Positions 1 through 64,000 of a stretch of 64,000 bases of DNA are shown one piece after another (positions within the stretch are counted from its first letter, which is position 1; every line of letters begins with the position of its first letter). The notes beneath the pieces are model-generated. The model made no database searches. It worked only from the letters and a program-made list of their open reading frames with translations, and had not been told where the DNA came from. Source of the DNA: Chloroflexota bacterium (lineage in GTDB: Bacteria > Chloroflexota > Dehalococcoidia > UBA2979); assembly GCA_947470025.1 (NCBI GenBank), contig CANIRU010000001.1, forward strand, positions 7,331-71,330, written 5' to 3'. Both the position numbers and the translations under genes were made by a program.

Positions 1-1297
1 TGAACGCGCGCGGTGGCAGCGTGATCGCCGGATCGACGCCGGCGCGCGCGATCGATCCCTCGAGGAGCCGGCGTGCGGCGGCGTAGCGGCTGTGCACCAC
101 GAGTTGCTGCGCGTGGTCCACCGTGCGGTCCATCCGCTCTGGTACGAGCGGCAGTGAGCTGGCGAAGTAGCACGCCACCAGGCGCTGCAGCCGGTCCGGA
201 TCCAGGTGCAGGTGATCGATGTTCTCGCCCTCGCGCATCTCAGCGGCGCGGCGGTTGAGCGTGCGGTACTGCAGCAGCGGCGTGGAGCGCCGGAGCGCGA
301 CCGCGATCAAGGGGATGTTGAACCAGGAGTGCGCGTCGTCCGCGGGCGCGGGGATCGTCGTCAGCACGTTGCGATCCTCCAGCGCGCAGAGCGCGCGCTC
401 CACGGTGGCTTCGGGCAGGGCGGCGACGGTCGCGATCTCCGTGACCGTCGCGGGGCCGCGCAGGACGCCGAGTGCGCGGCCCACGGCGAGCGCGTCGTCG
501 CCGATCTGCTGCAGCGGCGCGATGAGGTCATCGACGAGTGGCCCCGGAACGATCGCCGTCTCTATGAACTCGCTGCCCGTCATCACGCGGCCGCGATCCT
601 GCGGCGGCAGGGCGTTCACGGCCTCGAGGATCTGCACGGCGTGTCCGGCGACGCCGTTGGAGAGCGCGCACACGTCGCGCACAAAGCGGTAGGTCATGAG
701 GCCGGCGCCCAGATGCTCCTGCGCGATCAGCGCGACCTCCTCGTCGGTCAGCGGGCCCACGGAGATCCACTCGGGCCGTGCACGTTTGAGACCGACAATG
801 CCCACGAGGTCGCTGGTGGTGCGGCGTGTGGAGGATCCGTCGCCGATGGTGAGCAGGCAGAAGAAGCCCCCGAGCGGCGGCGACACGATCAGGTCGTGGA
901 GCGCCTCCGCATCGCCGGGCGCGAGCCACTCCGCGTTGTCGACAATCATCGCGACGCCCGCGCGTCCCGCGCCGCCACGCTGGCAGGCAAGCCGGAGGCC
1001 GTGCAACCGCGCAAGGTCATCTGCCGGTGCGTCGTTCCGGACCCCGAGTTGCCGCGTGAGGCGGGCGACTGCGTAGAACGAGAGGCTGGAGAGCTTCGCG
1101 TCCACCTCGGCCACGCGGAACGAGCGCCGTCGTGCTTCCTCCGCGGTCGCTGCGGCGAGGTGGGTCTTGCCCACCAGGGCGCCGCCCCGGAGTACGGCGA
1201 CCGACGGGGTGCCGTCGGCCGCCACATCGAGGAGTCGCGACAGGCGCTGCGCCGCATCGGCACGCCGCAGAGTGGGGCCGGGAGAGTCCGCTATCAA
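1..1297 (-). CDS. Large ATP-binding (AAA/STAND-type, LAL/LuxR-like) regulator, N-terminal part; 3' end lies beyond window start
   Basis: The minus-strand frame codon-aligned with listed + ORF 206..1342 has no stop from 1330 down to position 1 (checked codon by codon), which is why it is absent from the ORF track. Hand translation gives ...LIADSPGPTLRRADAAQRLSRLLDVAADGTPSVAVLRGGALVGKTHLAAATAEEARRR..., i.e. a Walker A GxxxxGKT about 45 aa after a TTG at 1295-1297. The + ORF is R/D/G-rich and antisense-like. Confidence 0.55.
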   Translation of the reverse strand, partial: MIADSPGPTLRRADAAQRLSRLLDVAADGTPSVAVLRGGALVGKTHLAAATAEEARRRSFRVAEVDAKLSSLSFYAVARLTRQLGVRNDAPADDLARLHGLRLACQRGGAGRAGVAMIVDNAEWLAPGDAEALHDLIVSPPLGGFFCLLTIGDGSSTRRTTSDLVGIVGLKRARPEWISVGPLTDEEVALIAQEHLGAGLMTYRFVRDVCALSNGVAGHAVQILEAVNALPPQDRGRVMTGSEFIETAIVPGPLVDDLIAPLQQIGDDALAVGRALGVLRGPATVTEIATVAALPEATVERALCALEDRNVLTTIPAPADDAHSWFNIPLIAVALRRSTPLLQYRTLNRRAAEMREGENIDHLHLDPDRLQRLVACYFASSLPLVPERMDRTVDHAQQLVVHSRYAAARRLLEGSIARAGVDPAITLPPRAF

Positions 1298-1420
1298 CGC
1301 AGTTGTCCCACTTACGTAACGGGGGCGATGTCATACGTATAGCATACGTAGGCATCGCTTCGTACCGGCTCCGTAGGTTATCAGGGCACCGGCCCATGCG
1401 GGCCTCGGGGGAGGGTCTCG

Positions 1421-1756
1421 ATGTCGTTCCGCCAGCGGATTTCGCACGAGCTGCGTGCAGAGGTCGGCGCACGCCTGCGGCTCCTGCGGGAGGAGCGCCA
1501 CATGTCCCAGGAGGAGATCGCGTTCGCCGCGGACGTCACGCAGGCCTCCATCTCGAACTACGAGAACGGCCGCAACGAGATACCCCTGTCGGTCCTCCTG
1601 TCCGTGTGCGACTTCCTCGGCGTACCGCTGACGGAGATGCTGCCGATGGCGAACCTCTACGGCGCGCCGCGCGAGGTGCCCGTAGGCGCCGGCAGCCCCG
1701 GATGGACGCCGCGCGCCGTCCCCGAGTCCTCGTCCGACGCGTTCTGGCCCGTCTAG
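1421..1756 (+). CDS. XRE-family helix-turn-helix transcriptional regulator
   Basis: MSQEEIAFAADVTQASISNYENGRNEIPLSVLLSVCDFLGVPLTEML is a classic HTH_3 (Cro/C1) motif. The ORF is 111 aa. Confidence 0.8.
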   Translation: MSFRQRISHELRAEVGARLRLLREERHMSQEEIAFAADVTQASISNYENGRNEIPLSVLLSVCDFLGVPLTEMLPMANLYGAPREVPVGAGSPGWTPRAVPESSSDAFWPV

Positions 1757-1936
1757 GTTCGAGCCTCGCCCGCCGTCGGAGCGGCGGCGCGCATCGTGCG
1801 CGCTGGACGGTATTTCGCGCGCCCATCACCCGGCCTGATTGAACGCGAGCGCGTACCTCGTATCGTGACGGGTGCACGAGCGTCCCGCTCCTGCCCCAGG
1901 ACTCCCCGACTGGGATTCGCCGGAAGAGAAGAGACC

Positions 1937-2353
1937 ATGCGGATCAGGAAAGAATGGAAGCCCTGGGACCCGTCGGTGGACTTCAAGAAGGTCCCTGGCA
2001 CGATGGGCGTCTACGAGATCGCGGACGAGCAGCACGCGTGCATCTACATCGGCTACGCCGGCGGCACCTCGCCCCATGGGCTTCGAGGTGAGCTGTACCG
2101 CATCTTCGGCATGCCGCCGGGCTCCGAGACGTGGAACTGGTCGCACCCGCAGCCGGACGGCATCGCGCCGGAGCTGAGGCAGCGCGCGCGCTACTACCGC
2201 CTCGAAGAGAACTCCAACGCGTACAGCCGCTGGGTCGAATGCCTCACGCGCTACCGCGAGGACTACGACGACGTACCGGAGCTGAATCACGACGCGCGCG
2301 CACCTCGCGTGCCGTACCTGGGCCGCTATCACTGGAAGAGCGAGGGGATCTAA
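1937..2353 (+). CDS. Small standalone GIY-YIG nuclease-domain protein (UvrC-N-like motif)
   Basis: Internal ATG in ORF 1796..2353 preceded by a purine-rich ggaagagaagag stretch. GVYEI-(10 aa)-YIGYAG-(6 aa)-LRGELYRIF reproduces the GIY...YIG...R core, and later E/N residues (LEENSNAY) are present. GC3 is high. Confidence 0.6.
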   Translation: MRIRKEWKPWDPSVDFKKVPGTMGVYEIADEQHACIYIGYAGGTSPHGLRGELYRIFGMPPGSETWNWSHPQPDGIAPELRQRARYYRLEENSNAYSRWVECLTRYREDYDDVPELNHDARAPRVPYLGRYHWKSEGI

Positions 2354-2355
2354 CG

Positions 2356-3522
2356 ATGGACATGGCACGCTCCGAAGAGCAGCAGATGATCATCGACACC
2401 GTGCGGAAGTTCATCCGCGAGGAGGTGCGTCCGCTCGAAGCCGACATCGACCCCGACGGCTCCGAGGTCAGCCCCGAGGACACCGAGCGCCTTCGCCAGA
2501 TGGTGAAGGACATGGGCATGTGGCAGATGAGCGTGCCCGAGCAGTACGGCGGGCCGGGCATCGACCTCGTGACGCGCACGATGGTCGCGGAGGAGCTGAC
2601 GCAGCACAAGGCAGGCCTCTACGCCCCCGCGTTCGGCGCGTTCGGCGAGGCGCCCCCCGCGCACCTCTACGACGCGACCGATGAGCAGAAGGAGAAGTAT
2701 CTCTACCCCGCGATCCGCGAGGAGAAGCGGCACTTCTTCGGCCTGTCCGAGCCGAGCGGAGGCTCCGACCCGGCGCGCGCGATCCGCACGCGCGCCGTGC
2801 GCGACGGCGACAGCTGGGTCATCAACGGCGGCAAGCTGTGGAACTCCGGCGCCGACACCGCGGACTTCGGGATCATCTACGTGCGCACCGACCCGACGAA
2901 GGGCCGACAGGGCATCACCGCGTTCATCGTCGACACCGACACGCCGGGCTTCAAGGTGAATCGCCTGATCCAGGTGATGCGCGTCTACCACACGACGGAG
3001 CTGTCGTTCACCGACATGCGCGTGCCGCACTCCGCGATCCTCGGCGAGGAGGGCGGCGGGTTCGCGCTCGCCAACGACTACCTCGCGCGGAACCGCATCC
3101 CTTACGCCGCGGAGTGCCTCGGCATTGCGCAGTACGCGCACGAGCTCGCGGTCGAGTGGTCGAAGCAGCGCGTGACGTTCGGCGAGCCGCTGGCGAGCCG
3201 CCAGTCGATCCAGTGGATGCTCGTCGACAACGAGATCGACCTGCGCACCAGCCGCTGGATCGCCCTCGACGCCGCCGCGAAGGCCGAGCGCGGCGAGCCG
3301 TTCCGCTTCGAGTCGTCGATGGCGAAGTTGCTCTGCACCGAGGCGGCGAGCCGCGTCATCGACCGCTCGATGCAGATCTACGGCGGCCTTGGCATGTCGA
3401 AGGACATGCCGTTCGAGCGCTGGTACCGCGAGATCCGCATCCGGCGCATCGGCGAGGGCACCTCGGAGATCCAACGCGTCGTGATGGCGCGCGACCTGCT
3501 CAACGTGCGATCCGGCTCGTAG
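2356..3522 (+). CDS. Acyl-CoA dehydrogenase
   Basis: The ATG at 2356 is in frame within ORF 2131..3522. ...SEPSGGSDPARAIRTRAVRDGDSWVINGGKLWNSGAD...YGGLGMSKDMPFERWYREIRIRRIGEGTSEIQ matches ACAD motifs. Confidence 0.9.
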   Translation: MDMARSEEQQMIIDTVRKFIREEVRPLEADIDPDGSEVSPEDTERLRQMVKDMGMWQMSVPEQYGGPGIDLVTRTMVAEELTQHKAGLYAPAFGAFGEAPPAHLYDATDEQKEKYLYPAIREEKRHFFGLSEPSGGSDPARAIRTRAVRDGDSWVINGGKLWNSGADTADFGIIYVRTDPTKGRQGITAFIVDTDTPGFKVNRLIQVMRVYHTTELSFTDMRVPHSAILGEEGGGFALANDYLARNRIPYAAECLGIAQYAHELAVEWSKQRVTFGEPLASRQSIQWMLVDNEIDLRTSRWIALDAAAKAERGEPFRFESSMAKLLCTEAASRVIDRSMQIYGGLGMSKDMPFERWYREIRIRRIGEGTSEIQRVVMARDLLNVRSGS

Positions 3523-3540
3523 TGGTCGGGAGCCGGAAGC

Positions 3541-3585
3541 CCTCACCCCAACCCTCTCCCACTTCGTGGGCGAGGGGGCCAGAGG
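3541..3585 (+). terminator. C-rich/G-rich hairpin element with UUCG-type loop just 3' of the acyl-CoA dehydrogenase gene (copy 1 of a 3-member family)
   Basis: cctcaccccaaccctctcccacTTCGtgggcgagggggccagagg. Related copies at 22866..22912 and 27519..27556 sit in the same position and orientation relative to an upstream stop codon. Confidence 0.35.
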
Positions 3586-3595
3586 CCGCGCGCTA

Positions 3596-4285
3596 GTGCC
3601 GTCCGAGTGGCTCGAGATCCACGTCCACACGCGCGCGGGGTCGGCTGACTCGAGCATCAGCACCGACAAGCTCGGTGAGGCAGCCGCCGAGGCTGGCGTG
3701 CGCGGCGTCGTGGTCGCGGAGCACTACCGCGTGTGGTCCGAGTGGGAGCGCGAGGCGTTCTTCGACCGCTGGGGCGTCCGCGTCTACCGCGCGATGGAGG
3801 CGACGACGGACGTCGGTCACGTCATCCTGCTCGGCGCGCCGGAGGGGATGTCGGCGCCCTCGAACGGCCGCGAGGTGCTCGCCCACGCGAAGGCCAACGG
3901 GATGTTCGCGATCCTCGCGCACCCGTTCCGCTACTACTTCGACGCGGTGCACGCCGGCGGGCGCCCCGTGTTCCCGCAGGGCGCGACGCCCGAGGACCTC
4001 GCCGCGCACGAGTTGTTCGCGCTGGTCGACGCGATCGAGATCGAGAACGGCGGCAGCAACGATCGCGAGAACGCGATGGCCGCGGAGGTCGCGCGCATCA
4101 CCGGCCTCCCGGTCACCATCGGCAGCGACGCCCACCACGTCCACGAGCTGGGCCGCATCACCCTCCCCGTCCCCGCGATCCCCGCTGACGAACACGAGCT
4201 CGTCGACCTGATCTCCAGCCTCACGATCGCCTCAGTCACCTCGCCCGAGCGCAAGCCGCTTGCCCCCCTCGAGGGCCACGAGTAG
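3596..4285 (+). CDS. PHP-domain metal-dependent phosphoesterase
   Basis: LEIHVHTRAGSADSS...VVAEHYRV...ILAHPFRY...IEIENGG...GSDAHH matches the PHP His/Asp motifs. A GTG start at 3596 avoids overlap with the upstream hairpin element; the ORF track starts at 3566. Confidence 0.7.
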   Translation: MPSEWLEIHVHTRAGSADSSISTDKLGEAAAEAGVRGVVVAEHYRVWSEWEREAFFDRWGVRVYRAMEATTDVGHVILLGAPEGMSAPSNGREVLAHAKANGMFAILAHPFRYYFDAVHAGGRPVFPQGATPEDLAAHELFALVDAIEIENGGSNDRENAMAAEVARITGLPVTIGSDAHHVHELGRITLPVPAIPADEHELVDLISSLTIASVTSPERKPLAPLEGHE

Positions 4286-4454
4286 GGACGAAGCGGCCTC
4301 CGAGGAAGCGCTGTGAGGTATGCGATCCCGGTCGTCGATGCGGTCGTCGGGTGGGCGACCCGCCGGAGGCACGACACCGCGGTGTCGCCCTTGTTGTCGG
4401 TGGAGTGCTGCCAGGCGTGCGGCCTGTCCCGCGCGTGAGGTGGTGAGTCGCGCC

Positions 4455-5246
4455 CTAGAGCTTCGTCCTCAGCACCGCGGGACTCGAGGGCTTCGGGCTG
4501 CCGCCGGCGGGTTCGACCGTCAGCGCGACTTCCTCGCCGCGGGTGAGGGTGAACTCGAAGTCACCCTTCCACCAGCCTTTGGCGTTGGTGTTGCAAGAGC
4601 CGAGGCTCACCCATTTGCCGTCGCGGATCGCCCAGACCTGGTACTGGCGGCCCTCGGGCTGCGCCGTGAGGCCGTCCATCGTCACGGTCACGCGGTCGGA
4701 GCCCTCGATGCCGGCGAAGCGGACGAGCTGGTTCGCGGGGCTGCGCATCTCGTAGGAGTAGCGCACGGCCTGCTGTGCGGCGGGCGCGGTGCGCTGGCCG
4801 ACGTACCAGCCGCCGCCGAACATGACGAGCGCGATCGCGGCGGCGGCTCCGGCGAGCCACCACGGCCCGAATCGTCGCGGCACGCGCGGCATGACGAGGC
4901 GCTCGGGCGCTCCGACCTCGAAGTCATCGCCCTCGAACCCGTCGTAGTCGCCCTCGAGTCGGTCGTCGTCCAGGTCGGCGTCGAGCATGTCGTCCACGGT
5001 CACGCGACGCGGAAGACGCAGCGGGGTCGGGCCAGTGACAGACAGCACGCGGTCGCGCAGGTGCGGCGAGGGGCGTGCGTCGTCATCGAGCAGCGCGAGC
5101 GCCATGCCGGTGGTGCGTAGGTCGACGAGGTCGTCGTCGTGTTCGCGGCACTCGACGAGGTGCGCGCTGACCTCGTCCATCTCGTGGCGGTCCAGCGCGT
5201 CCAGGATATAGCCGGGCAGCAGCTCGCGGGCGTCGTCGCAGTTCAT
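4455..5246 (-). CDS. Anti-sigma factor (zinc-finger, RskA-like) with extracytoplasmic C-terminal domain
   Basis: The N-terminus MNCDDARELLPGYILDALDRHEMDEVSAHLVECREH is a zf-HC2 anti-sigma motif. There is one TM segment (WWLAGAAAAIALVMFGG). It overlaps the upstream sigma gene by 4 bp. Confidence 0.8.
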   Translation of the reverse strand: MNCDDARELLPGYILDALDRHEMDEVSAHLVECREHDDDLVDLRTTGMALALLDDDARPSPHLRDRVLSVTGPTPLRLPRRVTVDDMLDADLDDDRLEGDYDGFEGDDFEVGAPERLVMPRVPRRFGPWWLAGAAAAIALVMFGGGWYVGQRTAPAAQQAVRYSYEMRSPANQLVRFAGIEGSDRVTVTMDGLTAQPEGRQYQVWAIRDGKWVSLGSCNTNAKGWWKGDFEFTLTRGEEVALTVEPAGGSPKPSSPAVLRTKL

Positions 5247-5833
5247 CGCTGCGCCTCCGTCTTCAGCGCCGCGCCGAGTCTCGACATCGCGAGGCGGAGG
5301 CGGCTCTTCACCGTTCCGAGCGGGATCTCCCGGCGCTCCGCGATCTCGCGCAGGGTCAGGGACTCGAAGTACACGCTGTGCACCACCACGCGTTGCTCCT
5401 CCGGCAGCTCCGCCATGATCGCGCGCAGGCGGGCACGGAGGGAGGCCTCCGAGATCGCGGTCACGACCTCGTCGAACGCGGCCTCCGCGCGCTCGTCGAT
5501 CTGCGTCAGCAGGGCGGTATCACCCAGGGGCACGCGCCCTCCTCGACGGCGGCGCACGGCGTCGATTGCTCGACGATGCACCATGGTCATGATCAGCGAA
5601 TCGATCCGCCCGACCGGCTCCAGCGTCGCCGCGCGTTCCCAGAGCTGCGCGAACGCCTCGTGCACGGCGTCCTCCGCCGCAGCGGGGTCGCCGAGCACCC
5701 GCCGCGCCAGAGCGTAGGCGCGCTGCCCGACGGCGTCGTAAAGCTCCCCCAGCGCCTCCGCATCCCCAGCGCGCAGGCGTGCGGCGACCAGGGTGAGCGA
5801 CACGGGCCCGTCAGCACTATCTCGCACGGCCAT
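5243..5833 (-). CDS. ECF (sigma-70 family) RNA polymerase sigma factor
   Basis: Region 2 (...AVHEAFAQLWER...) and region 4 (LTLREIAERREIPLGTVKSRLRLAMSRL) are present. It is translationally coupled to the anti-sigma gene. Confidence 0.9.
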   Translation of the reverse strand: MAVRDSADGPVSLTLVAARLRAGDAEALGELYDAVGQRAYALARRVLGDPAAAEDAVHEAFAQLWERAATLEPVGRIDSLIMTMVHRRAIDAVRRRRGGRVPLGDTALLTQIDERAEAAFDEVVTAISEASLRARLRAIMAELPEEQRVVVHSVYFESLTLREIAERREIPLGTVKSRLRLAMSRLGAALKTEAQR

Positions 5834-6005
5834 TCGCTCTGGATCACCGTCCCGGCTGCGCCGTGGTTGTCAGGGCAGGAGTCTTGTCGTGCTCATGATA
5901 CGCCGGTCCTTCGGCCGTGGTTCTCCTTCAGTGATCCATCAACAGGCGGCCAACGAGTTACCGATGCACAACGACGCTTCGACCGCTCCGGCGCACAGGG
6001 GACGT

Positions 6006-6464
6006 ATGACGCTCGATCCGCTTCGGAGCCCGTCGACCTTCCCTGGCCACGCCACGGGCCCGGGGCCCCAGCTCGTGATCCTCGACTCGCGCGTCGTCTT
6101 CGGCCGGCTGGTTGAGTTGGTGGTCCTCGAAGGTTTCCCGGAGACCCCCGTCCGCACCTTCGCCGACCTGTCCGATGCGGAACGGTGGATCGCGATGCTC
6201 GACGAGCCGGTCGTCGTGCTGACCGACCTCGATGCGTACGCGGAGCTCGTCGTGGAGCGTGCCGCGTCGTGGTCGTCGCGCGCCGGAGCCGTCGCCGTGG
6301 TCGTGCTCGCGGACGAGGAACGTGCCGAGGCGTGCCCATACGCCTTCATGCCGCGACCGACGCACCTCGCGGGGTGGTACGCGTGCATCGCCCGAGCGCT
6401 GAGCCAGCCTGTCGCATGGCATACTGCGAGCCCATGGGTACTCCGTCCCAGCTCCGACGCGTAA
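6006..6464 (+). CDS. Hypothetical protein with degenerate receiver (REC)-like domain
   Basis: QLVILDSRVVFGRLVELVVLEGFPETPVRTFADLSDAERWIAMLDEPVVVLTDLDAY...VVVLADEE is a REC-like pattern lacking the conserved K. GC3 is high. The start is uncertain (ORF track 5793..6464). Confidence 0.4.
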   Translation: MTLDPLRSPSTFPGHATGPGPQLVILDSRVVFGRLVELVVLEGFPETPVRTFADLSDAERWIAMLDEPVVVLTDLDAYAELVVERAASWSSRAGAVAVVVLADEERAEACPYAFMPRPTHLAGWYACIARALSQPVAWHTASPWVLRPSSDA

Positions 6465-7366
6465 CGCTCCTCGCCATCGCGAGTGCGGTGATCACGGTCG
6501 CGTGCTCCTCCGGTGCCCAACGCTCCACACCGACCGCAACCTCGGTGGGCACCGCGAGCGCCTCCGCATCGACGATCCCGTCCGCCAGCGCAGCAACCTC
6601 GAGTTCCGCGGAGGCGCGCACGCCCACCGCAAGCGCCAGCCCGACGGCAACGAGCACGCCGGTCGCCGCGACGGCGGTCCGTGCCGCGCCCCCCGCCGTC
6701 CCCGCGGCACCCGCCGTCACCTCCGGTCGCGCGGTCGAGATCGAGCGCGGGACGCCCTCGAGGCGCGAGGTGGCGTTCACGTTCGACTGCGCCGCGAACT
6801 CCGGGCCGACGGCCGAGATCCTCGATGTGCTGCGCGAGGAGGGCGTGCGCACGACGTGGTTCATGGTCGGCCTGTGGGCGGAGCAGCACCAGGAGCTGAC
6901 GAAGGTGATCGCGCGCGAGCACGAGCTGGCGAACCACTCGTGGGCCCACCCCGACTACCGCGACCTGACGGACGCGGAGATCGTCGCGGACATGGAGCAG
7001 CTCGACCGCTACCTGATCACGCTGACGGGGAAGGGCACGAAGCCGTTGTGGCGCGCGCCCTCCGGCGCACGGGATCAGCGCGTGCTGGAGGCAGCCGCCG
7101 CTGCCGGCTGGCCGCTGCACATCTTCTGGACGATCGGCCGGGACGCGAACGGCTACACCGTCACCGGCGATACCGGCGACTGGCGTGACATCCCCGCCGC
7201 CGAGGTGATGGCGAACACGGTGAAGGCGGCAGGCCTCGGACCGGGCGTGATCACGGTGAGCCACTGCGACAAGCCGTCCACCGCAGCGGTGATGCGCGAG
7301 ACAATCCAGCTCTTCCGCCGCGAGGGCCTGCGTATCGTCACGGTGTCGGAGATGCTCCGCCCGTAG
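6434..7366 (+). CDS. Polysaccharide deacetylase (NodB homology) lipoprotein
   Basis: MGTPSQLRRVTLLAIASAVITVACSSG is a lipoprotein signal, followed by an Ala/Ser/Thr-rich linker and FTFDCAANSGPT...ANHSWAHPD...WRAPSG NodB motifs. Confidence 0.85.
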   Translation: MGTPSQLRRVTLLAIASAVITVACSSGAQRSTPTATSVGTASASASTIPSASAATSSSAEARTPTASASPTATSTPVAATAVRAAPPAVPAAPAVTSGRAVEIERGTPSRREVAFTFDCAANSGPTAEILDVLREEGVRTTWFMVGLWAEQHQELTKVIAREHELANHSWAHPDYRDLTDAEIVADMEQLDRYLITLTGKGTKPLWRAPSGARDQRVLEAAAAAGWPLHIFWTIGRDANGYTVTGDTGDWRDIPAAEVMANTVKAAGLGPGVITVSHCDKPSTAAVMRETIQLFRREGLRIVTVSEMLRP

Positions 7367-7427
7367 CCCGCGGTTGAGATCGAACCGGGCTGCGGCTTCG
7401 CGTCGTACCGTCGAGGTGATCGAGCGC

Positions 7428-7530
7428 GGCGGCCCACCCCTACCCCTCTCGGCGCGGGAGGGGTTCAGAAGAAGAGAACCAACCGTGAGGGGCTGCGCCC
7501 CTCACACTCCGGCGGAATCTGCCAGGCTCC
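7428..7530 (+). repeat. Partial copy of the MITE-like element: left TIR plus conserved core, no right TIR
   Basis: ggcggcccacccctacccctctcggcgcgggaggggttcagaagaagagaaccaaccgtgaggggctgcgcccctcacactccggcggaatctgccag is about 90% identical to the cores at 9915.. and 14465.. Confidence 0.7.
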
Positions 7531-7585
7531 GACCGCCTTCCGGATCCGGACCGCGCTGCGCGCGCCTGCCGCGCGACCGTGTGCG

Positions 7586-8569
7586 CTACGCGGGGACGCC
7601 GAGGTAGCGCAGGATGCCGTCCGCGATGCCCTTCGCGATGGCGTCGCGGACCGTGTCGCTCTTCAACATCGCGGCATCGTCAGGGCTCGAGATGAACAGC
7701 GACTCGAGGAGCGCGGCGGGCATGTTCGTCGCCTCTTTCGCAGCGACCGGCGGGCCGCTCTGCGCACCGCTCTGTCCGCCGCCCGAGGTCGGCGCTCCGC
7801 CGGGCGATAGGACGAAGAGCCCCACGCAGCGCCCATTGAAGTTGCGCCAGCATGCCGCGTCGATGATCCCGCGGTTGGGGGAGGGGTACCCGGCATTCGC
7901 CGCGCCCCTCAACGCACCGTCCAGCAGCTCCTTCGCGAGCCGGTAGTTCTCGTCCGCGAAGGGGCGGCGGCTCTCGTAGTAGACCTCGAAGCAGCGCATG
8001 TTCGGATCGCCCGAGCCGTTCGAGTGGAGCGACACGAAGATGTCCGCGCCGATGCGGTTCGCTGCGCTCACCCGCTGCTGCAGGTCGTTGCGCGTCGAGT
8101 TGCGCGTGTCGCCGTTCGGCGTGACCAGACCCGTCGCGCGCCCGTTGTCCTCGCGCGTGAGGTGCACCTGCACGCCCGCCGCGACGAGGTAGGCGCGCAC
8201 ACGCTACGCCATGTCGAGGTTGGAGTCACGCTCCACGACGCCGTACGCCGCCGCGCCGCTCTCGTCGCCCCCATGGCCGGGGTCGAGCGCCACCAGGAAC
8301 CCGGAGCGATCCGTCCTCGGCGTGCGCGGCTGCGTCGCCGGAACGGGGATCGATCCGACGCGCGCCGATCCGGTGGTCAGCGTGGCGGTCGCCGTCCCCT
8401 CGGTCGCCGCTGCGCTGCTGGACGTGGCCCTGGTCGCGGCGGCGGGTGCGGTCGTCGCACCATCGCGCGGCGGGCTGGCTGTGGGGCCGCAGGCGGCGAG
8501 GAGCAGCGCGATGACCGGCGCCATCATCAGCGCGGAGGCGAGCGCAACAGGGCGACGGGAGCGTGTCAT
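7586..8569 (-). pseudogene. N-acetylmuramoyl-L-alanine amidase (Amidase_3) lipoprotein gene interrupted by an in-frame TAG
   Basis: ORFs 8204..8833 and 7586..8200 are in the same frame, separated by a TAG at 8204-8206 (...ERDSNLDMA*RVRAYLVAAGVQVHLTRED...). The catalytic Amidase_3 domain spans the stop. The lipoprotein signal is MTRSRRPVALASALMMAPVIALLLAACG, with the start at 8569. Confidence 0.55.
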
Positions 8570-8711
8570 CGGTGAACCTTCGTCGTGCCGCTGGGCTCGG
8601 CGGTGAGCATCGAGTGTAAACAAACGTCGAGGGCAGGGTGTTGGCCCTGCCCTCGATCGGTACGTGCGGCACGGCGCGGCGGATGGCTGCGCGGATGTGC
8701 TAGCGAGCGCG

Positions 8712-9779
8712 CTACTTCGCGCGGGCGTACTGGACGGGCCACTCGTGCTCCGCGCCCAGCGCCTTCGCTGCGTGCATCGGCCAGTACGGGTCGCGCAGCT
8801 CCTCGCGGGCGAGCAGCACGACGTCCGCATCACCCGATGCCACGATGCCCTCCGCCTGGTTCGGCTCGGAGATCAGACCGACCGCTCCGGTCGGGATGCC
8901 GACCGCGTCGCGGATCGTGCGAGCGAAGCCGACCTGATAGCCGGGGTACACGGTCAGCTTCTGGTGCGGCAGGTTGCCACCGGACGAGCAGTCGATCATG
9001 TCGACGCCCGCGTCCTTCAGCAGGGTCGACAGCGCCACCGAGTGTTCGAGATCCCAGCCATCCTCGACGTACTCGCTTGCGGAGATGCGTACCAGCAGCG
9101 GCATGTTCGCAGGGATCGCGTCGCGCACGACCTTCGCGATGTCGAGCGTGAGCTTCGTACGACCCGCGAACGAGCCGCCGAACTCATCGGTGCGCAGGTT
9201 GGTGTGCGGAGAGAGGAACTGGTGCAGCAGGTAGCCGTGCGCCGAGTGGATCTCGATCACGCGGAATCCCGCTCGCACGGCGCGCTCTGCGCCCGCGGCG
9301 AACGCGGCGATGATGCCATGCACCTCGTCGGTGGTGTACTCGTGCGGCTGCGGGTAGCCCTCGTTGTACGCGATCGCGCTCGGGCCGCCCGGGACCCAGC
9401 CGCCGTCAGCCGGCGCGACGGGCTTTCCGCCGAGCCACGGGCGGTTCGTCGAGGCCTTGCGACCGGCGTGCGCGAGCTGGATCGCGGGCGCCGCGCCCTG
9501 CGACTCGATGAACCTGGTGATGCGGGAGAAGGCCGCGACCTGCTCCTCGTTGTAGATCCCGAGGTCCCAAGGAGTGATGCGGCCCTCATCGGTGACGGCG
9601 GTCGCCTCGGTCATGACGAGCCCGGCGCCGCCGCTCGCGCGCGATCCGAGGTGGACCAGGTGCCAGTCGGTCGGGATGCCGTCCGCGTTGTCGGCGGAGT
9701 ACTGGCACATCGGCGCGACCCAGACGCGGTTGCGCATCTCGAGGCCGCGAAGACGAATAGGGGTGAACAGCACGCTCAT
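8712..9779 (-). CDS. NADH:flavin oxidoreductase (Old Yellow Enzyme family)
   Basis: MSVLFTPIRLRGLEMRNRVWVAPMCQYSA...HSAHGYLLHQFLSPHTNLRTDEFGGS matches OYE motifs. Confidence 0.9.
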   Translation of the reverse strand: MSVLFTPIRLRGLEMRNRVWVAPMCQYSADNADGIPTDWHLVHLGSRASGGAGLVMTEATAVTDEGRITPWDLGIYNEEQVAAFSRITRFIESQGAAPAIQLAHAGRKASTNRPWLGGKPVAPADGGWVPGGPSAIAYNEGYPQPHEYTTDEVHGIIAAFAAGAERAVRAGFRVIEIHSAHGYLLHQFLSPHTNLRTDEFGGSFAGRTKLTLDIAKVVRDAIPANMPLLVRISASEYVEDGWDLEHSVALSTLLKDAGVDMIDCSSGGNLPHQKLTVYPGYQVGFARTIRDAVGIPTGAVGLISEPNQAEGIVASGDADVVLLAREELRDPYWPMHAAKALGAEHEWPVQYARAK

Positions 9780-9914
9780 GGGTGTCGGGTTCCTCGGTCG
9801 GGTGCGGGTGTCGGTGTGGAGCGAGCAGAGTACCACGTGGGGGTATGCGCGGCGTCCCCGGCGGAGCGGGGCGTGACCTCAGTGAGCCGAGCAGCGCATG
9901 AGATTCACCCGTTG

Positions 9915-10155
9915 GGCGGCCCACCCCTACCCCTCCCGGCTCGGGAGGGGTTCAGAAAGAAGAGAACCAACCGTGAGGAGCTGCGCCCCTCACACTCCCG
10001 GCGGAACTTGATGTGGCCGCGTGACGCCGGTGCGAGTGATTCGAGTCGTCTTGAGTCGAGGTGCGAAGCACCCTCGGTTCGATCGGGAGCACGAGGGCGG
10101 AGCCCTCGTTTCTCATCCCCTTCCCGTGCAGGGAAGGGGGCAGGGGATGGCCGCC
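9915..10155 (+). mobile_element. MITE-like non-autonomous element (about 240 bp) with roughly 40-nt imperfect terminal inverted repeats, copy 1
   Basis: Left end GGCGGCCCACCCCTACCCCTCCCGGCTCGGGAGGGG. The reverse complement of the right end is GGCGGCCATCCCCTGCCCCCTTCCCTGCACGGGAAGGGG. Each TIR is itself a hairpin. It shares the conserved core ttcagaa(a)gaagagaaccaaccgtgaggagctgcgcccctcacactcccggcggaa. Confidence 0.7.
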
Positions 10156-10204
10156 TCACGGTTGACCTCGACCGCCCTCGTCGCGGAGGACGGTGCCTCC
10201 CCTC

Positions 10205-11212
10205 TTACCGCGGCAGCGTGGAGAGGAAGGCGTCGACCTCGCGGGCGAAGTCCTTGGGTCGGTCGCCGGGGATGTAGCCGGTGGCGCCGGCGACGGTGAC
10301 GAGGCGTGCGTCCTTCATCTCCTGTACGACACGCTCCGCGACGTCCGCAGCAAGCCCGCGGCTGTGCTCCCCGCGCAGGACGAGGGTCGGCGCGCTGATT
10401 GCGTGGACGGCGACCCACAGCTCGGCGGCGCGGCGCTCTGACGAGGCGATGCGCTCCGCCTCCGGCACCAGTGCGCCGTTGTCGCGCGGACGCGGGTCCT
10501 GTTTCCACGTCCAGCCCTCGGGCGTCTCTTTGAGCGAGTGCGTCAGGCTGTACTCGATGTGCTCGCGCTTGCGCAGCGGGTTGAACTTCACGGCGCGGTC
10601 GAGGAAGTCCTCGAACCGTTCGAGGATGTCGGTCTCGCGATGGAACGCCTGCGTCGCCTGCCCCGCCTCGCGCATGCTCTCGGGGCCGACGTCCACCATC
10701 ACGAGCGCCTCGACGCGGTCGGGGTGCTCTGCGGCGTAGCGCATGGCGGCGACCCCCCCGAGCGACATCCCGGCGAGCGTCACGCGCTCGTAGCCGAGAT
10801 GGTCGAGGAACAGCTCCAGGTCGCCGTACATCAGGTCGTTCAGGTCGTCGTTGATGCGATCGTCGGGCGTCCAGTCGGTGTCGCCATGCCCGCGGAGGTC
10901 GAGGGCGACGAGGTGATAGCGGTCGCGCAGCAGCAGTGCGGCCATGTCCCACGTGTGCGCCGTCAGCCCGCCGCCGTGCAGCAGGATCACGTGCGGCAAC
11001 TGCGCGTTCCCCCAGTCGAGGTAGTGGAACTGCAACCCGCCCAGGAGCACGACGTGGTCGGCGGGCAGCACGATCGCGGGCGCGCCCAGCTCGATCGCTT
11101 CGGCGCAGGCGCGCATGCGTTCGCGGTAGTCGGCGGCGGGATCGGTGGTCACGGGCGGCGCTCCTCTGTGTCGGTAGCACAGCGGGGCGGCTACCTCGCG
11201 GGGAGCATACAC
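10205..11212 (-). CDS. Alpha/beta-fold hydrolase
   Basis: HVILLHGGGLTAHTWD...LRGHGDTDW...LAGMSLGG (nucleophile elbow GxSxG). An alternative GTG start at 11152 exists. Confidence 0.85.
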   Translation of the reverse strand: MYAPREVAAPLCYRHRGAPPVTTDPAADYRERMRACAEAIELGAPAIVLPADHVVLLGGLQFHYLDWGNAQLPHVILLHGGGLTAHTWDMAALLLRDRYHLVALDLRGHGDTDWTPDDRINDDLNDLMYGDLELFLDHLGYERVTLAGMSLGGVAAMRYAAEHPDRVEALVMVDVGPESMREAGQATQAFHRETDILERFEDFLDRAVKFNPLRKREHIEYSLTHSLKETPEGWTWKQDPRPRDNGALVPEAERIASSERRAAELWVAVHAISAPTLVLRGEHSRGLAADVAERVVQEMKDARLVTVAGATGYIPGDRPKDFAREVDAFLSTLPR

Positions 11213-11243
11213 AGGACGCGGGGGGCGTTCGTGACGGGATGCG

Positions 11244-11702
11244 CTATGGCGTGATCTCCGTGTCCGTGGGAGATGGGGGGCTGGTCCAGTCGCCGCACAC
11301 CGCCTCGACGTAGTACGTGTACACCGTCAGCGGCGCGAGGCCGCCATCCACGTACATCGTGCTGGCGCGGCCACCCTGGAACCACACGAGGGTGTAGGTC
11401 ACGTCCGGGTCCGCGATGCGGTAGACGTTGTAGCCGGTGGTGCAGGCGCTCGCCGATTGCGCCCAGTTCAGCGTGATCTGCCCCGGCCCGGTGAGCGTCG
11501 CGACCAAGGCAACCGGCGCGAGGACGTTCGCGGACGACACGGTGCTGACGTTCGACTGGGTCGCCGTGAACAGGCCGATGCTGCGCTCGATCGGGATCAC
11601 GTAGGTGCAGGAGGATGCGACGAGGATCGCGGACACGAGGAACCGCCACGAACTGATCGCGGCGGTCATCCTCGAGCGAAGGGCGATGGTCATCGACGTC
11701 AC
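11244..11702 (-). CDS. Secreted FN3-like domain protein, possible second SipW-cognate substrate
   Basis: Signal peptide MTAAISSWRFLVSAILVASS, FN3-like TLTGPGQITLNWAQSASACTTGYNVYR, and N-terminal SIGLFTATQSNVSTVSSANVL weakly resembling the SipW-cognate motif. Confidence 0.55.
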   Translation of the reverse strand: MTSMTIALRSRMTAAISSWRFLVSAILVASSCTYVIPIERSIGLFTATQSNVSTVSSANVLAPVALVATLTGPGQITLNWAQSASACTTGYNVYRIADPDVTYTLVWFQGGRASTMYVDGGLAPLTVYTYYVEAVCGDWTSPPSPTDTEITP

Positions 11703-11733
11703 GTCGTGCGTCCGTTGGGTTCGTGCGGTGCGC

Positions 11734-12300
11734 TTACGGGTTGTTCGCCGTCTGCTCCGCGTCGAAGGTGAAGGTCGCCGTTGTGGTCGCGTCCTGGAAC
11801 GCGTTTCCGGTCGCCAGCGGCAACTGGACCTTGAAGCACAATGTCTCGTTCGCCGCGGCGATCAGCGCGCGGTCGCCGGCCTGCGCGCCCTGGGCGTTGG
11901 AGCCGATGGCGCCGGTCGCGAGGGCGGCGGTCGCGAAGATGATCGCGCCGTCCTCGGCGGAGCAGGCGCTGGAGGTCTTGGCGCGGATCGTCAGCTCGAG
12001 CTGGCCCGCGAGCGCCTTGCCATCCGTGTTCGTGGTGTTCGTGGACATCGCGTAGCGCAGCGGCAGCGTGCCGTTGTTCGTGATCACGAGGGGGGCGATG
12101 ACGGAGTCCCCCGGCGCCATATTCGCGAGCGTCACCACTGCCGAGGCAGGTGCGCCCGCGAGCTGGATCGTGCCGCTGCCGAAGACGTTCGCGGCGTTCA
12201 CCTCGGAGTCCGTGAATACGGCGAGACTGTCGGCAGCGACAAAGCTGCCCATCGTGCCGGCCGTGAGGAGCGAGGCGAGAGCCAGTCGGAACAAGAACAT
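11734..12300 (-). CDS. TasA/camelysin-like secreted protein with SipW-cognate class signal peptide
   Basis: MFLFRLALASLLTAGTMGSFVAADSLAVFTDSEVNAANVFGSGTIQL carries the AxFxD...N.F..GT.xL hallmark of TasA/CalY-type SipW substrates. Confidence 0.75.
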   Translation of the reverse strand: MFLFRLALASLLTAGTMGSFVAADSLAVFTDSEVNAANVFGSGTIQLAGAPASAVVTLANMAPGDSVIAPLVITNNGTLPLRYAMSTNTTNTDGKALAGQLELTIRAKTSSACSAEDGAIIFATAALATGAIGSNAQGAQAGDRALIAAANETLCFKVQLPLATGNAFQDATTTATFTFDAEQTANNP

Positions 12301-12609
12301 GCGCGAATCCGCTCAGTAATCCCGTTGCACCGATTCTCGGTTGCCCCATCCGCGTCCGGCAGACCTCAACGTCGGGGCTCTCCCTAGTCTTAACCAACGT
12401 CCTCCCGCATCCCCGATCGAGGGTTCTCACCCGTCCCCACCACGTCCGTGGTGTCTCGGATCGGCCCACCGAGCCCAAAGATGCGGGGTGTCCCCGATAC
12501 GCGGGGTAGGGGTTCCCCGGCACCCTCACTAGGCGAACCCTCATGGGGGTGCTCGAACGCTCTCAGGAGGGCCCGGATGGGCTCCTAAGGAGAGCGGCGG
12601 TAACCAGAG

Positions 12610-14409
12610 GTGCCGAGGATGGTCCAGGGCAATTCGATCGGCGATGGCCGCGTGGCCGGACGGCTGGCCGACGCGGGCTCCGTGCTGAAGTCACGCGACA
12701 CGTGGCGCGTCGCGGCGCGCACGCTCCTGATGCTCGCGTCGACGCTCATCACCTTCAGCGTCCTCGCCGCCGCGATCCCCACGTTCCTCGGCATGGACTC
12801 GTTCATCATCGACGGCGGCTCGATGCGGCCGGCGGTGCCCGCGGGCGCCCTCGTCGTCGCCCAGCGCGTCGACCCGGCAATCGTGCAGGCGGGTGAGATC
12901 ATCACGTTCCGTCACAGCACGTCGCCGAACTCCCCTGTGACCCACCGCGTCGTGAAGGTCCTGCGCGAGGCCAACGGCACCACGAACCTGCTGACGAAGG
13001 GCGACGCGAACGCGAGCGCCGACCCGGAGCCCGTGGCGACCGACCTGCCGGTGTCACGCATGGTCTACAGCCTGCCGTACGCGGGCACCGTCCTCGAGTT
13101 CTCGCGCACCAGTGCCGGGAAGGTCGTGCTGATCGCGGCCCCGGCGCTGCTGCTGCTGCTGAGCATCGGCCGGAAGTCCGGCGGTGCGCAGGTTGAATCC
13201 GTTGTCTATGCATCCATCCCTGACGAGTCGAGTGAAGCGGCCACCGAGGTGCCCGCGCCGGAGAAGGTTGTCCTCATGGCCATGGCGAATCCCGTTTCCG
13301 CTGTCCCCGGCGCGCCCAGCGCACCCGATGCGCTGACGCGACTGGCCCAGCGGCCGGCCTCGGCGCCGCGCCCCGGGCTCGCGAGGCGCCTCATCGCCGC
13401 GTTCCAGGACGAACCGGCGACCCCCGTGTACTACGAGGCGGCGCCCGCGCCGGTCGCGGCGCCCATCGCGCCTGCCCAGCCCGTCCAGGCGACGATGTCG
13501 CCGCGTCCCGTGGTGGTGCCGATGGCCGCCGCTCCGTCCGCGTCGATCTACGCGGCCCCGGCGATGGCCCCCGCGATGCCAGCTCCCACGGCGATGCCGA
13601 TCATGCACGAGGCCGCATCGGCGCCACTGCAGATCGTCGCGCAGGCGGCGCAGGCCGTGCATGCGTACGCGCAGACGCCGGTGTCCGACATCGGCGACAT
13701 GCTCGACACCGACAACGAGCCGCAACTCCTGCACCTCGCGCGGTTGCGCCTGCGCTCCGTCGCGCGGCTCGCGGACATCATGCAATCCTTTGACCGCGTG
13801 GAGACCGAGGCGGCTCCGCTGCTCAATCTCGTCACCGACCTCGACCGATTGCGGCAGCAGTTCGCTGAGAACCTCGACGAGGCGATGCGCCCCCTGACGG
13901 AGTTCGCCGACCGCTGGGATGACAACCTGCTCACGCTCGCGGAGCGCATGGACGGCGAGCTGCCGCAGCAGATCGACCTCGCCGCGGAGCGCCGCCGCAT
14001 CGCGGAGATCCGAGCGCAGGTCCCGCACCGTCACACGCTGCTGATCAACCAGTTCGCGCTCGAGAAGCAGGCGATCGATGCAGCCCTGACCGTCTTCGAC
14101 GACCAGGTCGCGCGCCTGGAGGCTCAGCTCACCGCCGCGCGCCGCACCGCCGAGGCGATCGGGGACGGCATGCGGACGGCCGACTTCGGCCGCACCGTCG
14201 CCTTCCTCCGCCGCCGCACGTCGCAACTCGCGAAGCTCGCGGAGCGTGGCGCGGCGACGCCGGAGGACATCGCTCAGGCGCTGCCCCCGGCCTCGTCGCT
14301 CGCCGCGAACGACGAGGAGCACCTCGCGAACTCGCCGTACCTCGCCTCGGTGATCGGCATCCTCGACGACTCGGCGTCCGCGAAGCGACAAGGGAGCGGC
14401 GCCGCGTAG
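12610..14409 (+). CDS. sipW: SipW-type (S26B, archaeal-like) signal peptidase I with a roughly 400-aa C-terminal extension
   Basis: TM1, then GGSMRPAVPAG (catalytic Ser), VTHRVVKV (His), TKGDANASAD (Asp), then TM2 (VVLIAAPALLLLLSIG). This is followed by Pro/Ala-rich low complexity and a long predicted coiled coil (DRLRQQFAENLDEAMRPLTEFADRWDDNLLTLAERM...VARLEAQLTAARRTAEA). Confidence 0.75.
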   Translation: MPRMVQGNSIGDGRVAGRLADAGSVLKSRDTWRVAARTLLMLASTLITFSVLAAAIPTFLGMDSFIIDGGSMRPAVPAGALVVAQRVDPAIVQAGEIITFRHSTSPNSPVTHRVVKVLREANGTTNLLTKGDANASADPEPVATDLPVSRMVYSLPYAGTVLEFSRTSAGKVVLIAAPALLLLLSIGRKSGGAQVESVVYASIPDESSEAATEVPAPEKVVLMAMANPVSAVPGAPSAPDALTRLAQRPASAPRPGLARRLIAAFQDEPATPVYYEAAPAPVAAPIAPAQPVQATMSPRPVVVPMAAAPSASIYAAPAMAPAMPAPTAMPIMHEAASAPLQIVAQAAQAVHAYAQTPVSDIGDMLDTDNEPQLLHLARLRLRSVARLADIMQSFDRVETEAAPLLNLVTDLDRLRQQFAENLDEAMRPLTEFADRWDDNLLTLAERMDGELPQQIDLAAERRRIAEIRAQVPHRHTLLINQFALEKQAIDAALTVFDDQVARLEAQLTAARRTAEAIGDGMRTADFGRTVAFLRRRTSQLAKLAERGAATPEDIAQALPPASSLAANDEEHLANSPYLASVIGILDDSASAKRQGSGAA

Positions 14410-14464
14410 CGCGGCTCGCGCTCACGAACAGACTTCGCCGCGAGCACCGTTGAAGTGCCAGCGT

Positions 14465-14685
14465 GGGGCCGCCCACCCCTGCCCCTCCCGGCGTGGGCGG
14501 GGTTCAGAAGAAGAGGAACCAACGGTGAGGAGCTGCGCCCCTCACACTCCCGGCGGAATCTGCCAGTCTGCGTATCCGTTTCGCGCGCGGTGTTTAGGAT
14601 CATCGGTCTCGGGGAGCGCGAGGGCGTTGTCCTCGCTATTCGTTCCCCTTCCCGCGCAGGGAAGGGGGCAGGGGGATGGGCCGCC
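14465..14685 (+). mobile_element. MITE-like non-autonomous element with terminal inverted repeats, copy 2
   Basis: Left end GGGGCCGCCCACCCCTGCCCCTCCCGGCGTGGGCGGGG. The reverse complement of the right end is GGCGGCCCATCCCCCTGCCCCCTTCCCTGCGCGGGAAGGGG. The conserved core is identical to copy 1 apart from a few substitutions. Confidence 0.7.
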
Positions 14686-14842
14686 ATACGCCGCCACCCC
14701 GACGGGACTCACCGGCGAACAGGACTGTCCCCTGCGCTGTCCTTCGGATGGCCCACGGCGTGTCCGCGGCACGCAGCACGACGCCGAATCGCGGGATCGT
14801 CGTGACGTATCCTCAAGGGGTGATGCGCGAGAGGACTGACTG

Positions 14843-15667
14843 ATGACCGACGCCCCCACCGACGCTCCTGCGACCTCGACGGCCGAGGCGACCTCGGGTC
14901 GGATGCCCACGATCTTCCTCGCGCACGGGTCGCCCAGCACCGTCGCCGACGGCGCATGGATGGGGCAGCTCAACCAATGGGCGCACAACATGCCGCGTCC
15001 ACGCGCGGTACTGATGATATCCGCGCACTGGGAAGAGCGGCCGTTCACCATCGGCGCGACGACGCCGCAGCCGCTGATCTACGACTTCTACGGCTTCCCC
15101 GAGGAGTACTACCAGCTCCAGTACGCCTCGCCCGGTGCGCCGGAGCTGGCGCAGCGGGTGAAGGAACTGGTGGGCAAGACCCAGCCAGTCGCCGAGGAGC
15201 CCGAGCGCGGGCTGGACCACGGCGCGTACGTGCCGCTGATGGCGATGTACCCCGAGGCGGACGTGCCGGTGCTGCAGGTGTCGCTGCCGACGCTCTCCGC
15301 GCCCGCGCTCTTCGACCTCGGTCGTCAGCTCGCGCCGCTGCGCGACGAGGGCGTGTTGATCGTGGGCAGCGGCTTCCTGACGCACAACCTGCGGCTGATG
15401 GACCGTCGGCCCGGTGCGATCACGCCCGGCTGGGCGCAGGAGTTCGACCACTGGGCCGAGGAGGCGCTCGCGACGTGCGACGTCGACGCGATGGTGGAGT
15501 ACGAGCGCCGTGCGCCGGCGGTGGACTGGGCGCTGCCGACGCGTGAGCACTTCGTGCCGGCAGTCGTCACGCTCGGCTCCGCGGTGGACTCGCCGGGCGA
15601 GGTGACATTCCCGATCACCGGCTGGCTCGGCGGCGCGATGACCAAGCGCTCCGTCCAGTACGGGTAG
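14843..15667 (+). CDS. Class III extradiol ring-cleavage dioxygenase (YgiD/DOPA-dioxygenase-like, LigB family)
   Basis: IFLAHGSPS...LMISAHWEE...LDHGAYVPL...IVGSGFLTHN matches the YgiD-family motifs. Confidence 0.9.
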   Translation: MTDAPTDAPATSTAEATSGRMPTIFLAHGSPSTVADGAWMGQLNQWAHNMPRPRAVLMISAHWEERPFTIGATTPQPLIYDFYGFPEEYYQLQYASPGAPELAQRVKELVGKTQPVAEEPERGLDHGAYVPLMAMYPEADVPVLQVSLPTLSAPALFDLGRQLAPLRDEGVLIVGSGFLTHNLRLMDRRPGAITPGWAQEFDHWAEEALATCDVDAMVEYERRAPAVDWALPTREHFVPAVVTLGSAVDSPGEVTFPITGWLGGAMTKRSVQYG

Positions 15668-15885
15668 CACCCGAGCGAGTTGATTCCGCCTACATCACGC
15701 CTGTTTCAGCCGTGCGGCGCCCCGCATGGGAGGATGTCGCACGCCTCGGTGAAGGTAAGCGAGCCCCGGTGCTATGCTGGATTGACGCTCGTAGACGCCC
15801 CGTTCGGGCGCGCGGAACGGTCCGGGAACCTCGACATCACGGCTGATGCAGTGACCGCCCGACCGGCGGGGGAGACGCACGCGCG

Positions 15886-18800
15886 ATGACGACCTTCACG
15901 CGGCTCGCGATCACTCGCGCCGGTGCGACCGCCGCGATCTTCCTCGCGCTCGCGATCGCCGGGTGGGTCGCGTTCCGCGGGCTGCCGATCAACCAGTTCC
16001 CCAGCGTCGACATCCCCGTCGTGTCGATCGTCACCGTCTATCCGGGCGCCAACCCGAAGGAGATGGAGACGCAGGTCACGCGTCCCCTCGAGGATGCGGT
16101 GGCCGGTCTGAACGACATCAAGACGATCACCAGCGTGTCCGGGCAGGGCTTCGCTTCGATCGTCATCCAGTTCAACGACCGCGCCGACTCGGCGACGCTG
16201 GCGCAGGACGTCGAACGGCGCATCACCAGCCCGGTCAGCCAGTTCCCCAGCGGGGTGAACCGCCCGACCGTCACGAAGATCAACTTCGACCAGGCGCCGG
16301 TCATGCAGATCGCGGTGGCGGACAACACGCTCTCTCCCGAGCAGCTCTACCGCCTGACGAAAGACCAGGTGCTCCCAGGCGTCGAGCAGGTCAACGGCGT
16401 GTCGCAGGTGGAGCTGGTCGGCGGCCGCAAGGACGAGGTGCGCGTCGCGATCGACCCCGCCCGCCTCGCCGCATACAACCTCAGCCTCGCTCAGGTGCAG
16501 AACGCGCTGGCGGGTGCGAACGCCTCGATCCCCGGCGGCAGCGTGACGCAGGGCCCGAAGCAGTTCGAACTCGAGGTGACCGGGCTGTTCGCGCGAGCTG
16601 AAGACCTCACGCGTGTCGTCGTGGCGCCCGGCCCTGTGCGCCTCGGTGACCTCGGTACCGTCACGGTCGGCGCGACCGAGCTGACGCAGACGACGCGCGT
16701 CAACGGCGCGCAGGCGATCCTGCTGGCGATCGGTCAGCAGAGCGGCGCGAACCTGACGGACGTGACGGACGGCGTGCGCAAGGCGATGCCGGGGATCAAG
16801 GCGTCGCTGCCGGCGAGCAGCGAGCTCGTCGTCGTGCAGGACACCACGCCCTCCGTGCGCGCGTCGCTCACCGGCATTCAGGAAGAACTGACCTTCGCGG
16901 TCGTGCTGACCAGCGTCATCCTGCTGCTGTTCCTCCACAACGCGCGTGCTGCCGGAATCGTGCTGCTGTCGATCCCAACGACGCTGCTGACGACGTTCAT
17001 CCTCATGCAGTTCATGGGCTTCACACTCAACTTCCTGAGCATGCTGGGCCTCACGCTCACGATCGGCATCCTCGTCGACGACTCGATCGTGGTGCTGGAG
17101 AACATCCTGCGTCACCTCGCACGAGGCGAGAAGCCATACCAGGCGGCACTGCGAGGGCGCGCCGAGATCGGCATGGCCGCGATCGCGATCACGCTGGTCG
17201 ATGTCGTGGTGTTCGCGCCGACCGGGCTGGTCAGCGGGGTCATCGGCGGGTTCTTCAAGGAGTTCGGGTTCACGATCGCCGGCGCGACGCTGACCTCGCT
17301 GCTCGTCTCGTTCACGCTCACGCCGCTGCTGGCGGCGCGCATCATGAAGTCCGGCGAGGAGAAGGGCAACGACCTCCTCGGGCGCTTCGGCGCGCGCTGG
17401 GACCGCGGGTTCGCGCGGTTCGAGGAGCGCTACCGCGACATCCTGCGCTGGTCGCTGGGTCACCGCTTTCTCGTCTGCGCGGTCGCCGCGGCCAGCGTCG
17501 TCGCCGGGCTCTCTCTGGTCGTCTCCGGCCTGATCGCAGTCGAGTTCGTGCCCTCTTCGGATGAGGGGTACTTCGCGATCCAGACCGAGGCGCCGCCGGG
17601 GACGTCGCTCGAGTCCCACAACGCGGCCATGCTCCAGGTCGAGCAGATCCTGATGTCGATGCCAGAGGTGAAGACCGTCACGGCATCCGTCGGTGTCTCC
17701 TCCCGTGGCCTGATCGGCAGCGGATCAACCGGGCAGGCGCGCTACGGCAGCGTCACCGTCGAGGTGATCCCGCTCCACGACGGCCGACGCAGCATCAACG
17801 CGATCATCGACGACGTCCGCGAACGGCTCACGGTCGTGGCGGGCCTCACGCCGAAGGTCGGTGCGCTGGCTGGTGGCCCCGGCGGCGGGCAGGCGCCCGT
17901 CTCGGTGCGCCTCAGCGGCCCCGAGTTCGAGACGCTGTCGGCGATGGCCGCGCAGGTGGAGGCGTCGCTGGAGCAGTCACCGCGACTGGTCAACGTGGCG
18001 AACGGCGCGCCGGTCGGTCAGCCTCAGCTCCAGGTCGAGGTCGACCAGGCGCGCGCGGCGGAGCTCGGCGTGAACTCTGCATCGCTGGGACTCCTCGTAC
18101 GCACAGCGTTCGCGGGGGCCGTCGCCACGAAGTTCCAGCGCCCTGACGGCACGCTGCAGGACGTGCGGCTCCAGCTCGCGGGCGCCTCCCGCAATAGCAT
18201 CGAGGACGTCGGTAACCTGCCGGTGCAGACCGCGCTCGGCACAACCGTGAAGCTCAGCCAGGTCGCGAAGATCAACGAGACGTCTGGCCCGACCCAGATC
18301 GATCACTACAACCGTCTGCGCGTCGTGAACGTCAACGCCGCCCTGCAGACGGGCGTGGCACTGTCGGAGTCGCAGCCCGACGTCAAGAAGGCGATCGCCG
18401 GACTCAGCGTCCCGCCCGGCTACAAGGCGGAGGTCGGCGGGACGAGCCAGGAGCAGGCGGACAGCTTCGGTCAGCTGTTCTCAGCGCTGGGCGCCTCGGT
18501 GCTCCTCGCGTACCTGCTGATGGCAGTGCTGTACAACTCGCTGCTGGACCCGCTGGTGATCCTCTTCTCGCTGCCGGTCGCCATCGGCGGCGCGATGTTC
18601 GGGCTGTTCGTCTTCGGCTACCAGTTCAGCGTCTTCTCGATGATCGGCCTGATCCTGCTCGTCGGCCTCGCGATCAAGAACGGCATCCTGCTCATCGACC
18701 GTACGAACCAGAACCGCGAACGTGGCATGTCGATCCACGATGCGCTCCTCGAGGCAGGTCCCGCGCGCCTGCGCGCGATCATCATGACGAGCCTGACGAT

Positions 18801-19065
18801 CGCGATCGCGCTGCTTCCGACGGCGTTCCAGCTCGGCGAGGGCGCAGAGCTCCGCGCACCGCTGGCAGCGACCGTGATCGGCGGCATCATCTCCTCGACG
18901 CTGCTGACACTGGTGTTTGTACCGGTTGCCTACACGCTGCTCAACGGGCTGAGTGAACGGGGTGCGCAACTGCTTCGCTGGACGTTCAACGCGAAGCCCT
19001 CGACCGATGAGGACGAGCGCGGCCTCAAGCAGCTCGAGGCGGAGATGCGCTCAGAGGGGAAGTAG
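15886..19065 (+). CDS. RND-family efflux transporter (AcrB/HAE1-like), 1059 aa
   Basis: 12-TM architecture, two large periplasmic loops, and an N-terminus typical of AcrB (RGLPINQFPSVDIPVVSIVTVYPGANPKEMETQVTRPLEDA). Confidence 0.95.
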   Translation: MTTFTRLAITRAGATAAIFLALAIAGWVAFRGLPINQFPSVDIPVVSIVTVYPGANPKEMETQVTRPLEDAVAGLNDIKTITSVSGQGFASIVIQFNDRADSATLAQDVERRITSPVSQFPSGVNRPTVTKINFDQAPVMQIAVADNTLSPEQLYRLTKDQVLPGVEQVNGVSQVELVGGRKDEVRVAIDPARLAAYNLSLAQVQNALAGANASIPGGSVTQGPKQFELEVTGLFARAEDLTRVVVAPGPVRLGDLGTVTVGATELTQTTRVNGAQAILLAIGQQSGANLTDVTDGVRKAMPGIKASLPASSELVVVQDTTPSVRASLTGIQEELTFAVVLTSVILLLFLHNARAAGIVLLSIPTTLLTTFILMQFMGFTLNFLSMLGLTLTIGILVDDSIVVLENILRHLARGEKPYQAALRGRAEIGMAAIAITLVDVVVFAPTGLVSGVIGGFFKEFGFTIAGATLTSLLVSFTLTPLLAARIMKSGEEKGNDLLGRFGARWDRGFARFEERYRDILRWSLGHRFLVCAVAAASVVAGLSLVVSGLIAVEFVPSSDEGYFAIQTEAPPGTSLESHNAAMLQVEQILMSMPEVKTVTASVGVSSRGLIGSGSTGQARYGSVTVEVIPLHDGRRSINAIIDDVRERLTVVAGLTPKVGALAGGPGGGQAPVSVRLSGPEFETLSAMAAQVEASLEQSPRLVNVANGAPVGQPQLQVEVDQARAAELGVNSASLGLLVRTAFAGAVATKFQRPDGTLQDVRLQLAGASRNSIEDVGNLPVQTALGTTVKLSQVAKINETSGPTQIDHYNRLRVVNVNAALQTGVALSESQPDVKKAIAGLSVPPGYKAEVGGTSQEQADSFGQLFSALGASVLLAYLLMAVLYNSLLDPLVILFSLPVAIGGAMFGLFVFGYQFSVFSMIGLILLVGLAIKNGILLIDRTNQNRERGMSIHDALLEAGPARLRAIIMTSLTIAIALLPTAFQLGEGAELRAPLAATVIGGIISSTLLTLVFVPVAYTLLNGLSERGAQLLRWTFNAKPSTDEDERGLKQLEAEMRSEGK

Positions 19066-19093
19066 CGGCTCGAACCGCTTCGGGACGGAGAGC

Positions 19094-19480
19094 CTACTCG
19101 TTGTCGGAAGTCGTGCCGACGGGGAGTTCCAGCGTCATCGTGGTGCCGTTGCGGCCGTCGCTCTCTGCGGTGAGCCGTCCGCCGTGCAACACCACGATCG
19201 AGCGCGCGATCGACAGGCCCAGGCCGGTGCCGTGCGCGAACCTCGCGCCGTCCGGGGTCCGATAAAACTTCTCGAATACCCGCTCGAGGTCATCGGGCGC
19301 GATGCCGATGCCCGTGTCGCGCACGACTACGGTGGCGCGCTGGTTCCACAGGTGCGTGCTCACATCCACCCAGCCACCGGATGGCGTGAACTTCACGGCG
19401 TTCTGGAGGAGGTTCTCGATCACCTGCTGGATGCGCGTCGCGTCTGCCGAGACGCGGGCCTCGTTCAGGTCGGTGCGCGG
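19094..19480 (-). pseudogene. Orphan 3' fragment of a sensor histidine kinase (HATPase_c domain only)
   Basis: ...DLNEARVSADATRIQQVIENLLQNAVKFTPSGGWVDV...VRDTGIGIAPDDLERVFEKFYR...GTGLGLSIARSIVVLHGGRL is the N/G1/G2 boxes. The frame hits a TGA immediately upstream with no HisKA or sensor domain, and no response regulator is nearby. Confidence 0.6.
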
Positions 19481-21332
19481 CGACCGGGCGGCCGTCCGAC
19501 ATGCGGAAGGTGGGGAACGAGCAGTCCCAGATCAGGCGACGGTTCGAGCAGTCGCTGAGGATGCTCGTCACGAGCGAGGTGTACCCGGCGGGCACCACCT
19601 GCTGATCCTGCGGCTTGAAGTCGAGGAGCGTGCGCCCGGTCGCGTCCGTCACCTTGCGCAGCGAGACGGGGTCGAGCGGCCTCGTGCCGGCCTGCTGGAT
19701 CGAGGGCGCGCCGACCATGCTGCCATTCCGCGCGAGGGTGGTGTAGGCGTACGCCATGTCGAGGAGCGTGATGTTCGCGCCGCCGGTCGCGATCGATGGG
19801 CCGTAGTTGGACGGGTCGTCGAGGGTGGTGATGCCCATCTTCTTCGCAAGGTCGATGACGTTGCCGATGCCCGCCACGGCGGCGGCGCGGTTGGCTGGGC
19901 AGTTGAGCGAGGAGCCGAGCGCGATCTTGATCGGCACGGGGCCGTTGGTCTTGTTGCCCGCGCCGGGGTTCTCGCACTTGTAGCCGTCCGAGGTGATGAA
20001 GGGCTCGTCCCAGATGATCGAGCTGGGGCCGTAGCCCTGCTTCATGAACAGCGTGAGGTATACGAATGGCTTGAACGAGGATCCCGGCTGGAGGATCGAG
20101 GTGGCGTAGTTGTTGCTCCCGCGGATCTCGGGGCTGGTGTCGTCGTAGTTCCGGCTGCCGACCATGAGCAGGATCTCGACCGTGCGGGCGTCGATGCTGA
20201 CCATCGACCCGTTGTGCGCGCCGATCGGGTCGGCGTGCTTCTTCAGGTTCTTCTCGAGCACCGCCTGCGCCTGGTCTTGCAGGGTGACGTCGAGAGTCGT
20301 GGTGACGGCGAGGCCGCAGCGCTGCACGCAGCGCTCGCCGAAGCGCGCGACCAACTCCTGGCGGACATACTCGACGAACCAGGGGGCGCGCAGCGGGAGC
20401 GCCTCCTCCTGGGCCTTCAGCTCGATGGGCTCGCGCTTCGCGGCGTCCGCCTGCTCCTGCGTGATGTAGTCGTGCATCACCATCAGGTCGAGGACCTCGC
20501 CCTGGCGCCACTTGGCGCCCTCCCAGCTCGAATAGGGGGAGTGCAGCGCGGGCGACTGGGGGATGCCGGCGATCATGGCAGCCTGCGCGAGGGTGAGCTC
20601 GCTGGCGTGGACGCCGAAGTAGCCCTGCGCGGCGGTCTCGACGCCGTTGTAGACGCCGCCGTAGTTGATGACGTTCAGGTACCACTCGAGGATCTGCTCC
20701 TTCGAGTAGTGGTTCGCGACCTCGGTCGCGTAGATCGCCTCCTGGAGCTTCCGGGCGACGGACTGCGCTGACCGGTCCTCGGGCGAGATGAGCGTCTGCT
20801 TCACGAGCTGCTGGGTGATGCCGCTGGCCCCGCGCCCGCTGAATGGGTTCCCGGTCGCGCGAAAGTTCTCGTACGCGGCGCCGAGCGTGCTGCGATAGTC
20901 GACACCGTTGCTGTCCCAGAAGTTCTGGTCTTCCGTGGAGATCGTGGCGTCGATCATCGCCTTGCTGACCTGGTCGAGGCGTGCGGGGAACCGGAAGCCG
21001 CCGTCGCTCTCCGGGAAGCGGTATAGCAGGACGCCGTTCCGGTCGTAGATCTGCGCGCCGCCATAGTTGGCGACGGCGGCCAGCATGTTCGCGGGGGTGT
21101 TCAGGTCGGCGACCGCGTTGTCGTAGAACCTCGTCGCGCCGATCACGAGCGCGGCGGCGGCCGCGAACGGGAGCAGGAGCATGGGCACGAGCATCATCAG
21201 TCCGATGCCGAGGCGCCCGTTTCCGCCCGCGGCGGTGCGACCCGCCCGGGCGCGGCGCCCAATGAACACGCTCCGGCGCAGCCGGCCGGCGTTACGATCC
21301 TCGAACCCTGCATGCTCCAGCGGAGCTGCCAT
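19470..21332 (-). pseudogene. Class A penicillin-binding protein (transglycosylase plus transpeptidase), 3'-truncated before the KTG box
   Basis: The GT51 motifs EDQNFWDSNG and GASGITQQ are present. The transpeptidase has SSFKPF (SxxK) and SSLN (SxN), but after ...TSLVTSILSD the frame degenerates into non-PBP sequence that overlaps the HK fragment in another frame. No KTG(T/S) motif is present. Confidence 0.7.
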
Positions 21333-21556
21333 GCGTTCCCTCTATCAATCCAATGTGCCCGCGAGGGCCTCAGCGTAGGGTCAGCCTCGATGCGTCCCGG
21401 TAACGAACAGCCGCGATGGGGATGGCAAAACCGTGCCGACCGGTGGTGCGAGCGATTTCGACGTCCGCCGAGCGTCCGATCGGGCGCTTTCGATAGATGA
21501 ACGTGTCGGGGATGATGAACGTTCTCGTGGTCGCGTCCTGCAGAAGAGGAATCCCG

Positions 21557-22135
21557 TTGACTGGCAAACGAATCCTGGTCCTCCTTGGTTCCGTCACCCC
21601 GCCGGGGCGCATGCATCGCACGGTGAACGAGGCAGCCCAGCGCGCCACCGACGCAGGCATCGCGGCAGTTGAGGTCCTCGACCTCGCGACCGTGCGGACG
21701 GGGTTCGCGGGTGCCGCGCCCGTCGAGGGCGACGAGACGGCGGGCGTCGTCGAACGGCTGCGCGGCGCCGACGCGGTGCTCTTCGCCAGCCCGGTCTATC
21801 GCGGATCATTCACCGGCGTGTTGAAGAACCTCCTCGATGTGGTGCCGGTCGAGGCGCTGGAGGGGAAGCCGGCCGGGATCATGGCGATGGGGAACACCCG
21901 CGACCACGCGCTCGGGGTGGAGCGGCACCTGCGCGATGTCCTCGCGTGGTTCGGGGTGATCCACGCGCCGACGGCCGTCTTCCTGAGTGCGGCAGACTTC
22001 GAGGCCGGCGCGCCGAAGGCGGAGGCTGCCGCCGACCTCGACGCGCTGATCGCGACGATTGCCCTGCTCGTCGATGCGACCAACGCCGCCGGGCGGGTGC
22101 TGCCGCTGCGTCCGCCCTCGACGCGCGAGGGGTAG
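21557..22135 (+). CDS. NADPH-dependent FMN reductase family flavoprotein
   Basis: A TTG start after agagga gives MTGKRILVLLGSVTPPGR...LFASPVYRGSFTGVLKNLLD, which matches the FMN_red family. Confidence 0.8.
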   Translation: MTGKRILVLLGSVTPPGRMHRTVNEAAQRATDAGIAAVEVLDLATVRTGFAGAAPVEGDETAGVVERLRGADAVLFASPVYRGSFTGVLKNLLDVVPVEALEGKPAGIMAMGNTRDHALGVERHLRDVLAWFGVIHAPTAVFLSAADFEAGAPKAEAAADLDALIATIALLVDATNAAGRVLPLRPPSTREG

Positions 22136-22193
22136 CAGCCTCTGTGTCGCGCACCGACGGGCGCTCGACCGGGGTGACGGTTATGGTGGACGC

Positions 22194-22859
22194 ATGAAGC
22201 CCTGGGAGTTCCTCGACAGCGCGCGCACGCCTGATGGCGGCACCCTCGAGCTGCGCCGTCACGACGGCGAGTACGTGATCCGCGCTGAGGGCTACGACCT
22301 GATGACCAGCCGGATGCACGGCTCCGAGGACGCCATGATGTCGCTCGCCTGCCCGCATCCGCGCGGCGGCGCCAGCGTGCTCATCGGTGGCCTCGGGATG
22401 GGCTACACGCTCCGCGCGGCGCTCGATCTGCTGCCGGAGGACGGTCACGCGATCGTCGGGGAGCTGATCCCCGAGGTCGTCGAGTGGAACCGCGGCCTGC
22501 TCGGTCCGCTCGCCGGCAATCCCCTGGACGACCCGCGCGTGCAGGTGGTGATGGGCGACGTGGGCAAGACGATCCGCCAGAGTGAGGCGCAGCGCTTCGA
22601 CGCCATCCTGCTCGATGTGGACAACGGCCCGAGTGCACCCACCCAGAAGGGGAACTCCTGGCTGTACACGCAGGGAGGCCTCGCGGCGTCCCACCGTGCG
22701 CTGCGCCCCGGGGGCGGGCTCGCGATCTGGGCGATCGACGACGAGCGCGGCTTCGAGCGGAAGCTCAAATCCTCGGGCTTCCTGCCCTCCACGCACCTCG
22801 TCACCGCGCACGGGACGAAGGGGAAGCGGCACACCGTCTTCCTCGGCGTTCGCCGCTAG
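22194..22859 (+). CDS. Spermidine-synthase-like (class I SAM-dependent aminopropyl/methyltransferase fold) protein
   Basis: MKPWEFLDSARTPDGGTLELRRHDGEYVIRAEG...VLIGGLGMGYTLRAALD...FDAILLDVDNGP matches short spermine/spermidine synthase-like proteins. Confidence 0.7.
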   Translation: MKPWEFLDSARTPDGGTLELRRHDGEYVIRAEGYDLMTSRMHGSEDAMMSLACPHPRGGASVLIGGLGMGYTLRAALDLLPEDGHAIVGELIPEVVEWNRGLLGPLAGNPLDDPRVQVVMGDVGKTIRQSEAQRFDAILLDVDNGPSAPTQKGNSWLYTQGGLAASHRALRPGGGLAIWAIDDERGFERKLKSSGFLPSTHLVTAHGTKGKRHTVFLGVRR

Positions 22860-22865
22860 GCCGGG

Positions 22866-22912
22866 ATCCTCACCTCCGCCCTCTCCCACTGCAACGTTCG
22901 TGGAATGGTTCG
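22866..22912 (+). terminator. C-rich/G-rich hairpin element, copy 2, immediately 3' of the stop codon
   Basis: cctcacctccgccctctcccactgcaacgttcgtgg is related to 3541..3585 and 27519..27556. Confidence 0.3.
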
Positions 22913-23007
22913 CGCGTTCGTGTTACGAGGTGAGCGACAGCCGTACCCTACCGTTTGGCCCTCGGGTGGCCCGCGAATGCGCTGCCGAGGATGAACGGGG
23001 ACGCCAA

Positions 23008-23154
23008 ATGCTGTGGGGACTGATCGTGCTACTGCTGGTGTTCTGGCTGATCGGATTCACTGCGCACGTCGCAGGCAGCCTGATTCACCTCCTGCTCGTC
23101 GTCGCGCTCGTCGTGCTCGTGTTCAACCTCATCACCGGCCGCCGTACGTCATGA
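23008..23154 (+). CDS. Small (48-aa) lmo0937-family membrane protein
   Basis: MLWGLIVLLLVFWLIGFTAHVAGSLIHLLLVVALVVLVFNLITGRRTS matches the family. Confidence 0.7.
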   Translation: MLWGLIVLLLVFWLIGFTAHVAGSLIHLLLVVALVVLVFNLITGRRTS

Positions 23155-23269
23155 CCGTCGCGCCGGTCACCTCGAGGGCGTGATAGCCCTCGGGGTGGTC
23201 AGGCGCGCGGCGGCCTCCTAGGATGCGCTCCAGTCGCGGCTCAACGTGCGAGCCGCCGAGGGAGCGCGC

Positions 23270-24544
23270 ATGGCATCCGGTCCGCTCGTCGGCATTCGTG
23301 TCCTCGAGTTCTCGCAGATCATCGCCGGGCCCTTCGGCTGCCAGAACCTCTCCGACATGGGCGCGGAGGTGATCAAGGTGGAGCCGCCCGAGGGCGAGCC
23401 CTGGCGCCTCTATTCCCAGTTCATGCCGGGTGAGTCGAAGCACTTCCACGCGCTCAACCGTGGCAAGAAGTCGCTCGTCCTGAACCTCGAGGATCCGGCA
23501 GCGCGCGAGGTTGTGTATCGGCTGGTGCCGGACATCGACATCGTCGTCATCAACTACCGGCCGGATGTCTCGGCCAAGCTCGGCATCGACGACGCGACGT
23601 TGCGCGCGCTGCGACCCGACCTGATCTACATCGACAACACAGCGTGGGGCCGGAAGGGGCCGTGGGCGAACCGCCCCGGCTACGACATCATCGCGCAGGC
23701 CGTGTCCGGGCTGATGGCCGCTGATGGCAAGCTCGACGAGGGCGGGTCGCCGGGCACGATCACCGCGTCACCGATGGCGGACTACGGCACCGGGATCGCG
23801 ATCGCTTGGGCGGCCTGCGCTGCGCTCTACCACCGCGAGAAGACCGGCGAGGGCCAGTTCATCGAGACCACCCTGCTCAACACGGCGCTGGCGATGCAGG
23901 GCATGTACGGCATGGATCTGCCGCTGGGCGACGCGCTGAAGTACCAGAAGATGGCGATGGTCGACGAGTTGCGCGCGCAAGGCGCTCCCTACGCCCAGGT
24001 TCTGGAGGCCCACGGGGCGGGCGGCGTGCCGAGAGTCGGCAACGTCTACTACCGCGCGTACGCCACAAAGGACGGCGCGGTCGCCGTGGGCGCGCTCTCG
24101 CCCTCGCTGCGGGCGAAGGTGCGCGCAGCGATCCCGACCGAGTACCTCGGGCTGTACGACCCTGAGTTCGACGCGCGCAACCCCGAGCACGTTGCCCGCG
24201 CCACGATCGAGGTCGGCAAGGTCGAGGCGCGCTTCCGCGAGTTCACCACGGCGGAGTGGCTGGAGCGCCTCGAACGGCACGGGGTGCCCTGTGGCCCGGT
24301 CAACTTCGTCGAGGAGGCGATGCTCGACCCGCAGACGCTGGCCAACGAGATGACGGTCAAGTTGGAGCACGACGTCACCGGCGAGGAGACACAGGTCAGC
24401 CCGCTGCTGCGCATGAGCGTGACCCCGCTGGAGGCGCAAGGCCCCTCGCCGATGCTCGGTCGCCACACGGACGAGGTGCTGCGCGGCGCGGGCTACTCGG
24501 ACGACGAGATCGCGCGACTGCGCGCGTGTGGCGCGATCGGGTAG
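23270..24544 (+). CDS. CoA-transferase family III (CaiB/BaiF)
   Basis: GPLVGIRVLEFSQIIAGPFGCQNLSDMGAEVIKVEPPEG matches the family. Confidence 0.9.
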   Translation: MASGPLVGIRVLEFSQIIAGPFGCQNLSDMGAEVIKVEPPEGEPWRLYSQFMPGESKHFHALNRGKKSLVLNLEDPAAREVVYRLVPDIDIVVINYRPDVSAKLGIDDATLRALRPDLIYIDNTAWGRKGPWANRPGYDIIAQAVSGLMAADGKLDEGGSPGTITASPMADYGTGIAIAWAACAALYHREKTGEGQFIETTLLNTALAMQGMYGMDLPLGDALKYQKMAMVDELRAQGAPYAQVLEAHGAGGVPRVGNVYYRAYATKDGAVAVGALSPSLRAKVRAAIPTEYLGLYDPEFDARNPEHVARATIEVGKVEARFREFTTAEWLERLERHGVPCGPVNFVEEAMLDPQTLANEMTVKLEHDVTGEETQVSPLLRMSVTPLEAQGPSPMLGRHTDEVLRGAGYSDDEIARLRACGAIG

Positions 24545-24569
24545 TCGCCGGGCAGGGGTGAGGGTCTGA

Positions 24570-25865
24570 TCAGTGCGCGGAAGCGACCGGCGCAGGCGCG
24601 TCTCCGTCGGAGGCGACGGGTCGGTGCCGCTCGATCAGCGCGGTCGGCGGAGACGAGAGCAGCAGCAGCGGGATGGCGACGACGGCCATCCCGCTGCAGA
24701 CGAGCCAGCCCTGCGTGTAGCTGCCGCTGACGTCGACCAGCCAGCCCACGACCCAGGGGCCGGCGGCGCCGCCGGTCGTCGTCACCAGCGTAGCGACGCC
24801 GTTGATCGTCCCGAAATGCCTCGTGCCGAAGTAGTCCGCGAGGATCGCGGGGCGCACCGGGATCAGCCCACCGAACGCGGGCGCGATGACGAGGATGCCG
24901 ACCATCGCCATCGTGGCGGTGCTCGCAGACGCGAGGATCGTCCCCCCGACCACCGTCAGGACCCCCGTGAGCGCGAGCATCGATCGCTTCGAGTAGCGGT
25001 CCGCCAGCACACCGATCCCCAGTCGCCCGGCGATCGATACGAACGAGAACACAGCGACGCCGGTCGCCGCGAGCGCCTTGGACGTGCCGAGGTCGCGCTC
25101 AAAGTACGGGATCTGGTGGACGACGACGGCGTTGGTCGCGAAGGACAGCGCGATCAGGCCGAGCGACATCATGATGAAGGGCCGCGACAGCAGCGCCTCG
25201 CGAATCGGCACGCCCCACATCGCCGCTGCCGCGCGCACGGCCACGGACTCGCCGGCTGCGCCGTCGATCGGTTGGGGGTGATGGGCGGGACGTGAGCGCA
25301 CGTTCGCCGCGATCGCCAGGCCGGCGAACAGGATGAACACCGCGAGCAGCCGCAGCGCGAGACGCCAGCCGAACTCCTCGACGAGCTGCCCCACGACCAG
25401 CGTCGAGACGCCGCCAATGCCGCCACCGACGGTGATGATGGCCATGGCGCTGGAACGGCGGCGGTTGAACCACGTCGCGACGGCGGCGAAGCATGCCGGG
25501 TAGCCACACGCCGAGGTGCCGATCGCCGCGAGGACCATGCCGGCGTAGAACTCGAACAGCGTGTGGACGATGGAGATGTACGCGAAGCCCAGTGCGGTCA
25601 GCACGACCCCGACGATGATCACGCGCTGCGTGCCGATGCGGTCCATGATCGCGCCGATGACCGGCGCGGCGACGCCGGAGACCTCCGTGCGGAGCGAGAA
25701 GGCGATCGCAGTCGCGGCGACGGTCCAGCCGAACTCGGCGATCATCTCGTTGAAGATCGCGCCCATGCCCCAGAAGAAGATCGAGCCGATCGCGAGGATC
25801 ATGACGCCGCCGCCCGCGACGACGATCCAGCCCTCGTACACGCCGGGAAGCATCCGTCTCACCAT
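24570..25865 (-). CDS. MFS transporter (OFA/oxalate-formate antiporter-like)
   Basis: 12 predicted TM segments and MFS signatures. Confidence 0.9.
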   Translation of the reverse strand: MVRRMLPGVYEGWIVVAGGGVMILAIGSIFFWGMGAIFNEMIAEFGWTVAATAIAFSLRTEVSGVAAPVIGAIMDRIGTQRVIIVGVVLTALGFAYISIVHTLFEFYAGMVLAAIGTSACGYPACFAAVATWFNRRRSSAMAIITVGGGIGGVSTLVVGQLVEEFGWRLALRLLAVFILFAGLAIAANVRSRPAHHPQPIDGAAGESVAVRAAAAMWGVPIREALLSRPFIMMSLGLIALSFATNAVVVHQIPYFERDLGTSKALAATGVAVFSFVSIAGRLGIGVLADRYSKRSMLALTGVLTVVGGTILASASTATMAMVGILVIAPAFGGLIPVRPAILADYFGTRHFGTINGVATLVTTTGGAAGPWVVGWLVDVSGSYTQGWLVCSGMAVVAIPLLLLSSPPTALIERHRPVASDGDAPAPVASAH

Positions 25866-25911
25866 CGGCGCATCCTACGCGGTCGGCTGGTTGCGAGCGC
25901 GGGGCGTCGGG

Positions 25912-26592
25912 CTATTCGATGCCGTAGACGACGGCGTGCATCTCCCAGTAGTGGTGCACCTTCGCGACCACGGTGATCACGCTCTTCACCTGGTCCTTGA
26001 GGGTGAACGAGGGGGCCGCCGGGACGAGCAGGCGCTCCTCGTCGTCGAGGCGCGCGTCGATGTTCTCGAGGATGATGCAGGCGCACATCCAGGCGGCGTG
26101 CTTGCGCGAGCGGCAAGAGATCGCGAGCCAGCCGGGGATCTCGGACGGCTCGGAGAAGAGGCCCGTGGTCAGGTAGATGCCCCGACGGATCTCCGCGATG
26201 GGGTCGAAGGCGCCGTTGGGGATGGCTCGAGGAATCTCGGCGAGCGCGCGGACGCGGCTGTCGTCACCTCGATGGGGTGGGCCGCCGAAGAAGGCGAGCT
26301 CACAGAAGGACTCCCACATCGCGGACCAGTCGGGGTTGCCCTCGTCGTCCGAGACCATCGCGGCGGCGGGCATGCCCTCCGTCTGCACGCGGAACGGGAG
26401 CAGCGTCTCCACGGGCGCGTCGCCGCTCATCGGCGCGACGGCGTCACGCGCGAGGCCGGCGAGCTCCGGGCGCGCCCAGATGAACTCGACCGGCTCGCCG
26501 AGGTACGCGGCATACGACTGGCACAGCGCACGCAGCTCCCGTGTGCGTTCCCACGGCAGGCTGTTGTCCCCGATCACCATGACTCGAGCCAT
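25912..26592 (-). CDS. Hypothetical protein
   Basis: A 226-aa ORF with high GC3 and no competing frame. No family was recognised. Confidence 0.5.
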   Translation of the reverse strand: MARVMVIGDNSLPWERTRELRALCQSYAAYLGEPVEFIWARPELAGLARDAVAPMSGDAPVETLLPFRVQTEGMPAAAMVSDDEGNPDWSAMWESFCELAFFGGPPHRGDDSRVRALAEIPRAIPNGAFDPIAEIRRGIYLTTGLFSEPSEIPGWLAISCRSRKHAAWMCACIILENIDARLDDEERLLVPAAPSFTLKDQVKSVITVVAKVHHYWEMHAVVYGIE

Positions 26593-26682
26593 CGCGGCGT
26601 CCCGTCGTGGCGGGTTAGCCCCGCCTTATTGCAAGTATTCGCAGATGCCCTTGATGATGCCGGAGGAGGAAGTCCGCCGCAA

Positions 26683-26934
26683 ATGCCGATCTACCCGTTC
26701 CGCTGCGATCCCTGCGACGTGGAGTTCGAGGTGACACGCAAAGCCTCAGCGGCGCGTGACGCCGCTGCGTGTCCGGTCTGCGGCAAGCCCGCGCGCCGTG
26801 TGTTCACGGCGATCGGGCGCTCTGGTGCGTCGGCGAAGAGCGGTGCGCCCTCGGTGGGTGCAGCGCCGGCGGGCGGCGGATGGTCACACGGCGGCCATTC
26901 GCACGGCGCCGGGGAGTCGGGCCATTCGCACTAG
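26683..26934 (+). CDS. FmdB-family zinc-ribbon protein with His/Gly-rich tail
   Basis: MPIYPFRCDPCDVEFEV...CPVCGK (CxxC...CxxC) with a ggaggagga RBS. The C-terminus is GGGWSHGGHSHGAGESGHSH. Confidence 0.8.
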   Translation: MPIYPFRCDPCDVEFEVTRKASAARDAAACPVCGKPARRVFTAIGRSGASAKSGAPSVGAAPAGGGWSHGGHSHGAGESGHSH

Positions 26935-26997
26935 GTTGAAGCCCGCAGGTCAGGAGCGGGGCGGGCCGGCTATACCCGGCATGGGCCCCAAGAAGAA

Positions 26998-27480
26998 TCA
27001 GCGGATCGGGCGCAACCGCACGACGGGGACGATGCGAGGCGCGGCCTTCGTCTGGTGATCCGTGTACCGCGGCCACATCGCGACGAGCGCGGGCCAGAGG
27101 CGGGTGCGCTCGGCATCGTCGAGCACCTCGGCGCGCACGGGGACGCGATGACGATCCACGTCCACCCACGCCTGCGCGTTGGCCTCGATGTTGCGGTACC
27201 AGGCGGGGTGCTTCGGTGAGCCGGCCTTCGAGGCGACGATGATGAAGTCGCGGCCGTCGCGCAGGTAGAACAGTGCGTTGGCGCGCAGTTCGCCGCTGGC
27301 GCGACCGATGGTCGTGAGCAGCAGCGTCGGGATGTACGGGACGCCCTCGCGGTCCGTGCTCGCCCACGAGCGGAGCGAGTAGCCGCTCCACTGCACGGCG
27401 GCGCGCTCGATCGGCTCGAAGATGCCGGCCTTCGTCAGCGCGTTCACCAGCGTCGACGGATCGAACTCGATCTTCGCCAT
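26998..27480 (-). CDS. Deazaflavin (F420)-dependent nitroreductase family (Ddn-like, PPOX class)
   Basis: MAKIEFDP...LLLTTIGRASGELRANALFYLRDGRDFIIVASKAGSPKHPAWYRNIEANAQAWVDV matches the family. Confidence 0.8.
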   Translation of the reverse strand: MAKIEFDPSTLVNALTKAGIFEPIERAAVQWSGYSLRSWASTDREGVPYIPTLLLTTIGRASGELRANALFYLRDGRDFIIVASKAGSPKHPAWYRNIEANAQAWVDVDRHRVPVRAEVLDDAERTRLWPALVAMWPRYTDHQTKAAPRIVPVVRLRPIR

Positions 27481-27518
27481 CCTCGTACTCCTCGTCTCAT
27501 GCCCGCAGGACGATCCCC

Positions 27519-27556
27519 CCACCCCCAACCGCCCACCGCGACGGGGGAGGGTTAGG
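27519..27556 (-). terminator. C-rich/G-rich hairpin element, copy 3, 3' of citE on the minus strand
   Basis: Plus strand ccccccacccccaaccgcccaccgcgacgggggaggg. The orientation relative to the upstream gene is the same as for copies 1 and 2. Confidence 0.3.
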
Positions 27557-27563
27557 AGCGGAG

Positions 27564-28460
27564 TTACAGCAGCCCGGCTTGCCGTGCGCGTGCCAGCACG
27601 GTCTCCGCGCGGCCGATGTGCGCCGCGTCCACCATCTGGCCGCGCAGCGTGATCGCGCCGCGCCCCTCGGCGCGTCCGGCCTCGACCGCCTCGATCAGCT
27701 CGTGCGCAGCGGCGATGTCGTCAGAGGACGGGGTGAACAGTTCGTTCACGACGGGGATCTGGTCGGGATGGATCGTCAGGCGGCCGGTGAAGCCCATCCA
27801 CACGGCCTCCTGGCAGTCGCGCCGGAAGCCCTCGGTGTTGCGGAAGTCGACGTACACGGTGTCGAGCGGCTGCACGTTTGCCGCGACGGCGCACAGCAGT
27901 GTCTGCACGCGGCAGTACCGAAACACGTCGAGGAGCGCACCGGCCTCGTCGCGGTTGCGGCTCGCGCCGATGGCGGACGACAGGTCCTCGGCGCCCCAGG
28001 TGAGGGCGGACACTCGGCTCGCGCGGGGCAGCTCGTCCAGCTGGAGCACGCTGCGCGGCGTCTCGGTGCCGAGGACGATGAACTTCACGCTGTCCAGCGG
28101 GTGCCCGTAGTACTCCTCGAGCTGCATCACTTCGCTCGCGAACGCCTGCACGTCTTGGCGGCTGTTGATCTTCGGCAGCATGTACGCGTCCGGGGGGAAC
28201 TCCATCGTCGCGCGGAGATCCTCAAGCCACCACGGCGTGTCGAGGGCGTTCACGCGCACGACGCGCTCCTGCCGCCCGAAGTCGACGTCGCGCAGCCAGC
28301 CCGCGACGAGCCCGCGCGCCTCGTCCTTCCGGTCGACGGTCACCGCATCCTCGAGGTCGAGGACGAGGCTGTCCGCCTCGGTCGTCAGCGACTTCGTGAG
28401 CATGCGCTCGTTGCCACCGGGGACGAAGTGGACGGCGCGGCGCAGGCGGGCATCTGGCAT
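27564..28460 (-). CDS. HpcH/HpaI aldolase / citrate-lyase beta subunit (CitE) family
   Basis: VHFVPGGNERMLTKSLTTEADSLVLDLEDAV matches the family. Confidence 0.9.
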   Translation of the reverse strand: MPDARLRRAVHFVPGGNERMLTKSLTTEADSLVLDLEDAVTVDRKDEARGLVAGWLRDVDFGRQERVVRVNALDTPWWLEDLRATMEFPPDAYMLPKINSRQDVQAFASEVMQLEEYYGHPLDSVKFIVLGTETPRSVLQLDELPRASRVSALTWGAEDLSSAIGASRNRDEAGALLDVFRYCRVQTLLCAVAANVQPLDTVYVDFRNTEGFRRDCQEAVWMGFTGRLTIHPDQIPVVNELFTPSSDDIAAAHELIEAVEAGRAEGRGAITLRGQMVDAAHIGRAETVLARARQAGLL

Positions 28461-28520
28461 TTGGAGAACCTCGAGGAGTGCGGAACGAGTCAGTCCTCGG
28501 ACTCTACTACCGGGCGCGGT

Positions 28521-29474
28521 TCAGGAGCGCTTCATCAGGCTGATGAACACGTCCTCCAGCGACGGCGGGATCACCTCGACGGTTGCGTCCTCGATGCCCG
28601 CCGCCGCGAGGGCCGCGCGGAGGGTGGCCTCGTCGCCCGTCTGCATGAGGGCGTGGATCGCGTCGCCGTACAGGCTGACGTCGGCGGTCTCGGGGCGCGA
28701 CTGGAGGAGCGTGAGCGTCTCGAGGATGTCCGGTGTGCGGATCGAGAAGAGCGTGCCGTGGAGGTAGTGCGCCTTGAAGTCCGCGGGCGTGGCGATCGCC
28801 GTCAGTACGCCGCTGTCGATCATCGCGACGCGGTTCGAGTGCTCAGCCTCGTCGAGGTAGTGCGTGGTCGCGAAGACCGTGACGCCGGTCGCGGCGAGCC
28901 CGTGGATCATCGTCCAGAACTCTCGGCGCGAGACCGGGTCGACGCCCGCGGTGGGCTCGTCGAGGAACAGCAGTGGGGGGCGATGCACGATCGCGCAGCC
29001 CAACGCGAGGCGCTGCTTCCAGCCGCCCGAGAGCTGCGCAGCGAGTTGCCCCTCGCGCCCCTCGAGGCCCGCCATCGCGATCAGCTCTGTCACGCGCGCG
29101 GCGAGGAGCGGGCGCGGCACCGTGTAGATGCCCGCGTAGAACTCGAGGTTCTCGCGCACCGTCAGGTCCTCGTAGAGCGAGAACCGCTGGCTCATATAGC
29201 CGATGTGCTGCTTGATGCGGTCCTGCTGCGTGCGGATGTCGTAGCCCAGCACCGTCCCCGTGCCCTCGGTCGGCGCGAGGATGCCGCAGAGCATGCGGAT
29301 GGTCGTGCTCTTGCCGGAACCGTTCGGGCCGAGGAACGCGAACACCTCGCCGCGTTGCACCTCGAACGTCACGTCGTTCACGGCGACGCGATCGCCGAAG
29401 CGCTTGGTCAGGCCGCGCACCTCGATCGCCGCGCCGTTGCTGGGAGTGATCGCCCGTCCCGTGTCGGTGGTCAT
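28521..29474 (-). CDS. ABC transporter ATP-binding protein
   Basis: Walker A GPNGSGKST, signature LSGGWKQRLAL, Walker B LLFLDEPT. The start overlaps the permease stop. Confidence 0.9.
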   Translation of the reverse strand: MTTDTGRAITPSNGAAIEVRGLTKRFGDRVAVNDVTFEVQRGEVFAFLGPNGSGKSTTIRMLCGILAPTEGTGTVLGYDIRTQQDRIKQHIGYMSQRFSLYEDLTVRENLEFYAGIYTVPRPLLAARVTELIAMAGLEGREGQLAAQLSGGWKQRLALGCAIVHRPPLLFLDEPTAGVDPVSRREFWTMIHGLAATGVTVFATTHYLDEAEHSNRVAMIDSGVLTAIATPADFKAHYLHGTLFSIRTPDILETLTLLQSRPETADVSLYGDAIHALMQTGDEATLRAALAAAGIEDATVEVIPPSLEDVFISLMKRS

Positions 29475-30607
29475 CACTCGACCGTCTTCTGGAAGCGCGC
29501 GACGGACACGCCGAGCGTGACGATCGCGAACACCGTCAGCGCGAGGGCCTGTGGCCACAGCACCTGGATGCCCACGCCCTTCAGGATCACGCCGCGCAGG
29601 ATCTCGAGGTAGTACGTCATCGGGATCGCGAGGCTCAGCCACTGGAAGATCTGCGGCATGCCCTCGCGACCGAAGAGGAAGCCGGAGAGCAGGATCGAGG
29701 GCAGCAGCGTGAACATCGTCATCTGCAACGCCTGTGCCTGGTTCCTCGCGACGACCGAGATGGCGAGGCCGATGCCGAGCGTGCCAAAGAGGAAGGGCAG
29801 CGTCAGCAGCAGCAGCTCGATCGTCGAGCCAACGACGGGCACATCGAACAGCACGCGCGCGATCACCAGGGTCATCACGGTCGAGGCAAGACAGAGCCCG
29901 ATATTGGGGAGGATCTTCCCGAGCATCAGTTCCCCGGGGCGCACCGGCGACACGATCAGCTGCTCGAGGGTGCCTCGTTCGCGCTCGCGCACGACCGCGA
30001 GCGCGGTGAGCAGCACGCCCTGCAACTGGAGCACGAGGCCGATCAGCGCCGGGACCATGAACTTCACGCTCAGCATGCGCGGGTTGTAGAGCACGACCGG
30101 GCGCAGTTCGATGCCGCCCCGGGCGTTGCTCGTCTGCCCGAGGCGATTGAGGGCCTCGACGGTCACCGTGGCGGACTGCACCTGCGCGATCAGGCCACCG
30201 CTGAACATCGCCGTCTGCGCGACGCTGGGGTCGGAGCCGTCCACGATCAGCTGCGCCGTCGCGGGACGCCCGCCGAGGATGTCGTTGCCGAAGTCCGGAG
30301 GGATGATCAGCGCGACTTTCGCCTCGCCGTTGTCGATCGCGCGCATCGCCTCCTCGCGGGTCGAGGTCCATCGGCGCACCGTGAAGTACCCGGTGTTGTC
30401 GAACGACGAGACGAAGGAGCGACTGCTCGCCGTGCCGGACTGGTCGAAGACGACGGTCGCGATGTGATCGGTGACGGCGTTCAGCGCGTAACCGAACATC
30501 AGCAGCTCGACGACCGGGATGCCGACGACCAGCGCGAGCGTGATGTGGTCCCGCCGCACCTGGATCAGCTCCTTGCGGATGATCGCCGACAGGCGACCGA
30601 GGTTCAT
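29474..30607 (-). CDS. ABC-2 type transporter permease
   Basis: Six TM segments and an ABC2_membrane pattern. Confidence 0.9.
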   Translation of the reverse strand: MNLGRLSAIIRKELIQVRRDHITLALVVGIPVVELLMFGYALNAVTDHIATVVFDQSGTASSRSFVSSFDNTGYFTVRRWTSTREEAMRAIDNGEAKVALIIPPDFGNDILGGRPATAQLIVDGSDPSVAQTAMFSGGLIAQVQSATVTVEALNRLGQTSNARGGIELRPVVLYNPRMLSVKFMVPALIGLVLQLQGVLLTALAVVRERERGTLEQLIVSPVRPGELMLGKILPNIGLCLASTVMTLVIARVLFDVPVVGSTIELLLLTLPFLFGTLGIGLAISVVARNQAQALQMTMFTLLPSILLSGFLFGREGMPQIFQWLSLAIPMTYYLEILRGVILKGVGIQVLWPQALALTVFAIVTLGVSVARFQKTVE

Positions 30608-31302
30608 CGCGCCGCGCCAATTCCAGACGTCGTCTCGAAGGTGGCGTCGATCGGCATTCCCGGGCGCAGCAGGCCCTCGCCGTTCGTCACGGTCGCCTGT
30701 ACCCCGAACACGAGATTGAGCCGGTCGCTCTGCGTCTGCACGTTGCGCGGCGTGAACTCCGCCTGCTGGTTGATCGAGGTCACGACACCCTCAAACGTGC
30801 GTCCGGGGTACGGGTCGGCGGTGATCGCGAGGCGCTGCCCCGTCGACACGCGGCCCAGGTCGGCGAGGCGCACGTACAGCGTGAGCTTGAGCGTGGAGAG
30901 GTCGCTGACGGCGATCAGCACCTGGCCCGGCAGCGCGAGTTCGCCGGCGTGCGCCGGCACACGCGTCACGACGCCGGAGAGCGGCGAGCGCAGCGTGTAG
31001 TCCTGTGACTGGAGCTGCGCGGTCTCGCGAGTCGCGGAATCGGGAGCCTGCCGCAGCTGCAGCTGCACGGCGCGATCGTCGAGGCGAACGAGCAGATCGC
31101 CCTTCGTGACGCGGGCGCCTGCGTCCAGCGGCAGGTCGAGGATCTCGCCGTTGACGCGCGGCGCGATCACCGTCTCCTCCGCCTCGAGCGTGCCGGACGC
31201 GACGAGCACGTCCGTCGAGCCGCCGGGCCAGCGCAACGCGCCGCAGCCGGTGCTCATCAGCGCCACGAGGATCGTCGAGATCACGAGGAACGCACGTGTC
31301 AT
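30604..31302 (-). CDS. HlyD-family membrane fusion/secretion protein
   Basis: N-terminal TM, and beta-barrel/lipoyl motifs (VTKGDLLVRLD ... SPLSGVVTRV). Confidence 0.8.
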   Translation of the reverse strand: MTRAFLVISTILVALMSTGCGALRWPGGSTDVLVASGTLEAEETVIAPRVNGEILDLPLDAGARVTKGDLLVRLDDRAVQLQLRQAPDSATRETAQLQSQDYTLRSPLSGVVTRVPAHAGELALPGQVLIAVSDLSTLKLTLYVRLADLGRVSTGQRLAITADPYPGRTFEGVVTSINQQAEFTPRNVQTQSDRLNLVFGVQATVTNGEGLLRPGMPIDATFETTSGIGAAR

Positions 31303-31973
31303 GCCGGTTGCTCCTCGGATCGCTCGCCATCGGGTGCCATCAGTGCGCGGAACGCGGGCGCGAGGCGGCGCACCAGCTCGTCGGTGGAAGCGGACGCCAT
31401 CGGTTCGATGCCGACGAGGTGACGCACGATGAGGACGCCGATCATCTGCGCGCCGATCAACTCGAAGGCGAGCGGCGCCACGGCACGCGATCCGAGCTGC
31501 GTCGCCACGCGCTGCAACATCGTCTGGATCGTGTCGCGCAGCTGCGGCACGTCGTCCGGGTTGCCGACAGCGGTGCGTAGCACCGCGGAGAACGTCTCCA
31601 GTTGATGCACGAACAACTCGTCGAGGTACAGCCGCACCAGCCGCTCTGCCGCGTCGCCGGGGGCGGTGATGGCATCGGCGATCTGCGCCCCCACGCGTGG
31701 GAACTCGACGGCCGCCTCGAACAGCTCGGCCTTGGTGCCGAAGAAGTGGTGGATCAGCGCCACGTCCACGCCTGCCTGCTGCGCGATCTGGCGGGTCGTG
31801 GTGCCTCGGAATCCCCGAGCAGCGAAGAGCGACCGGGCTGCCGCGAGGATGGCGGCTCGGCTGTCGCCACCGGCCGCAGCCGGCCGACGTCCGGCACGAG
31901 GGGACGCGATGGGCGACTCGTTCGCAGAAAGGCGGGCGTCGACGTAATTCATCGTGCGATGAAATATCACCAC
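31299..31973 (-). CDS. TetR/AcrR-family transcriptional regulator
   Basis: AAILAAARSLFAARGFRGTTTRQIAQQAGVDVALIHHFF is the HTH. Confidence 0.85.
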   Translation of the reverse strand: MVIFHRTMNYVDARLSANESPIASPRAGRRPAAAGGDSRAAILAAARSLFAARGFRGTTTRQIAQQAGVDVALIHHFFGTKAELFEAAVEFPRVGAQIADAITAPGDAAERLVRLYLDELFVHQLETFSAVLRTAVGNPDDVPQLRDTIQTMLQRVATQLGSRAVAPLAFELIGAQMIGVLIVRHLVGIEPMASASTDELVRRLAPAFRALMAPDGERSEEQPA

Positions 31974-32090
31974 GCCGGGCGAAGCGTCAAGCAGTGCCGC
32001 GGAGATTCCCTGAATTCCCTACCGATTTGGGGGTTGAATCGATCCGGATAGGTGCGTGTAAAGTCTACTAACTCGATAGGGATTATCAAC

Positions 32091-32555
32091 TTGAAGCTCT
32101 CAACCCGTGGTGACTACGCCGTCCGGGCCCTGCTGGAACTGGCCACCGAGGTGGATCGGGAGTGGCTGGCGCTCGCCGAGATCGCAGACCGCACGGGGAT
32201 CTCACCGAAGTACCTCGAGCAGATCTTGATGCGGCTGCGCACGGCGCGGGTAGTGAAGGCGAAGCGCGGCGCGCACGGCGGATACGCCTTCGCGCGGCCG
32301 GCGGGCGAGGTGACGATTGGCGAGGTGGTGCGCGCGATGGACGGGCCGCTGGCGCCGAGCCTGTGCGCGAGCCGCACGGCGCATGCGCCCTGTCCGGTCT
32401 ACCGCTGTCCCAGCGAAGAGGACTGCGTCCTCCGGGGCCTGTGGGTGGATGTGCGGGATGCGATCTCGCAGGTGGTGGACGCGACGACCTTCGGTGACCT
32501 GGCTGACCGCCGCCGCCAGCAGGATTCCGCGAAGCGGGAGATGTACCACATCTAA
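32091..32555 (+). CDS. Rrf2-family transcriptional regulator (CymR/IscR-like)
   Basis: A TTG start gives MKLSTRGDYAVRALLELA...LAEIADRTGISPKYLEQILMRLRTARVVKAKRGAHGGY, with C-terminal Cys residues. Confidence 0.85.
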   Translation: MKLSTRGDYAVRALLELATEVDREWLALAEIADRTGISPKYLEQILMRLRTARVVKAKRGAHGGYAFARPAGEVTIGEVVRAMDGPLAPSLCASRTAHAPCPVYRCPSEEDCVLRGLWVDVRDAISQVVDATTFGDLADRRRQQDSAKREMYHI

Positions 32556-32755
32556 TGGCACAAGAACTCAAGTCGCAAGAACTGAAGTCACAGGCCGGCT
32601 CACAGACCTCGATCGCCACGGCTCACGAACAGACCGTGCTCGCCGAGGTGCTGACCGCGATGCGCTCCGTACGCTTCGGTTCCGTGCAGATCACGTTACA
32701 GGACGGACGCGTGGTGCAGATCGACACGCTGGAGAAGAAGCGCCTTGATCGCTAG
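32555..32755 (+). CDS. YezD/DUF2292-family small protein
   Basis: ...VLTAMRSVRFGSVQITLQDGRVVQIDTLEKKRL matches the family. A TAATG overlap links it to rrf2. Confidence 0.7.
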   Translation: MAQELKSQELKSQAGSQTSIATAHEQTVLAEVLTAMRSVRFGSVQITLQDGRVVQIDTLEKKRLDR

Positions 32756-32935
32756 CACCCGCGCCCCATTCCGCCGCTCCGCTCCTCGAACAGACCAGAC
32801 CACTGGGCACGTCTCCCGGTGCACATTCGCGCGCTCGAGCTCACCAGGGCAGACGCGGTGTACCGGCGGATGTCGGTAGCCCCCACGGGGCTCCATCCAC
32901 CACATCGACCCTGAACTATTCGAAGGACGCTGAAC

Positions 32936-34048
32936 ATGCACCGACCACGGAAGTGGCCGACTCTCTCAATCACCTCGGTCGTCGCGACGATCGTCGCGGC
33001 CGGATCGCTGTTCCTCGCCGCCTGCGGCGGGGGCCCGGCGGCTCCGGCGAGCGGCGCGAGCGCGACCGGCGCTTCGGGCGCTCCGGCGGCGGCGAAGAAC
33101 GTCACGTTGCGCCTCGGTTACTTCCCGAACATGACGCACGCGCAGCCGCAGGTCGGCCTCGTGCGCGGCACGTTCGCTGAGGAGCTGGGCTCGAACGTGA
33201 AGATCGAGACCAAGACGTTCAACGCGGGCCCGTCAGCGATCGAGGCGCTCTTCGCGGGCGCGATCGACGCGACATACATCGGCCCGAACCCGGCGATCAC
33301 GGGCTACGTGCAGTCGCAGGGCAAGGATCTGCGCATCATCGCGGGCGCCACGAGCGCCGGTGCGCTGTTGGTCGTCGGCGGCAAGTCGGGCATCGACAAG
33401 CCGGCCGACTTCGCGAACAAGAAGATCGCGACGCCGCAGCTGGGCAACACGCAGGACGTGGCGCTCCGCGCATGGCTCGCGAAGAACGGGCTGAAGGACA
33501 AGGAGCACGGCGGCAACGTGCAGGTCATCCCGACCGCCAATGCCGACGCGCTCTCCCTGATCTCGCGAGGCCAGCTGGATGGCGCCTGGGTGCCGGAGCC
33601 GTGGGCGACGCGCATCGTGCAGGAGGCCGGTGGGAAGATCCTCCTGGACGAGCGCGACCTGTGGCCGAACGGCGACTTCGTCACGACGCACCTGATCGTG
33701 CGGACGAAGTTCATGCAGGAGAATCCCGAGGTCGTCGAAAAACTGCTGCGTGCGCACGTGAAGACGACGCAGTGGATCAACGACAATCCGGACGAGGCCA
33801 AGAAGGTCGTCAACGAGAGCATCAAGAAGATCAGCGGCGCGGCGCTGCCCGACGCAGTGATCAACGCGGCCTGGCGGAACCAGAAGATCACCTTCGACCC
33901 GATCGCCTCGTCGCTGCGCAAGTCCGCGGACGACGCGTTCGCCCTCGGGTACCTCGGTGACAAGAAGCCGGATCTCGCGAACATCTACGCGCTCGATCCG
34001 CTGAACAAGGTGTTGAAGGAACTGAACCTCAAACCCGTTTCGCAGTAG
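32936..34048 (+). CDS. NitT/TauT-family ABC transporter substrate-binding lipoprotein (sulfonate/nitrate type)
   Basis: Lipobox LAACGG, then LRLGYFPNMTHAQPQV... Confidence 0.9.
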   Translation: MHRPRKWPTLSITSVVATIVAAGSLFLAACGGGPAAPASGASATGASGAPAAAKNVTLRLGYFPNMTHAQPQVGLVRGTFAEELGSNVKIETKTFNAGPSAIEALFAGAIDATYIGPNPAITGYVQSQGKDLRIIAGATSAGALLVVGGKSGIDKPADFANKKIATPQLGNTQDVALRAWLAKNGLKDKEHGGNVQVIPTANADALSLISRGQLDGAWVPEPWATRIVQEAGGKILLDERDLWPNGDFVTTHLIVRTKFMQENPEVVEKLLRAHVKTTQWINDNPDEAKKVVNESIKKISGAALPDAVINAAWRNQKITFDPIASSLRKSADDAFALGYLGDKKPDLANIYALDPLNKVLKELNLKPVSQ

Positions 34049-34071
34049 ACGGGGAAGCAGCAAGGCTGAAC

Positions 34072-34899
34072 ATGACAGGCATCGCCGAACGAAACGAGCC
34101 CGTCGCGACCGCACCAAGCGGAGCGACGGGCCACCTGCTTGCGCTGACGGATATCACGAAGCGCTTTCAGACCGCGCGCGCGGACACGCTCGCCCTCGAC
34201 CATGTGTCACTGGAGGTGCGTCCGCGCGAGATCGTGTGCATTGTCGGCCCCTCCGGCTGCGGCAAGTCCACGCTGCTCAACATCGCGGCGGGCATCGATG
34301 CGCACTTCGATGGCACCGCGACGTTCGAGGGCGAGCCGATCAAGGGCATGGCCCGCGAGCGCGCAGTGGTGTTCCAGGAGCCGGCGCTGTTCCCGTGGCT
34401 CAACGTCCGCGCGAACGTGGAGTTCGGCCTCAAGCTGCGTGGCGTGTCGAAGGCGGACCGCAACTCGATCGTCGACCAGCAGCTGGAGATGGTGAATCTG
34501 ACGAAGTTCGACCGCGCCTATATTCATGAGCTGTCGGGCGGGATGAAGCAGCGTGTGCAACTCGCGCGGGCGCTGGCGGTCGAGCCGCACATGCTGATGA
34601 TGGATGAACCGTTCGCCGCGCTGGACGCGCAGACGCGCGACGACCTCCAGATGGAGTTGCAAGGTGTCGCGGGGCGCATCGGCGCAACGGTGCTGTTCGT
34701 CACGCACAACGTCCGCGAGGCCGTGATTCTCGGTGACCGCGTGGTCGTGATGTCGAAGAGCCCCGGGCGCATCCGCCGCATCATCGACATCCCGCTGGGC
34801 CGCCCACGGACGCCGGACGATCACGATGTCGCGGACTTCGCGGCGATGGTGCGCGCGGAACTGCAGGAATCCTCGAACGAGCCGCGCTATGCGATTTAG
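34072..34899 (+). CDS. NitT/TauT-family ABC transporter ATP-binding protein
   Basis: GPSGCGKSTLL, LSGGMKQRVQLARAL, LLMMDEPFAALD. Confidence 0.9.
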   Translation: MTGIAERNEPVATAPSGATGHLLALTDITKRFQTARADTLALDHVSLEVRPREIVCIVGPSGCGKSTLLNIAAGIDAHFDGTATFEGEPIKGMARERAVVFQEPALFPWLNVRANVEFGLKLRGVSKADRNSIVDQQLEMVNLTKFDRAYIHELSGGMKQRVQLARALAVEPHMLMMDEPFAALDAQTRDDLQMELQGVAGRIGATVLFVTHNVREAVILGDRVVVMSKSPGRIRRIIDIPLGRPRTPDDHDVADFAAMVRAELQESSNEPRYAI

Positions 34900-35674
34900 C
34901 GCACCCTCCCGCGAGAGCGGATACAAGCTGCTGCGCATCGCCGCGTTCTACGTGATCGTGATCGCCGGCTGGTGGGCGATCGCAAACGCCGAGATCTGGT
35001 CCCCGTACCTCTTCCCCGCGCCCGATTCGGTGTGGCGTTCGATGCGCGCGAACTTCGACAACGGGCAGATCCCGGCGGCGATCGGCGCGACGCTGCAGCG
35101 CATGGCCGTCGGCTACGTGCTGTCGTTCATCATCGGCATGGCACTGGGCATCCTCAACGCTTCGTCGAAGTGGGCGAACGAGACGATCGGGGGCATCGTC
35201 CTCGGCGTGCAGTCACTGCCCAGCATCACCTGGCTGCCGCTCGCGGTGCTGTGGTTCGGACTCACCGAGAAGGCGATCATCTTCGTCGTGCTCATGGGCT
35301 CAGCGTGCTCGATCGCGATCTCGGCGCAGGCCGGCATCCAGGGCATCCCGCCGTTGCTCCAGCGCGCCGCGGGCACGCTGGGCGCGTCGAGGTGGCAGGC
35401 GTACCTGTACGTCGTGCTGCCCGGCATGATCCCGGTGATGGTGCAGGGGATGAAGCAGGGCTGGTCGTTCGCGTGGCGGTCGCTGATGGCGGGCGAGCTG
35501 CTCTTCGTGAGCGCGGGCCTGGGCCACCTGCTGAACGTGGGCCGCGATCTGAACAACATCAGCATGGTGTTCGCGGTGATGATCGTGATCGTCTTCGTCG
35601 GCGTCGCGGTGGACCGCCTGATCTTTGGTCGCGCCGAGCGATGGGTGAAGGAACGCTGGGGCTACGCGGCGTAG
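34889..35674 (+). CDS. NitT/TauT-family ABC transporter permease
   Basis: The ATG at 34889 is in frame within ORF 34826..35674. The EAA-like loop and 6 TM segments are present. Confidence 0.9.
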   Translation: MRFSAPSRESGYKLLRIAAFYVIVIAGWWAIANAEIWSPYLFPAPDSVWRSMRANFDNGQIPAAIGATLQRMAVGYVLSFIIGMALGILNASSKWANETIGGIVLGVQSLPSITWLPLAVLWFGLTEKAIIFVVLMGSACSIAISAQAGIQGIPPLLQRAAGTLGASRWQAYLYVVLPGMIPVMVQGMKQGWSFAWRSLMAGELLFVSAGLGHLLNVGRDLNNISMVFAVMIVIVFVGVAVDRLIFGRAERWVKERWGYAA

Positions 35675-35834
35675 CTGTTTCCGTTGCGGCGGATGGTCGG
35701 GCATACCCGGCCCGCGCTTCGGCAGGTCGCGGCGCGGGTCGGCCACTTGCGGAAGCACATCGACTACGACGAAGGGCCGCAGCGTTCGCTGCGGCCCTTC
35801 TGTTCGTGCAGTGCGCGCCGTCGAGGCGCGTGGG

Positions 35835-36179
35835 CTACGCGGCGGAGAAGATCGCCGCGGCGCCCTCGAGCTGCTCGCGCGCGTCCTTGTTGAAGAGCGT
35901 GCGCTTGCTGCTGACGCAGTGCACGCGGCCCTCGTCCGTCAGCGTGTAGTGGTCACCGTCCAGGACGAGCGCCTTGCGCCCCTCAAGGACAGTGATCGCC
36001 TTCTGGATCGCGTCGTCGGTCTGGGCAAACGGGGCCATCAGTGGGAAGTCGGCGGCGATCTTCGCGAAGGACGCTCGGAGACGGGTGTTGTCGGCGGTGA
36101 AGTCGGTACCCTCCACGGTCGCGAGCATGCCCGAGAGCAGCTCATCGGGTGAGAAGCGCATCGAGTTCGTAGTCGTCAT
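35835..36179 (-). CDS. Hypothetical protein
   Basis: A 114-aa ORF with no competing frame and no recognised family. Confidence 0.4.
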   Translation of the reverse strand: MTTTNSMRFSPDELLSGMLATVEGTDFTADNTRLRASFAKIAADFPLMAPFAQTDDAIQKAITVLEGRKALVLDGDHYTLTDEGRVHCVSSKRTLFNKDAREQLEGAAAIFSAA

Positions 36180-36497
36180 CTGGATCGATCCCTCTGTCTG
36201 TGCTTCGACCTGTGTGGCGTCATCGGACGCCGCGAGTTAGCAAGCGAAGCACTGCTTCCACACTAGCAGCCTTGCAGTGCCCTCACAGAAACATCGGCAC
36301 GAGGTTCGGGACAGGAATCCGCTTGCTGCTGCCCCGATCCGCTGACCTCTCCGATGTGATATGCTGAAAACCTCCTCAGTTTCTTCGGCGTACGTTCTCT
36401 AACCCGCACGTCCACCCTGGCACCTGAGCGAACGAACGGTTTGCCGTGCCTGTGGTTCGGCGTGTGCGCTGACATACGTCAGCTGGAAGTGTTGGTT

Positions 36498-36905
36498 GTG
36501 ACTCAGAGAATCTACGTTGGAAACCTCTCGTTCTCCGCGACGGAGGCCGAGGTATCCGAGCTCTTCTCCCAGTTCGGCGAAGTTGTCTCGTGTGCCCTCC
36601 CGACCGACCGCGAGACCGGTCGCCCGCGCGGCTTCGGCTTCGTGGAGATGTCGAACGACGACGCCAAGAAGGCGATCCAGTCGCTCGACGGCAAGGACTT
36701 CGGCGGTCGCTCGCTGCGCGTCAACGAGGCTCAGCCTCGTGAGAGCCGCGGCGGCGGCGGCGGTGGTGGTTACGGCGGCGGCGGTGGTGGCGGCGGCTAC
36801 GGTGGTGGCGGTGGTGGCTACGGCGGGGGCGGTGGCTCTCGCGGTGGTGGCGGCGGCTACGGCGGGGGCGGTTCCCGCGGTGGCGGCGGCGGTGGCCGCT
36901 ACTAG
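36498..36905 (+). CDS. Glycine-rich RNA-binding protein (RRM domain)
   Basis: A GTG start gives RIYVGNLSFSATEAEVSELFSQFGEVVSCALPTDRETGRPRGFGFVEMS (RNP2/RNP1 motifs), then (GGGY)n repeats. Confidence 0.9.
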   Translation: MTQRIYVGNLSFSATEAEVSELFSQFGEVVSCALPTDRETGRPRGFGFVEMSNDDAKKAIQSLDGKDFGGRSLRVNEAQPRESRGGGGGGGYGGGGGGGGYGGGGGGYGGGGGSRGGGGGYGGGGSRGGGGGGRY

Positions 36906-37057
36906 TCCGCAGCCGATCTTCGGCAGCTGACTGATCGTCCGATCATCGATCGACTGATCACAGAAGGCGGGGTCGCAAGACCCCGCCTTCTGCTTGTCTC
37001 TCACGTTTCGGCTCGTCTCCGCGCACACGTGCTTGCACAGACCGATGCGCCCTCAGG

Positions 37058-37813
37058 CTACGGACAGCGCTCCAGCGTGCCCGGCGTGCCGAGCAGTTCG
37101 TCCAGGCGCACCGCGCGCAGGCCGCGCGCCTGCAGGCCGTCGAGGATCAAGGGCATCGCCTGCACCAGCACCGTCCGGTCCCGCCCGGGCTTGCCGTCGC
37201 GCCCGTCATGCAGCAGCACGATTGATCCCGGCTCCACCTTCGCGAGCACGCGCTGCGCGAGCTCCTTCGGGTCGGTCGCATCCCAATCGCGCACCTCGAC
37301 GTCCCAGTTCACCACCTGCACGCCCGCGCGCCCGACCGCGAGCCAGGAGAGCGCGGTGTAGACGCCGTGCGGCGCGCGATAGAACCGCGGGCACTGCCCC
37401 ACCGTCGCCGCAAACTGGGCCTGCCCGTCCGCGAGCTTGCGATAGAGCGGATCAAGGGCGGACGGCTTCTCGTGGTCGGAGGAGTGGTTCGCCAGCAGGT
37501 GCCCGTGCGCCACCAGCGCGCGCGCCACCTCGGGCTGCTCCGCGAGCGTGTGCCCCACGACGAAGAACGTCCCCGCCGCACCGCGCGCCTCGAGGGCGCG
37601 CGCCACGCCGAGCGTGTAGTCGCCGTTCAGGCCGTCATCGAACGTGAGTGCGACGGCGCCCGCGTTGCGCGCAGCGTGCCCGGTACCGCCCCCCACGGGC
37701 ACCGCGCCCAGCGCGATCGTCAGCGCGCCCACGACCAGCGCCACGCCCAGCACGCCCACCGGCCGCGAGGTGAGGCGCCCCGCCTGGAAACCACGCAGCC
37801 ACGCGGGGATCAT
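37058..37813 (-). CDS. Polysaccharide deacetylase (NodB domain), membrane-anchored
   Basis: MIPAWLRG..TM..VALTFDDGLNGDYT...ANHSSDHE...YRAPHG. ATGA coupling to the upstream membrane protein. Confidence 0.85.
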   Translation of the reverse strand: MIPAWLRGFQAGRLTSRPVGVLGVALVVGALTIALGAVPVGGGTGHAARNAGAVALTFDDGLNGDYTLGVARALEARGAAGTFFVVGHTLAEQPEVARALVAHGHLLANHSSDHEKPSALDPLYRKLADGQAQFAATVGQCPRFYRAPHGVYTALSWLAVGRAGVQVVNWDVEVRDWDATDPKELAQRVLAKVEPGSIVLLHDGRDGKPGRDRTVLVQAMPLILDGLQARGLRAVRLDELLGTPGTLERCP

Positions 37814-39255
37814 CGACGCACCCGCGGCCCACAGCCGCTGGGCTCGCTGCCGGGGTGCAGCGTGTACTCCAGGGTGCCGGCGGCGCCCCGGTACGTCAGC
37901 GCTGCGCCGCCCTCCCGCACGAGGCCGTCGAGCATGCGCACCTCGTCGCTCCACTGGAGCGTGGCCCACTCGCCGCTCACGAGCACGCGGTCGACGCGCT
38001 TCTCGCCCAGGAAGCAGCGGTAGGTGTGTGTGTCACCGAAGGAGTAGCGCCACACGCTCTCGTCGAAGAAGTCCTGCCCCAGCGTCGCGCCCGCCCGCAT
38101 CAGCTCGTACATCCCGTCCTCATGCCGTGTCGTCGTCAGCACGCGGTAGACGGCGTCCGGGCTCACGCGGTCGTCCGCGACGACGTCCGCGAAGCGCGGC
38201 TCGGACGCCTCCCACAGCCCAACCGGTGGCGCGTGACGGACGTCGTTCCCGACGGCGACCGCGGCGACGAGGAAGACGAGCGGCCAGGCACGGACGGCCG
38301 TGGACGCGAAGCGGCTGAGCGCCCACGCCCAGCCGACCACGCTGATGCGCTTCAGCGTCAGCCACAGTGGCTTGCTCAGCATCCCGAATCCTACGTCGCG
38401 CACCAGCGGCGTGGCGAACAACATCCAGATCGCCGGCGCGGCGAGGACGACGGCGATCGCGATGCCGAGCGCCTCGCGGTACGGCATGCGGCGCTCCGAT
38501 TCGGCGTTCGCCAGCGCGGAGGCGAACAGCGCCGCGCCACCGATGAGCGGGTGGGCGTACAGCGCGAGGACCGCGAGGCTGGTGCCTCGCGCGGTGCGCG
38601 CGCGACTGAACTCGCCGGCGGCGAAGCAGGCAAAGCCCAGCGCCCAGAACGTGGGCAGCTGGAACTGCGCGAGTCCGCCGTAGAGCTGCGGGTTGAGCAG
38701 CAGGATCGCGGTGAGCAGCGGCGACCGCATGCGCGGCAGCCAGTGCCACACACCGGCGACGAGGAACAGCGCCCCGCCCACCAGGCTCGCCGTCACCGCC
38801 CAGTCGCCGAACAGGGGACGCACCACCGCCGTGGGGAGCCAGGGGATCATCCCGTACGGGAACGTCAGCGCACGCCCGGCCTCCAGCACAGGGATGCGCA
38901 GCGGAATCCAGTGATCGCGGTAGATCGCCTGCTGCAGGAACCAGACGTGCGCGTACGAGTGCGCGCTGTCGTTGCCGAGGTACAGCGAGCGCGTGAGGAT
39001 CGCCCCGAGGAAGGCCAGGAAGCCGAGGATCGTCAGCCCGGCGACGACCTCGTAGAGCGTCCAGCGGCGGGCGCCGGGCAGGTCGCGCCAGCAGCGCTCG
39101 CGGTAAACCATGACCAGGCGGCGGACGGCGTCAGCCGGCGACGTGATGGGCGCCAGTTCGCGTGCCTCCGTCGAGCTCGGTGCCCCCATTGCGAAATCAT
39201 CTCGCACATGAGGGCCTGAGTAACGCCGGCCTCCCCGTAGAGGTTTCGGAATCAC
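37810..39255 (-). CDS. Polytopic integral membrane protein (possible GT-C-like glycosyltransferase)
   Basis: At least 10 hydrophobic segments, operonic with the deacetylase. The start is uncertain (ATG at 39255 or 39189). Confidence 0.55.
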   Translation of the reverse strand: MIPKPLRGGRRYSGPHVRDDFAMGAPSSTEARELAPITSPADAVRRLVMVYRERCWRDLPGARRWTLYEVVAGLTILGFLAFLGAILTRSLYLGNDSAHSYAHVWFLQQAIYRDHWIPLRIPVLEAGRALTFPYGMIPWLPTAVVRPLFGDWAVTASLVGGALFLVAGVWHWLPRMRSPLLTAILLLNPQLYGGLAQFQLPTFWALGFACFAAGEFSRARTARGTSLAVLALYAHPLIGGAALFASALANAESERRMPYREALGIAIAVVLAAPAIWMLFATPLVRDVGFGMLSKPLWLTLKRISVVGWAWALSRFASTAVRAWPLVFLVAAVAVGNDVRHAPPVGLWEASEPRFADVVADDRVSPDAVYRVLTTTRHEDGMYELMRAGATLGQDFFDESVWRYSFGDTHTYRCFLGEKRVDRVLVSGEWATLQWSDEVRMLDGLVREGGAALTYRGAAGTLEYTLHPGSEPSGCGPRVRR

Positions 39256-39273
39256 CTCATTTCTAGGGGGCGA

Positions 39274-40650
39274 TTATCCCAGCAGCGGGCGCAGCTCCCG
39301 CATATCCTTCACCCGCTCCAGCGTCCAGACGGCGTCGCAGAGCTTTCGTGCCTTCCGCTTGCCGAGCACCGGCGCGAGCAGGTGGTAGCACTTCTCATCG
39401 ACTTCGGCACGGGCCATCGGGTTCTCGTCGGTGCCTCGGACGGCCTTGGTGTGGTGGCGGAGCCTACGACCGTCTTTGAGCGTCAGTTCGACGATGCCCT
39501 GGCGGGATGGGAACACCTTCTGGAGCTCCTCGTCCTTCACGAGGTCGATGCGGCGACGCACCTCGAGGACCTTCGGGTCGTGCATCCTCGGCTCGTCGTG
39601 GGCGGACTCGAAGGTGACGATGCCGTCCACGATCATCACGGCGCACATGTGCTGCATGCAGATGTCCGGCATCAGCCGGTTGTCCGTCGTCGTCGCCGCC
39701 GCCGGAGCGACGCGCACGACCACGTGCTCGATGTCGTCCGCCTTCAGGTCGTGCTCGCGAATGAGGTCGAGGAGCGAGTCGAGCGGCGCCTGAATCGGCG
39801 AACCGACGGACCATCGCTTGATGTTGGTGCGCATGACCTCGAACGTGCTGCCGAGCTCGCGCGTCAGTTCGTCGATGTTCATCGGACGGTCCGGTGCGCC
39901 GTAGGCCATGGCGAAGTTGCGCGGGCCCGCGAAGATGTCGTCGGTCGCGGTGAAGCCGGCCTTCAGGAACGACGCTGCGGTCACGCCGTTGCGCGCCGGC
40001 ATCCCACCGAAGTCGAAGGCCTTCTCGACGTGCTCGAGGTCCCCGACCCACGAGCCGACGCCAGACGCCTGCTGGCCGGCGTAGGTGATCAGGTGCCGCG
40101 CCTGTCGCGCATCGACCCTCGCGATCGATCCGGCGGCCGCCGCCGCACCGAACGTCGGGCCGAACGAGTGGGTGGAGTGGCCCTCCTCGCGGAACTCGTA
40201 CGCATTGAGGGACATCGTGAAGCGTGTGCCGACGTCGTAGCCGAGGGCGACGGCGCGCAGAAACGCTTTGCCGCCTCGATGCTCACGCTCCGCCATCGCG
40301 AGCGCGGCGGAGACGATGCCGCAGCCGGGGTGGGTCTGCGAGGCGGCGTGGGAGTCGTCCGTCTCGTCAGAGTGCGCGAGCATGCCGTTGGCGAGCGCGG
40401 CGGTCTCGACGTTGGTGACGATCTTCGTGCCGACGACGGTGGCTTCGCGCTTGCCGCCTCGACCCTTCGCGTAGGCGATCGCCCGCTTGCCGGGGAGCAG
40501 CTTCGTGCCGGACACCATGGCGGCGAGCGTGTCGAGGACGTGGTGCTTCGTCTTCTCCGTGACCTCGGACGGCAGCGCCTGCTTCGCGGCCCCGGCGATG
40601 TACTCCGCGAGCGCCTGGACCTGGGGCGTCACCGCTGGTGCCTCGTTCAC
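39274..40650 (-). CDS. MmgE/PrpD-family protein (2-methylcitrate dehydratase-like)
   Basis: 458 aa with PrpD signatures (...ALANGMLAHSDETDDSH...). Confidence 0.9.
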   Translation of the reverse strand: MNEAPAVTPQVQALAEYIAGAAKQALPSEVTEKTKHHVLDTLAAMVSGTKLLPGKRAIAYAKGRGGKREATVVGTKIVTNVETAALANGMLAHSDETDDSHAASQTHPGCGIVSAALAMAEREHRGGKAFLRAVALGYDVGTRFTMSLNAYEFREEGHSTHSFGPTFGAAAAAGSIARVDARQARHLITYAGQQASGVGSWVGDLEHVEKAFDFGGMPARNGVTAASFLKAGFTATDDIFAGPRNFAMAYGAPDRPMNIDELTRELGSTFEVMRTNIKRWSVGSPIQAPLDSLLDLIREHDLKADDIEHVVVRVAPAAATTTDNRLMPDICMQHMCAVMIVDGIVTFESAHDEPRMHDPKVLEVRRRIDLVKDEELQKVFPSRQGIVELTLKDGRRLRHHTKAVRGTDENPMARAEVDEKCYHLLAPVLGKRKARKLCDAVWTLERVKDMRELRPLLG

Positions 40651-40670
40651 TCGATCCCCCGTCCGGCGGT

Positions 40671-40690
40671 CGTGCCGTGCCGTGCCGTGC
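40671..40690. repeat. Pentanucleotide microsatellite (CGTGC)x4 in the 5' leader of the prpD-like gene
   Basis: cgtgccgtgccgtgccgtgc lies 21 bp upstream of the minus-strand start at 40650. Confidence 0.8.
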
Positions 40691-41093
40691 CGCTGAGTCT
40701 AAGCCGCGTAAGTACCGCCAGCCGGTGCTCTAGAAGCGCTCCGCGCCCCGCTTCGGTGCCACCCAACAACGACCAAGGCTCGATACTGCGCCGCCAATCC
40801 AGCGGCGGTTGAATTGTCAATACCGACGAGTAATTTCTGGCAGATCGTGATCTCTCTCTCGTTAGTGCGCGGGGATCGTCACCACCTGACTGCTTGGGAA
40901 GCAAGCTCGGCAAGCACTGTGCTTCGCGAATGATCTGCTCGTCGTTCGCGCCACCTGACGCTTCTCGGACGGCGCCGGGTGCGGGTTACCGCGAGATCCG
41001 CCGGCGAATCACACTCGCACCTCATTCACCACGTCGGAGGTTCTACGCAACCACATCGGCTCTGCATCATAGTTCGGACGCGCGGCAGCGCCT

Positions 41094-41138
41094 CATAAAC
41101 AAACTCCCCTCTCTCGTCGGTTAAACAAGAGAGAGGAG
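41094..41138 (-). terminator. Rho-independent terminator of the giant surface-protein gene
   Basis: On the minus strand: ctcctctctcttg-tttaaccga-cgagagaggggag followed by tttgtttat. It lies 27 bp after the stop at 41165. Confidence 0.6.
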
Positions 41139-41164
41139 TTCAATTCGCATTCCGCTTGCCTCGC

Positions 41165-44100
41165 CTATCGCGCTGGGATGGTGAGCACCTGGCCGTCGCG
41201 CACGGCGTAGGTCGGGCCGGCGATGTTGTTCGCAACCGCAATGACCTGCCAGTCGACACCGACTTTCACGCCGATGCCGGAAAGCGTGTCACCAGGCAGC
41301 ACCGTGTACGACTGCACCGCTCTCGGCGCTGCTGCGGCGGCCGGCGTCGCCAGTGCAGCAGCCGGCGTCGCGGCGACGGACTTCGTCAGCGTCACGGCGG
41401 TCGAGACAGACAGTCCGTTGGGGAAAGCTGCCGCGAACGTGTCACGAAGGAACGCCGGGCCGCCCACGACGAGGAGGCGATACACGCCGCCCAGGCCCTG
41501 GACCCAGACGCCCGTCGCACCCTGCGCCACCGCCGCCGACTCGAGCTGAGTGACCGTGCCGCCGTTGAAGACGGCGAGCGCGAGGCCGGTCGAACTAAAC
41601 GTCGCCGCGCCTCCGAATCCACCAGGCGCGGCCACAGGAGCCGGCGGTGCCTGGTTGATGCGCTGCACGGAGAAGAGCGTGAAGTGCGTGACACTCGCCG
41701 TAACCGACAGCGAACCGTCCGCATTGACCGTGACGACCGCGGGCGTCGTAACCCAACTGGTGCCGCTCCAGAAGGCGAGCGTGATGTTTCCCGCGGTGCT
41801 GCCCGCCGGGACCGAAGACGCCGGCACGGTGAACGTCAGCGACACGGGGACTGCGAGCGTCGTTACGGCGATGCCGGACGACATCGCGTTGATCTGGAAA
41901 CCGGAGACGAGTGATGCACCGGAGGGCGGCGGAGCAGCGTTCGCCAGCGCGAGGTCGTTCGTGACTGACGCGACCTGCACCGTGGTGCCCGCGGGCAGGG
42001 CGCCTGCCGGGACCGACACGGTCGCCGACACACCGGTCGAGGACGTCGTGCCGACGTTCACGCTGGACGTGCCCGTGGTCGCGCCGACGTTCACATTCGA
42101 CAGCGTGGCACCCACCACATCCGGACCAGCGGTGCCACCCGAGGGCGGGACGAACAAGCTGCCACCGCCGGTACCCGGGTCAGGTGTCACTATTGGCGCG
42201 CTGATCGTGAACGTCGGCGTAGCTACCACGCTTCCGGCGTTTCCAATCGCCGTCGCCGGAATCGTGACACTCACGGTCTCGTTCGCGCCAATGCTGTATG
42301 CCGCCGTCGCGGGTACCGTGACGGTAACGATGGTCGCGCTCGTGCGCACCACCGCGGCCACTGCAAGCGTGCCCCTGACGGCCGCGTTCCAGCCTGCCGC
42401 CTCGGCCCCGGCCGAAGTCAGGCCGTTGATGATGTTCTGGCGCTGAGCGTCGAAGGTCGCGCCCGCAGCGACCCACGTGCCGTTGGTCAGCGTCACTATG
42501 ATCGTGCCGCCGGAAGAGGTCAGCGTGGACGACGGCACGCCGCTGCTCAGCGAGCCACTGAGAGACGCTGACGTTGGTACAAGGCTGAACGGCGACGAGG
42601 CGACCACCCCCGATGCGGTGCCGATCGCCGTCGCGGGGATCGTCGCGGTGACGGTCTCGCTCGCTGTGATGTTGTAAGTCGCGATGGCCGGTAACGTAAT
42701 GGTCACGACCGTCGCGCTCGTTCGCACGACGTTGCCGACGACCAAGCCGGTCTTCACCGTCGCGTTCCAGCCGGCGGCCTCGGCAGCAGCCGAGGTCAGG
42801 CCGTTGATGATGTTCTGGCGCTGAGCGTCGAACGTCGCGCCCGCGGCCACCCAATTGCCGTTCGTCAACGTCAGGATGACGGTGCCGCCACCGGCGACGA
42901 CGCCGGCCTCAGTGTTCGCGCCGCCCTGGATGGTGCCCGTCACCGCCGCGGAAGCCGGGAGGACGTTGAAGGTCGGGCTGCCGACGATGGCAGACCCACT
43001 GACCAGTGCGGCACCGGGGACAGTGACCGTGATCGTCTCGCTCGAGGCGATGTCGTAGGTCGCGACGGCGGGCAGGGTGATCGTGATGACCGTCGCGCTC
43101 GTGCGGACCACGTTGCCGACGCTGAGGGCCGGCTTCACGGTCGCGTTCCATCCGGCCGCGGCCGCACCGCCTGAGGTCAGGCCGTTGATGATGGCCTGGC
43201 GCTGAGCGTCGAACGTGGCGCCTGCGGCGACCAGCGTGTCGTCGGCGATGGTGACGATGATCGTCCCGCCCCCGGCGACGAGTGCGCCCTCGCTGTTCGC
43301 GCCACCCTGGATCGTGCCCGTGATTGTCGCGGTCGCGCCGACGTTGAACGTGTTGCTCGTGGCAGCCGTCGCGCCCGCGCTGGTGAACCCCAGCGTGTAG
43401 CCGTTGCCGGCCACGCTCAGCGTCAGGTCGTTGAAAGTGGCGATGCCCGCCACCGCGGCGCGGGTCGTCGTGCCGGCGAGGACACTCGCAGACGGGTTCG
43501 TCCCGACGGCAGCGACCACGTTGGTGGTGTCTGAGGCGCGGAGATTGCCAAACGCATCACGGATCTGCACGGTCATCGCCGGGGCGATCGCCGCGAGCAC
43601 GGCGACGTTGCTGGGCTGCTGCGTGATGACCAGCGCGCTGACGGCGCCCGGGTTCACGGTGAACGACACCGAGGCGACGTGCGTCCCGGACAGGCCGACT
43701 TCCTGCGCCTTGATCGTCGTCGACTGCGCTCGGTCAAGCGTCGTCGCGAGCGTCGTGGTCGCGAGCCCAGCCGTGAACGACACCGAGGTCGTGAAGCTAT
43801 CCGTACCGGAGGTCGGGCCGTTCGAGGCGCCCGAGAGCGCGTACGTGAGCGTCTTCGCACCGGCATAGGCCGTCGAGCCGTTCGCACCGTCGGCGACATT
43901 GCCAAAGAGGTCGACCGCCGTGATCGTCGTGAGGTTGAAGGAGACGCCCGCCGTCTGCGGACCGGCAGGCGCGACGGTCACCAGGTGGTCAGCGGCCGCG
44001 TGCCGGATCGTGAACGCCGGCGAGGAGTCGACCGTGCGCGAGACGGAGTTCAGTGTCGCGGTGAACCGCAGCACCTTGTCTGTGCCGACCAGATCGATCT

Positions 44101-45256
44101 TGAGGGCATTCGCTGAGAAGTCGGCGACGCCCGCCACTGCGGCTTTCGCGGCGGTGCCGGTCAGCGTGCCGGCGCCCGTCTGCAGGCTGGCGGTGACAGT
44201 CGCGGTCGCGTCGGTGCCCGTGGTAACGAGGTTTCCGGAAGCATCAAGGATACGAATGACGGGCTGTTGGGCGAAGGCCACACCGGCGACAGAGGTCGCG
44301 GAGGGCTGCGTGAACACAGTCATCGACAGACCGGCGCCGTTAGCGACCGTCAGGGCTGCCGTGGCACCGGTGACGCCGTTCGCGGGAGCCGCCAGGTTGG
44401 CGCCGCCGGCGTTCTGTACTGTCGCGGTGATTGTCGGCGTTTCGGAGGCGTTGGTGAGGATGAAGCCGGTCACGTTAGTGATGCCCGACGTGAAGGTCTT
44501 CGCACCGGATTGGGCGGTGACCGTCGGCGCGGTCGCGTTCGGCGAGTTGGTCGCCGTCGTCGTGAAGGAGAGATCGACCGTGCCGCCGTTAACCGACGTC
44601 GCGGTGTTGTTGAACTGATCACGCGCGGTGACGCGGACCGCAAACGCGGTACCCGCCGTCAGGGACGTGGTCGGCGTGCCGCCGCCGTTGTTCGCGTTCA
44701 AGGACTGCGTCAGGAAGTTGGTCGGCGAGCCCGCGATCTCCGCGAGCGCGCCCGCATTGCCGGACGCGGTCGAGGTGCCGCTGAACGTCAGTTTGCCGGA
44801 AGCGAGCGGCGTGCCAGCGGTCGGCTGAACCGTGACCCCGGTGTACGTGAGCACGCATGCAGCAGTGGAAGCACTTGCAACGGTAAACGTAATCGTCGAG
44901 GCCGCAGGGGTCGCGGTGTTCAGCGTCGCTGCGCCCGCTCCGATGTCGATGTCGCAGCCACCACCTGTGGGGGTGAGGGTAATCGTGGCGGACGTGTCGA
45001 ACCGGAACCCGGACGGAGCGTTCAGAATAATCGAGCCCGTCCCGATGTCGGCAGCGCCCGCCTCAGTGAGGACGGGGCCGGTCAGCGACGTGAATGCGGC
45101 CCCTGCCGCACCCTGAGCCGTGTCAGCCAAAATCGCGCCGCCGCCCGTTGCCACGGTGATCGAGGGCGGTGCCGCGTGGACAACGCTGCTCCACAGAAGA
45201 AGCCCGGCCGCAGCAACCGAGAACCCGAAGACGGCCTTGGCCGCATTCGAGCGCAA
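41165..45256 (-). CDS. Giant (1363 aa) secreted LysM-domain surface protein with Ig-like (Big) domains and three ~127-aa tandem repeats
   Basis: Signal peptide MRSNAAKAVFGFSVAAAGLLLWSSVVHA. Big-like segments (VIRILDASGNLV..., VQIRDAFGNL...). C-terminal LysM YTVLPGDTLSGIGVKVGVDWQVIAVANNI...GQVLTIP. Confidence 0.8.
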   Translation of the reverse strand: MRSNAAKAVFGFSVAAAGLLLWSSVVHAAPPSITVATGGGAILADTAQGAAGAAFTSLTGPVLTEAGAADIGTGSIILNAPSGFRFDTSATITLTPTGGGCDIDIGAGAATLNTATPAASTITFTVASASTAACVLTYTGVTVQPTAGTPLASGKLTFSGTSTASGNAGALAEIAGSPTNFLTQSLNANNGGGTPTTSLTAGTAFAVRVTARDQFNNTATSVNGGTVDLSFTTTATNSPNATAPTVTAQSGAKTFTSGITNVTGFILTNASETPTITATVQNAGGANLAAPANGVTGATAALTVANGAGLSMTVFTQPSATSVAGVAFAQQPVIRILDASGNLVTTGTDATATVTASLQTGAGTLTGTAAKAAVAGVADFSANALKIDLVGTDKVLRFTATLNSVSRTVDSSPAFTIRHAAADHLVTVAPAGPQTAGVSFNLTTITAVDLFGNVADGANGSTAYAGAKTLTYALSGASNGPTSGTDSFTTSVSFTAGLATTTLATTLDRAQSTTIKAQEVGLSGTHVASVSFTVNPGAVSALVITQQPSNVAVLAAIAPAMTVQIRDAFGNLRASDTTNVVAAVGTNPSASVLAGTTTRAAVAGIATFNDLTLSVAGNGYTLGFTSAGATAATSNTFNVGATATITGTIQGGANSEGALVAGGGTIIVTIADDTLVAAGATFDAQRQAIINGLTSGGAAAAGWNATVKPALSVGNVVRTSATVITITLPAVATYDIASSETITVTVPGAALVSGSAIVGSPTFNVLPASAAVTGTIQGGANTEAGVVAGGGTVILTLTNGNWVAAGATFDAQRQNIINGLTSAAAEAAGWNATVKTGLVVGNVVRTSATVVTITLPAIATYNITASETVTATIPATAIGTASGVVASSPFSLVPTSASLSGSLSSGVPSSTLTSSGGTIIVTLTNGTWVAAGATFDAQRQNIINGLTSAGAEAAGWNAAVRGTLAVAAVVRTSATIVTVTVPATAAYSIGANETVSVTIPATAIGNAGSVVATPTFTISAPIVTPDPGTGGGSLFVPPSGGTAGPDVVGATLSNVNVGATTGTSSVNVGTTSSTGVSATVSVPAGALPAGTTVQVASVTNDLALANAAPPPSGASLVSGFQINAMSSGIAVTTLAVPVSLTFTVPASSVPAGSTAGNITLAFWSGTSWVTTPAVVTVNADGSLSVTASVTHFTLFSVQRINQAPPAPVAAPGGFGGAATFSSTGLALAVFNGGTVTQLESAAVAQGATGVWVQGLGGVYRLLVVGGPAFLRDTFAAAFPNGLSVSTAVTLTKSVAATPAAALATPAAAAAPRAVQSYTVLPGDTLSGIGVKVGVDWQVIAVANNIAGPTYAVRDGQVLTIPAR
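42197..43336 (-). repeat. Three in-frame tandem repeats (378-381 bp each) inside the giant surface-protein gene
   Basis: ggccgttgatgatgttctggcgctgagcgtcgaa recurs at 42421, 42799 and 43180. The protein units TGTIQGGAN(S/T)E...ATFDAQRQ(A/N)IINGLTS...GWNATVK... repeat three times. Confidence 0.85.
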
Positions 45257-45506
45257 CCCAACTCGCTGAGGAATGCTTTCGACATCGTCACTCTCCCTTG
45301 GCCACCGGGTGCGACTCGTAAACGTTAGGGAACATTCACCAATCTCTCCTCTGCTTGTACCACTCTCTCAACGTGAGTCAAATGACCTTGAATAGGAATG
45401 TCAGCGATACACGAACGATCTCCGAAGTGGTCGCGCCCCTGGCGGCCGCGCACGCGTTTACCCGACGAGGCACACGGTAGGATGTGGCCCGCACCCGGAG
45501 CGCTCG

Positions 45507-46169
45507 ATGAACCTCGACCACAACGAGCTGAACCCGATGTGGGCACGCCGCGCCGCGCTCGCCGCCTCGCCGCACGCCGCCCATCGCGGTGACGCACCGC
45601 GCGAGGGCGTGGCGTGCTGCCGCATCGCGATAGCCTCATCCGAGGTGCGTGCACTCCTCGACGCCCAGCGCGGCGCGGCGTGCATCACTCAGGTGATCAC
45701 GTGGGACGCACCGCTGATGCTGCTCGCGGACGACGGCACGTTCGCCACGCAGGTCCGGACCGCGGGTGTTCCCGTCCTCGACCGCGGCGGTACGTACGCG
45801 GAGCGCCAGTGGGACGCACGTGAAGCGCTCGAGGAGGCCGCGCACCGCTTCTACGATCACCAGGAGACGTGGGGCGTGCGGGGCATGGTGACGCGCCAGC
45901 CTCGGACGACGGTTGCGATCGTCGAGGGTGCCCTGCAGGTGCATGCACTGCTATCCGCGCTCGTGCAGTTCGGCGCGTCGACCGAGGATGCCGGTGAGCA
46001 ACGTGGCGCGGGGCTGGTGGTGGACGGACGCGATCCGCTCGACCTGCGCATCTTCGTCGTCGACTCGATCGACGCCGACCGCGCGCTGATCGTCCACCCC
46101 GCAGGCGTCGAGGAGTACCGCCGGGCCGAGGTACTCGAACGCCTGCTCGGCGAGACCCGGCGCGGCTAG
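45507..46169 (+). CDS. Hypothetical protein
   Basis: A 220-aa ORF with very high GC3 and no recognised domain. Confidence 0.5.
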   Translation: MNLDHNELNPMWARRAALAASPHAAHRGDAPREGVACCRIAIASSEVRALLDAQRGAACITQVITWDAPLMLLADDGTFATQVRTAGVPVLDRGGTYAERQWDAREALEEAAHRFYDHQETWGVRGMVTRQPRTTVAIVEGALQVHALLSALVQFGASTEDAGEQRGAGLVVDGRDPLDLRIFVVDSIDADRALIVHPAGVEEYRRAEVLERLLGETRRG

Positions 46170-46180
46170 AGGACGCTCGC

Positions 46181-46939
46181 CTAGTAGGCGCGTTCGCCGC
46201 CGTTGATGTGCAATGTCTGGCCGGTAATGAAGCTGCCGTGCTCGCCGCAGAGGAAGACGCACATCGCGGCGATCTCGTGCGTGCTGCCCTGGCGCCCGAC
46301 CGGGATGCGCTTCAGCCGAGCGGCGAGGCGGGGCGACAGCTCTTCCTCGCGCGTGTTGATGAGGCCGGGGACGATGCAGTTGGTGAGGATGCCGTGCGGC
46401 GCGAGTTCCTCGGACAGCGCGCGCGTCAGGCCGATCACGCCGACCTTCGCCGCAGAGATGTGCGCGCCCTCATGCCCGCCCTGGAACGCGGACAGGCCAC
46501 TGAAGTTGATGATGCGGCCCCAGCCGCGTTCCATCATCCCGGGCACCGCCGCCTTGGAGGCGATGAACGCGGCGTCGAGGTCGGTCGCGAGCACGCCGCG
46601 CCAGTCCTCGTACGTCATGTCGGTGAACGACTTACTCGGGCGCGTCGCCGCGTTGTTCACGACGATGTCGATGCCGCCGTACTCGCGCAGGCCCTCCGCA
46701 AGCATCGCCTCGAACGCACCTCGGTCGCCGACGTCCGCGATCATCGCGGTCGCGCGGCCGCCGTCGCGCCGGATGACCTCCGCGACGGCCTCGGCCTCGT
46801 CGCGATTGCTGCGGGCGTTCACGATCAGCGCCGCACCCGCACCTGCGAGCTCGAGGGCGATCGCCTTGCCGATGTTGCGGCCCGCGCCGGTGACGAGCGC
46901 CACCTTACCGTCGAGCTGCCCCGTGCTGAACTGCGTCAT
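46181..46939 (-). CDS. SDR-family oxidoreductase (FabG-like)
   Basis: TGAGRNIGKAIA, NNAA, and the YxxxK context are present. Confidence 0.95.
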   Translation of the reverse strand: MTQFSTGQLDGKVALVTGAGRNIGKAIALELAGAGAALIVNARSNRDEAEAVAEVIRRDGGRATAMIADVGDRGAFEAMLAEGLREYGGIDIVVNNAATRPSKSFTDMTYEDWRGVLATDLDAAFIASKAAVPGMMERGWGRIINFSGLSAFQGGHEGAHISAAKVGVIGLTRALSEELAPHGILTNCIVPGLINTREEELSPRLAARLKRIPVGRQGSTHEIAAMCVFLCGEHGSFITGQTLHINGGERAY

Positions 46940-47092
46940 CGCGATCCTCGATCCGTGCTCCGGCAGGCGTGCGCGAGCCCGCGCGCCGACACTGTGGCGC
47001 GCGGGCTCGATTGAGGCAATGGTGCCCGAACGTCGAGGCCCGGAGGTCTGAGCGGGGCGGGCCGGGTATTCCGAGCATGAGCCCCAAGACGA

Positions 47093-48256
47093 TTACCGCA
47101 CGAGGGTGACGGCGGTGTCGCTGGTGAACGACCGGATCTTCGCGATGAACGCGTCACGAATGAACGACGCGCCACCGATGATGAGCAACTGGTAGGCGCC
47201 AGATGCATCCTGCGCCCACACGCCCGTGGCATTCGCCGCGCGGGCGGCTGCCTCGAGCTGGGCGACGGTGCCGCCGCGGAACACGACGAGTGCCTGCCCG
47301 CTGGGCGCGTACACCACCGGGGCGGCGAAGTTGCCCGTCCCGCCGGTCGGCGGACTCACTGTGGTCGGGACCGACGTGGGTGTCGGAGCCGGCGCGGCGG
47401 TCGTGATGTTCACGGTTACCGTGTCGCTGACGATCTCGGGCGACCCGTCCGAGACGGCGACACGGAACTGGAGCGCCGACCCGGTCATCGGCGGTGCGAC
47501 AAAGCTCGTGCTGGCGCCGCCGTTCGAGGAGAGCGCGACCTGCGTGCCGGCTATCTGCGTCCAGTTGTAGGACAGGGCGGTGCTGTTCGGGCTGGACGCG
47601 GTCACGGTGAGGGTCACCTGCGCGTCCGGGCGGACGCTGAGGTCCGGGCCGGCATCGACGCTGAACATCTCGCGGTTCGTGGACAGGAATGCCTGACCCG
47701 CGTAGCCGTTCGAGGTCGTGATCGCCGGCAGTGCGATGTTCTCGAGCGTGTAGCTCCCGTCGAACGGCAGCGGACCGTTGTTGCTCAGTGCCAGGTGGAT
47801 GTGCGAGACACCGTTGTTGCCGGCCTCGCCCGGAGGGGCCACGGTGCCGAGACGCTGCCCGCGAATGATGTTCTTACCACGCAGCGTGGATGGGACGAGG
47901 ACGTGGCACATCATCACGGTGGTGCGTGCCGCGTCGCGGATGCTGATGCAACTCGTCGAGGCGTAGCCGACGGTACCGCTGATCGGCGCGAGCACGGCCG
48001 TGCCCGATGTCGCCGCGTCCGTGCGCTGCAGGTCGATCGCGTACGGGTCGTTGGAGTCCGCGACGGAGTGCGTCGCGGTGTTGTAGCCGGCGAGGATCGA
48101 CCACGCGGTCCCTTCCGGTGCCGGGAACGACAGACCGGCCGCTGCGGCCGCGGCGGGGCGTGCGAACAGCAGAGTAGTCGCCAGCGCGAGGAAGGTCGCC
48201 GCCACGGCGATCGTGTGGAGCTGTAAGAGACCGCGCCCGTGGCTTGATACGTGCAT
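47093..48256 (-). CDS. Secreted M23-family metallopeptidase with PKD domain and a C-terminal domain shared with the giant LysM protein
   Basis: Signal peptide. DPYAIDL...GTAVLAPISGTVGY...NNGVSHIHLAL (HxxxD / HxH-like). PKD segment LSYNWTQIAGTQV. The C-terminus ALVVFRGGTVAQLEAAARAANATGVWAQDASGAYQLLIIGGASFIRDAF is shared with the giant LysM protein. Confidence 0.7.
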   Translation of the reverse strand: MHVSSHGRGLLQLHTIAVAATFLALATTLLFARPAAAAAAGLSFPAPEGTAWSILAGYNTATHSVADSNDPYAIDLQRTDAATSGTAVLAPISGTVGYASTSCISIRDAARTTVMMCHVLVPSTLRGKNIIRGQRLGTVAPPGEAGNNGVSHIHLALSNNGPLPFDGSYTLENIALPAITTSNGYAGQAFLSTNREMFSVDAGPDLSVRPDAQVTLTVTASSPNSTALSYNWTQIAGTQVALSSNGGASTSFVAPPMTGSALQFRVAVSDGSPEIVSDTVTVNITTAAPAPTPTSVPTTVSPPTGGTGNFAAPVVYAPSGQALVVFRGGTVAQLEAAARAANATGVWAQDASGAYQLLIIGGASFIRDAFIAKIRSFTSDTAVTLVR

Positions 48257-48341
48257 CGTGGATGCCCCCTAGTCGGCACCCGATGCGCCGTACACCAAAT
48301 TGAACGCGATCAGGCATGAATCGTTCGTCCCAGCGGCGCTG

Positions 48342-51080
48342 CTAGCGAACGGGATTCATCTTGATCCAGGCGTCGATGATCGCGCGTGCGACGGGGCCGG
48401 CCTGTGTTGAACCTGCCCCACCACGCTCTTTCACGACCACCACCGCGATGGTCGGCTTCTCAGCAGGCGCGAATGCGATGAATAGTGCATCCGATGATTC
48501 ACCCGGGGCGACCTCTGCAGAGCCGGTCTTGGCGGCGACGTTGATGCCGGGGATTGCCGCCGTCGCGGCCCAGCCGTCGGTCGTGCCGCGCACCATCATC
48601 TGGGTGACCAGGCGCGCGGTCTCCGGCGACATCGCGCTGCGCCAGGCGCCCGGTGGGTCGTTCAGGAACAGGCGCGGTCGAGGCACCACGCCGCCGTTCG
48701 CGATCGCTGCCGTCGCAAGGCCGAGCTCGAGGGGGCTGATCTGCAGCTGGCCCTGCCCGTACGCCGAGGCGGCGAGCCCGGCGTTCGAGGAGAGGAACTT
48801 CTGGTCGGTGCTGAGACGGCCGGTGCTCGTGGGCAGCGCGAACGGCGGCGCCTCGGTCAGTCCGAGCGCCTGCGACATTGCGCGCAGCTTCGCCTCGCCG
48901 ACGCGGACGCCGAGCTGCGCGAAGTAGGTGTTGCACGAGTACGCGTAGGCATCGGCGGCGGTCTTCGTCTGCTTGCCGGGCGGCTCGTTGTTGCTCGTGA
49001 CCTTCGAGCCGTCGATCACGACTTCCTTCGGGCAGGTCGCCGCGTCCTCGGGCTTCACCAGCCCCGCCTCGACGGCGGCGGCGAGCGTCACGGTCTTGAA
49101 TGTCGAGCCAGGGGTGTAGAGACCCTGCGTCACGCGGTTGAGCAGCGGGCTCTTCGGGTCGTTGAGCAGCCGGGTCCATTCCTCCTCGCCGAAGCTCGGG
49201 TTGAACGTCGGGTTGCTGATCAGCGCGAGAATGTCGCCGGTCCGCGGGTCGATCGCGACCGCGGCGCCGATGCTGTTCCCCATCGCCGCTGCTGCCGTCC
49301 GCTGCAGGCGATTGTCGAGGGTGAGGCGCACGTCGGTGCCCGCGCGCGGGACGTGCAGCAGGTCGCGCCATGTGTCGGCGGGGGTGGTGGTGGTGCGGCC
49401 CATCAAGGTGTCGGACACGGCTGCCTCGGCGCCTGAAGTGCCGAAGCGCGGCGAGGTGAAGCCCAGAGCGTGGACCGCGCTCGGGTCGGTGTAGCGCCGC
49501 AGCGCGCCCGCGGGGCTGAGCACCGTGTCCGCCAGCACTGTGCCGTTGCGGTCGAGCAACCGTCCACGCTCGACGCGCACCGCCTCGAGGTTCAGCCGCT
49601 CGCCGCCGACGCGCGGGTCGTTCGCCAGATCGGGCCGCGCCACCTGCCAGTACCCGAGCCCTGCCGCGATCGCGACGAACCCGGCGAGGAGCGCGTAGGC
49701 GATGTGCTGCGTGCGCCGGACAGCATCGCCAGCCTCGGGGGTGAAGCGCGCAGAGGGCGTCTCTCCGGTGCGCGACATCAGCGCGAGGATCACCCACGCC
49801 ATCAGCATCGAGCTGCCGCCGTAACTGACAAACGGGCTCGTCACGCCGGTGAGCGGCAGCATCCGCAGCACGCCCGCCGACACGACGATGATCTGCACGC
49901 CGACGCTCAGTGCGAGCCCCGCACCCAGGTACTGCTCAAACCGCGAGTCGGAGAACTGCGCGCGCGTCAGCCCTCGCGCCACGAACAGCCCGTAGAGGAG
50001 CACGACGGCGAGCGAGCCGACGAGCCCCCACTCCTCGCCGATCACGGCGAGCGGGTAGTCGGTGTGCGCGGCGGGGATGACCCCGGGGAAGCCGTACCCC
50101 GGCCCGCTGCCGATCACGCCGCCGAAGACGAAGCCTCCGATCGCTTGCAGCGACTGGTACCCGACGCCCCGTGCGTCCGCCCACGGATCGATCCACGCGG
50201 TGATGCGCGTGTGCACGTGCGCCGACGCGGTGTACGCCAGCGGTGCGAGGACCACGAACCCGACGAATGCGAGCGCGATCGCATCGCGCCGCCCGGTGGC
50301 GATGTACAGCATGCCGAGGAACGCCGCGACGAAGAGGATCGCGGGGCCGAAGTCGCGCTGCGCGGCGACAGCGAGCAGGCTGAGCGCCACCATCCCCAGC
50401 AGCGGCAGCCAGTACACCCTCGACGGGATGTCGAGACGGCCGATGCGACCGAGGTTGGTGCGTGCCGCGGTCAGCAGATGGCCGCGCTCGCTCAGGTACG
50501 TCGCGATGAACGCGATCAGCGCGATGCGCAGCACCTCGCCCGGTTGGATCGTGAGCGGGCCGACGCGCAGCCAGATGCGCGTGCCGCTGCCGTTCACGTC
50601 GTCGGCGAGGAACAGCGTGGACAGCACTGCGAGGATCGCGAGGCCCAGCCACAGCGTGCGGAAGCGCCGCATCCACGACAGCAGCGGCGGGAACCCGACG
50701 AGCACGATGAACAGCGCCCATCCGAGCGTGATCCAGAGCACCTGTACGTTCAGCCTGGTCGGCTGCACGCGCGCGATCACCGCGAGGCCCATCGCGCACA
50801 GCATCCAGACGGGCGACAGCAGCAGGGGGTCCCACGTGCGCCGCATCGCGCGCATGAGTAGCGGCGTGACGAGCGGCAGCAGCGCCGCCAGCAGCACGGC
50901 GCGCTCGAGGTCGTTCGGCGGCGCGGTGCGCGTGGTCAGGACGACGGACATCGGCGCCGCGACGAGGACCAGCGCGGGCAGCAGCCACAGCACGACGGTG
51001 TACCGGCGCGGCCGCCTCACCGTCGCGATCGTGGAGGCGGCGAACGAGCCGCCCTCGAATGAACCAGGCAGCGCCGTCAT
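48342..51080 (-). CDS. Natural fusion of SEDS glycosyltransferase (RodA/FtsW) and class B PBP transpeptidase (PBP2/PbpA)
   Basis: True start MTALPGSFEGG... at 51080, giving 912 aa; the upstream part of listed ORF 48342..51707 reads through the FHA gene in another frame. The N-terminal half has at least 10 TM segments with the SEDS motif HTDYPLAVIGEEWGLVGSL. The C-terminal half has STFK (SxxK), SCN (SxN) and KTGS. Confidence 0.85.
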   Translation of the reverse strand: MTALPGSFEGGSFAASTIATVRRPRRYTVVLWLLPALVLVAAPMSVVLTTRTAPPNDLERAVLLAALLPLVTPLLMRAMRRTWDPLLLSPVWMLCAMGLAVIARVQPTRLNVQVLWITLGWALFIVLVGFPPLLSWMRRFRTLWLGLAILAVLSTLFLADDVNGSGTRIWLRVGPLTIQPGEVLRIALIAFIATYLSERGHLLTAARTNLGRIGRLDIPSRVYWLPLLGMVALSLLAVAAQRDFGPAILFVAAFLGMLYIATGRRDAIALAFVGFVVLAPLAYTASAHVHTRITAWIDPWADARGVGYQSLQAIGGFVFGGVIGSGPGYGFPGVIPAAHTDYPLAVIGEEWGLVGSLAVVLLYGLFVARGLTRAQFSDSRFEQYLGAGLALSVGVQIIVVSAGVLRMLPLTGVTSPFVSYGGSSMLMAWVILALMSRTGETPSARFTPEAGDAVRRTQHIAYALLAGFVAIAAGLGYWQVARPDLANDPRVGGERLNLEAVRVERGRLLDRNGTVLADTVLSPAGALRRYTDPSAVHALGFTSPRFGTSGAEAAVSDTLMGRTTTTPADTWRDLLHVPRAGTDVRLTLDNRLQRTAAAAMGNSIGAAVAIDPRTGDILALISNPTFNPSFGEEEWTRLLNDPKSPLLNRVTQGLYTPGSTFKTVTLAAAVEAGLVKPEDAATCPKEVVIDGSKVTSNNEPPGKQTKTAADAYAYSCNTYFAQLGVRVGEAKLRAMSQALGLTEAPPFALPTSTGRLSTDQKFLSSNAGLAASAYGQGQLQISPLELGLATAAIANGGVVPRPRLFLNDPPGAWRSAMSPETARLVTQMMVRGTTDGWAATAAIPGINVAAKTGSAEVAPGESSDALFIAFAPAEKPTIAVVVVKERGGAGSTQAGPVARAIIDAWIKMNPVR

Positions 51081-51646
51081 CGCGCGCCGTTCTTCGCCGT
51101 GTCGCGGACAAGGCGCGCGACCACCGGGCCGAAGCGCACCTCGGTCGACGGGTCGAGGCGCTCGCGCCCAGAGACGCGACGCGAACCGATGTAGGTGCCG
51201 TTCGTGGAACCGAGGTCCTCGACCCACCATGCGCCGCGGTCGGGGAAGACGCGCGCATGCCGAGAGGAGACCTGCCGCTCCGGCAGCACGATCGTGCTCC
51301 CTACATTGCGCCCGATGAGCGCCGGCCCGCGCAGCGCATACGAGCGCCCAGCGAGCCGCCCCGGCTCGCCACCCTCGCCGGTGTACTCGAGCACCTCGAG
51401 GTGATCGCCCACGCGCGCGGGCGCGTCGAGGGGAACGACCTCCACGAGTGCGGTGGGAGCAGACGCGGACGGAGTGGCGACCCCGTACGTGGGGAGAGCG
51501 ACCGCGTAGGGCATCGTGCGTGCGCGCACCTCGGCGCGGAGGGCGCGGATGGCGATCAGCAGGAAGAGGTACAGCGCCGCTGCCACGCCGATGCGCAGCC
51601 CGAGGAGCACCAGCGGCCAGTTGTCCTGCAGCATCCGCTCTCCCAC
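51077..51646 (-). CDS. FHA-domain membrane protein (FhaB/FipA-like)
   Basis: N-terminal TM, then GRNVGSTIVLPERQVSSRHARVFPDRGAWWVEDLGSTNGTYIG. Its TGA stop overlaps the ATG of the RodA-PBP fusion (ATGA). Confidence 0.85.
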   Translation of the reverse strand: MGERMLQDNWPLVLLGLRIGVAAALYLFLLIAIRALRAEVRARTMPYAVALPTYGVATPSASAPTALVEVVPLDAPARVGDHLEVLEYTGEGGEPGRLAGRSYALRGPALIGRNVGSTIVLPERQVSSRHARVFPDRGAWWVEDLGSTNGTYIGSRRVSGRERLDPSTEVRFGPVVARLVRDTAKNGAR

Positions 51647-51766
51647 ACCAACCGATGGGCGCCCCCGCAGCGGCTATGATCGGTGGAACCAGTGTCGCAC
51701 AGGCCAACGGGACGACCGTTGCGATCCCGAGTTGGTCTGGCCAGCGTTGGTTTGGCGGGAGTACAC

Positions 51767-53005
51767 GTGACCGCGGACGGCGACCTCATCGGGCGGCGCT
51801 ACCGGATCGGGCGGTTCGACCGCGCCGTCGGTTCGCTGCGCCGCGCGCCGGGCACGGACACGCGCCTCGACCGCCCCGTCCTGATCTGGATGAGCGAGAC
51901 GAGCGGCGCCGACGAGGATGCGCTGCTCGAGGTCGCGCGCACCGTCGGCCAATCGGCCTCCTCGACCTTCCTTCGCATCCTCGACGTCGCGTACGAGGAC
52001 GAGGGCGTCGCGGTGATCCTCGAGTCCGCCGGCGGTTCGCTGGCGGAGGCGGATGGCCTCGTGCCGATCGAGCTGCGCTCGGCGGCCCAACTGCTGGAAG
52101 CCGTCGACCGCGCCGCCGAGGACACCGAGCTCGTCCCGACGCGGGCCGCACGCATCGACATCTTCTCGGCGGGTGGCGAGGTGATCGTCGACCCGATCGC
52201 GCTGTTCCTTCCCGTCGTGCCCGGCGAGCGCGAGATCCCCGCGGACGTCCTCCGCGAACGCCTGGCCGCGTTGCTCATCGAGCACGCCGAGGATGGCACC
52301 ACGCTCGCGCAGGCGCTGACCGAGGATGCTGCGTCTGGCACACGCGTTGCCGCCCGCGCTCGGGGCGCCCTCGTCGGTGCGGGAGCTCGTGTCCCGTACG
52401 TCGACGACGAACCGACGGTCGCATTTACGGCGCCACCGCCACCGCCCGTATCCACCCCCACACCGCGCGCCACCCCCATGCCGATCTCGCCGCCGACGGA
52501 CGAGGGCGTCGAGGCGTTCGAGCCGGCGCCGGAGCCCGCGTCGACCGCCGAGGTCGTCGCGCCGAAGCTTCGTCGAGCCGCGCTGCCGTGGCGGGTGTTC
52601 GTGCCGCTGTATACCGGGCTCGCCGTCGTCGTCCTCGGCGCGCTGTTCTTCGCGCTGCGTTCGCCGGACGGGACGCCGACGGCCACGCCCACGACCGCGG
52701 CCGGCCAGCAGTCCGGCCCGCCCGCGGTCGCACCGGTCGCCGGACACGTCACGGTCGGCCTTGTGGCGACCGAGGACAGCGCCGTGCGCGTGACGGTCGA
52801 CGGCGTCGTGCAGTTCGACGGCACGCTGGCTTCCGGGCAGAAGCAGTCCTATGACGGCAAGCAGCGCATCGACGTGTGGACGGACAAGGGCAAGACGCTG
52901 AACATCGCGATCAACGGCAAGAACGTGGGTCCGTACTCGCCCGCGATGGGCCACGCCGACTGGAACCGCATCGACTTCTCGTTCTGGCCGGGCTGGACGC
53001 CATGA
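51767..53005 (+). CDS. Pseudokinase - TM - RodZ C-terminal-like (DUF4115-like) fusion protein
   Basis: A GTG at 51767 after ggcgggag; the ORF track starts at 51683. The N-terminus has kinase N-lobe-like RYRIGRFDRAVGSL...DTRLDRPVLIWM with no VAIK Lys and no HRD/DFG. TM: LPWRVFVPLYTGLAVVVLGALFFAL. The C-terminus VRVTVDGVVQFDGTLASGQKQSYDGKQRIDVWTDKGKTLNIAINGKNVG resembles the RodZ periplasmic domain. Confidence 0.5.
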   Translation: MTADGDLIGRRYRIGRFDRAVGSLRRAPGTDTRLDRPVLIWMSETSGADEDALLEVARTVGQSASSTFLRILDVAYEDEGVAVILESAGGSLAEADGLVPIELRSAAQLLEAVDRAAEDTELVPTRAARIDIFSAGGEVIVDPIALFLPVVPGEREIPADVLRERLAALLIEHAEDGTTLAQALTEDAASGTRVAARARGALVGAGARVPYVDDEPTVAFTAPPPPPVSTPTPRATPMPISPPTDEGVEAFEPAPEPASTAEVVAPKLRRAALPWRVFVPLYTGLAVVVLGALFFALRSPDGTPTATPTTAAGQQSGPPAVAPVAGHVTVGLVATEDSAVRVTVDGVVQFDGTLASGQKQSYDGKQRIDVWTDKGKTLNIAINGKNVGPYSPAMGHADWNRIDFSFWPGWTP

Positions 53006-53562
53006 TCGCCCTCGGCATCCTCGTCGAGGATCGCTACGTGCTCGGCGCGACGATCGCCATCGGCGGCGCGTGCACGATCACGCGCGCGCACGACACGCGG
53101 CTGGGCCGCGACATCGCGATCAAACGCGCACGCACGGCGGACGTGGCCTCGGCTGCCCGCCTGCGGATCGAAGCGTCAATGCTCGCGCGCTGCGCGCACC
53201 CAGGCGTCGTGTCGTGCCTCGACCTGATCGAGGACCTCGAAGGCGCGCCCGCACTCGTGCTGCAGCTTGTCGAGGGCGCCAACCTCGCGCAGCACGCCGC
53301 ACGCGGCCCGATCGACGAGCCGGTCGTGCGTACCTGGATCGACGAGGTCACGAGCACAGTCGAGCACCTGCACGCGCGAGGCGTCGTGCACGGCGACCTC
53401 AAGCCGGCGAACGTGATGATCACCACCAGCGGCTGCGCGATCCTCGTCGACTTCGACCGCGCCCGCGACGCCTCGCCCGAGGCGATCGAGCACGAGCGGC
53501 GCGCGCTGGACGCGCTGCGATCCTGGCTCCTCGGACGGTTCGAGGCGCCTGCCGCCGACTAG
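53002..53562 (+). CDS. Short (186 aa) non-RD Ser/Thr protein-kinase-like protein lacking the C-lobe
   Basis: ATGA overlap with the upstream gene. IAIKRA (VAIK), HGDLKPANV (catalytic loop), ILVDFD (DFG-like). It stops about 25 aa later, and the cupin gene begins 8 bp downstream on the other strand. Confidence 0.6.
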   Translation: MIALGILVEDRYVLGATIAIGGACTITRAHDTRLGRDIAIKRARTADVASAARLRIEASMLARCAHPGVVSCLDLIEDLEGAPALVLQLVEGANLAQHAARGPIDEPVVRTWIDEVTSTVEHLHARGVVHGDLKPANVMITTSGCAILVDFDRARDASPEAIEHERRALDALRSWLLGRFEAPAAD

Positions 53563-53569
53563 TCGGCCG

Positions 53570-53959
53570 CTACTCCCCGAGGTTCACGACAATGTTGTCG
53601 GGCGTGCGCACCAGCACGGCCTCGTACAGTTCGTCGTACGGGTTCTCCTCGATGTGGTGGATGTGCGGCGGAACCCAGATGAAGTCGCCGGGCTCCGCCT
53701 CCACGAACTCCGTGAAGCCCTCGCCGAAGTAGACGCGGAGGCGCCCCTTCAGCACGTACACGCCGGTCTCCGCTTCGCCGTGGTGGTGCGGCGGGCCCTT
53801 CTCGTTGGGCGCGGCGGTGACGTAGCCCATCCACAACCTCGACGCGCCGACGGTGTCCGGCGTAACGCCGGGGAAGCGCTCCATGCCCCGCGTCTGGATC
53901 GTCGTGTCTGAGGCTTGCCTTCGCACGATGCGCGGGCGGTCTTGAGGTGGCGTGGTCAT
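53570..53959 (-). CDS. Cupin-domain protein
   Basis: PHHHGEAETGVYVLKGRLRVYFGEG...GDFIWVPPHIHHIEEN. The rest of listed ORF 53570..54898 is antisense to the AKR gene. Confidence 0.75.
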   Translation of the reverse strand: MTTPPQDRPRIVRRQASDTTIQTRGMERFPGVTPDTVGASRLWMGYVTAAPNEKGPPHHHGEAETGVYVLKGRLRVYFGEGFTEFVEAEPGDFIWVPPHIHHIEENPYDELYEAVLVRTPDNIVVNLGE

Positions 53960-54073
53960 CGAAGTTCCCTTCCCGCCCGCGGCGGATCGCTCACATGCTA
54001 CCGCTACGATGCATCTGGATCGGGCTCCGCCCGGGTGCACGCGCATTACTGGCCTACTCGTGGAGGCACACCG

Positions 54074-54991
54074 ATGGTCGAGACCACTCTGCCCACGCGC
54101 ATCCTCGGGCGGACCGGGCTCGAGGTGTCGAAGCTGGGTTATGGCACCGTGGAGCTGCGCAACGCGCGGCCCGAAGCGCGGCGCGTGACGGACACCGTCG
54201 CGGGCGAACTGCTGAACGCCGTCCTCGACGCGGGCATCACGTTCATCGACACGTCGCCGGACTACGGACTCGCCGAGGAGATGATCGGACGCTTCATCGC
54301 GCACCGCCGCGAGGAGTACTACCTCGCGTCGAAGTGCGCGTGCCCGATGGTGGAGGGCGGCGCGCACGACTACTCGCGCGAGAACGTGATCGCGAACGTC
54401 GAGCAGAGCCTCCGCCGCATGAACACGGATTACCTCGACCTCGTGCAATTCCACGGACGGCCCGCGCTCGCGGAGCTCCAGCGCACGGGCGCGATCGAGG
54501 CCCTCGAGGAGCTGCGTCGCGCCGGGAAGGTGCGCCACATCGGTGCGTCGGCTTGGGGCACGGACCTCGACGAGCTGATCGCCACCGGCACGTTCGACGC
54601 GTTCCAGATCCCATACTCGCTGCTGGAGCGCGCGAACGAGGATCGCATCAGCGCCGCCGCGCACGCCGAGGCAGGCACGATCATCCGAGGCGGCGCGGCG
54701 CGCGGTGCGCCCGCGGACGACAAGAACTGGGCGGTCACCTCGGCCGCGGTGTCGGGCGAGCAGGCGCAGAGCATCTGGCAGCGCGCGGGTCTCGACGACC
54801 TCCTCGACGGCACGTCGAGGATGGAGTTCACGCTGCGCTTCACGCTCACGCACCCCGACCTGCACACGACGATTGTCGGCACCAGCCGCCTCGAGCACCT
54901 GCAGGACAACGTGGCGGTGCTCCGCAAGGGGCCGTTGCCGCGCGACATCTACACCGAGGCGAAGCGCCGCCTCGACGCCGTCAGGGGCTAG
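54074..54991 (+). CDS. Aldo/keto reductase
   Basis: MVETTLPTRILGRTGLEVSKLGYGTVEL...FIDTSPDYG... Confidence 0.9.
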   Translation: MVETTLPTRILGRTGLEVSKLGYGTVELRNARPEARRVTDTVAGELLNAVLDAGITFIDTSPDYGLAEEMIGRFIAHRREEYYLASKCACPMVEGGAHDYSRENVIANVEQSLRRMNTDYLDLVQFHGRPALAELQRTGAIEALEELRRAGKVRHIGASAWGTDLDELIATGTFDAFQIPYSLLERANEDRISAAAHAEAGTIIRGGAARGAPADDKNWAVTSAAVSGEQAQSIWQRAGLDDLLDGTSRMEFTLRFTLTHPDLHTTIVGTSRLEHLQDNVAVLRKGPLPRDIYTEAKRRLDAVRG

Positions 54992-54994
54992 CGA

Positions 54995-55891
54995 CTACTT
55001 CGCGTCCACGACCTCATCGAGGAACGTGCGGATCTCGCTGATGGTGCGCTCGGGGTTGTCGTGCTGAATGCCGTGACCGACGTCCGGGATCACCGCCGAC
55101 CGCACCGCCCGCGCATGGGTGAACAGCCCGGCCGCGTCGTGGCGCTGCACCGCACGAGCCGACCCCCCGCCGCCGGCGAACAGCAGCAGCACGGGGCACT
55201 CGATCTCGGCCCAGAATCGTTCGAGCTCCTCGGCGCGGATCTCCATCGAGGTGCGCGTGTCGCCTGCCGCCCATGGATCGAACTTCCAGACGTAGCCGCC
55301 CTCGACCTCTCGCGCACCGAACCGCGCGAGGTGCTCCAGCCACTCGCGTGGCTGCTGCGGGTTCGAGCGCTGCAGGCGATCCGCCATCTCGTCGAGGTTG
55401 GGGTACACGCGCGGTGTCTGCGTCTCCAGTGCGCGGGCGTGGTCGGCCCACGTGCGCGCCCAGCGCGGCCCCATGCCGTCCGAGGCGAACTTCGGGTTCA
55501 TCGTGTGCGTGCCCTCGATCGCGATCGCCGCGGCGAACAGCTCCGGGAACATCGCCGCGGCGACGAGCGTGCTCGACGCGCCGTACGAGTGACCGACGAC
55601 GCGCGCCGGGTGCCCGGTGGTCTCGATGAGCCGCGCGATGTCGAGGGCGACGTCCGGGATGGCGTACTGGGAGCCGGGTGACCAGTCGGAGTCACCATGC
55701 CCGCGCACGTCCAGCGACAGCACGTGGTAGCCCTCGCCCAGGCCGCGCACGATCCGGTCCCACGACCGCGCGTGGTCGGAGCCGCCATGCACGAAGATCA
55801 GCGGCGGCGCGTCCTCGTTGCCCCAGTCCCAGTAGGACAGACGCAGGCGCTGCGACTCGAAGAATCGCTGCGTTGGTTCTCGGTCGACCAT
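54995..55891 (-). CDS. Alpha/beta-fold hydrolase
   Basis: LIFVHGGSDHARSWD...VRGHGDSDW...VVGHSYGAS. Confidence 0.9.
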   Translation of the reverse strand: MVDREPTQRFFESQRLRLSYWDWGNEDAPPLIFVHGGSDHARSWDRIVRGLGEGYHVLSLDVRGHGDSDWSPGSQYAIPDVALDIARLIETTGHPARVVGHSYGASSTLVAAAMFPELFAAAIAIEGTHTMNPKFASDGMGPRWARTWADHARALETQTPRVYPNLDEMADRLQRSNPQQPREWLEHLARFGAREVEGGYVWKFDPWAAGDTRTSMEIRAEELERFWAEIECPVLLLFAGGGGSARAVQRHDAAGLFTHARAVRSAVIPDVGHGIQHDNPERTISEIRTFLDEVVDAK

Positions 55892-55982
55892 GCCTGCCAC
55901 CTTCCTCTCGCGCGTCCTCGCGGATTCTAGGCACAACCTCCGCAACGTGTCGGCTGAGTGCTCCGCGTGCGACACTCCCGGC

Positions 55983-56714
55983 ATGGCGCGTCTTCCTCCC
56001 GCCGACCTCCAGCAGGCGATCCCCGCGCCTCGACGCCCGCGCGCCGCCCAGCTCGTCGAGCACCCCGATGGCGTGTGGGGGCTCCGCCGAGGTCGCCTGT
56101 TCGCGCGCCGCTCGCTCCAACGGGCCCTGTTCCTCGATCGCGACGGGGTGATCGTCGAGGAAGTTGACCACCTCCACCGCCCCGAGGACGTGCGCCTGCT
56201 CGACGGCGCTGCCGCGCTGATCCGGCGCGCGAACGAACTGCGCCTGCCGGTGATCGTGATCACCAATCAGGCCGGTGTCGGTCGCGGCATGTACGACTGG
56301 GCGGCGTTCCTCCGCGTGACGGCCGCGATCGACGAGGCACTGGCCCGCGAGGGCGCCCGCATCGACGCGATCTACGCATGCCCGTTCCACCGCGAGGGCA
56401 TTGGGCCGTACCAGCACCCGAACCACCCCGCGCGGAAGCCGAACGCCGGGATGTTCCACCGCGCCGCCGAGGAATGCCGCATCGACCTCGGCCGGTCGTG
56501 GTTCATCGGCGACCACGCGGGCGACATCCTCGCCGCGCGCGCGGGGGGGCTGCACGGCGCGATCCACCTGCTCACCGGCCATGGCGCGGACCACCGCGAG
56601 CGCGTCCTGCAGATGCCCGCCCGGGCTCTCCGCATCCTCGTCGCAAGCGACCTCGACGAGGCGTTCGGGCACATCCCTCTGCTCGCGGGGCCTGTCCCGG
56701 CGACCGGCGCATGA
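55983..56714 (+). CDS. HAD-IIIA family phosphatase (GmhB / histidinol-phosphatase-like)
   Basis: LFLDRDGVIVEE (motif I), VITNQAGVGRG (motif II), FIGDHAGDILAARAGG (motif III/IV). The start is uncertain. Confidence 0.8.
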   Translation: MARLPPADLQQAIPAPRRPRAAQLVEHPDGVWGLRRGRLFARRSLQRALFLDRDGVIVEEVDHLHRPEDVRLLDGAAALIRRANELRLPVIVITNQAGVGRGMYDWAAFLRVTAAIDEALAREGARIDAIYACPFHREGIGPYQHPNHPARKPNAGMFHRAAEECRIDLGRSWFIGDHAGDILAARAGGLHGAIHLLTGHGADHRERVLQMPARALRILVASDLDEAFGHIPLLAGPVPATGA

Positions 56715-57057
56715 GTCGGCTGCGGCCGCAGGCGGTGTACCTCGCATCGAGGCGCCTCGCGGTTGAGCACGCCGGGGCGATGTACGCGTTCCTCGCGCGC
56801 GCCTGGGCCAGCGGCGCCGGCATCGTCCTCGCGCCGTCGTCCCACTGCGATCGGTCCGTGTCCGCATCGGGGACGCGCTCCGCTGGGCGAACTTCCGCAC
56901 CAGCCCTGGCATCGACGCACAAACAGCCGCGGATCTCGCCCGCCGCTACGACGAGGACATGGACCTGGATGAACTGGGACGCCTGACCGGCCTCGATCTG
57001 TCGTCATGGCGGCAGCAGTGGGACGAGTGGCTGGGAGCCGGTTCGCCTCGTTCGTGA
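56711..57057 (+). pseudogene. Small hypothetical gene apparently split by a frameshift
   Basis: An ATG overlapping the HAD stop (ATGA) opens MSRLRPQAVYLASRRLAVEHAGAMYAFLARAWASGAGIVLAPSSHCDRSV... A protein-like tail ...IGDALRWANFRTSPGIDAQTAADLARRYDEDMDLDELGRLTGLDLSSWRQQWDEWLGAGSPRS* is in the +1 frame with no start codon of its own. Confidence 0.3.
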
Positions 57058-57142
57058 CGCCTCGCGAATCCGATCCGAGCCCGATCGCGGCATCCACCAC
57101 CGGGCTCGCCCGTGATTCGCAGATGGAGCGTCAGCGCAGCGG

Positions 57143-58171
57143 CTACGACTGGACGCGGAACCGGGGAATTACCTGCTCGCCGAACAGGCGCACTGAATTG
57201 AGCACGCGATCGGTGGGCATGCCGCCGGTGTTCATCCAGCAGAGGGTGTTCGTCACGCCGCTCGCCTCGTGCCAGTCCCGCAGACTGGCAGCGACGGTCT
57301 CCGGGCTGCCGAAGTAGCACGCGCCGTGCTCTTGCCACCACTCGAGCGGTGGGGTGTTGTTCGGGCCGTCGAACATGCGACGGTTCGCGAGCAGGTTGAA
57401 GTACCAGATGAACGGCGGGCCGGCCTCGGCGACCGCGGTCGCATCGTCGTCGGCGACGTAGATGTGTTTCACGACCCAGGACTGCGCGAGCGCGTCCTCG
57501 ACCGCCTCGGCGCTGTGGCCTGCGGCGAGGCCCGCGGCGCGGAACGTGTCCCATTTCTTACGGATGTTCGCCGGGCTGCCCGAGGACGACAGCATCCGCA
57601 CGAGATTGGCGCCGGCCCACTCGACGGTGCTCTCGCTGCCCGCGGCGATGTAGAGCGGCGGGTGCGGGCGCTGGATCACCTTCGGCACGGCCTGTACCTG
57701 CGGGATCGTGTAGTACTCGCCGTCGTAGGAGAAGGACTCCTGGGTCCACGCCTGCTTGATGATCGCGAGTGCCTCGTCGAAGCGTCCGCGGTTCTCCGTG
57801 ACCGAGAGGCCGTACGACGCGTACTCGTCCGCGCTGTATCCACGTCCGATGCCGTAGTCCAGCCGTCCGCTGGAGAGCACGTCAATCATCGCGAAGTCGT
57901 TGGCGAGACGGAGCGGGTGGTGCAGCGGAAGCACGCTGACTGCGGTGCCGATGCGGATCCTCGAGGTGCGCGCGGCGATCGCCGCGGCCATCACCTGGGG
58001 CGACGCGATCAGTCCGTAGCGTGATCCGCTGTGCTCCGCCAACCAGACGGAGTCGAAGCCTGACGCCTCTGCCGCGACGTTGATCTCGAGCTCGCCCTGC
58101 ACGAGTGCCACCTCGTTCTGCACGTCGGGCACCGAGAGCAGGGAGAAGACACCAAATTGCGCCACGGCCAC
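57143..58171 (-). CDS. LLM-class flavin-dependent oxidoreductase (luciferase-like monooxygenase)
   Basis: ...FDSVWLAEHSGSRYG... Confidence 0.9.
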   Translation of the reverse strand: MAVAQFGVFSLLSVPDVQNEVALVQGELEINVAAEASGFDSVWLAEHSGSRYGLIASPQVMAAAIAARTSRIRIGTAVSVLPLHHPLRLANDFAMIDVLSSGRLDYGIGRGYSADEYASYGLSVTENRGRFDEALAIIKQAWTQESFSYDGEYYTIPQVQAVPKVIQRPHPPLYIAAGSESTVEWAGANLVRMLSSSGSPANIRKKWDTFRAAGLAAGHSAEAVEDALAQSWVVKHIYVADDDATAVAEAGPPFIWYFNLLANRRMFDGPNNTPPLEWWQEHGACYFGSPETVAASLRDWHEASGVTNTLCWMNTGGMPTDRVLNSVRLFGEQVIPRFRVQS

Positions 58172-58345
58172 ACCTCCGGACTCGCTCTCTGAGCGCGCAC
58201 CCTATCGGGATGCACGCAGGCGGGGAATCAATGTCTTGATTCGCGGTGCCTGAGCGCCCCGAGGTGCTCGGATGCATTCCTCGTCGGGGGACGCGCGGAT
58301 ACACTCCGCGGAGAACAGAGCCAGTGAGGTACGTGGGGGCCAACG

Positions 58346-59392
58346 ATGAAGATGGGCATTCAGGTCATGCAGGTGCGCGATGAGCGCGCGATCGAGCTGG
58401 CGCAGGCCGCCGACGCCGCCGGGTTCGACGCACTGTGGCTCGCAGGCGGCGGCGACAACTACATCAAGGCCGCGCTGATGCTGCACGGGACCAAGAACAT
58501 CACGGTCGGCACCTCGATCATCGGCGCGCTGCTCATGTCGCCGGTGGCGCACGCGAACATGGCGAACTACCTCCAGCTGATCTCGGGCAACCGCTTCATC
58601 CTCGGCTTCGGGTCGCAGACGAAGGGGCAGTTGCGGCTCGACCTCGGGCGCGACGTCGACAAGATCGCCAAGCGCGCGAAAGAGATCATCGAAGTCACGC
58701 GCGGCATCCTCGCTGGGCGGCCGTTCGAGTATCAGGGCGAGTTCGAGAGCTTCACCGGCGGCGCGCGGCGCATCCGGGGCGGCACCATGCCGCCGGCGAT
58801 CTACCACTCGGGGGTCGGACCGATCAACCTGCTGTACGCCGGCATGGTGACGGACGGCTTCCTCGCGCACCCCATCTTCACGCGCAAGTACTACCAGGAC
58901 GTGGTGTGGCCCCGGATCGACGAGGGCCTGCGCCGCGCCGGGAAGACGCGCGCGGACTTCGAGATGGTCGCGATGCCGATGACGCTGATCGCGGAGGACG
59001 AGAGCGAGCTGCCGGAGCTCGTGAGCGCCGCGAAGCGGAATATCGCCTTCTACTTCACGACACGCGCGTACGGCGACTTCCAGGACTTCAACGGCTGGTC
59101 GAAGCAGCGCGAGGCGATCTGGGAGGTCGCAGCACGCGTGGGCCGCGACGCGCGCCGCTTCGACTACGACGCGCTCGAGGCATGCGTGACGGACGACATG
59201 GTCGACGAGCTATGCCTCGTCGGTACGGCGGAGCAGGTGCGCACGAAGGCGATGGCCCGCTTCGGCGATATCGCAGACCAGATCGACTTCTACCCCATGC
59301 ACGACGGCTCGCAGCCCGCCGACCAGGCCCAGGCGCACGAGTTCATGCATTCGATGCGGTTCATCAAGGCGCTGAAGGGCTTCAACAAGTAG
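58346..59392 (+). CDS. LLM-class (probably F420-dependent) oxidoreductase
   Basis: MKMGIQVMQVRD...AGFDALWLAGGGDNY... Confidence 0.85.
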   Translation: MKMGIQVMQVRDERAIELAQAADAAGFDALWLAGGGDNYIKAALMLHGTKNITVGTSIIGALLMSPVAHANMANYLQLISGNRFILGFGSQTKGQLRLDLGRDVDKIAKRAKEIIEVTRGILAGRPFEYQGEFESFTGGARRIRGGTMPPAIYHSGVGPINLLYAGMVTDGFLAHPIFTRKYYQDVVWPRIDEGLRRAGKTRADFEMVAMPMTLIAEDESELPELVSAAKRNIAFYFTTRAYGDFQDFNGWSKQREAIWEVAARVGRDARRFDYDALEACVTDDMVDELCLVGTAEQVRTKAMARFGDIADQIDFYPMHDGSQPADQAQAHEFMHSMRFIKALKGFNK

Positions 59393-59459
59393 CCCCTGCG
59401 GGCGCGGCTCAGGCATTGTCGAGGCGGCACGGGCCGCCTCGATTGCTATGCGGAGACGA

Positions 59460-60449
59460 CTAGGCGGGGCGGATGATGCCGCGGAAGCCAATGTGTGACA
59501 TGCCGCTGTCCACCATCTGCGCCTGGCGTGCGGCGGGGCGGTAGCGCCAACAGTAGTTCGGGGCGCACAGGTGCGACCCGCCCTTGATTACCTTGCGCGG
59601 GATGTGCGCCGCGCCGGGGTCGTGCTCGTCGAAGCTCTGCTCGACCGACATGACGCGAGGATTCGCCGGCGTGCAACAGCTGCACATCTCCTCGACGCCG
59701 TGTTGCGGCGTGTAGAAGTCGCTGGTCCACTCCCAGACGTTGCCGGCCATGTCACGCAGGCCGTAGCCGTTCGGCGGAAATGAGCCGACGGGGGCGGTGC
59801 GCGCGTAGCCGTCCGACTTGAAGTTCTGCCACGGGAACTCGCCCTGCCACGTGTTCGCCATCATCTTGCCGCCGGGCGCGAACTCCTCGCCCCAGGTGTA
59901 CGTGGCGCCCTCGAGGCCGCCGCGCGCGGCGAACTCCCACTCGGCCTCCGTCGCGATCTCCTTGCCGCCCCACGTGGCGTACGCCTCGACGTCCTCCCAT
60001 GCGAGGTGGACGACGGGGTGCTTGCGGCGCTTCGAGACATCGCTGCCGGGGCCCTCGGGGCGTCGCCAGGACGCGCCGGGGATGAACTTCCACCAGTTGC
60101 TCAGGTTGGTGATGTCGACCCGGCCGGGCGGCTGCTTGAAGACGAGCGAGCCGGGGAGGAGCTGCTCCGGCTTGAGATCGGGGAAGACCGCCGGGTCGAT
60201 CGGGCGCTCTGCCACCGTGACGTAGCCGGTCGCGCGCACGAAGCGCGTGTAGTCCTCGTTCGTCACGGTGTGGACGTCCATCCAGAAGCCGTCGACGGTG
60301 ACCGGGTGCGGCGGGTGCTCCTCCGGGAAGTGCTCGAAGCTGGAACCCATGGTGAACGTGCCGCCGGGGATCCAGACCATGCCCGGTGCGGGCGCCTCAC
60401 CCGGCGCCTCAGTGGGCCGGGGGCGCGGGGTGCTCACGTCGGAGGCCAT
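59460..60449 (-). CDS. Formylglycine-generating enzyme (FGE/SUMF1) family protein
   Basis: MVWIPGGTFTMGS...RDMAGNVWEWTSDFY... with the start at 60449. The upstream part of listed ORF 59460..61622 is a read-through across pstS in another frame. Confidence 0.85.
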   Translation of the reverse strand: MASDVSTPRPRPTEAPGEAPAPGMVWIPGGTFTMGSSFEHFPEEHPPHPVTVDGFWMDVHTVTNEDYTRFVRATGYVTVAERPIDPAVFPDLKPEQLLPGSLVFKQPPGRVDITNLSNWWKFIPGASWRRPEGPGSDVSKRRKHPVVHLAWEDVEAYATWGGKEIATEAEWEFAARGGLEGATYTWGEEFAPGGKMMANTWQGEFPWQNFKSDGYARTAPVGSFPPNGYGLRDMAGNVWEWTSDFYTPQHGVEEMCSCCTPANPRVMSVEQSFDEHDPGAAHIPRKVIKGGSHLCAPNYCWRYRPAARQAQMVDSGMSHIGFRGIIRPA

Positions 60450-60529
60450 CGCCAGCAGTTCGTCCACGAACGTCCTCGTTTCGTCGGTGCGATGCTCCCA
60501 CACCGCACCGACGGCGACCAGATCGGAAT

Positions 60530-61642
60530 CTACGCCCCGGGGAGGATTGCCTTCCCCTCGCAGGTGAGGGTGCGGAGCGTCTTCTCGACGGGTTCGAGGG
60601 CCTTCGCCGGCAGCGGGGCGTAGTTCAGGTCGGTCGCCGTCTTGGCGGCCGACGGGTCGTGGAATGCCCACCACAGCATGTTGACCAGCGGCTTGCCCTT
60701 CGCGCAGGAGGCCGCGTCCTTGCGGACGAGGATGTAGGTGAACGAGGCGATCGGGTAGGACGTGTCGCCCCCCGCGTTGACGATCGAGACGCGGTAGTCC
60801 GCCGGCAGCGTGACGCCCGCGGCCGCCGCGGACGTCGAGGCGATCGTCGCGCCGACAAACTTGCCGGCCTTGTTCTTCAGCTCGGCCTGCGGCAGCTTGT
60901 TGGCGATCGCGTAGTTCAGCTCGACGTAGCCGATCGAGTTGACGGTCTGCTTCACGCCATTGGTCACGCCCGCGTTGCCGGAGCCACCCTGGCCGACGGG
61001 CCACTTCACCGCCTTCTGCACACCGATCGAGGACTTCCATTCGGGCGACACCGTCGACAGGTAGTCCGTGAAGACCCCGGTGGTGCCGGAGGAGTCGGAG
61101 CGGCTGACCACCGCGAGGTCGGTCGAAGGCAGCTTCACGCCCGGGTTCAGCGCCGTGATCGCGGCGTCGTTCCACTTCGTGATCTTGCCGAGCCAGATCT
61201 TCGCGATCGTGTCGCCGTCGAGCTTCAACGGTGCGGTCACGCCGTCGAGGTTGTAGGTGATCACCACCGACCCGAGGGCCATCGGCAGGTGCTGCACGTC
61301 GGACGCCTTGGCGACCTCGGCGTCGGTCATCGCGAGGTCCGTGGCGCCGAAGTCCACGGTCTTCTCGGTGAACTGCTGGATGCCGCCGCCGGAGCCGACC
61401 GCCTGGTAGTTGGTCTTCACGCCCGGGGCGATCTTCGAGTAGTCCTGGAACCACGCCTGATAGAGCGGCGCGGGGAACGTCGCGCCGGCCCCGGTGAGGT
61501 CGGCCTTGTCGTCCTTGCCGATCGCCGCTGTCCCGGCGGTCGCGCCGCCGCCGTTGCCGCCGCTGCAGGCCGCCGCGAGGGTGGCGCCGGTCGCTACGAG
61601 CATGAGGAGCGCGGCGCGCCACGCGAACGGTCGAATCATCAT
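60530..61642 (-). CDS. pstS: Phosphate ABC transporter substrate-binding lipoprotein PstS
   Basis: Lipobox LAAACSGG, and GAGATFPAPLYQAWFQDY, SGGGIQQF. Confidence 0.9.
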   Translation of the reverse strand: MMIRPFAWRAALLMLVATGATLAAACSGGNGGGATAGTAAIGKDDKADLTGAGATFPAPLYQAWFQDYSKIAPGVKTNYQAVGSGGGIQQFTEKTVDFGATDLAMTDAEVAKASDVQHLPMALGSVVITYNLDGVTAPLKLDGDTIAKIWLGKITKWNDAAITALNPGVKLPSTDLAVVSRSDSSGTTGVFTDYLSTVSPEWKSSIGVQKAVKWPVGQGGSGNAGVTNGVKQTVNSIGYVELNYAIANKLPQAELKNKAGKFVGATIASTSAAAAGVTLPADYRVSIVNAGGDTSYPIASFTYILVRKDAASCAKGKPLVNMLWWAFHDPSAAKTATDLNYAPLPAKALEPVEKTLRTLTCEGKAILPGA

Positions 61643-61692
61643 GGATATCCTTCGGATCGATGTCTTCTTGGCTTCATCGTCGCAAACATTGG

Positions 61693-61710
61693 TTTAACGT
61701 GCCGTTAAGG
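61693..61710. promoter_or_regulatory. Candidate PHO-box-like direct repeat (7-4-7, 11-bp periodicity) in the pstS-ppk divergent intergenic region
   Basis: TTTAACG-tgcc-GTTAAGG, with a third half-site CTTAACA at 61779..61785. Confidence 0.35.
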
Positions 61711-61806
61711 TAAGCCGCGATGATGGCGATGGTTCTGCGATGCCCCACACTCGCGCCGGATCGTTGGCTTGTCGGTGTCTTAACAATTCGTCGGTAGGGT
61801 GGAGCC

Positions 61807-63960
61807 GTGATCGAGGACAATCCCCCCGCCGCTCCGCTCGACCTCACCGCCGAGGTGCCGAGCGTCGACGACCTGTGGGCGCTCCCCCTGGCGGAGGATG
61901 CGGCTGAGCTCTACGCGAACCGGGAGTTGTCCTGGCTCGACTTCAACGACCGCGTGCTGGACGAGGCAGATGACCCGCGCAACCCGCTCCTGGAGCGTGT
62001 GCGGTTCCTCGCCATCACTTCCTCCAACCTGGACGAGTTCTACGCGAAGCGGATCGCCTGGCTGAAGCAGGCCATGCGCACCTCCCCGAACCGCCGCACC
62101 GTGGACGGCATGACGCTCGCCGAGCAGCATGACGCGCTGTTGCGCCGATGTGCCGACACACGCCGCGGCATCGAGCGTCGCTGGCGCGAGGTCCTGGCTC
62201 CCGCGCTGGCGGAGCAGGGCATTCTCGTCGTGGCGCATCACTCGCTCGGCGCGGCGGAGCGGCTGCGGCTCGAGCACTACTTCATGACCGCGGTGTACCC
62301 GGTGCTGACGCCGCTGGTCGTCGACCCGAGCCATCCGTTCCCGTTCATCTCTGCGAGCAGTGTCTCGCTGGCGCTGCGCATCCGCGATCCGCGCACTGGC
62401 CAGGAGCGGTTCGGGCGCGTCAAGGTGCCACAGAACCGCCCCCGCTTCGTCGAGGTGGCGAACCAGCGCTTCGTGATGCTCGAGGATCTGATCGCGGCAC
62501 ATTTGCACGTGCTGTTTCCCGGCGTCGAGATCGTGGAGCACAGCATGTTGCGCGTGCTGCGCAGCATCGAGATCGAGACCGCGAGCGGCGAGGCCGCCGA
62601 GGATTTGCTCGACCTGGTCGAGCGCGAGGTGCGCCGCCGCCGGCTCGCGGAGGCAGTGTGCCTCGAAGTCACCGGGCCGCAAACCGCAGACCGCGAGGAG
62701 CTGATGCTCGAGGAGCTGAACCTCGACCCGGACGACATCGTGGTGTGCGAGGGGCCGCTCGGGCTCGCGGACCTGCACCAGATCGCGAACCTCGCTATCC
62801 CCGCGCTGTCTTTCCCGGCGATCTCGGCGCCTGCCGTGCCGCCCGCGTTCGCCAACATCACGGACCGCGCCGCCTTCTTCAGCGCGCTCCACGGCGAAGA
62901 CATCCTGGTCCACCACCCGTACGAGTCGTTCGATGCCTCGGTGGTGCGCTTCTTCCAGGAGGCGGCGCGCGATCCCGCGGTGCTCGCCATCAAGCACACC
63001 ACCTACCGCACGTCCCCCGATTCGCCGATCCTGCGCGCGCTGATAGAGGCCTCGACGCGCGGCAAGCAGGTCGCGGTCCTCGTCGAGCTGATGGCGCGGA
63101 TGGACGAGGAGAACAACATCGACTGGGCGCGCCGTCTTGAGGAGGCGGGCATCCACGTCGCGTACGGCGACCCCGGCCGCAAGATCCACAGCAAGATATC
63201 GCTCGTCGTCCGCGAGGAGCCGGCCGGCGTGATGCTCTACGGGCACATCGGCACCGGGAACTACAACTCGCGCACGGCGCGCGTGTACACCGACCTGGGG
63301 CTGATCACCGCCGACCCCGAGATCTGCGGCGACCTGCTGCGCGTCTTCAACTACCTCACCGGCTTCTCGAACGGCCTCGACGCGACGGAGCTCCTCGTCG
63401 CGCCGGAGAGCCTGCGTTCGGGGCTCGAGGCGCGCCTCCACCGCGAGATCGAGCACGCCCGTGCAGGGCGCCCGGCGCATGTCATCTTCAAGATGAACGC
63501 CCTCGAGGACAGCGAGTTCACGCGGCTGCTCTACATCGCCGGGCGGGCGGGTGTCCGCGTCGATCTCATCATCCGCGGCATCAGCCGGCTCAGGCCGGCC
63601 GTGCCCGGGTTGAGCGACAATATCCGGGTGATCAGCGTGATCGGGCGGTTCCTCGAACACTCCCGCGTGTATTACTTCGCGAACGACGGGGAGCCCGAGT
63701 ACTTCATCGGCAGCGCCGACCTGATGAAGCGCAACCTGGACGAGCGGATCGAGGTGCTCACGCCCGTCCGTCAGCCCGCGCCCCAGGCCCGCCTCGATGC
63801 CTTGCTGCGGATGCTCCTCGCCGAGCGGCGGCAGGCGTGGGAGTTGCACGACCGTTCGTGGTCCCGCTTGTCCACCACCGCCGAGCCCGGCATCCACGAA
63901 CGGCTCATGGCCGTCGGCAGCGGGAGCGATGCACCTCCGTCACTCGATCGCGTGCCGTAG
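61807..63960 (+). CDS. ppk: Polyphosphate kinase 1
   Basis: NRELSWLDFNDRVLDEA...RFLAITSSNLDEFY... plus PLD-like HKD motifs. 717 aa. Confidence 0.95.
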   Translation: MIEDNPPAAPLDLTAEVPSVDDLWALPLAEDAAELYANRELSWLDFNDRVLDEADDPRNPLLERVRFLAITSSNLDEFYAKRIAWLKQAMRTSPNRRTVDGMTLAEQHDALLRRCADTRRGIERRWREVLAPALAEQGILVVAHHSLGAAERLRLEHYFMTAVYPVLTPLVVDPSHPFPFISASSVSLALRIRDPRTGQERFGRVKVPQNRPRFVEVANQRFVMLEDLIAAHLHVLFPGVEIVEHSMLRVLRSIEIETASGEAAEDLLDLVEREVRRRRLAEAVCLEVTGPQTADREELMLEELNLDPDDIVVCEGPLGLADLHQIANLAIPALSFPAISAPAVPPAFANITDRAAFFSALHGEDILVHHPYESFDASVVRFFQEAARDPAVLAIKHTTYRTSPDSPILRALIEASTRGKQVAVLVELMARMDEENNIDWARRLEEAGIHVAYGDPGRKIHSKISLVVREEPAGVMLYGHIGTGNYNSRTARVYTDLGLITADPEICGDLLRVFNYLTGFSNGLDATELLVAPESLRSGLEARLHREIEHARAGRPAHVIFKMNALEDSEFTRLLYIAGRAGVRVDLIIRGISRLRPAVPGLSDNIRVISVIGRFLEHSRVYYFANDGEPEYFIGSADLMKRNLDERIEVLTPVRQPAPQARLDALLRMLLAERRQAWELHDRSWSRLSTTAEPGIHERLMAVGSGSDAPPSLDRVP

Positions 63961-64000
63961 GCCATGATCCCGACGCGCGGTAGGCTGTGCACCGAGGTCG

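Follow-up and report, generated by a model that had tools for sequence, protein, structure and literature searches.

An intergenic repeat family with paired Box C/triplex-motif units in a Chloroflexota lineage

The Box C / PIT / TM_ECO motif, known also as the HPGQ (G-quadruplex-hairpin) switch and present in E. coli as well as other bacteria, has been described in E. coli both as a motif class and in the form of heterotypic inverted pairs (Holder et al. 2015, PMC4666352; Kaplan et al. 2016, PMC5100583). The class combines a C-rich arm, a complementary G-rich arm and a third, G-rich mirror block, with stems of 6–15 nt and loops of 1–6 nt; E. coli PIT/TM units showed neither promoter nor terminator activity, and small deletions and instability at their sites have been associated with them (PMC4666352). 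The TM_ECO triplex has been shown in vitro, stable triplex formation in vivo being unsupported, and purine-motif triplexes do not form in RNA (PMC4666352). TM_ECO has been reported in Proteobacteria, and Box C is not annotated as a repeat feature in K-12.

The BIMEs of enterobacteria are mosaic intergenic repeats defined by protein-binding motifs (IHF, gyrase), and the Correia/NEMIS, ERIC/IRU, RUP and BOX families have defined terminal inverted repeats (TIRs), most of them with target-site duplications (TSDs; for example, TA) and a plausible insertion sequence (IS) parent. REPINs are REP doublets mobilised by RAYT tyrosine transposases; REP superfamilies are known with a GTAG or a CGTC tag (Di Nocera et al. 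2013, PMC3733652).

The 64,000-nt stretch of DNA analysed here (the window) had been predicted to contain a previously undescribed MITE-like family with a ~40-nt TIR. Its three copies are members of a real, many-copy, ~250-bp non-coding intergenic repeat family, whose host is a high-G+C Chloroflexota (Dehalococcoidia-labelled) lineage. "Previously undescribed" is valid for the composite only: none of the papers searched contains the family's own sequences, and Rfam covariance models gave 0 matches at gathering score over the whole window and chance-level matches only at E <= 10 for positions 7300–14900, but the end hairpins are of the already known Box C / PIT / TM_ECO kind (PMC4666352, PMC5100583). 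Because its ends are opposed copies of this Box C / intrastrand-triplex motif, the family probably represents a known kind of selfish intergenic repeat in a new variant, rather than a classic transposon-derived MITE; it would be a non-autonomous, structure-based repeat similar to REPINs or paired Box C units.

Organization of the element and its end units

Three copies on the same (+) strand, starting at 7428 (c1), 9915 (c2) and 14467 (c3; originally placed at 14465), were found by both blastn and a core HMM, in agreement with the original prediction. Pairwise blastn alignments are 94.6% identical over 92 nt for c1 and c2 (E 4e-28), 85% over 127 nt for c1 and c3 (E 4e-31) and 73% over 256 nt for c2 and c3 (E 2e-37), and the HMM has exactly three matches in the window, at 7428–7516, 9915–10006 and 14468–14558. 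Copies c2 and c3 share one architecture, extending over ~230–250 nt and terminating in an inverted copy of the left end (in c2, arms of 29 nt at 9905–9933 and 10137–10165 are 79% complementary); c1 is a solo core that ends ~15 nt past the core, without a right end. As had been claimed, all three are intergenic, lying between ordinary genes, and the hairpins CCCCTCCCGGC/CGGGAGGGG, CCCCTTCCC/GGGAAGGGG and GTGAGGAGC-TGC-GCCCCTCAC (at 9973–9993) are real. The features of the window, as read from its sequence, are the following:

3540..3576, minus strand: solo canonical TM_ECO / Box C-pattern unit, CCCTCGCCC-ACGAAGT-GGGAGAGGG-TTG-GGGTGAGGG; a related unit type outside the three copies
7409–7427: c1 outer-flank block
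7428..7529, plus strand: c1 solo core, with left unit TM_L at 7428–7463, hairpin H3 at 7485–7505 and core end up to 7529; no right unit
9897..9914, plus strand: c2 left outer-flank block, B type, GAGATTCACCCGTT
9915..10155, plus strand: c2 complete element, from left to right triplex-motif unit; orthologous copy in L072
9915..9950, minus strand: c2 left unit TM_L, S type, minus-strand reading CCCCTCCC-GAGCC-GGGAGGGG-TA-GGGGTGGG-CCGCC; three-block mirror motif
9951..9972, minus strand: c2 tract, purine-rich on the plus strand; on the minus strand, T-rich tract GGTTGGTTCTCTTCTTTCTGAA after hairpin H3
9973..9993, minus strand: c2 core hairpin H3, GTGAGGAGC-TGC-GCCCCTCAC, terminator-like with the T-tract; stem A.C on plus, G.U on minus
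9994..10021, plus strand: c2 conserved core end ACTCCCGGCGGAAC, then TTGATGTGGCCGCG, which repeats the motif of the left outer flank in the same orientation
10029..10109, plus strand: c2 variable middle, with block GCGAGTGATTCG, hairpin H4 (GGTGC-GAA-GCACC) and hairpin H5 (CACGAGGGC-GGA-GCCCTCGT)
10117..10155, plus strand: c2 right unit TM_R, D type, CCCCTTCCC-GTGC-AGGGAAGGGGG-CA-GGGGATGG-CCGCC
10156..10172, plus strand: c2 right outer-flank block TCACGGTTGACCTCGAC, the counterpart of the left one in inverted orientation
14414..14780, plus strand: c3-containing stretch absent from the syntenic site in L072 and L074 (indel of 352–367 bp)
14467..14685, plus strand: c3 complete element, with TM_L at 14467–14502, H3 at 14525–14545, H5 at 14618–14636 and TM_R at 14645–14685

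Across the family, the canonical element measures ~245–250 bp (end-to-end spacing ranges from 190 to 376 bp, most values being near 245–250) and is made of a pair of dissimilar Box C / PIT / TM-type units, one on each strand, whose hairpins face inward and whose third G-tract and CCGCC tail face outward. These end units, 36–41 nt long, are separated by a spacer of ~165–200 nt that includes a conserved core of ~60 nt (a purine tract, a 9-bp GC hairpin and block CTCCCGGCGGAA), followed by a variable stretch of small hairpins. The left "S" unit reads CCCCTCCC/GGGAGGGG/GGGGTGGG and the right "D" unit CCCCCTTCCC/GGGAAGGGGG/GGGGGATGGG, an S-type left end and a D-type right end being combined in 37 of the 54 complete elements. 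The single ~40-nt TIR of the original prediction is thus borne out in that c2 and c3 have inverted ends, but not in its uniformity: within one element the left and right ends average 76% identity, whereas among copies left ends are 85% and right ends 88% alike.

Each end consists of three blocks (C-arm / G-arm / mirrored G-tract) and falls within the Box C / PIT / TM class as defined above. Three-way consistency among the blocks is found in 73 of 76 well-formed units (T/A/T in 45 and TT/AA/AT in 28), a count that reflects two unit types only and therefore few independent events. By their sequence, the end units can form an intrastrand triplex or a G-quadruplex. Weaker inverted symmetry reaches ~20 nt beyond the ends (GTCGAGGTGGCAGCG ... 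CGCTGCCACCTCGAC); the outer-flank blocks (A type GGTGGCAGCG, B type GGTTCAACCG) were considered as a covarying closing helix, but the two types mix freely and there is consequently no conserved helix of this kind. In addition to canonical copies, the family includes mosaics built from solo cores, alternative right-hand units and nested extra units, and truncation or a substituted right end affects ~40% of copies.

As in the Box C / PIT / TM class, the element ends contain a C-rich arm, a loop, a G-rich arm, a loop of 2–3 nt and a mirrored G-tract, with four G-runs that also fit the G-quadruplex pattern; moreover, both are strictly intergenic, occur as inverted pairs of two types and are tied to local deletion or replacement. 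The ends nevertheless miss the published TM_ECO pattern, CCCTCNCCC N3-6 GGGNGAGGG N3 GGGNGAGGG, by virtue of their stems (CCCCTCCC or CCCCCTTCCC) and a second loop of 2 nt. Paired units of E. coli lie <50 bp apart, + then −, whereas those of the Chloroflexota family are ~170–200 bp apart, − then +, with the third strands directed outward and a conserved core enclosed; copy number per genome also appears much higher than that of E. coli TM units. The solo unit at 3540–3576 fits the TM_ECO pattern if a 7-nt first loop is allowed, with 14 more matches in 13 related loci, and agrees with a unit of E. coli in each of the 34 positions outside the loops, down to a shared G.A mismatch. A DUF559 lead, suggested by the overlap of one Box C unit with the 3' end of E. 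coli ycjD, was rejected: there is no DUF559 gene in the window or the loci, the sole weak tblastn match being NrdR.

The element resembles REPINs in having two short imperfect inverted palindromes and a spacer, no TSD, an intergenic location with a preference for convergent or tandem pairs downstream of ORFs, frequent heterodimers and variation between related genomes. It differs from them in size (~250 bp, compared with ~100 bp) and in a core with its own hairpin; the REP GTAG tag is not conserved, its units ending in GGGGTGGG-CCGCC, and the CGTC tag is found only inconsistently, in the outer block CGTCGAGG of some copies. Two candidate targets were discarded: GTAG near copies, read as a REP tag or target, is the TAG stop of neighbouring genes, TAG being the majority stop codon of these genomes; and TCGAGG, read as a separate REP-like target palindrome, is a hexamer common in coding sequence, with unspecific 12-mers. 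A modular build is common to the element and the BIMEs, although the units differ and the element has no evidence of IHF or gyrase motifs. The Correia/NEMIS, ERIC/IRU, RUP and BOX families are similar in size range, inverted ends and high copy number, are likewise found between genes and may also influence the ends or the stability of transcripts, but the defined TIRs, TSDs and IS parent were not found for the element.

Dispersal, turnover and gene context

A 22-nt core pattern, searched in five Chloroflexota/Dehalococcoidia metagenome-assembled genomes (MAGs), identified 69 loci on many contigs, and the core HMM recovered 93 good cores in 482 kb from 5 MAGs, all 116 HMM matches being distributed over both strands (65 + / 51 −). 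The predicted dispersed, high-copy, non-coding family is thereby supported, and the 69 loci are incompatible with a set of only three copies generated by local segmental duplication. The right TIR accompanies the core, as had been proposed, in 57 of the 93 core matches (54 distinct complete elements); conversely, a left unit without a following core was detected in a metagenome scan at two loci only, both of which are further mosaics with no transposase. Subfamilies are genome-specific, the GAACCAA type making up 46 of 61 copies in CAMDAY and the AGATG type 15 of 18 in CANJBO. The best copy pairs are ~87–90% identical, and this maximum of ~90% implies that there are no recent copies, which was counted against current mobility. 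Many copies are located at contig ends.

Comparison of genomes that are 82–92% identical shows gain or loss of the element at individual intergenic sites. Copy c3 is missing from both L072 and L074, two syntenic relatives that have an identical empty junction and keep the neighbouring genes; c2 is present in L072 and missing from L074; and the c1 site is different in all three genomes. Conversely, the window lacks the element at three sites that are occupied in the related MAG CAMDAY, and one element occupies an orthologous site common to CANKAU and CAMDAY, with flanks that are 83% identical. The c3 indel (352–367 bp) is larger than the family-related part, and since the ~50 nt at its left edge and the ~95 nt at its right edge have no counterpart in other copies, the ends of the mobile unit are not fixed by c3. 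In the orthologous c2 of L072 the right unit is deleted or replaced, and outer-flank blocks have been swapped between orthologous copies. Overall, the c2 orthologues of the window and L072 are 85% identical, with a nearly invariant core stretch, whereas identity at 4-fold degenerate sites in the gene next to it is 69%.

Convergent spacers and the 3' sides of genes are preferred by the element, and divergent spacers avoided: element-bearing spacers are convergent in 25 cases, tandem in 23 and divergent in 2, against 35, 86 and 32 element-free spacers, respectively (chi-square p = 2.5e-4). The orientation of the element relative to neighbouring genes is mixed, and in tandem contexts fewer copies place the H3 U-tract in the transcript than have the reverse orientation (10 vs 21, p = 0.07), which does not agree with selection for H3 as a terminator.

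Mode of spread and possible role

According to one alternative, which we consider unlikely, the element is a structured RNA, either a minus-strand sRNA gene ending at H3 and its U-tract or a cis-acting 3'-UTR terminator or stabiliser, whose spread is secondary. Its RNA folds far better than shuffled sequences on either strand (z = −5.6, −4.6, −5.9), H3 and the T-rich tract on the minus strand resemble an intrinsic terminator, and a consensus terminator scan passed H3(−) of c1 and c2 and H5(+) of c3, with 6 sites found vs 1.4 expected. Moreover, most H3 stems carry G.U on the minus strand, H5 lies 7–9 nt ahead of the right unit (at a fixed 9 nt when copies are compared) and has at least 8 distinct stems, each of them fully complementary, copies lie downstream of genes and the c2 orthologues have diverged more slowly than 4-fold sites. 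Folding as DNA is, however, equally good (z = −5.2), and folding was rejected as a discriminator of strand or molecule, both strands and both molecules folding alike; using G.U vs A.C as a strand test of H3 is also weak, because one inherited substitution dominates. The sRNA alternative of the original prediction retains the folding and the compensatory stems of H5, but the RNAalifold covariation term is only −0.15, with covariation confined to that one hairpin. Also against an RNA gene are the chance-level Rfam matches, a scan that found no sigma-70-like promoter, the mixed orientation to genes, the frequent truncation or right-end replacement, and an end design conserved as a purine-motif triplex, which RNA does not form (PMC4666352).

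It is improbable that the family is a classic MITE, that is, a deleted derivative of a DDE-type IS, moved in trans via ~40-nt TIRs (ends GGCGGCCCACCCC...) with a TSD of fixed length. The small, non-coding, multi-copy and dispersed nature of the element, its inverted ends, the filled and empty sites and an imperfect 11/15 direct repeat at the c3 junction agree with this part of the original prediction. On the other hand, no TSD of 4–8 bp is enriched at any offset in 48 complete copies relative to permuted flanks; the c3 junction repeat, with 4/15 mismatches, is too diverged for an insertion younger than the split from L072; and the two ends are only ~76% alike though each type is 85–88% conserved, with similarity that fades gradually outward and reaches no sharp terminus; the identity of the best copy pairs, ~87–90%, also speaks against a classic MITE. 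The absence of a transposase from the window, also predicted, applies to the nine genes around the copies, the part checked; in the 546 kb of draft sequence examined there is no long (autonomous) version and no recurrent or cognate transposase, the recurrent neighbour genes being ordinary paralogues (MFS, SDR, ABC and similar), and none of 42 end pairs delimits a long version. A long end pair in L019, considered as an autonomous copy, is an artefact of a one-base deletion in the left end. The sampled loci showed neither a RAYT nor another Y1 gene adjacent to a copy.

Equally doubtful is spread with no dedicated enzyme, in which the elements are non-B-DNA hot spots that are copied, converted or deleted by slippage, template switching and gene conversion, and are passively spread and homogenised. 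The instability and small deletions tied to E. coli TM units (PMC4666352), the right unit lost or replaced at c2 in L072, the in-place inversion of H3, the outer-flank blocks swapped between orthologues and the non-family sequence co-inserted at c3 all point in this direction; yet slippage and conversion explain loss and homogenisation, not the arrival of ~350 bp at the empty c3 site, and leave >90 dispersed copies of constant architecture unaccounted for. Finally, although the window copies lie within 7.3 kb on the same strand, chance similarity or local segmental duplication within a 7-kb stretch can be dismissed in view of E-values of 1e-28 to 1e-37, unrelated flanking genes, the 69 loci on many contigs in five MAGs and the absence of c3 from syntenic relatives that keep the neighbour genes.

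Returning to a structure-based repeat akin to a REPIN or Box C pair, we can only infer its mechanism, as the 546 kb of draft sequence examined yielded no gene that would mobilise it. The element would spread, or would have spread, as DNA via a mechanism that recognises a folded single-stranded structure, with a REPIN/RAYT-like or other HUH-type enzyme, or structure-provoked repair or template switching, as candidate agents. Classic DDE cut-and-paste is unlikely because no TSD of 4–8 bp was found, the ends are heterotypic and the hairpins are kept by compensatory change. Once resident, the hairpins of the element probably act on transcripts: H3 with its T-tract would stop minus-strand transcription entering from the right, and H5 would act as a weaker plus-strand stop. 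The slower evolution of the orthologous c2 than of synonymous sites may reflect such a transcript function, or conversion between copies. The structural conservation of the hairpins (the many complementary stems of H5, and H3 reverse-complemented in place in ~9 copies), the terminator-like sites, the gene context and the constraint on c2 are all in favour of this reading; the inactivity of E. coli PIT/TM units as promoters or terminators and the unsupported triplex in vivo (PMC4666352) count against it.

More speculatively, Box C / PIT / TM units may be the recognition ends of a widespread TSD-free mobile DNA, moved by a structure-specific enzyme, with the Chloroflexota composite as its intact amplified form, a possibility that we put forward tentatively. 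It would explain why no account of the function and spread of the units in E. coli has emerged since the 1990s, as well as the identity of the window's canonical unit to one of E. coli.

Repeats of this type break metagenomic assemblies and can pass for sRNA genes or MITEs in annotation. If the family is merely a decaying selfish repeat, the result is an ordinary one. If our reading is right, this is the clearest case so far of Box C / triplex-motif units that delimit an element subject to gain and loss, in a family with hundreds of probable copies per genome, in a phylum far from E. coli and with a conserved cargo resembling a transcription terminator; the family would then provide a handle on the spread and role of these unexplained motifs.

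Copies in the window and in related genomes

The three same-strand copies of the intergenic repeat put forward in the original prediction are present, with the sequence it described.

Copies and solo unit in the window, with the evidence for each
7428-7529, + strand: c1, which stops ~15 nt past the core (sequence, blastn, HMM)
9915-10155, + strand: c2, complete (sequence, blastn, HMM)
14467-14685, + strand: c3, complete (sequence, blastn, HMM)
3540-3576, − strand: solo unit of Box C/TM_ECO pattern (sequence)

By blastn of each copy against the window, c1 is 94.6% identical to c2 over 92 nt and 85% identical to c3 over 127 nt, and c2 matches c3 at 73% over 256 nt (E-values 4e-28 to 2e-37); a core HMM run over the 64 kb recovers exactly three copies, every one on the + strand. 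G+C is ~70% throughout the window, and the copies have nine genes near them, all of ordinary kinds and mutually unrelated (ECF sigma factor, polysaccharide deacetylase, amidase_3, Old Yellow Enzyme (OYE), alpha/beta hydrolase, M73 peptidase, 599-aa protein, LigB-type dioxygenase and AcrB-type pump).

A single scan with GTGAGGNGCTGCGCCCCTCACAC across species-representative genomes gave 69 loci, every one of them in five Chloroflexota MAGs labelled Chloroflexi or Dehalococcoidia (CAMDAY01, ~47; CANJBO01, 15; JBFWQJ01, 5; CANKAU01, 1; CAYTEC01, 1). Across 482 kb of related loci the core HMM yielded 116 matches, 65 on the + strand and 51 on the −, with 93 spanning most of the model, which bears out a dispersed family on both strands. 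A recognisable right end lies within 430 nt of 57 of these 93 cores, and paired ends are 190-376 bp apart, mostly near 245-250; the proposed association of core and right end holds to that extent, the other cores lying at contig ends, being truncated like c1, leading into another, similar unit, or having had the right unit deleted. Even the closest pairs are only 87-90% identical, and their alignments start and stop exactly at GGCGGCC...GGCCGCC. Moreover, subfamilies follow genomes, with a GAACCAA type in 46 of 61 CAMDAY copies and all three window copies and an AGATG type in 15 of 18 CANJBO copies; copies therefore multiplied or were homogenised after the lineages split. The repeat is a real, many-copy, non-coding intergenic family with genome-specific subfamilies.

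The CAMDAY01 record, deposited as 'Dehalococcoides mccartyi' isolate MoH-23oct19-41 (loci L003-L069), has ~70% G+C and is syntenic with the window at 87-92% nucleotide identity, so that its species label looks wrong; the G+C of D. mccartyi is ~47-49%.

Architecture of the element

Both element ends have exactly the same three-block design as the Box C repeat of E. coli, rediscovered as the PIT element and named TM_ECO (PMC4666352, Holder et al. 2015; PMC5100583, Kaplan et al. 2016), papers that were reached by full-text search for the sequence of the solo unit. This motif comprises a C-rich arm, a G-rich arm and a mirrored G-rich third block, and its single strand forms an intrastrand purine-motif triplex in vitro; a stable in vivo triplex is not supported, and the sequences also fit a G-quadruplex/hairpin switch (PMC4666352; PMC5100583). 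The 23 copies of strain MG1655 are all intergenic, including five inverted pairs with two different types per pair; units are associated with local deletions, promoter or terminator activity was not found, no transposon association is known, and the published survey placed the motif in Proteobacteria (PMC4666352; PMC5100583).

Parts of the element
Left unit (TM_L), minus-strand reading: CCCCTCCC-GCGCC-GGGAGGGG-TA-GGGGTGGG-CCGCC
Right unit (TM_R), plus-strand reading: CCCCCTTCCC-GCGC-AGGGAAGGGGG-CA-GGGGGATGGG-CCGCC
Core part 1: purine tract TTCAGAAGAAGAGAACCAA
Core part 2: hairpin H3, GTGAGGAGC-TGC-GCCCCTCAC
Core part 3: block ACTCCCGGCGGAAC

In both unit types the second and third blocks have their non-G positions in mirror arrangement, which yields T•A or A•A triads. 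The three-block pattern of 76 well-formed units is T/A/T in 45, TT/AA/AT in 28 and mixed in only 3, a consistency that rests on two designs (three including the TM_ECO-like unit) and hence on few independent events. The inverted ends that had been described as terminal repeats of 75-80% identity do exist (in c2, the arms at 9905-9933 and 10137-10165 reach 79% complementarity along 29 nt). What sets the two ends apart is therefore a change of unit type that is coordinated across all three blocks. Identity is 76% between the left and right ends of one element, against 85% for left ends and 88% for right ends compared from copy to copy, and 37 of 54 complete elements carry the S type on the left and the D type on the right. 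Judged by these patterns, the ends are heterotypic triplex-motif units. They do not match the strict TM_ECO pattern and, unlike in the E. coli pairs, their third blocks face outward, with ~170-200 bp between units. One subfamily (L022, L015, L059, L052, L038) has ~30 extra nt in the left-unit hairpin loop, a nested extra hairpin (…CCCCTCG-TGCTTTCGGGGAGAACGGCGCTTCGCGC-GGGGCACGGGAGGGG); after many solo cores comes another hairpin unit, CCCTCTCCCC-loop-GGGGAGAGGG-TT-GGGGTGAGGG, and the solo unit of the window at 3540-3576 is of this form.

The core is highly conserved among copies. After H3, read on the minus strand, comes GGTTGGTTCTCTTCTTTCTGAA, and a consensus scan classes H3 as terminator-like on this strand in c1 and c2, and H5, the hairpin before the right unit, on the plus strand in c3. 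The scan gave six such sites over 7.6 kb, where shuffled sequence gave 1.4 +/- 1.4; what look like true terminators next to other copies have T-tracts of similar shortness (e.g. CTTCTGCTT, TTCTTCGTG). The core probably ends or stabilises transcripts. Most H3 stems, those of 45 copies, contain an A.C on the plus strand (G.U on the minus), a state that represents one inherited change. In ~9 of 88 copies (e.g. L041 ~5485-5505, L053, L036, L040, L019) the 21-nt H3 hairpin GTGAGGAGCTGCGCCCCTCAC is swapped in place for its exact reverse complement, the loop changing from TGC to GCA and the mismatch shifting to the other arm, which is a signature of intra-hairpin template switching. Past the core lie a same-orientation echo of the outer-flank block (TCGATGTGGCCGCG), the block GCGAGTGATTCG and variable hairpins. 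The gap between H5 and the right unit is 9 nt in 29 of 53 cases, and H5 has at least eight different stems, each fully complementary (GCGAGGGC, TCAAAGGGC, CCGAGGGGC, ACGAGGGC, CTGATGGGGT, TCGAAGGGGC, CTTGAAGGGC and others), mostly with a GAA loop.

Gene context and history of single sites

By crude, GC3-based gene calls, the left gene faces the element with its stop codon 61 times and with its start 17 times, at a median of 75 nt from stop codon to element. Element-bearing spacers are convergent in 25 cases, tandem in 23 and divergent in 2, compared with 35, 86 and 32 element-free ones (p = 2.5e-4); within tandem contexts, 21 elements point the same way as the genes and 10 the opposite way (p = 0.07). 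The family's preferred place is the 3' side of genes. In this ~70% G+C lineage the majority of genes stop at TAG, which closes 28 of the window's 42 called genes and 240 of the 341 called in loci L001-L069; these counts come from equally crude calls, yet the stops of long high-GC3 ORFs leave no ambiguity. In high-G+C bacteria the predominant stop codon is usually TGA. A coding repeat at window ~36780-36910 (+), an incidental motif-search match ending in TAG, specifies a Gly/Tyr/Arg-rich C-terminal tail (GGYGGG...SRGGGG) as in some RNA-binding proteins. Directly upstream of the copy in L049 (~1793-1870), the 11-nt unit GCCCGTCGAGG is repeated seven times in tandem.

In two CAMDAY loci, which keep synteny with the window at 87-92% identity, copies occupy three spacers whose window counterparts (22892-22905, 26930-27000 and 59393-59469) are short and lack the element. 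Homologues of the OYE adjoining c2 led to syntenic contigs over all three window copies, L072 (~88-90% nucleotide identity) and L074 (~82%). At the c3 site both have a 69-75-bp spacer with the same junction (TAGCGCG^ACGCC in L072), and the window has 352-367 extra bases (14414 to ~14765-14780); because the closer relative and the more distant one are both empty here, the simpler reading is that the window's lineage underwent an insertion. Of these added bases only the central ~270 nt is similar to other copies; the leftmost ~50 nt and the rightmost ~95 nt have no match elsewhere, and the junction has only an imperfect 11/15 direct repeat. At the c2 site L072 has the element in the same place, with 45 unrelated bases standing where its right unit and outer flank would be, and L074 has a 112-bp spacer with no element; at the c1 site all three sequences differ. 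CANKAU (L021) and CAMDAY (L029) have an orthologous-site copy in common, with flanks 83% identical. Between close relatives the family shows both gain and loss.

Between the window and L072 the orthologous c2 copies share 85% identity, with hardly any change from GAACCAA to GTGGCCGCGTG, compared with 69% identity at 4-fold sites of the adjoining gene; this conservation reflects either host selection on the sequence or conversion by other copies. Their 10-nt outer-flank block (window 9897-9914) is fully swapped, ATTCACCCGT versus GTGGCAGCGG, next to sequence that is 85-95% identical, which points to conversion, and both block types recur at either end in other copies, which suggests that it is patchy. 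Upstream of the minus-strand OYE gene (8712-9779), a ~60-nt block (~9787-9850) is ~95% identical to L072, against the 69% at the gene's 4-fold sites. The imperfect palindrome TACCACGTGGGGGTA lies within this block, which probably serves as an operator or leader; in the farther relative L077 a PadR-family gene adjoins the OYE gene.

Nature of the family

The reading we favour, and hold to be reasonably probable, is a non-autonomous selfish repeat that depends on structure, with its nearest counterpart in REPINs as regards logic and in Box C pairs as regards parts. It would move by some enzyme acting on folded single strands or, alternatively, be copied via repair or template switching at non-B DNA.

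That the family acts primarily at the RNA level, akin to the structured sRNA originally considered, is unlikely. Plus-strand RNA does fold far better than shuffles (z = -5.6 and -4.6), and so do minus-strand RNA (z = -5.9) and DNA (z = -5.2), so folding identifies neither strand nor molecule; RNAalifold on 36 copies gave a covariation term of -0.15, with compensatory change almost solely at H5. A classic MITE is improbable: the family is many-copy, non-coding and intergenic, but its terminal inverted repeats are only partly there, and neither target-site duplications nor a cognate transposase were found. Among 48 complete copies compared with permuted flanks, no direct repeats of 4, 5, 6 or 8 bp are enriched at any offset pair, and pairwise alignment starts cluster at 0, -5 and -20 with a smooth tail to -100, revealing no sharp outer terminus. 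No gene was found enclosed between any pair of ends, and an all-against-all comparison of 383 called proteins identified only housekeeping paralogues as recurrent neighbours (MFS, SDR, ABC, CoA-transferase, MurT, luciferase-like, MoxR, HisF-like). A metagenome scan for left ends with no core after them gave two loci, both further mosaics of similar units. Purely passive spread is likewise improbable, and local duplication confined to the window is excluded by the 69 loci across five MAGs.

The composite has no Rfam match and its sequences were not found in the searchable literature, so "previously undescribed" applies to the composite, its building blocks and general behaviour being of already known kinds. 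The solo unit at 3540-3576 has a match in 4121 of the 5426 complete E. coli genomes, at ~85% identity along 41 nt. One match, in strain 042, lies at the ycjD 3' end and agrees with it at each of the 34 positions outside the loop, the same G.A hairpin mismatch included. Thirteen related loci contain 14 more TM_ECO-pattern matches (e.g. L016 2731-2766, L048 668-703). Horizontal spread and convergence are alternatives for this likeness; in view of the 34-position match, a shared, possibly mobile, origin of the Chloroflexota and E. coli motifs is worth testing.

Follow-up and report, generated by a model that had tools for sequence, protein, structure and literature searches.

The 64,000-nucleotide window analysed here, from a Chloroflexota bacterium of the Dehalococcoidia, carries on its forward strand a gene for a long S26B (SipW-like) signal peptidase (12619..14409), which is defined by its open reading frame, its third-position GC content (GC3), a match to TIGR02228, 17 long homologues and dN/dS. 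Divergent from it, on the reverse strand, lie two further genes. The nearer (11734..12300) encodes a TasA/camelysin-like (Peptidase_M73) protein of 188 aa, recognized by a profile match and conserved linkage; the other (11244..11702) encodes a small fn3-like protein of 152 aa, recognized by a weak fn3 match and as a conserved partner of ~116-154 aa. Between the divergent TasA-like and peptidase genes, an intergenic region in which the GC3 signal is lost (12301..12618) presumably holds both promoters. A promoter scan found no sigma-70-like consensus in this region, and the promoter and terminator scan of the peptidase locus was uninformative.

The peptidase reading frame opens with a GTG at 12610 and runs to 14409 for 599 codons without interruption; residue numbers throughout count from 12610. 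Because all homologues of the long peptidase begin with MVQG, and because one of them (L004) has a stop codon 3 codons upstream of the MVQG methionine, the likely start is the ATG at 12619, giving a product of 596 aa. One account of such a length is that it is an artefact, in which a SipW of ~190 aa was joined by a frameshift or misassembly to a separate downstream gene, or in which the extension is non-coding open sequence in a GC-rich genome. High-GC genomes do contain many long spurious reading frames, several overlapping ones appear in the list for this window, and frameshifts do occur in single relatives (at the C-terminus of P0002 and in the core of P0013). Against this, GC3 in the peptidase frame stays at 0.78-0.97 across 12570 to 14370 and falls in both flanks, an unbroken frame signal that agrees with the initial annotation of the frame as GC3-rich and coding along its whole length. 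Further, the architecture is uninterrupted in about 17 long homologues (442-694 aa) from independent Chloroflexota/Dehalococcoidia assemblies and in about 13 more remote cluster representatives, again taken from different samples, the C-terminal domain (C-dom) has a dN/dS of 0.22-0.31, and the frame can be explained without a separate start or an RBS-like break. Seemingly short close relatives proved to be broken off inside the linker at contig ends, and no complete short form was found among the close relatives. The frameshift or fusion artefact was rejected on these grounds and is effectively refuted, so that the uninterrupted extension of ~400 aa claimed at the outset stands. The long peptidase gene is real and coding throughout. 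Its length is also truly unusual, as had been claimed by comparison with canonical SipW, since more remote S26B homologues (n=95) are 182 aa long at the median. All homologue sequences are metagenomic, and the full-length protein is known here as a predicted product.

The peptidase core and its neighbours

The core matched TIGR02228 (sigpep_I_arch) at 84.3 bits (cut-off 51.85), with residues 42-184 aligned to profile positions 9-152 of 158. Its score against Pfam Peptidase_S26 was 20.3 bits, below the threshold of 22.9, and that against the Bacillus SipW equivalog NF046067 was 69.4 bits, below the cut-off of 190. Judged by these profiles, the window peptidase is SipW-like in kind and, by the NCBI criterion, no SipW orthologue. 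The motifs GGSMRPA (Ser71, 12820-12822), THRVV (His112, 12943-12945) and TKGDAN (Asp132, 13003-13005), together with Asp138 (KGDANASAD, 13021-13023), all on the forward strand, align with GSMEPA, HRV and KGDNNxxDD of human SEC11A and SEC11C (7p2p, 7p2q). The complete S26B/SipW core that had been proposed from these motifs therefore survives proper alignment. The catalytic pair is Ser and His rather than Ser and Lys, with the Asp residues in a GDxN...D motif, and the catalytic Ser, His and Asp are kept in every homologue that possesses a core. Core dN/dS is 0.27-0.32. We strongly infer that the protein is an active peptidase.

Hydropathy gave two hydrophobic segments and none further downstream. 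The first, TM1 (residues ~38-60, 12721..12789), follows a basic N-terminal stretch (K, R, R, R) that would place the N-terminus inside; after TM1 comes the predicted extracytoplasmic catalytic domain (12790..13110), delimited by the TIGR02228 match and the SEC11A/C alignment. The second, TM2 (residues ~168-188, 13111..13173), has GRK directly after it, which argues that the chain returns to the cytoplasm at this point. The two-helix, N-in topology suggested earlier is thus upheld as a prediction, by the hydropathy peaks and by the basic residues at the N-terminus and after TM2.

The genes beside the peptidase point to what it may cleave. A Peptidase_M73 gene also adjoins the long peptidase in L001-L004, L007, L014, L019 and L020, and the trio of peptidase, TasA-like and fn3-like genes is kept both in close and in remote relatives, the latter having a C-dom identity of 20-35%. 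The peptidase is linked to TasA-like genes, and the TasA-like and fn3-like proteins are its presumed substrates, an identification that we consider strong; the fn3-like protein might alternatively be a fibre accessory protein. In the TasA-like protein an N-terminal hydrophobic segment is followed by SLA-VFTD, and in the fn3-like protein a hydrophobic N-terminal segment is followed by SIG-LFTA; both have N-termini of the A-x-F-T-D/A type.

The tail is a portable unit of Chloroflexota

Beyond TM2, on the forward strand, the chain continues as a Pro/Ala-rich linker (residues ~189-370, 13174..13719) that is predicted to be disordered and cytoplasmic from its composition, its pLDDT and its dN/dS. 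With 26% Ala, 16% Pro and a pLDDT below 45 in the AF2 model, it matches the low-complexity stretch described initially. Among homologues it ranges from 63 to 270 aa, is poorly alignable and has a dN/dS of 0.59-0.65. The homologue alignment nevertheless revealed a conserved short motif within it, DALTRLAQRP...RPGLARRLIAAF (residues 240-266, 13327..13407), in which P249 is invariant and L242, L245, R254 and P255 are nearly so.

The linker leads into C-dom (residues ~371-587, about 220-230 aa; 13720..14370), delimited by an AF2 model, a profile search and dN/dS. Modelled alone, this putatively cytoplasmic domain is all-helical (pLDDT 89, pTM 0.65), with two very long amphipathic helices followed by short C-terminal helices. 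Hydrophobic residues in the two long helices recur with a period of 3.6 rather than 3.5, which argues for an amphipathic helical hairpin or bundle; of the coiled-coil-like region first described, the long helices stand and the canonical heptad coiled coil does not. With a dN/dS on par with that of the catalytic core, the domain is under purifying selection as strong as that acting on the core. Its conserved polar motifs are EYAD, FDxD, QRR, MRS and GxTDP.

C-dom belongs to no described family in Pfam, NCBIfam, the PDB or Foldseek searches, and represents a new domain family. Specifically, Pfam and NCBIfam gave nothing but sub-threshold coiled-coil noise for residues ~190-599 (for example, Baculo_PEP_C, Exonuc_VII_L and ZorA), a Pfam scan of 40 C-dom family members found nothing above threshold, and PADLOC had no match for the window protein. 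The best hit of a PDB sequence profile search with C-dom was a designed helical protein (E 0.001), and the best Foldseek E values were 0.75 (PDB) and 0.59 (BFVD). Foldseek also returned generic long-helix matches, all with E >0.5, to EnvC, Smc5/6 arms, chemoreceptors, Vipp1 and IpaB. Membership in the PspA/IM30/ESCRT-III group was rejected, with an hhalign probability of 1.7% against E. coli PspA; the Foldseek comparison with Vipp1 (7o3x) gave E 1.8 and a TM-score of 0.29-0.31.

The C-dom profile retrieved 82 clusters among 1.84 billion representatives, and across all 82 the domain is preceded by a TM helix. It occurs after the S26B peptidase, after a class-A beta-lactamase-like domain (Beta-lactamase2), after an SLT lytic transglycosylase, or after a bare N-terminal TM anchor. 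Hydrophobic-basic linker motifs analogous to that of the window protein are found in the beta-lactamase type (MRFGSR) and the SLT type (AMxxFK). The 12 residues after the preceding TM helix contain a mean of 2.7 Lys+Arg, as against 0.85 before it (n=55). This charge asymmetry, with the position of C-dom after a TM helix in every architecture, supports the cytoplasmic extension proposed initially, and we strongly infer that the tail lies in the cytoplasm. The tail also persists where the enzyme does not: one syntenic locus (L013) has lost both the TasA-like and the fn3-like gene along with the peptidase core and keeps the TM helix, linker and C-dom, and one lineage has a reproducible frameshift in the peptidase core with an intact tail. 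A scan of GTDB genomes with the A2 profile found close Chloroflexota relatives only, and the window holds no second copy of C-dom. In Chloroflexota the tail forms a self-contained unit that is portable, and its presence on beta-lactamase-like enzymes, lytic transglycosylases and bare anchors makes a secretion-specific role less likely.

The last segment of the protein is a disordered tail ending in -Gly-Ala-Ala (14371..14406, forward strand, with the Ala-Ala codons at 14401-14406), defined by pLDDT and conservation. The terminus reads GSGAA, and residues 588-599 have a pLDDT <50. Terminal -AA is found in 11/14 SipW-type representatives, as compared with 4/42 genes of the window, and a terminal Ala in 32/55 other C-dom forms, as compared with 9/42. 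The -AA end is thus conserved in SipW-type proteins, and C-dom proteins in general have a conserved, free end in -Ala-Ala or -(Ser/Thr)-Ala; the beta-lactamase type mostly has an acidic tail with (S/T)-A as its last residues, which is no classical ClpX C-motif.

Proposed docking and turnover, and the alternatives

We propose, with a probability of roughly one half, that the protein is an active, TasA-dedicated peptidase with a cytoplasmic handle for docking and turnover. The S26B domain would act on the external side of the membrane, where it would remove the signal peptides from the TasA/camelysin-like fibre subunit and the fn3-like protein. TM2 would lead into the cytoplasmic tail, made of the disordered Pro/Ala linker with its short motif, C-dom and a floppy end with a free -Ala-Ala. 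The tail would take no part in catalysis and would instead link an enzyme acting outside the cell to something inside it. C-dom may bind a cytoplasmic partner, or itself, and so set the position of the enzyme, while the exposed end, by its resemblance to the ssrA degron, might mark the protein as a substrate of the ClpX type; protein lifetime could then be controlled from the cytoplasm. Docking and turnover control are both offered as hypotheses.

The turnover half of this proposal draws on the finding that x-Ala-Ala ends (VAA, GAA, AAA) act as graded ClpX degrons in E. coli RseA and in the anti-sigma factors of M. tuberculosis (10.1101/491043). A proteome of 70% GC, as here, is rich in Ala, which weighs against -AA as a degron, and no tmRNA from which the lineage's own ssrA tag could be read was found in the window or in the relatives' loci. 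Turnover alone could not explain C-dom, since a simple degron needs no conserved domain of 220 aa.

The docking half could be sufficient by itself. The tail would then be purely a tether for localization, as in the idea put forward at the outset, with C-dom binding a cytoskeletal or divisome-type scaffold or self-assembling, and with no proteolysis involved; the peptidase and, in the paralogous architectures, the wall enzymes would be concentrated at poles, septa or sites of fibre export. That a single tail is shared by three kinds of envelope enzyme and by bare anchors suits a module for generic addressing, and long amphipathic helices are typical of proteins that bind scaffolds or self-associate. 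The long flexible linker could let C-dom reach a partner, and the conserved polar motifs suggest a specific binding surface. However, no scaffold gene was found linked to C-dom, Foldseek found no significant similarity of C-dom to EzrA, DivIVA or other known scaffolds, and the conserved -AA end would be left unexplained. We regard a tether without proteolysis as possible, though clearly less likely than the combined handle.

Alternatively, the tail could be a signalling device, a role already proposed for the short tail of B. subtilis SipW. It would report on how the enzyme or secretion is faring and thereby control matrix or envelope genes, for example through a sequestered regulator that is set free once the tail is degraded. 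In the beta-lactamase-type relatives SxxK, SDN and KTG are present and the ExxLN motif (Glu166) is missing, as would be expected of a penicillin-binding sensor and not of a hydrolytic beta-lactamase; ssrA-like ends are used in this way in membrane anti-sigma factors; and B. subtilis SipW offers a precedent for a second function that depends on the tail, so far as Terra et al. 2012 is summarized in PMC13566338. Yet C-dom shows none of the signatures of DNA binding, anti-sigma factors, kinases or nucleotide binding, the loci examined have no regulator gene as a consistent neighbour, and the minimal TM-only forms lack any domain for sensing. A signalling role thus seems quite improbable.

The handle for docking and turnover might also be extended to the whole family. 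A portable unit of TM helix, linker motif, helical domain and -AA end, placed on a fibre-specific signal peptidase, a PBP-like acyl-serine enzyme and a lytic transglycosylase, could provide a Chloroflexota-wide "inside-out" control, in which such enzymes are positioned and, on demand, extracted and destroyed by AAA+ machinery of the cytoplasm. We found no recurrent neighbour gene, including any for a cytoplasmic partner, beside the beta-lactamase-type, SLT-type or minimal forms. This extension is speculative and rather unlikely; if true, it would be a general way to govern potentially dangerous envelope enzymes from inside.

Relation to known systems

SipW-type peptidases are regarded as minimal enzymes of ~190 aa dedicated to TasA-like matrix fibres, and B. 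subtilis has so far provided the single hint of a separate role for their cytoplasmic tail. That C-dom outlives the loss of the peptidase core argues that a genuine function can reside on the cytoplasmic side of such enzymes. Because this hitherto undescribed domain is also found on wall-acting enzymes, it defines a family of its own and allows a testable proposal for the way in which monoderm-type Chloroflexota might govern, from within the cytoplasm, enzymes that act outside it. All members stem from uncultured organisms, which limits the practical value.

The closest functional parallel is the tapA-sipW-tasA operon of B. subtilis, whose SipW is likewise an S26B Ser/His peptidase with N- and C-terminal TM helices and a cytoplasmic tail, encoded beside its TasA-family substrate as the window gene is beside an M73 protein. 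In the summary of Terra et al. 2012 given by PMC13566338, deletion of the last 20 residues of that tail caused adhesion defects, and the tail is reported there to have a role apart from catalysis. Bacillus SipW, however, has 190 aa and a tail of ~20 residues, whereas the window protein has 596 aa, with ~410 after TM2 and a folded domain. Further, the window locus has no TapA homologue, its accessory gene being that for the small fn3-like protein, and the genes that form one operon in Bacillus are divergent in the window's clade. Here, the short cytoplasmic tail has been expanded by evolution into a conserved folded domain, constrained as strongly as the active site.

By sequence, the best family is that of Sec11 (SEC11A-C) and archaeal signal peptidase I (TIGR02228), with which the Ser, His and GDxNxxxD Asp motifs align. 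Eukaryotic Sec11, with one TM helix as opposed to the two predicted for the window peptidase, acts as part of a multi-subunit complex, and no described member of the Sec11/archaeal signal peptidase I group is known to have a large C-terminal domain in the cytoplasm.

The membrane anti-sigma factors (E. coli RseA; M. tuberculosis RsdA, RsmA and RslA, ending in VAA, GAA and AAA) share an x-Ala-Ala-COOH end on a cytoplasmic part, and the end of the window protein is exactly GAA. Their degron, however, is cryptic and exposed only upon intramembrane cleavage, whereas the -AA of the window protein is its native C-terminus. The beta-lactamase-type C-dom relatives may resemble single-pass or bitopic envelope enzymes and sensors with cytoplasmic effector domains, such as BlaR1/MecR1, in which a penicillin-binding-type extracytoplasmic domain is joined across the membrane to a cytoplasmic domain, but their domain order is reversed, and C-dom has no protease or recognizable effector signature. 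The initial description had included neither the portability of the tail module, nor the adjoining TasA-like and fn3-like genes, nor the conserved -Ala-Ala end. What is new here is C-dom itself, its portability, its predicted cytoplasmic placement and the conserved end in -Ala-Ala or -(Ser/Thr)-Ala.

A long S26B signal peptidase with an intact core

The ORF at 12610-14409 (+) comprises 599 codons counted from GTG, and its coding signature spans the entire frame, the low-complexity part included; in a window of ~70% GC, GC3 in the ORF frame is 0.78-0.97 over 12570-14370 and collapses on both flanks. Because all homologues open with MVQG, and because one homologous locus (L004) has a stop three codons 5' of that Met, ATG 12619 is the likely start codon, giving a product of 596 aa; our residue numbering counts from 12610. 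Downstream, ~430 nt without coding signal (14410-14842) separate this gene from a LigB-type dioxygenase gene and contain one terminator-like hairpin, at 14618-14636.

The initial annotation described a complete SipW-type core, with two membrane segments and the Ser, His, and Asp motifs, and this was borne out. Residues 42-184 match TIGR02228 (archaeal/ER-type signal peptidase I) at 84.3 bits versus a cut-off of 51.85, while the Bacillus SipW equivalog model reaches only 69 bits versus a cut-off of 190. Further, the core can be aligned with the human SEC11A and SEC11C chains of the signal peptidase complex whose structure is solved, such that Ser71 (GGSMRPA) falls on their GSMEPA, His112 (THRVV) on HRV, and Asp132/Asp138 (KGDANASAD) on KGDNNxxDD. 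No catalytic residue is missing on this alignment, which shows an S26B active site that is intact as judged from sequence. Hydropathy places transmembrane (TM) segments at ~38-60 and ~168-188 only, with none C-terminal of these, and basic residues lie N-terminal to the first and immediately after the second.

A search of 5.8 billion proteins revealed 17 relatives (442-694 aa, 36-89% identity) from different metagenome assemblies, the named ones being Dehalococcoidia or Chloroflexota MAGs. In all of them the peptidase core is followed by a variable linker rich in Pro, Ala, and Gln, and the linker by a C-terminal domain of ~230 aa that is highly conserved. This recurrence, together with the high GC3, upholds the claim of an uninterrupted coding extension and makes it highly improbable that the long ORF arose as an assembly or frameshift artefact. 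Close relatives that look short (188-324 aa, 78% identity) break off within the linker, on contigs of ≤4.4 kb, and one is annotated “partial”. Given that distant S26B sequences have a median of 182 aa, with 85 of 95 at ≤230 aa, the length of the window protein is exceptional. Nei-Gojobori estimates of dN/dS for the window gene against three relatives were 0.27-0.32 in the core, 0.59-0.65 in the linker, and 0.22-0.31 in the C-terminal domain, the last being under constraint equal to that of the active-site domain.

Two homologues have aberrant ends. In the closest relative (P0002 at L005, 89-94% identity), the last ~40 residues diverge and are Arg/Ser/Pro-rich, as a frameshift or an assembly error close to the 3' end would produce. 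Another, the short P0110, ends in “...RKSTRLNSSH”, which matches none of the other homologues' linkers; this string is probably an artefact that recurs in sequencing or assembly, and P0110 would then not be a genuine short form.

The C-terminal helical domain and its other partners

In the AlphaFold2 model of the full protein, pLDDT is <45 at ~190-370 and 70-86 at residues 372-585; modeled alone from a 40-sequence alignment (domain residue 1 being protein residue 361), the C-terminal domain, hereafter C-dom, reaches pLDDT 89 and pTM 0.65. One long helix spans ~74 residues and the second, which is kinked twice, ~89; several short helices and a disordered end complete the model. Hydrophobic periodicity in both long helices is 3.6 rather than 3.5 (significant versus shuffles) and favors an amphipathic hairpin or bundle over a canonical coiled coil. 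The long helical region predicted initially stands, and its coiled-coil-like character probably does not. The linker is otherwise unalignable and carries one short conserved motif, ALxRLAQRP...RPGLxRRLxAAF, in which P249 is invariant.

C-dom is an undescribed domain family. Residues 200-599 have no significant match in Pfam or NCBIfam, a Pfam scan of 40 diverse members returned sub-threshold coiled-coil noise only, profile searching turned up nothing meaningful among all PDB sequences, and Foldseek against PDB and viral models gave only generic long-helix matches (E >0.5). A comparison with PspA/ESCRT-III was negative (hhalign probability 1.7%).

The tail module proved to be portable and selectively constrained. 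Against 1.84 billion cluster representatives, the C-dom profile found 82 proteins, 68 with E ≤1e-10, and a re-scan of these revealed four architectures: S26B peptidases (480-600 aa; at least 13 further clusters, with 20-35% C-dom identity to the window protein), proteins with an N-terminal class-A beta-lactamase-like domain (PF13354; 650-800 aa), SLT lytic transglycosylases, and a minimal form in which the linker and C-dom are preceded by an N-terminal TM helix alone (e.g., P0105, on a 1.59 Mb contig). Short hydrophobic-basic linker motifs analogous to that of the window protein occur in the beta-lactamase type (MRFGSR) and the SLT type (AMxxFK). In every case, a hydrophobic helix lies 50-130 residues N-terminal to C-dom, Lys+Arg averages 2.7 in the 12 residues after it versus 0.85 before (n=55), and the enzyme domains bear N-terminal signal or anchor segments. 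Because the helix always precedes C-dom and positive charge follows it, the predicted topology is consistent across architectures, with the enzyme outside and the linker and C-dom inside, in agreement with the cytoplasmic placement first proposed for the extension.

In a neighbor-joining tree of C-doms, the beta-lactamase and SLT types cluster and the SipW types branch deeply as a paraphyletic set, a shape that indicates that fusions were few and that C-dom has long been associated with the peptidase. The tail also persists where the core does not. At locus L013, which is syntenic with the window, genes for a deacetylase, an amidase, and an OYE reductase lie upstream and one for an RND pump downstream; there and at L009 (P0015), the alpha/beta hydrolase, fn3-like gene, TasA-like gene, and peptidase core are absent, and the L013 ORF still codes for TM, linker, and C-dom at 67% identity. 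In the P0013/P0113 lineage (L001-L003, L008), the reading frame of the core shifts by one base between the Ser and His motifs (about L001:2425-2440), which yields 111-aa and 442-aa ORFs and leaves the tail and TasA-like genes intact; the shift is probably real, since the N-terminal fragment of the core is recorded on 11 contigs.

Among the beta-lactamase types, P0039, P0043, P0056, P0059, and P0063 retain SxxK (SLYK) and KTG and lack ExxLN (Glu166-type), with SDN or SNN kept in all but P0063, and look more like penicillin-binding or sensor domains than hydrolytic beta-lactamases. In P0039, P0043, and P0059, the central region holding SxxK and SDN is flanked by DLxxGxRC (N-terminal) and HDAG(I/V)...F(V/L) (C-terminal). 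The same segments are kept in the SLT-type P0083 and P0087, where the SLT domain seems to replace that region, suggesting that SLT forms may descend from beta-lactamase forms.

Neighbors, the Ala-Ala end, and possible roles of the tail

Divergently upstream of the peptidase gene lie genes for a 188-aa Peptidase_M73 (TasA/camelysin) protein (11734-12300, -) and a 152-aa protein that matches fn3 weakly (11244-11702, -). At their N-termini, SLA-VFTD or SIG-LFTA comes after a hydrophobic stretch, and this resembles the A-x-F-(S/T/N)-D junction found in precursors that depend on SipW. Genes for the long peptidase, an M73 protein, and a small protein (~116-154 aa) stay together in close relatives and recur as a co-directional operon in the distant SipW-type P0017, P0045, and P0047, which shows the long peptidase to be linked to TasA-like genes. 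Synteny of the downstream LigB dioxygenase, RND pump, and PBP1A is limited to the close clade. SipW processes TasA and TapA (review PMC4551309), and, by analogy, the window enzyme very probably removes the signal peptides of both neighbors on the outer face.

Elsewhere in the window, a 1121-aa ORF (48342-51707, -) combines a ~320-aa N-terminal extension without family match, a SEDS glycosyltransferase domain (FtsW/RodA family, residues 320-646), and a class-B PBP transpeptidase domain (residues 814-1111), and in a 1363-aa ORF (41165-45256, -; GC3 0.83) a C-terminal LysM is the sole recognizable domain. RNA families and tRNAs were absent from the window.

Alanine is the last residue of almost all complete C-dom family members. 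It ends 13 of 14 SipW-type representatives, 11 of them in -AA (GAA, VAA, SAA, PAA, RAA), and 32 of 55 from other architectures (24 in Ser/Thr/Ala-Ala), where many exceptions look truncated or frameshifted; of 42 likely window genes, this one included, nine end in Ala and four in -AA. The window protein ends in GAA (Ala-Ala codons 14401-14406), its last ~12 residues are predicted by AlphaFold2 to be disordered, and family tails are often acidic. An x-Ala-Ala-COOH terminus is the ssrA-type ClpX recognition signal, and the conserved -AA or Ser/Thr/Ala-Ala end resembles, suggestively and short of proof, an ssrA/RseA-type degron. In membrane anti-sigma factors, the strength with which ClpX binds and unfolds is graded among VAA, GAA, and AAA ends (preprint 10.1101/491043).

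We hypothesize, at a probability of roughly 0.5, that the tail serves as a handle for docking and control. In this scheme, C-dom would associate with itself or with a partner in the cytoplasm, and a ClpX-type unfoldase would gain access to the protein through its free -AA end, so that the cell could set from inside where an outward-facing enzyme sits and how long it lasts. A tail that binds purely for localization, with no part for proteolysis, is a live but less likely rival, and one that signals by sequestering a regulator is likewise live and less likely still. The docking and control handle offers a testable idea for an architectural novelty that is clean and well supported, the long peptidase with C-dom being confined to uncultured Chloroflexota.

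In B. subtilis SipW, deletion of the last 20 tail residues causes adhesion defects, as summarized in PMC13566338 (Terra et al. 2012), so by that summary tails of this kind can have a second role. The window protein very probably works as SipW does and belongs to the S26B family; by the NCBI threshold it falls outside the orthologues of Bacillus SipW, and it departs from the S26B/SipW pattern in its size and its tail.

Follow-up and report, generated by a model that had tools for sequence, protein, structure and literature searches.

[quoted passage not shown] The question is raised by a gene in a 64,000-nucleotide stretch of DNA from a Chloroflexota bacterium (hereafter the window), which an earlier note had read as an uncommon natural fusion of a RodA/FtsW polymerase with its cognate transpeptidase, coupled to an FHA protein gene and followed directly by an M23 peptidase gene. 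In Actinobacteria, genes for such a pair lie in the FhaA-FhaB-PstP-RodA-PbpA-PknA-PknB cluster (PMC6554272). Natural SEDS-bPBP fusions have been described from InterPro architectures as 'bifunctional class B synthases', comprising 117 proteins, with examples from Senegalimassilia faecalis (931 aa; GTase + PBPA_dimer + TPase) and Rhodococcus jostii (947 aa) (Microlife 2025;6:uqaf025; PMC12516126). Besides that paper, we found no earlier explicit report of natural RodA-PBP or Chloroflexota fusions in the literature. Here, we propose that the window gene encodes a single-chain RodA-PbpA synthase that would have arisen by stop-codon loss and would be subject to FHA-linked regulation. We hold this whole explanation, with its predicted activities and cellular role, at a probability of roughly 90%.

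Results

The gene is a single open reading frame (Table 1) whose translation from the ATG at 51080 starts MTALPGSFEGG and ends NPVR at the stop codon at 48342, and both the ORF list and the translation confirm the 912-aa product described in the earlier note. The synthase ATG (51080-51078) and the TGA of the FHA gene (51079-51077) overlap within the sequence gcgcgATGAcggcg, so the ATGA coupling at 51077-51080 also holds. GTase and TPase are encoded in the order GTase → PBPA_dimer → TPase, which is common to more than 100 database proteins.

Table 1 Features of the fused synthase gene and its neighbours (window coordinates; residues refer to the 912-aa synthase).
Feature	Coordinates	Strand	Basis or remark
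Secreted protein, weak M23-like region and PKD domain	47093..48256	minus	85 bp after synthase
Fused rodA-pbpA gene	48342..51080	minus	912 aa, one uninterrupted ORF
D,D-transpeptidase, residues 605-902	48375..49268	minus	Pfam PF00905
PbpA-type N-terminal ('PBP_dimer_2') domain, residues 505-575	49356..49568	minus	Pfam PF21922
PbpA membrane-anchor helix, 13th TM, residues 460-481 (AF2 helix 448-481)	49638..49703	minus	Hydropathy, AF2
Cytoplasmic linker SRTGETPSARFTPEAGDAVRRTQH, residues 438-459, SEDS TM10 to PbpA anchor (fusion junction)	49704..49769	minus	Hydropathy, AF2
SEDS (FtsW/RodA/SpoVE) 10-helix glycosyltransferase core, residues 85-437	49770..50828	minus	Pfam, phmmer, AF2
D341 codon (HTDY motif), predicted catalytic Asp	50058..50060	minus	Alignment to 6BAR
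Cytoplasmic N-tail and two extra TM helices, residues 1-78	50847..51080	minus	Hydropathy, AF2
FhaB/FipA-like gene, 189 aa, N-terminal TM helix and FHA domain	51077..51646	minus	Pfam, NCBIfam
Divergent membrane-protein gene, C-terminal RodZ_C domain	51683..53005	plus	Pfam RodZ_C E 1.2e-8
Short Ser/Thr protein kinase gene, no TM, no PASTA	53002..53562	plus	Pfam Pkinase E 1.4e-22

An error in sequencing or assembly that erased a rodA stop codon or caused a frameshift could create the same picture in an organism that really has two genes. How little this would take can be seen in a split relative (L001), in which the rodA TAG is directly followed by an in-frame pbpA ATG, leaving it one codon from a fusion that a single base error could mimic. 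Against such an artefact stand a 912-aa ENA protein (P0001) that is 100% identical to the window synthase and more than 50 fused orthologues (P0002-P0050 among them, at 51-82% identity) from independent ENA, NCBI, JGI and Logan assemblies, on contigs of up to 644 kb. The run from TM10 through the linker to the anchor helix is colinear in every fused orthologue compared, and GC3 is 0.84 for the stop-to-stop ORF (48342-51785) that contains the gene. A stop or frameshift between the two halves, which the earlier note had named as one finding that would overturn its reading, is thereby opposed. Since the architecture recurs in an identical protein and in over 50 orthologues, the fusion is not an assembly error, and we leave that explanation next to no chance; in practice, conservation across assemblies equals confirmed in-frame sequence across 49,600-49,800. 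The one-chain SEDS-bPBP gene is real and conserved. Its nearest named relatives come from 'Dehalococcoidia bacterium' and 'Chloroflexi bacterium' MAGs, the host lineage is high-GC Chloroflexota, and a MAG of this lineage, GCA_009379925.1, carries P0015.

The earlier note had counted at least ten transmembrane helices, which is right as a minimum: hydropathy and an AlphaFold2 (AF2) model (pLDDT 91, pTM 0.85) give 13 for the whole synthase. The two extra N-terminal helices (25-50 and 58-78) are conserved in the clade and lie outside the region aligned to solved RodA and FtsW; mycobacterial RodA also bears an N-terminal extension, before its DPLLLP motif. In the model, the ten core helices span residues 85-105, 107-128, 141-158, 180-209, 221-240, 244-262, 265-285, 343-375, 380-404 and 422-437. 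A profile search of the N-terminal half, as the earlier note had proposed, matched Pfam FTSW_RODA_SPOVE (PF01098) over residues 111-437 with 212 bits (E 1.7e-62, cut-off 26.4), and phmmer matched it to FtsW 8P1U/8BH1 (E 5e-26) and also to RodA 6BAR/6PL5 and 8TJ3 (to 6e-19). The SEDS signature HTDYPLAVIGEEWGLVGSL lies at residues 339-357. D341 aligns with D255 of Thermus thermophilus RodA (6BAR) and, like the QPGE motif (QPxE) at residues 179-182, is invariant in 48 fused homologues. The number of helices before the linker is even and, judging the orientation from homology and the distribution of positive charges, both ends of the SEDS half would be cytoplasmic. The expected role of this half is to build glycan strands from lipid II.

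In split relatives such as L001, the stretch corresponding to the linker comprises the rodA tail, the stop codon and the pbpA N-tail. The fused topology requires no rearrangement, since the end of SEDS and the start of the bPBP both lie in the cytoplasm. Beyond close relatives the linker varies in sequence and in length (~22-40 residues); a conserved phospho-acceptor threonine within it was considered and rejected, as TGETPS and F(T/S)P are kept only in relatives that are at least 79% identical. Outside the membrane, the PBP_dimer_2 match (PF21922) scores 22.5 bits, under the gathering cut-off of 27, and the whole periplasmic half compares with Mycobacterium tuberculosis PbpA (3UPP/3UN7) at a Foldseek TM-score of 0.84 (target-normalised) over ~445 columns. 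The Transpeptidase domain (PF00905) scores 195.6 bits (E 1.5e-57, cut-off 22.1) with its motifs intact (S659-T-F-K662, S715-C-N717 and K851-T-G-S854), which bears out the earlier observation that SEDS runs without a stop into a transpeptidase with STFK, SCN and KTGS. This half should cross-link nascent strands outside the membrane.

The transpeptidase half could instead serve the polymerase as a scaffold or activator without any catalysis of its own, as it apparently does in Anaerolineae-type relatives. Such a module can persist without catalysis, given the motif-less Anaerolineae-type proteins: all three motifs are destroyed or deleted in their alignment, in fused and split proteins alike, and by motif search 76 of the 133 fused cluster representatives are without both SxxK and KTG. 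The window protein, however, has all three motifs exactly in place, and its clade (P0002-P0050) keeps the Ser-Lys motif as STFK (STYK in P0012, SIFK in P0018) together with SCN and KTGS (KSGS in P0034), which makes a purely scaffolding role very improbable here.

Which pair has been joined is a separate matter. The earlier note took the protein for a generic RodA-PBP2 or FtsW-FtsI cognate pair; the pairing of SEDS with a class B PBP stands, but the type does not. Pfam gave no match in the synthase to PF03717, the canonical bPBP pedestal, and as a canonical PBP2/MrdA or FtsI the protein falls short, with 261 bits for pbp2_mrdA (TIGR03423) against a cut-off of 455 and with FtsI models far under theirs. 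The small PbpA N-domain, the missing pedestal and the FHA/kinase-cluster context together point to an actinobacterial-type RodA-PbpA pair. For the SEDS half, the NCBIfam FtsW model scores 211 bits versus 159.5 for the RodA model, both below their cut-offs, and the PDB search gives ~95 bits for FtsW versus 72-76 for RodA. As FtsW models outscore RodA models, it is synteny and phylogeny, rather than model scores, that support the label RodA.

These scores and structure matches favour a divisome (FtsW-FtsI-like), general-purpose or sole SEDS synthase over an elongation-specific RodA-PbpA. The same side gains from the lack of mreB, mreC and mreD among the annotated window genes and of a second SEDS gene in any window ORF of at least 90 aa, although over 64 kb the latter says little. 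Mycobacterial RodA-PbpA, moreover, affects cell length and septation and is not a classic MreB-guided Rod system. Several features nevertheless argue for RodA-PbpA. The gene is outside a dcw cluster, with no match to mur or fts families among the annotated window neighbours, which are metabolic and transport genes plus the FHA/kinase module; its N-domain is of the PbpA type and not the pedestal typical of FtsI; and the best structural match is M. tuberculosis PbpA. Furthermore, the SEDS domain clusters with those of rodA-pbpA loci that have FHA and kinase genes on their flanks, and a RodZ_C domain is encoded by the conserved divergent neighbour. On balance, a divisome or general-purpose assignment seems quite unlikely. 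An FHA/Ser-Thr-kinase cell-wall cluster is known from Actinobacteria, Chloroflexota and Firmicutes, and by sequence comparison the window gene is its rodA-pbpA pair.

The product of the FHA gene carries its FHA domain at residues 110-173 (Pfam, E 4.6e-16), and it matches NCBIfam FhaB_Rv0019c over profile positions 3-157 of 158 with 95.8 bits, under the cut-off of 125. Within the translated FHA domain are GR, SSRH and NG, which we take to be the usual phosphothreonine-contacting positions. The 4-bp overlap (ATGA) with the synthase recurs in two relatives (L081 and L083), and the overlapping stop and start leave no gene, and hence no PP2C, between the FHA gene and the synthase. Synteny identifies the RodZ_C gene, whose product has an N-terminus with a weak likeness to a kinase N-lobe, as a conserved module partner in the same two relatives, with a shorter, weakly matching version in L084. 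Its stop codon is overlapped by the ATG of the kinase gene (again ATGA). The kinase has a 47% identical orthologue in L081, and L083 has a kinase at the same position. This short kinase without PASTA domains, on the strand opposite to the synthase, is the sole kinase found near it. FhaA, the intervening PP2C and the downstream PASTA kinases of the canonical cluster were not found among the annotated window genes; two relatives, L083 and L085, do have FhaA.

Downstream, the claim of an M23 peptidase was right about the presence of a gene close behind the synthase, but its M23 identity remained sub-threshold in Pfam (25.4 bits, cut-off 28.7). The K319L-like PKD domain reached E 2.9e-13, NCBIfam matched the PKD-like part only, and phmmer against the PDB found nothing M23-like with the gene product, only the PKD domain; we therefore left the gene as 'M23-like, unconfirmed'. 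It is absent downstream of the synthase in all four relatives examined (L081, L083, L084 and L085) and probably does not belong to the conserved module. A short-chain dehydrogenase gene also lies downstream. Across 46,900-52,100, a promoter and terminator scan gave nothing above shuffled expectation, and no minus-strand terminator was found after the synthase.

Surveying relatives for fused and split arrangements, as the earlier note had suggested, showed the fusion to be conserved in the clade and split pairs to occur in other groups. An exhaustive search found 133 of the 150 best representatives of 50%-identity clusters to be fused, so that calling a covalent fusion uncommon was an overstatement, the more so as the architecture is already in the literature. 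A scan of a genome collection listed 80 loci on contigs, to which the closest relatives, ~80% identical NCBI MAG proteins, do not belong, and the fused:split ratio among these 80 listed loci is that of a sample, not a census. Among them, rodA and pbpA are adjacent but split in Actinomycetota, Limnocylindrales and most Firmicutes, and the fused form occurs in most Anaerolineae, in Coriobacteriia and in a single Clostridiales genome; both Anaerolineae and the clade of the window gene usually have the fused state. Of 78 related loci, 57 have an FHA gene upstream and on the same strand, and 35 have kinases nearby, mostly downstream.

The window clade is monophyletic (100/100 bootstraps), and the fused Coriobacteriia nest among split Actinomycetota (99/100 bootstraps). 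According to the bootstrapped trees, the genes were fused independently at least four times. In these phylogenies, the fusion of the window clade is a separate, Chloroflexota-specific event, distinct from that in Coriobacteriia. From the comparison of loci, the fusion would have originated when loss of the rodA stop codon joined adjacent rodA and pbpA genes of an FhaA-FhaB-(PstP)-RodA-PbpA-(PknA/B) cluster. Natural FHA-SEDS-PbpA (P0054) and FHA-SEDS (P0105) fusions also exist, with the same gene order, and would be 'Rosetta stone' evidence for contact between the FhaB-like protein and the synthase.

Discussion

The closest characterised counterpart in gene content is M. tuberculosis RodA (Rv0017c) and PbpA (Rv0016c) in fhaA-fhaB-pstP-rodA-pbpA-pknA-pknB, which has the same two enzymes in the same order and an FhaB-like gene upstream. 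The window differs in having one polypeptide and no PP2C between the FHA gene and rodA; in place of FhaA and the downstream PASTA kinases it has the divergent RodZ_C protein and the short kinase. The Senegalimassilia faecalis fusion is identical to the window synthase in domain order and size, and a fused Coriobacteriia homologue (L041) was recovered among the related loci. Compared with the 117 proteins in PMC12516126, our exhaustive search points to no fewer than 133 clusters (50% identity).

By sequence, the periplasmic half matched PDB entries 4MNR (Eggerthella lenta) and 4JBF/4N1X/4RA7 (Atopobium parvulum) best, at E 9e-49, with fold TM-scores of 0.85-0.86 and ~30% identity. In these entries the periplasmic half alone was solved. 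They are most likely soluble halves of natural fusions, to judge from the name under which 4MNR was deposited ('D,D-transpeptidase domain of peptidoglycan glycosyltransferase') and from residues 523-969 of L041, which match 4MNR with E 1.8e-115. The T. thermophilus (6PL5), Escherichia coli (8TJ3) and Pseudomonas aeruginosa (8BH1/8P1U) complexes have the same SEDS fold and catalytic Asp, and in RodA-PBP2 and FtsW-FtsI the bPBP anchor helix sits beside the SEDS core, packed against TM8/TM9 in 6PL5, with the periplasmic transpeptidase above, a layout that the window synthase would share. However, those complexes consist of two chains and a PF03717 pedestal mediates activation, whereas the window synthase is a single polypeptide with two additional helices at its N-terminus and a small PbpA N-domain. 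Class A PBPs, of which the window also encodes one (19290-21332), likewise combine polymerase and cross-linker in one polypeptide at a fixed 1:1 stoichiometry, but their soluble GT51 polymerase fold is unrelated to the polytopic SEDS membrane domain.

Taken as a RodA-PbpA synthase, the 12-helix N-terminal membrane part would act as a RodA-type SEDS glycosyltransferase that uses D341 to make glycan strands from lipid II. A ~22-residue cytoplasmic linker would then lead into the 13th helix, by which a PbpA-type class B PBP is ordinarily anchored in the membrane and which would place the small PbpA N-domain and the D,D-transpeptidase (S659, K662, SCN, KTGS) outside the membrane for cross-linking. 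The FhaB-like protein may bind phosphothreonine made by the short Ser/Thr kinase or by the pair it forms with the RodZ_C membrane protein, and this binding may control the activity or placement of the synthase. A more far-reaching proposal, unlikely as a whole, joins these ideas into a self-contained synthase gated by phosphothreonine through docking of the FhaB-like protein, serving as the principal or only SEDS enzyme in both elongation and division and with a PbpA module that was ancestrally an activator or scaffold. If most related (Anaerolineae-type) fusions have indeed lost all transpeptidase motifs, the primary, ancestral role of the PbpA module would be that of activator or scaffold, and cross-linking would be secondary.

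Databases already annotate the SEDS-bPBP fusion architecture, and a description appeared in 2025 (PMC12516126); the window gene is a further example and no discovery, and it leaves current understanding unchanged. A natural single-chain SEDS-bPBP avoids the stoichiometry and co-purification problems of two-chain complexes, and an intact, confidently modelled synthase such as this one could suit cryo-EM as well as lipid II polymerisation and cross-linking assays. The link between Ser/Thr phospho-signalling and the SEDS synthase is debated in mycobacteria, and the FHA-SEDS-PbpA fusions point to a direct physical connection between the two. The recurrence of the fusion is comparative evidence for RodA and PbpA as an obligate 1:1 unit.

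Results

The reading made earlier from the sequence, that a SEDS polymerase and a class B PBP (bPBP) are fused in a single polypeptide, is correct, and the gene is real and conserved. Minus-strand translation from 51080 gives one 912-aa open reading frame beginning as that note had described, in which HTDYPLAVIGEEWGLVGSL, STFK (659), SCN (715) and KTGS (851) are all found and in which Pfam recovers both the SEDS and the transpeptidase domain. The proposed overlap with the upstream FHA gene is likewise present in the sequence at 51077-51080, where the synthase ATG (51080-51078) overlaps the FHA TGA (51079-51077; sequence around the start, gcgcgATGAcggcg). Third-position GC of the stop-to-stop ORF containing the fused gene is 0.84 in a window of 70% GC, the level expected for a real gene.

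Features of the fused synthase and surrounding genes (residues refer to the protein named)
Feature	Position	Strand	Details
Fused synthase ORF	51080 (ATG) to 48342	-	912 residues, MTALPGSFEGG...NPVR, stop
Extra N-terminal TM helices (two)	residues 25-50, 58-78		before SEDS core; hydropathy, AlphaFold2
Segment with extra helix pair	50847-51080 (residues 1-78)	-	
Ten-helix SEDS core	residues 85-437		hydropathy, AlphaFold2
FTSW_RODA_SPOVE	residues 111-437		Pfam, 212 bits, E 1.7e-62
Cytoplasmic linker	SEDS core to anchor helix		SRTGETPSARFTPEAGDAVRRTQH, ~22 residues
Long helix, usual bPBP anchor	residues 448-481		hydropathy, AlphaFold2
PBP_dimer_2 (PbpA N-domain)	residues 505-575		Pfam, 22.5 bits, slightly under cut-off 27
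Transpeptidase	residues 605-902		Pfam, 195.6 bits, E 1.5e-57
FHA protein, 189 aa	51646 to 51077	-	N-terminal hydrophobic helix; FHA domain, Pfam E 4.6e-16
Membrane protein, C-terminal RodZ_C, 440 aa	51683-53005	+	divergent from FHA-synthase
Short Ser/Thr kinase	53002 (ATG) to 53562	+	ATGA overlap (53002-53005) with RodZ_C gene stop
M23-like/PKD protein	48256 to 47093	-	M23, Pfam 25.4 bits, cut-off 28.7
Shared 73-residue domain, copy 1	47093-47311 (residues 316-387)	-	C-terminus of M23-like/PKD protein
Shared 73-residue domain, copy 2	41378-41599 (residues 1220-1292)	-	directly before C-terminal LysM of 1363-aa protein
Secreted LysM protein, 1363 aa	41165-45256	-	LysM, Pfam E 5e-9
Class A PBP	19290-21332	-	Transgly E 1.2e-48; Transpeptidase E 8e-12

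By comparison with its relatives, the fusion is not an artefact. An ENA protein (P0001) is 100% identical over 912 aa, and the relatives P0002-P0050 are 51-82% identical, 870-926 aa long (the shorter P0014 and P0049 are fragments from contigs under 4 kb) and carry both domains in every case. Their sources are ENA, NCBI, JGI and Logan assemblies, with contigs as long as 644 kb, and the final SEDS helix, linker and PBP anchor helix are colinear throughout. When phmmer was run exhaustively against 1.84 billion cluster representatives (50% identity), a set that holds the entire window clade as one representative, it returned 44,641 hits. Both halves are present in 133 of the best 150 representatives (median length 882 aa), a proportion that is indicative only, given that the query is itself fused and the hits are skewed to fusions. 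The fused architecture is thus widespread. It is already described, and less unusual than the "uncommon" of the earlier note.

Hydropathy and an AlphaFold2 model (48 homologues in; mean pLDDT 91, pTM 0.85) agree on 13 membrane helices, where at least 10 had been proposed. The extra N-terminal helix pair is kept across the window's clade, and in two natural fusions that also contain an FHA domain (P0054 and P0105) it sits between that domain and the SEDS core. The SEDS C-terminus and the bPBP N-terminus are both cytoplasmic, so fusion requires no change of topology. In phmmer alignments to solved SEDS proteins, D341 (HTDY) corresponds by counted position to D255 of Thermus thermophilus RodA (6BAR) and QPGE (179-182) to the QPxE motif; neither varies among 48 fused homologues. 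The periplasmic half is nearest by sequence to 4MNR and M. tuberculosis PbpA (3LO7/3UN7), and it matches the PbpA fold with a TM-score of 0.84 and an rmsd of 2.6-3.0 Å over ~445 columns. The PF03717 pedestal of canonical class B PBPs was not found in the fused protein, which places it in the PbpA subtype rather than with MrdA or FtsI. Alignment and model show two predicted catalytic centres that are intact and kept in the clade, with the predicted topology and fold of a SEDS polymerase followed by a PbpA transpeptidase.

The enzyme may serve elongation, division or both. FtsW models outscore RodA models for the SEDS half; an assignment as RodA-PbpA is favoured by gene order, by the PbpA subtype, by the tree and by the presence of RodZ_C next door. 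No second SEDS gene was found among the ORFs of 90 aa or more in the 64-kb window. The window does encode a class A PBP ~27 kb from the fused gene, which means that the organism also has a conventional bifunctional synthase.

The suggested survey of fused and split relatives was run with half-specific HMMs, built from an alignment of closer relatives, by classifying stop-to-stop ORFs in 80 listed genome-collection loci, and both arrangements were found. Among the matches listed, for which the fused:split proportions are indicative only, the gene is fused in 18 Anaerolineae/Caldilineaceae/Chloroflexus/Leptolinea loci, one Coriobacteriia (L041) and one Clostridiales (L034), and split but adjacent in Actinomycetota, Limnocylindrales, Ardenticatenaceae, several other Chloroflexota and most Firmicutes. 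In a neighbour-joining tree built from 124 SEDS-domain sequences and bootstrapped 100 times, the window's all-fused clade is monophyletic (100/100), as are the ~1050-aa fusions (100/100), one of them NCBI-assigned to Bryobacteraceae; the Coriobacteriia fusions are nested in split Actinomycetota (99/100) and L034 groups with split Firmicutes (100/100). Together with the Anaerolineae, these groupings imply at least four (or five) independent fusion events. A possible route is visible in the Chloroflexota MAG CP_BM_ER_18 (L001, 10760-10830), in which rodA ends ...AVQGV-TAG and the pbpA ATG comes next without a gap and in frame (TAGATG), opening the N-tail and anchor helix (ATG-LDDLRGNVRR...); one stop-codon loss would yield a protein built like that of the window. 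Other phyla have larger SEDS-transpeptidase fusions, namely P0078-P0095 (~1010-1100 aa, with P0084 placed in Bryobacteraceae) and P0102-P0104 from Spirosoma and relatives (~1326-1338 aa), and these are independent architectures. P0102 has two SEDS-matching stretches and a CarboxypepD_reg-like domain, resembling the Pedobacter ginsengisoli protein of PMC12516126.

All three transpeptidase motifs are lost from the PbpA-like half of Anaerolineae-type relatives, fused (L002-L006, L008-L011, L013-L016, L018-L021, L064) and split (L029, L033, L044, L071) alike, and in the proteins P0053-P0076. In place of SxxK there is GLLVQ or GTALGP, for example, CPG stands in for SxN, and the KTG region is deleted; all of them retain the SEDS Asp, with varying preceding residues (HSD, HGD, ISD, VSD). 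SxxK and KTG are both missing in 76 of the 133 fused representatives among the best 150 of 44,641 hits. The window's protein is not affected. The pattern in these relatives looks like a widespread SEDS and pseudo-transpeptidase module, of which no description was found in the literature, and it suggests that a tethered PBP module can be kept purely as a polymerase partner.

The FHA protein covers the entire NCBIfam FhaB_Rv0019c profile at 95.8 bits (cut-off 125). The divergent block of kinase and RodZ_C genes on one side and FHA and fused synthase genes on the other recurs in L081 (82% identical) and, with an additional FhaA-like gene, in L083 (61% identical); in the Anaerolineae-type L085 (28% identical) FhaA and FhaB are separated from the fusion by an unrelated gene. 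Among the matches listed, a same-strand upstream FHA gene is present in 57 of 78 genome-collection loci, and 35 of the 78 have kinase genes close by, mostly on the downstream side, typically in Actinomycetota. This arrangement is the fhaA-fhaB-pstP-rodA-pbpA-pknA-pknB cluster, which Actinobacteria and some Firmicutes are known to share (PMC6554272). The window has a reduced form without FhaA, the PP2C gene between FHA and rodA, and the PASTA kinase. The window kinase is very short, with ~21 residues including the APE motif missing relative to its 47%-identical L081 orthologue. Residues 24-130 of the RodZ_C protein have a weak likeness to a kinase N-lobe (BLASTP E 0.01 against the adjacent kinase) in which another residue takes the place of the catalytic Lys, and the protein may be a pseudokinase.

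Immediately downstream, where an M23 peptidase had been named, there is a gene, but its M23 match is below threshold and it also encodes a PKD domain; unrelated genes take its place in all four relatives compared (L081, L083, L084, L085), and it probably lies outside the synthase module. Its C-terminal 73 residues form a domain without a Pfam family match that is shared (51% identity, E 5e-18) with an Ala/Thr/Gly-rich secreted protein with internal repeats and a terminal LysM, two genes from the synthase module. The latter is probably a surface or S-layer-like protein anchored to peptidoglycan.

Discussion

Natural SEDS-bPBP fusions have been catalogued before (Microlife 2025;6:uqaf025, PMC12516126; 117 InterPro proteins with both domains), with examples in Senegalimassilia faecalis (931 aa), in which GTase, PBPA_dimer and TPase are ordered exactly as in the window's protein, and Rhodococcus jostii (947 aa). 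PDB 4MNR (Eggerthella lenta, [quoted passage not shown]) matches residues 523-969 of the fused Coriobacteriia protein L041 (E 1.8e-115), and hence the PDB has probably contained the soluble part of such proteins from 2013 onwards. Relatives 80% identical to the window's protein are labelled "FtsW/RodA/SpoVE family cell cycle protein" by NCBI, and our literature search found no paper on the Chloroflexota fusion clade specifically. As judged by its motifs and phylogeny, the window's protein adds a new case to an architecture already described, one that is catalytically intact and of independent origin.

In the proposed mechanism, which follows the two-chain complexes RodA-PBP2 and FtsW-FtsI, the SEDS part would polymerise lipid II and the tethered transpeptidase would cross-link the strand as it emerges, with the covalent link enforcing 1:1 stoichiometry and co-localisation. 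The FhaB-like protein would recognise a phosphothreonine made by the kinase next to it and in this way control the synthase, a regulation that we infer. A direct link between FHA protein and synthase is supported by the 4-bp overlap that couples translation of the two genes, conserved in the window, L081 and L083; by GR, SSRH and NG in the window FHA domain, which we take to be the usual pThr-contact positions; and by the natural fusions FHA-SEDS-PbpA (P0054, 1049 aa; FHA 74-136, SEDS 239-563, TPase 733-1037) and FHA-SEDS (P0105, 604 aa), which keep the gene order of the window. The two fusions are Rosetta-stone-type evidence that the FhaB-like protein may act directly on the synthase. In the linker, threonines are kept among close relatives only. 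The window's protein is chiefly of value as a convenient single-chain SEDS-bPBP that occurs naturally, and its locus adds comparative evidence tying FHA/Ser-Thr-kinase signalling to the SEDS synthase.
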